Positions 1-11,000 are shown, counted from the stretch's first letter. The stretch: 11,000 nt of DNA from Takakia lepidozioides (GCA_030704615.1 JAKLZA010000133.1:1-11000); one strand, 5' to 3'. A program made the numbers and translations. The notes: generated by a model not told the origin, from the letters alone.

Positions 1-458
1 CTAGGGCTGGTTTCCACTTGGAGTGAAAGAACAGCACTTGTAGGGCCTATGTGAGTTGGGGTTTCAACTTCAAGCTTGAAGGGAGCGCAACTCTTGAAGC
101 AACAGGTGTAGAGGGCTGGAATAGGCTCTAAGACAGATGCTATGGCCAATGAGGGGAGTGCTTGAATGAGTGCTCACAAGGGCTGGGAACCAGCAGGGCT
201 TGGTTGTTTGCCATTGAGTTTAGTGGCGTGTTTGGGGAGGCTAAGTGAGAAAGAAGGCTTGGTTTGTGGCAACCACCTCATGGCTTAGGGCTACTATGGT
301 GGTGTGTGGGAGCCGAAAGAGCAAGGATACCTTGCTGATTTCCTCACAGCCACCATAGCTCGGTGGAAAGAAGCCTAGAGTCCAAGAGACACAAACCCTA
401 GCTTGGCGTGGCTAAACCCCTTGGAGAAATGGCTAAACTGCCAGAGCGGCCATGTGTG

Positions 459-1615
459 GGGCTGTGACAGGCTGTGGCAAGCTGTGACAGGCTGTGATGG
501 GCTGTGATGGGCTGTGACAGGCTGTGCCCTGTGCCCTGTGGGGCTGTGACGGGCTGTGTCAGGCTGTGACAGGCTGTGCCCAGTGGCCTTTGGGGCTGTG
601 ACGGGCTGTGACAGGCCGTGCCTGAGGCCTTTGGGGCTGTGACGGGCTGTGACAGGCCGTGCCTGAGGCCTTTGGGGCTGTGACGGGCTGTGACGGGCTG
701 TGACAGGCTGTGCCCTATGCCCTGTGGGGCTGTGACGGGCTGTGTCAGGCTGTGGCGAGCTGTGACCGGCTGTGACGGGCTGTGGCAAGCTGTGACCGGC
801 TGTGATGGGCTGTGATGGCTGTGACAGGGTGTGCCCTGTGCCCTGTGGGGCTGTGACGGGCTGTGTCAGGCTGTGACAGGCTGTGCCCAGTGGCCTTTGG
901 GGCTGTGACGGGCTGTGGGGCTGTGACAGGCTGTGCCCTGAGGCCTATGGGGCTGTGACGGGCTGTGACAGGCTGTGGCGAGCTGTGACAGGCTGTGCCC
1001 ATGGCCTTTGGGGCTGTGACGGGCTGTGAGGGGCTGTGACAGGCCGTGCCTGAGGCCTTTGAGGCTGTGACGGGCTGTGAGGGGCTGTGACAGGCCGTGC
1101 CCATGGCCTTTGGGGCTGTGACGGGCTGTGAGGGGCTGTGACAGGCCGTGCCTGAGGCCTTTGAGGCTGTGAGGGGCTGTGAGGGGCTGTGACAGGCCGT
1201 GCCCTAGGCCTTTGAGGCTGTGACGGTGTGATGGGCTGTGGCAAGCTGTGACAGGCTGTGTGGGCTGTGATGGGCTGTGACAGGCTGTGCCTGTGCCTGT
1301 GAGGCTGTGAGGGGCTGTGACAGGCCGTGCCCATGGCCTTTGGGGCTGTGAGGGCTGTGAGGGGCTGTGACAGGCCGTGCCCATGGCCTTTGGGGCTGTG
1401 AGGGCTGTGAGGGGCTGTGACAGGCCGTGCCTGAGGCCTTTGGGGCTGTGACGGGCTGTGAGGGGCTGTGACAGGCCGTGCCCATGGCCTTTGGGGCTGT
1501 GACGGGCTGTGAGGGGCTGTGACAGGCCGTGCCTGAGGCCTTTGAGGCTGTGACAGGCTGTGAGGGGCTGCGACAGGCTGTGCCCAGTGGCCTGTGGGAC
1601 TGTGACGGCTGTGAC
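459..1615 (+). repeat. Minisatellite of 10-bp units (consensus GGGCTGTGAC) organised into ~51-bp higher-order repeats; degenerate tail to ~1690
   Basis: Visible units GGGCTGTGAC/AGGCTGTGAC/GGGCTGTGAT/GGGCTGTGAG, punctuated by AGGCCGTGCC(TGA|CAT)GGCCTTTG. 51-bp units at 1011-1061, 1062-1112 and 1113-1163. A ~95-bp block is duplicated at ~515-610 and ~823-917. Confidence 0.97.
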
Positions 1616-2352
1616 CAGTGAGCTGTGTGGGCCTGTGCTGGTCTGTGGTGGCCCGTGTTGACCTGTGGACGGCCTGTGCTGACTCGTGGAGGCACTGGTG
1701 GACTGCCTAAGGACTGGCATGTGGTCTGGAAGGCCGAATTTTGAAGCTCGTGGAGGGCGGTTTGAGGAGTATCTTCATGATATTCCCATGGTCATGCAAG
1801 TGAGGATAGAGAGGAGAGGCAGAGTGTTGGGATGAGAGCATGCTGGGGTTAGGCATTGCTTTAGCTTCTCTTCCTCGTAGTTTCCACCCTCTCATTAGGC
1901 CAAGACCTTTCCGTAGGTGGAGGCAAGAGTCAGTCCGGGTTTGGGCTGGGGTGTCCTTGCAGGAGCAACACCGTGGAGTTGTTTTTGGTGTGGGGGAGTT
2001 GTCGTTCTGATTTCTTGTGTTTGGATCCCCTCCATACCTGCATGCTTGACTGTGCGCCATGCTAGTTTTGTGTGGGCGCTTGTTTTTATAGGTGATTGGT
2101 CCGGATTTGATCACCGGCCAGTCCTAGAGCATGCTGTCGATGGTGAGGCTGGGGTGATGACCAGCCAGACCATCATTGTTTCTCCTGTGGTGAGGTTGGA
2201 GGTGATGACCAGCCAACCATAGGAGTGCTTGCGGTGGATGCAGGTACAGGTGTAGGCTATGTTAGGAACTTAGTATTCCAAACCATAAGCCGCAACAGGT
2301 TCTCTACCCGGTTACCTTGTGGAGAGGGGGTTAGGGACATGTTCATGACCGG

Positions 2353-3792
2353 TTGAGTGTCAACACGGAGGTGCCACTAGTTGCTGGGGACAGTGCCGGT
2401 TCGAGCACTAGCGATACTAGTGGGTACACGAGACGAGGTGTGCGGTTTAGGCCACCTTCACCTCCTGTGTCTTCCACGGAAGGTTCTGATTCGGATTGTG
2501 AATCAGGAGGACTCATACCGGCGGTGCAAGTTGTTTCTTTGCCATTGTTGTGGGACACAATGGAGGAGATGTATGGAGCTACCAAGGGGCCACGAAGGTA
2601 CTCTGGGGCGGTGGGCACCATCGAGTTGGATGATTTTATCCAAGAGTTTGATAGTTGGTGTGATTTGCAGCAAATGCGCAATCCACAACTATTTACGCCT
2701 TTCATGGCATGGAAAGGGCTGTTTCAGCACCTTGAGGGGCCGCCTATGGATGATTACCATGAGTTCAGGCGGGGGCATGAGGTTGAGATCGAGGAGTGGA
2801 GGATGTACTGGTCACCCGACTATGTCTCCATCACTAGGGGCACTAGAGCCACGAGGGCAGTGGCTACACCTGCCGCTGCACCGGCAGCTTCAGCAAGCAG
2901 CAGTGGGACTGGTGGTACAGTAGCTACGACGTCCACCCAAGCCACTACCGCACCAGCACTAGCACCCGTGCCTGCCTTCAACCCTGTTGTGGAGTTCTTC
3001 GAAGAGTTGAGAGGGAACTACCAAGGGGTGAGGACAGAGAAGTTGCGGAGCTTGCAAGAGTTCCAACGGAAGCCGACCGAGAGCTTGAGGGAGGCTTTCA
3101 CTCGCATGAGGCGCTTGATAAATGTAACCCAAGGGGTTACGGAAGCTCAGGCAGTCCAATTCTGGTATGGGATATTGGACAAGGAGCTGAGGAGAAGGGT
3201 GCGGGATGCAACTCTCCTACAAGCGGCCCAACCCACCTTAGCAAATGTGTTTTTGCTGGCAGAGCGGATAGAGCTCAACATGGTGGAGGAACGAGTGGTC
3301 ATGGTGGGATTTGCTAAGGAGACACCACGGGGTAGTGGTGCTCCTAGCCAACCACTACCTCAACGTGCTCAAGGCAACAAGGGGGCTCAGGTGAAGCTCA
3401 GGGAAGGGCAGAGAGGACCTCAGATGCAGGGGTCTCTCCCTTCATTTGCTGGCCAACAACGGGCGGATGTGGTGTGCTGGACATGTGGAGGACCCCATGT
3501 CAAGAAGGATTGTCCAGAGGGAGGCAAAGGGCCGGCACATGCACAGCCTGCACAGTTACAGTGTGGGCATTGTGGCAAACACGGGCATGGAGAGGCCCAG
3601 TGTTATGGTTTGCATCCTGAGTTGCGCCCAGGCCAGTTCCAAGGGAACAATGGTGGCCGGGGGCGAGGTGGAGCAGCCCAGAGGGACGAGGTGGCCAGCC
3701 ACGAGGTGCAGGCCAAGGGCAAGCTCAACGTGGCCAAGGACGCGGAGGTCAGGGTGTTGACCAAGGCATGGCCAACCGGCTTCAGCAGCTAG
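2353..3792 (+). CDS. gag: Retrotransposon Gag (capsid-like region plus two CCHC zinc knuckles); true frame probably starts at ATG 2345 and shifts at ~3685
   Basis: MHR-like 'FQRKPTESLREAFTRMRRL'; knuckles CWTCGGPHVKKDC (3475-3513) and CGHCGKHGHGEAQC (3562-3603). The ORF call starts at TTG; ATG-ACC-GG-TTG at 2345 would be in frame if one G is restored. Confidence 0.88.
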   Translation: MSVNTEVPLVAGDSAGSSTSDTSGYTRRGVRFRPPSPPVSSTEGSDSDCESGGLIPAVQVVSLPLLWDTMEEMYGATKGPRRYSGAVGTIELDDFIQEFDSWCDLQQMRNPQLFTPFMAWKGLFQHLEGPPMDDYHEFRRGHEVEIEEWRMYWSPDYVSITRGTRATRAVATPAAAPAASASSSGTGGTVATTSTQATTAPALAPVPAFNPVVEFFEELRGNYQGVRTEKLRSLQEFQRKPTESLREAFTRMRRLINVTQGVTEAQAVQFWYGILDKELRRRVRDATLLQAAQPTLANVFLLAERIELNMVEERVVMVGFAKETPRGSGAPSQPLPQRAQGNKGAQVKLREGQRGPQMQGSLPSFAGQQRADVVCWTCGGPHVKKDCPEGGKGPAHAQPAQLQCGHCGKHGHGEAQCYGLHPELRPGQFQGNNGGRGRGGAAQRDEVASHEVQAKGKLNVAKDAEVRVLTKAWPTGFSS

Positions 3793-4265
3793 AGCAGAGG
3801 CTCGCTGCCATGGCTACAGCTCAGGTGGTACCGGCTCTAAGGCCGGATGGTCCACCTCCTGCTCCTGAGGGAGGAGATATGGGAGGCATGGGATTCATGT
3901 GTGGAGCAGCACTACCACTAGTGCAGGTGGAGTCTGCTGCAGCCGTGACTCGAGGAGCAGCACGAGTTCCTGAGCCACGAGGTGCAGAGGTGGAGTTGGA
4001 TCCACAGCGTGGGGAGGCAAGCCGTCAGGCTAGGCTTCCTCAGTCATTCACATTGGCGGAGACAGTGTCGACGCCATCCATGGCACCTAGTTCTCGCCCG
4101 ACTGTTACCGAGGCGGAGGTTACTATGCCATTGGGGAGAGCTACACGGGTAGCACCACTACCTAGTGTTGCCAAGGCTACGGCAGCTAGTGTGCTGCTAG
4201 GAGCGGCCACATCTGTGTGCCAGGCTCCATTGTTCTCGGCTACCATGATTGCGACGCGGGGGTAA
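3684..4265 (+). CDS. gag: Frameshifted continuation of Gag: RGG-rich nucleocapsid tail, short coiled-coil-like segment and Gag-PR spacer
   Basis: The -1 frame from 3684 reads GRGGQPRGAGQGQAQRGQGRGGQGVDQGMANRLQQLEQRLAAM..., continuing the GGRGRGG tract of the upstream ORF. It joins the next ORF at the G-run 4258-4262. Confidence 0.72.
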   Translation, partial: GRGGQPRGAGQGQAQRGQGRGGQGVDQGMANRLQQLEQRLAAMATAQVVPALRPDGPPPAPEGGDMGGMGFMCGAALPLVQVESAAAVTRGAARVPEPRGAEVELDPQRGEASRQARLPQSFTLAETVSTPSMAPSSRPTVTEAEVTMPLGRATRVAPLPSVAKATAASVLLGAATSVCQAPLFSATMIATRG

Positions 4266-6523
4266 GACCAGCTGAGGTGTTCAGGCTGGCAGCTACACTC
4301 TGTGAGAGTGGGGAGGTTACTTCATCTTCTGCGGAGATAGTGGGAGGTGTAGTGCCGGAGGGATCCTCGGATTTGAGGGTCAAGACTGCCACGGCGGCGC
4401 CATGGCAAGCTGCAGCTGCCAGGTTGATGGAGCTGCCAGCTAGGCCAGCCATTGAGCGCGCCATGGTGACACCTGGAGTTGTCATGTTAGACAACCAGGA
4501 TGGCATTTTCTGTTTGAGTGGACCGGCAGGCAAGAGGTACCGGCCACTGCGAGTCTTGTTGGACTCGGGAGCTCAGCCATTGATGCTGGGCAGAGCTGCT
4601 ATTGCAGGCTTGGGCCTCACGGAGGCGGATATGGAGCCTTGTCCTTTCCAGATACAGACGTCTCTGGGAGGATCGGAGCAGGCTCGGGGCATGACACGGC
4701 ATGAGTTGGCTATCAGACTACGGCCGGATCACCCTACAGATGGCTCAGTGATGCGAGCCAAGGCCATTGTGACAGACGCAGTCTCATACGATGTCCTGGT
4801 TGGTGGGGCAGTGTTGTACCCCATGGGCTTCACCCTGGATTTTTGGGAGGAGTCAGCTTCCTATAGGCCTGCATGGCAGTCAGGGGAGGGCCGGCGTGTG
4901 CAGCTCCCTGTGACGTTCATAGGAGGAGTTGCGGTTGCCCAGCGAGGCAAGATGCCGACACTAGCAGCATTCACAGCGGCAGTGAGTTGGCCTAGAGAGT
5001 TGCTTGAGGGCAATGCTCATTCAGAGGATGTACCACCTCCGGGAGAGCAGGATGACATGTATGGTATGGCGGAGTTGCCTACCATGGTTGCTCAGACTCC
5101 ATTGTGGGGCACGAGCAAGGATTTGCAGCGGGATGCTGATCGACGGGTGCAACAAGCCTGGGTGGAGGCTTTTGTACCGTCAGGAGAGGAGGAGAGTGTG
5201 GGGATTGCACCAGGACCACCTCAATTGTCTCCATTGGACACCACACCTATTGTGTGGCAGTATCCGGATGAAGGCATTTGTCTTCTGGACTTGTTTGGCG
5301 GGATCAGCACCGGATTGGCTGCTGTGTTACAGGCAGGTGTACGAGTTCGGCGTTACCTGTATGTGGAGAGGGATGAGACTGCACGACGCGTTTCACTTCG
5401 CCATGTTGCTCAGTTGGTGCAGCGGTACCCTGAGTTGTTGTCGGTGTCTGCAATTCGTGGATATCAGCAGGCCTTGCCAGCAGACATTTCGTTGCTGGGG
5501 GCGCAGGATTTGGAGCGGGTTGGCTCCATTGATCTGGTAGTGGCAGGTTGGCCCTGCCAAGGGCATTCATCAGCCGGGCATGGCAATGGATTGCGAGACT
5601 CGAGGTCGGGTCTGTTTTGGGAGATGGTGCGGGTTTTGCGCCACTTGCAGCTTCATCAAGCTGTATCTCCAGCATACATCTTGGAGAATGTGCCACTGAT
5701 GGGCGATTCTCGGGCCAGGGTGATGGCCAGTGTGCATCAAGTCCGGTCGTGGCTTGGGTCAGCAGTGTTGCTAGATGCAGCTACAGTGGGGTCACGGGCT
5801 CATCGTCCACGGCTATGGTGGACTAACTTGATGCCACCCGCACTGCTCAAGCGTGCATTTGATGGGGTGCAGCGGCCAGCACATCTCACAGTGGATAACA
5901 TTCTGGACACAGGGAGGCAGTCTCAACGTGTGAGACACGATGACCGTTCGCCTTTGGCAGTGGTCAACAAGGTGGGTCAACCACGAGCAGCATTACCTAC
6001 ACTGCTCAGCTTCCCAGGATCGCATGCTTTCCGGGATAGTGGACCTGGCCTCCTGTGGGATGCTCAGTTGCAGCAGTTAGTGGAGCCTAATGCTGACGAG
6101 CGTGAGCGGGCAATGGGTTTTACCACTGGTACCACGGCGGTGTCGTCTCTTTCTGAGGCATCACGTCGTCAAGTGTTGGGGCAAGCAATGGATCTCAATT
6201 GCTTGACCTGGATTATCAGCTTGGCTCTAGCTGAGCAACGCAGAGTGCGGAATACACTTCCCTCAATGGTCTCTCTGCCTACCGAGACGGTACAGGCAGT
6301 GAGTGGGGGCGAGCATGTGAGGACCACGGGGTGCATGCATCCATGGCACACGTGGGAGGTGCTCGAGGTTCAGAGGGAGTTGGCAGCCAAGGCGGCTGTG
6401 ATGGATGAGGTTGGGGATTCTTCTCGAGTTGAGGAGGTCCTCAAGGATGAGATGATGGGGCAGGATGAGGCCTTGTCATTGACTGAGCAGGTAGGGAGTA
6501 CTGCTCAAGAGGTTGCAGCATAG
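4217..6523 (+). CDS. pol: Polyprotein segment: retropepsin aspartic protease fused to a DNMT3-like C5-cytosine methyltransferase
   Basis: Protease motifs VLLDSGA (Asp codon 4562) and YDVLVG. The DNMT motifs lie in the same uninterrupted frame. Confidence 0.92.
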   Translation: MPGSIVLGYHDCDAGVRPAEVFRLAATLCESGEVTSSSAEIVGGVVPEGSSDLRVKTATAAPWQAAAARLMELPARPAIERAMVTPGVVMLDNQDGIFCLSGPAGKRYRPLRVLLDSGAQPLMLGRAAIAGLGLTEADMEPCPFQIQTSLGGSEQARGMTRHELAIRLRPDHPTDGSVMRAKAIVTDAVSYDVLVGGAVLYPMGFTLDFWEESASYRPAWQSGEGRRVQLPVTFIGGVAVAQRGKMPTLAAFTAAVSWPRELLEGNAHSEDVPPPGEQDDMYGMAELPTMVAQTPLWGTSKDLQRDADRRVQQAWVEAFVPSGEEESVGIAPGPPQLSPLDTTPIVWQYPDEGICLLDLFGGISTGLAAVLQAGVRVRRYLYVERDETARRVSLRHVAQLVQRYPELLSVSAIRGYQQALPADISLLGAQDLERVGSIDLVVAGWPCQGHSSAGHGNGLRDSRSGLFWEMVRVLRHLQLHQAVSPAYILENVPLMGDSRARVMASVHQVRSWLGSAVLLDAATVGSRAHRPRLWWTNLMPPALLKRAFDGVQRPAHLTVDNILDTGRQSQRVRHDDRSPLAVVNKVGQPRAALPTLLSFPGSHAFRDSGPGLLWDAQLQQLVEPNADERERAMGFTTGTTAVSSLSEASRRQVLGQAMDLNCLTWIISLALAEQRRVRNTLPSMVSLPTETVQAVSGGEHVRTTGCMHPWHTWEVLEVQRELAAKAAVMDEVGDSSRVEEVLKDEMMGQDEALSLTEQVGSTAQEVAA
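4520..4910 (+). other. Aspartic protease (retropepsin) domain; boundaries approximate
   Basis: RVLLDSGAQPLMLG catalytic motif, flap-like QTSLGG, and C-terminal DVLVGGAVL. Confidence 0.85.
5276..6217 (+). other. C5-cytosine DNA methyltransferase catalytic domain, DNMT3-like, non-permuted
   Basis: Motif I LDLFGGISTG (5285); II YLYVERD; III PADI; IV DLVVAGWPCQGHS (catalytic Cys 5555-5557); VI YILENV (5684); VIII AHRPRLWWTNL (~5801); IX ADERERAMGF; X RRQVLGQAMD. Confidence 0.95.
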
Positions 6524-7414
6524 CAACCACGGGACGCGTCCTCTACCTCTAAGCCCACTGGACTTAAGGTTGTAGTTACGGAGGACAATTGGGAGCCTGA
6601 CATTGGACCCATTGTCACCGGAGGAGAGAGACGACGTATACGGCGGTTCCTGAGGGCTTACAGGAATTGCTTTGCCTTCAGTTTGAAGGACTTGGGAGCA
6701 CTGAAGGGTCAAGAGATCCGTATTGAGTTGGCCACTGACACGCCAATCTTTCGGAGACCCTATAGATACAGTGACATGGAGAGGTCTTTGATTCAGATGA
6801 GGACTCAAGATCTCTGGGAGGCAGGTTTGGTGGAGCTCTCTGGTGGAGAGTATGCTTCAGCCACAGTGATGCCAGCCAAGAAGGATGTCTATGGCAATTG
6901 GACGGAGAGACGTATGTGCGGTGATTACCGGCCTGTAAATCGTCAGACCAAGTCCGATAAGTATGCCATGCCAACACCAGAGGAGATCTTTGATGCCATC
7001 GGGCATGCTAAGGCCTTTAGCACTTTGGATTTACGATCCGGATATCACCAGTTGCCAATCAAGGAGGCGGACAAGCAGAAGACGGCATTCTGGGGGATCA
7101 ATGAGCACGGCAAGGATTGCCTATATCAGTGGCGGTTCTTACCATTTGGGCTTAAGAATGCTCCTGCAGAGTTTCAGAGAGTCATGGATAGGATTCTAGC
7201 AGGGGTGGACTTTGCTCGGTGCTACATAGATGACATCATCATCTTTAGTGTTACGATGGAGGAGCATGAGAGACACCTTCAGGTGGTATTGGAGCGCTTG
7301 AGAGCGCACGGATTGAAGTTGCATCCGGGGAAGTGCAAGTTTTTCCACAACCAGATTGAGTATCTGGGTCACATGATATATCCTGGAGGATTGGGGTACA
7401 GCAGACTAAGGTAG
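6524..7414 (+). CDS. pol: Reverse transcriptase (Ty3/Gypsy type); same frame as PR-DNMT after the single TAG at 6521-6523; frameshift at ~7393-7396
   Basis: The frame is open from 6524. Motifs RMCGDYRPVN, STLDLRSGYHQL, LPFGLKNAPAEFQ, YIDD (7223-7234) and KCKF...IEYLGH. Confidence 0.95.
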   Translation, partial: QPRDASSTSKPTGLKVVVTEDNWEPDIGPIVTGGERRRIRRFLRAYRNCFAFSLKDLGALKGQEIRIELATDTPIFRRPYRYSDMERSLIQMRTQDLWEAGLVELSGGEYASATVMPAKKDVYGNWTERRMCGDYRPVNRQTKSDKYAMPTPEEIFDAIGHAKAFSTLDLRSGYHQLPIKEADKQKTAFWGINEHGKDCLYQWRFLPFGLKNAPAEFQRVMDRILAGVDFARCYIDDIIIFSVTMEEHERHLQVVLERLRAHGLKLHPGKCKFFHNQIEYLGHMIYPGGLGYSRLR

Positions 7415-8158
7415 AGGCCATTGCACAAATTCCACGCCCCACGGATGTGAGCCGAGTTCGAGCTTTCATGGGGTTGGCAAACTATTATAGACGGTTTGTC
7501 AAGGGATTTAGTACCATTGCAAAGGCTCTAACCAAGCTGACCAAGGTGGACCAGAGTGGCAGTGGGAAGATGAGCAGGAACGAGCTTTTCAAGAGCTCAA
7601 GGCGAGGTTGACCTCGGCGCCTATCTTGAGACGACCTATCAGGGGGCGTCCCTTTCAGCTGCATACGGATTGGAGCATGCTGGGGCTTGGAGCGGTGCTC
7701 ACACAGGTGGATGATGAGGGAAGAGAGTTCGTAGTGGCTTACGCTAGCCGCTCGAACAACGCTGCAGAGGCTAAGTACAGCTCATATGAGGGAGAGGAGA
7801 GTGCTTAGCTGCAGTGTGGGCCGTGGCACACTTCAGGTGCTATCTATACGGCAATCTTTTCACCCTTGTCACGGATCACCAGCCACTCAAGTGGTTGATG
7901 GAGTCAGACAAGCTTACGGGGAAGCTTGCACGGTGGGCACTTATACTCCAGGAGTATGACTTTCAGGTTGTGCATCGACCGGGTTTGGTCAATCGGGATG
8001 CGGATGGATTGAGTCGCAATCCATGCATGAGCCAGCAGGATGACACTGGAGCTCGGTGGCATGGTGAGACGGACGAGGAGATGGTGCCGGGATGGCACGC
8101 ATCTGCATTTTTGTGTATCTTGGCATCGGGAGGTCAGATGGACCTACAACAGGGATGA
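7396..8158 (+). CDS. pol: RT thumb/connection and Ty3/Gypsy RNase H; frameshifts at ~7554 and 7791-7800
   Basis: VRAFMGLANYYRRFVKGFSTIAKAL; FQLHTDWSMLGLGAVLTQ; VVAYASR; SYEGE/CLAAVWAV; LVTDHQPL; RWALILQEYDF; HRPGLVNRDADGLSR. Confidence 0.92.
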
Positions 8159-8203
8159 CTGTAGACGGAGTGTCTGAGGACCCTGAGGCTAGTGATGAGC
8201 TAG

Positions 8204-9660
8204 GTGGTGCAGAGAGATATACATGAGGATTCGGCTGTGTTGGACTACCTCCGCACGGGAGACACGGCAGCCATTGTGACTGCCAGGGAGAGGGATCGGA
8301 TCCTGCAACGAGCCAAGAGGTTCAAGTGGGAGGGGATACACCTACTTCGAGTGTGGGAGGATGGTCGGGTGAGGATTGTGCCTCACCCCACACAGCGTGC
8401 ACGGTTAGTGCGGCATGCCCATGAGGAGTTGGGGCATTTTGGAGTGCGACGCACTCACAGTTTACTGCAGGGGCAGTATTGGTGGCGTGGTATGCATACA
8501 GAGGTGCAACAGTTTGTGGCTAGGTGCATGGTGTGTGACAGGGTGCGTGCTTCATTCAACGCCCCTACACCACAGTTGCATCCTTTACCTATCATGGGAT
8601 TGGGCTACAGGTGGAGTCTTGACTTCGCAGGACCGTTGCCACTGACTATGCGCCACCACAGATATGTGTTGGTGATGGTGGAGCACTTCTCCAAGTGGAT
8701 TGAGTTGGTTCCATTGCCTGACAAGGCTAGTGAGGGGGCTGCGTATGCATTCTTGGATCGTGTGCTTAGCCGATTTGGTGCTCCAGCTGAGGTACTCACG
8801 GACCAAGGGAGAGAGTTCTTGGGGGAGTTTCAGGCTTTGTGTGATAAAGCCTTGATAGACCACCGCACCACTTCTCGGGATCATCCTGAGGCCGATGGCT
8901 TAGCAGAGAGAGTTGTTCAGACGGTGAAGAGGGGTTTGCGCAAGTATGGCTTGCAGAAGGGACACCTAGGAGATTGGGATCTTCAGGTTCCTTGGTTAGC
9001 CATGGGCTACAGGTTCAGCAAACAAGCATCACTTGCCTCCTTCTCACCATATTTCTTCTCTTTGGCCGAGAGCCGGATTTGCCTGCAGCCATTCGTAGGG
9101 ACACTGCTCAAGTCCTTAACCTTGACGATCCGGACGTGTGGGTACGTGCATGTGATCAGCGTGCAGAGTTGTTCAAGAAAGTCATGCCCATGGCTTTTGA
9201 GAACCTTGCCATTGCACAGCACCGTGATACGTTGAGGTATGCCACTATACGTGGTGGAGGATATCGTCCTGGGGTTCGGAGGTTTAGCCCTGGTGACTAT
9301 GTTTATTTGCAGCAGACTGCTCCTACGACTCTGGATGTTACTGCAGGGCGTGTTATTCTGAGGGTTCGAGAGGTGTTGCCCTCAGGGGTCCTGATCTTAG
9401 AGGGTCGGGATGGCATGACTTGGAAAGACCATGTGCGTAATTGTGCGCCATGTCACCTTCCCAATGTCGATGGCAGAGTTGACCCAAACTTGGCAGTGGT
9501 ACCTGCAGGTTTGAGGTGCATGCTCTGTGGGTCTGCCAAAGGGGCAGCCACCATGCTGGTGTGTGATCGGTGCTCAAAGGGTTGGCATATGGGATGCTTG
9601 ACACCACCTCTTGAGAAGGTTCCTGACGGAGATTGGTTGTGTCCACACTGCTTGGGATAG
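8204..9660 (+). CDS. pol: Integrase (HHCC, DDE core, C-terminal domain) fused to a PHD finger; frameshift at ~9052-9055
   Basis: HEELGHFG...CMVC zinc-binding motif; SLDFAG, LTDQG and DGLAER catalytic D-D-E; SPYF/LLFGREP across the frameshift; FSPGDYVYL; stop TAG at 9658-9660. Confidence 0.93.
9517..9651 (+). other. PHD finger (C4HC3) at the integrase C-terminus
   Basis: CMLC-x11-CDRC-x4-H-x2-C-LTPPLEKVPDGDWL-CPHC; all eight ligands and the conserved W before the last Cys pair are present. Confidence 0.93.
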
Positions 9661-9909
9661 TGGCAGTGGACATGACTGGAGGCAGCTAACAAGACATGGG
9701 AGGCCAAGCTCATAGGAGTCAATACATGAGATCCCAAGCTCAAGTTCACAGGTTGCAAGACGGCGACTAACGATGGGGCAACTCTTGCACCCGGCCTCTT
9801 GATCTATCGAGTTTGAGTGTAGTAGGGATAGTGGTGGAGGACTTAGTGAGGCTATGGTCACTATCACATCTTGTGGCTACCTGGACTTAGAGGGACCTAA
9901 GCACCAGCT

Positions 9910-9916
9910 AGGGGGG
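9910..9916 (+). promoter_or_regulatory. Polypurine tract (plus-strand primer)
   Basis: AGGGGGG located 4 nt upstream of the TG that begins the LTR. Confidence 0.7.
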
Positions 9917-9920
9917 CGAT

Positions 9921-10108
9921 TGTGTGGACTAGTGACTGCCATAGTGGGCAGCATAGTGGCAGCCTAGTGACTGACTAGTTGTAGCCTAGTGGTTGGACTA
10001 GTGGCTGGACTAGTGGTAGACTAGTGGTATACTAGTGTGTGGTGTGCACATGTGTTGTGTGGTTTTGGACAGCGATGTAGTTGTGTAGCGATATGTATGC
10101 GCACGACA
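9921..10108 (+). repeat. LTR block A, copy 1 (188 bp)
   Basis: Identical to 10441-10627 except for one G (TGTGTGGACT vs TGTGTGACT). Confidence 0.97.
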
Positions 10109-10440
10109 GCTGTCAAGTTATTTTACCACTAGTGTGAAACTAGCTAGGAAATAGCTAGCTAGCTTTTACATATTGACATTTGGGATTGGCCCAAGTGTCA
10201 ATCCAGGGGTCAAGGCAGATTTAGGCCCTGGAGTGGTTATCTTCACGGCAAGCGCGGGAGGCTCATCTTTCTCGAGTTGAGCCTCACCGCGCCTAGCTAT
10301 GGCGCCGTAGTGTGGATTCCCCATGGCGTGGGGTGCACTTGGCTTGACTTGTATTTGAGTGATGAGGTTATATATGCATGAGTTTATGCTTCAGCTTTGT
10401 GAGCTCGCATGAGCTTGTGCTTGTATTCTTTTATTATCAT

Positions 10441-10627
10441 TGTGTGACTAGTGACTGCCATAGTGGGCAGCATAGTGGCAGCCTAGTGACTGACTAGTTG
10501 TAGCCTAGTGGTTGGACTAGTGGCTGGACTAGTGGTAGACTAGTGGTATACTAGTGTGTGGTGTGCACATGTGTTGTGTGGTTTTGGACAGCGATGTAGT
10601 TGTGTAGCGATATGTATGCGCACGACA
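10441..10627 (+). repeat. LTR block A, copy 2 (187 bp)
   Basis: Direct repeat of 9921-10108. Confidence 0.97.
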
Positions 10628-10628
10628 T

Positions 10629-11000
10629 ACGGATGGCTCCCTCACCAACCATAAAGCAGGGTATGGCATTTACCACGCTGGCAACAGGCAGGGAGTTGCC
10701 TTCCGGCTCCCGGGCCCTGCCACCATTTTCAGAGCAGAACTTATGGCCATCCATGACGCTCTCTCCTTGCTTGGTGCCTTCCCCCCTCCACACTATATCT
10801 TTACTGACAGCCTCACCTCCCTATATCTGATCCGAAACCACGTCTCCCGCCCATCTTCCCACCATCATCACCCTGATCGTAACCTTATTGTTGCCAGTGT
10901 TCACAAAGCCACCTCTATCACCCACCCAGTCCACTTCCTCAAAGTCCGCTCACACACTGGTATCCATGGGAATGATGAAGCCGATCTCCTCGTTCAACTC
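10629..11000 (+). pseudogene. RNase HI domain of a probable non-LTR (LINE-like) retroelement, interrupted by the Gypsy insertion; runs off the window
   Basis: My translation of an open frame absent from the ORF track: TDGSLTNHKAGYGIY...TIFRAELMAI...YIFTDSLTSL...HFLKVRSHTGIHGNDEADLL, which contains the D-E-D-D catalytic set and the His loop. The LINE assignment (rather than a host RNase H1) is inference. Confidence 0.85.

Follow-up and report, generated by a model that had tools for sequence, protein, structure and literature searches.

De Mendoza et al. (2018) described a Gypsy retrotransposon of Klebsormidium nitens with a Dnmt3 domain, DIRS-like repeats and a Ka/Ks below 0.2 (KnitGypsy-Dnmt3, PMC5890265). 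Its enzyme produced no methylation in yeast, a result that the authors call inconclusive, and host-benefit and insertion-site roles are listed among its possible functions (PMC5890265). SymbioDIRS-Dnmt3, from Symbiodinium, is likewise a retrotransposon with a Dnmt3-type methyltransferase (MTase) and split repeats, and its MTase carried out de novo CG methylation in yeast; however, it uses a tyrosine recombinase instead of a DDE integrase and represents an independent acquisition according to the authors (PMC5890265). The EpiLTRs and DAM-LTRs also combine LTR elements, DNA methyltransferases and a chromatin reader, but they differ in having a chromodomain, an adenine MTase and a DNMT that is sister to DNMT4; the same preprint sets "streptophytes (Gypsy-DNMT3)" apart as a case already known (bioRxiv 10.64898/2026.05.21.726589). 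Papers after 2018 refer to the Klebsormidium elements as streptophyte ones.

In this study, we analyzed an 11,000-nt stretch of Takakia lepidozioides DNA (the window). Pfam searches and an ORF scan placed on its plus strand most of one Gypsy element, in the order Gag-protease-MTase-RT-RNase H-integrase-PHD (Table 1). The element has the Ty3/Gypsy order PR-RT-RH-INT with a DDE integrase, and no tyrosine recombinase family was found in the ten frames scanned in the window, where an rve integrase is present instead, which separates it from DIRS/PAT elements. It shares with KnitGypsy-Dnmt3 the Gypsy domains, a non-permuted Dnmt3-like MTase within the polyprotein, an A-coding-B-A-B repeat plan as in DIRS elements, and purifying selection on the MTase (Ka/Ks below 0.2 there, pairs of lineages here; PMC5890265). 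It differs in its land-plant host, in its very many copies, and in that the MTase ends the Gag-protease frame, with a conserved stop between MTase and RT.

Table 1. Features of the Takakia window (positions counted from its first nucleotide)
Feature	Position	Strand	Details
Tandem array	460..1614	+	10-nt unit GGCTGTGACA, 51-nt higher order
Likely intron, 5' leader	1800..2243	+	GT..AG; second acceptor 2222
gag, two CCHC-type zinc knuckles	2560..3792	+	Retrotrans_gag weak, E 0.002; frameshift near 3683
Gag-protease linker, second frame	3621..4265	+	frameshift near 4256 in window copy
Aspartic protease	4481..4900	+	LLDSGA 4556-4573; Pfam weak, E 0.036; relatives
DNMT3-like C5 cytosine methyltransferase	5258..6250	+	motifs I-X complete; catalytic Cys 5555
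Conserved stop, readthrough-type context TAG CAACCA (CARYYA)	6521..6529	+	comparison of loci; motif from PMC4132726
Predicted RNA stem 3' of stop, weak support	6534..6637	+	folding z-scores
Reverse transcriptase	6524..7414	+	RVT_1 E 7e-34; YIDD 7223; same frame as MTase; frameshift near 7392
RNase H	7512..8158	+	breaks near 7553 and 7791 in window copy
Integrase	8312..9480	+	HHCC zinc finger, rve core; breaks near 8138-8212 and 9051
C-terminal PHD finger	9511..9660	+	PF00628 E 5e-11
Polypurine tract	9908..9919	+	immediately 5' of B1; region kept in moss-type relatives
Repeat B1	9920..10108	+	ends GCACGACA
Palindromic B/A junction GACA-GC-TGTC	10105..10114	.	right end + 2 nt + left end
Repeat A2	10111..10439	+	begins TGTCA; at the A end a different constant sequence follows in other copies too
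Repeat B2, element right end	10440..10627	+	ends GCACGACA; equals B1 except one base at start
Flanking DNA, RNase H fragment of another element	10628..11000	+	PF00075 E 2e-13

The window element belongs to an ancient Gypsy lineage of green plants, of which it is a broken copy, inserted into another element. Gag, RT/RNase H and integrase are interrupted by about eight frameshifts, at sites where other copies read differently, and the MTase by none. Two of them (near 3683 and 4256), absent from other copies, sever gag from the protease-MTase frame. The break-free state of the protease-MTase stretch in this copy is only marginal in statistical terms (p ~0.05). The gag domain shows, over its full length, 55-66% identity to moss-type relatives. 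The tandem array is possibly part of a long 5' leader. DNA contigs contain skips of the leader intron from 1799 to 2244 and from 1799 to 2223, and the intron is missing from a minority of genomic copies.

The original prediction held that a complete and unbroken C5-MTase follows the protease in frame. The sequence bears this out: an open frame of 777 aa (4190-6520) joins the LLDSGA protease to the MTase without stop or shift and includes motifs I (LFGGISTG, 5291), II (YVERD, 5360), IV (AGWPCQ, 5543), GLFWE (5609), VI (ILENV, 5678), VIII (LDAA..AHRPRLWWTNL, 5771-5830), IX (ERAMGF, 6104) and X (RRQVLGQAMD, 6164). The suggested HMM check returned PF00145 at 48.2 bits (E 1.3e-12, cutoff 22). Two points need amending: TAG 6521-6523 keeps the MTase and RT from forming one continuous frame and, in this copy, gag is shifted off. 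The assignment as DNMT3-like and non-permuted, not DRM-type, was also confirmed. In a PDB sequence search, the top 27 of 45 matches were DNMT3A/B/C (best E 9e-12), as against E 4e-6 or worse for DRM-type entries and 4e-4 for HhaI. The AlphaFold2 model of the domain (pLDDT 92.4) recovered DNMT3 structures in all Foldseek matches listed (TM ~0.7). Among PDB entries, both its sequence and its fold thus place the domain nearest to DNMT3; phage families match it as well (phrog_116, E 1e-22).

It might be argued that the domain serves as a DNA- or RNA-binding or structural module, or methylates RNA, so that its job is not DNA methylation. The inactivity of the Klebsormidium domain in yeast (PMC5890265), a family-specific MD in motif X (Asp in 225/233 domains) and the lack of a CpG footprint point in that direction. 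The CpG observed/expected ratio is 0.45-0.65 in the element versus 0.51 in the flanking foreign fragment; CpG depletion was rejected as a sign of self-methylation because the element is not distinct from its flank. However, the catalytic Cys (229/233), the motif VI Glu (231/233) and both motif VIII Arg (230/233 and 231/233) are conserved at 98-99% in 233 homologous domains, whose choice by similarity favours conservation, and the fold matches DNA-bound DNMT3A. We regard a job other than DNA methylation as improbable.

The lineage is abundant and old. In two runs of one sample, ~98,000 and ~106,000 contig pieces mapped to positions 1750-10445 at identities from 99% to below 90%, although summed contig depth does not equal copy number. 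Coverage of the MTase by these sister-copy pieces was like that of neighbouring regions. Near-identical sequence occurred in runs of four organisms, the shares being small for two of them. Protein matches (n=72) included 21 Marchantia polymorpha gene models (up to 76% identity over the full MTase), two from Calypogeia fissa, two from Sphagnum and one from Closterium, the last pointing to streptophyte-algal members of the lineage; more distant matches came from Scenedesmus, Haematococcus, Hariotina and Monoraphidium. No seed-plant and no Klebsormidium sequence was found among the named protein matches, which is weak evidence given that these searches were word-limited. By these matches, the likely host would be a bryophyte or some other land plant of early divergence. 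A profile search returned 685 clusters (50% identity) at E<=1e-30, which may include some non-transposon proteins and of which the best 150 were inspected. The Symbiodinium and Klebsormidium precedents named in the original prediction are real (PMC5890265), but the MTase-bearing class is far more widespread in green plants than its word "rare" suggests.

Between lineages, MTase dN/dS was 0.11-0.19 (L019/L028, 0.11; L019/L020, 0.13; L037/41/44, 0.12-0.17), a constraint similar to that of the protease and somewhat looser than that of RT. For the window versus the moss-type MTase, pN was 0.17-0.18 with saturated synonymous sites. By these ratios, the MTase is under purifying selection between lineages. 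Within one moss-type family, genomic copies gave dN/dS of 0.38-0.70, and stops were present in 19 of the 39 MTase domains recovered at full length from the retrieved loci. Both are expected from decay after insertion, and the RT and protease of moss-type copies decay like the MTase.

The trees drew on 44 of the 92 non-redundant rows in which both domains occur, plus 16 MTase-only rows, with a random 18 kept from the unnamed set in which the MTase follows RT; a quick method with SH-aLRT support only was applied, and the MTase rows were of element and prokaryotic type only, the searches having yielded no DNMT3 or DRM sequence from a host. MTase and RT trees were broadly congruent. The stop-bearing group formed one side of a branch in both, with SH-aLRT 100 in the RT tree and, in the MTase tree, 72 alone or 97 with one more protein that also ends after the MTase. 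The group with the MTase after RT was likewise split off by a single branch in each tree. The order RT-RH-MT-INT-PHD, in which the MTase lies between RNase H and integrase as in chlorophyte-type relatives, was found in 61 of 262 proteins. Such a distribution would fit one old acquisition of the MTase and one positional move, in either direction, between the site before RT and the RNase H-integrase gap.

These data bear on whether a host gene was captured once and is now decaying. A one-off capture and neutral evolution had been named in the original prediction as ways in which it could fail. The broken window copy, the stops in 19 of 39 domains and the higher moss-type ratios could be read as signs of such a capture. 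Sister copies carry the MTase, however, and the parallel decay of RT and protease, the between-lineage selection, the hundreds of relatives and the broadly congruent trees all speak against it. We consider a one-off capture refuted and give it practically no weight; neutral evolution between lineages is likewise contradicted by the ratios.

The MTase frame ends at TAG 6521-6523, followed by CAACCA. TMV and many plant viruses use CARYYA as their readthrough signal (PMC4132726); in a plant reporter, readthrough at the TMV stop context reached 32% (PMC2754532), and it was lost when the first C of the 3' context was changed (PMC4132726, PMC2754532). The original prediction did not include this stop. 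In 35 loci the end of the MTase and the start of RT are both present, and in 27 of these a TAG or TAA followed by CARYY lies 19-26 codons before RT. These comprise 22 loci with CAACC(C/T) from a single moss-type family, which are not independent, and five with full CARYYA; the other eight are four without a stop there and four decayed copies with different stops. In the background of 1926 stop triplets, CARYY followed 13 and full CARYYA six. The stop with its CAR-YY context recurs in at least five lineages with unrelated linkers, L031, L058 and L052 are additional stop cases, and many database proteins terminate 50-125 residues past the MTase. In host copies, none of the 40 substitutions listed from four runs fell within 6519-6572, and a contig from a second organism covers the stop, its two differences both lying elsewhere. 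The interpretation of TAG 6521 as decay was rejected because the stop recurs in relatives and is unaltered among these substitutions. By its context and recurrence, TAG 6521 is a conserved, predicted TMV-type readthrough signal; the window element shares the 3' context of UAG-CARYYA, whereas moss-type copies deviate at the sixth base (CAACCC). A Gag-protease-MTase protein is thus likely to be the major product and an RT-integrase fusion made by readthrough the minor one.

The stop might be bypassed in another way, by splicing or reinitiation. In moss-type copies, an ATG two codons past the stop makes reinitiation possible there, and the element splices in its leader. On the other hand, no nearby ATG follows the stop in the window or in L019/L028, no GT..AG skip over the stop was found among the DNA contigs, although leader-intron skips are visible in them, and the CAR-YY context recurs across unrelated linkers. 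Together with its counterpart for the termini, discussed below, we rate this alternative as unlikely, and leaky termination is preferred. In four lineages, the sequence 3' of the stop is predicted to form an RNA stem that is more stable than in shuffled controls (z -2.0 to -3.0); with compensatory changes in 0/34 and 4/28 pairs, it is a weak lead. Single-frame relatives with the MTase before RT and no stop (P0216-P0220, L063) indicate that the stop-bearing arrangement is a derived state. These relatives, and those with the MTase between RNase H and integrase, also imply that capsid-level dosage is not required throughout the lineage.

The ends of the element are not those of a conventional LTR element with two complete direct LTRs, a tRNA primer site and a purine tract beside the 3' LTR; the repeats are split, a feature also absent from the original prediction. 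At the 3' end of the window element the order is purine tract, B1 (9920-10108), GC, A2 (10111-10439) and B2 (to 10627). The window contains only this right end, and A1, the 5' partner of A2, presumably lies to its left. In L030 and L039 the complete A1-coding-B1-A2-B2 plan is visible, and L015 and L057 have B-A-B 3' ends. Elements of this lineage begin TGTCA and end GCACGACA, with TG..CA termini in the relatives L030, L039, L017 and L024, and all four copies with both ends are flanked by 4-bp target duplications (AAGG, CATA and TACA exact; CTTA/CCTA with one mismatch). These features indicate integration by the integrase. A chance tandem duplication or a nested small element was rejected as the source of the 3' repeat, as the A/B joint is present in many divergent copies and relatives.

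The internal B/A junction forms the palindrome GACAGCTGTC, in which the right end and the left end are separated by two bases. With at most one mismatch, it is present in 12 of 28 loci versus ~1.4 expected in total, and it reaches algal-type elements with RT identity down to ~34%. It was not found downstream in the other 16 of the 28, although part of these contigs are too short or have just one B at their end. Single-B right ends (L007, L013, L017, L024/L032, L025) may have arisen by recombination or by collapse of the assembly and were not counted as evidence. If a plain 2-LTR circle were cut at either junction, left ends should read A-B-A; none of 10 distinct left ends did, and this route is disfavoured. 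We infer from the sequences that the integrase may open a cDNA, circular or extended at its ends, on which the junction serves as template for both termini. A cut after CA on both strands would give each end a 2-nt 5' overhang, as processed retroviral ends have. Foamy virus integrase cleaves palindromic LTR-LTR junctions (PMC1180852), and foamy virus and HIV integrases share with the present case a two-end palindrome cut to processed ends; in those viruses, whose LTRs are normal, the palindrome arises on 2-LTR circles, whereas here the junction is fixed inside the element (PMC1180852, PMC1905944).

The counterpart for the termini mentioned above is ordinary template switching on linear cDNA, without circle-type junction cleavage. 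It would agree with the fact that no cDNA intermediates were seen. It is opposed by the lack of a tRNA-primer-like TGG after A1 in L030 or L039, and by the purine tract, which precedes B1 and does not define the left end. The junction-cut route therefore remains our preferred explanation for the ends.

The PHD finger following the integrase, which the original prediction also lacked, is closest among PDB fingers to those of CHD4, KDM5A/B PHD1, PHF12, BAZ2, PHF21A and UHRF1. Fingers of this type mostly read unmethylated H3K4, like the ADD domain of animal DNMT3. By analogy, the element PHD could be a reader of unmethylated H3K4, which is a lead only.

With a confidence somewhat above even, we propose that the element uses its own DNMT3-like MTase, placed at the end of the Gag-protease frame and followed by a likely leaky stop, as a capsid-level enzyme that likely methylates the element's new DNA. 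Readthrough at some percent to tens of percent would supply RT, RNase H, integrase and PHD, while many MTase copies would be packaged with Gag, whether or not the protease releases them. The enzyme would then methylate de novo either the cDNA inside the particle or the site of insertion, so that the new copy arrives marked. The internal B/A junction would template both ends, and a 2-nt staggered cut by integrase after CA in GACA-GC-TGTC, on circular or end-extended cDNA, would yield processed TG..CA ends. The PHD may bind unmethylated H3K4 and steer insertion away from active promoters.

An active MTase might instead be aimed at host chromatin or at other copies, through self-limiting silencing or methylation of insertion sites led by integrase-PHD, and not at particle cDNA. 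In chlorophyte-type elements the MTase adjoins integrase-PHD, and the pairing of a PHD with a DNMT3 echoes the histone-reading DNMT3 of hosts. Insertion-site and host-benefit roles are also listed in PMC5890265. In the clade of the window, however, the MTase is tied to Gag, and a stop lies between it and the integrase. We hold a host-chromatin target to be a minority possibility and continue to favour the methylation of the element's own new DNA. A broader view, which we put forward tentatively and regard as doubtful in its entirety, is that of a green-plant-wide "split-LTR" Gypsy group with PAT/DIRS-like replication, in which an internal end-to-end junction is the source of both ends, and a DDE integrase cutting the palindromic junction; its members in land plants would add the leaky stop, an active DNMT3 at capsid stoichiometry and pre-methylated insertions.

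In the text of PMC5890265 covered here, neither Marchantia nor PHD is mentioned, and the main text of Neumann 2019 mentions no PHD, methyltransferase or Marchantia and so offers no REXdb clade for the element. Compared by text only, the PHD, palindromic junction, 4-bp duplication and liverwort, moss and chlorophyte relatives present here are unmentioned for KnitGypsy-Dnmt3. In the literature covered, which lay outside most subscription journals and the 2018 supplementary figures, neither members from land plants or chlorophytes nor the readthrough stop nor the palindromic junction was found described. Dnmt3-bearing Gypsy elements are thus a known kind, and the conserved stop and palindromic junction are apparently undescribed.

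Why retrotransposons carry the silencing enzyme of their hosts has been an open question since 2018, in part because the hosts are hard to work with. The presence of this lineage in Marchantia polymorpha, a genetic model in which Mp_4g09160 holds the equivalent MTase domain, makes the question testable. From the conserved stop, the dose of the MTase and its place alongside the capsid can be predicted; the end-to-end palindrome, also conserved, points to a route of integration that would be unusual among LTR-class elements. Split-repeat elements of this kind are likely to be misannotated by LTR finders that expect two full LTRs.

GT..AG skips were seen in DNA contigs at window positions 1800-2243, where they use two acceptors and make up less than 1% of the summed depth. 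They suggest that the leader contains an intron with two acceptors, and that some genomic copies derive from spliced RNA. The tandem array upstream may be part of the element's leader, and a short tandem repeat is also present in the leader of the related element L028.

Features of the window and of distantly related loci (locus-internal coordinates after the colon)
Feature	Position	Remarks
Tandem array	window 460-1614	10-nt unit, 51-nt higher order, strand-skewed
RNase H fragment (YTDGS type)	window 10628-11000	another element
Stop shortly 3' of MTase	L061:875-883	TGA CGG; distant relative
Stop shortly 3' of MTase	L059:1805-1813	TAG G; distant relative
Stop shortly 3' of MTase	L052:1291-1299	TGA CAATTA; distant relative

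The right end of the Gypsy element interrupts the RNase H fragment immediately before its motif. The two copies of the 3' repeat, B1 and B2 (window 9920-10627), differ by one base, yet the coding part (window 3683-9054) carries about eight indels, mostly single-base losses relative to other copies. Part of these coding indels may be assembly errors.

The family member P0025 (52% identity) carries the label of a bacterial metagenome-assembled genome as its source, but is probably plant DNA that was placed in a bin. The accompanying domains are different in two distant homologues, with P0358 carrying PF05869 and P0359 carrying RNase H families but no RT. Internal deletions fuse the MTase with the integrase tail in the related element L013 and gag with the MTase in L027.

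The stop contexts after the MTase in the three distant relatives differ from that of the window and resemble other readthrough types. The stop after the MTase may have arisen more than once.
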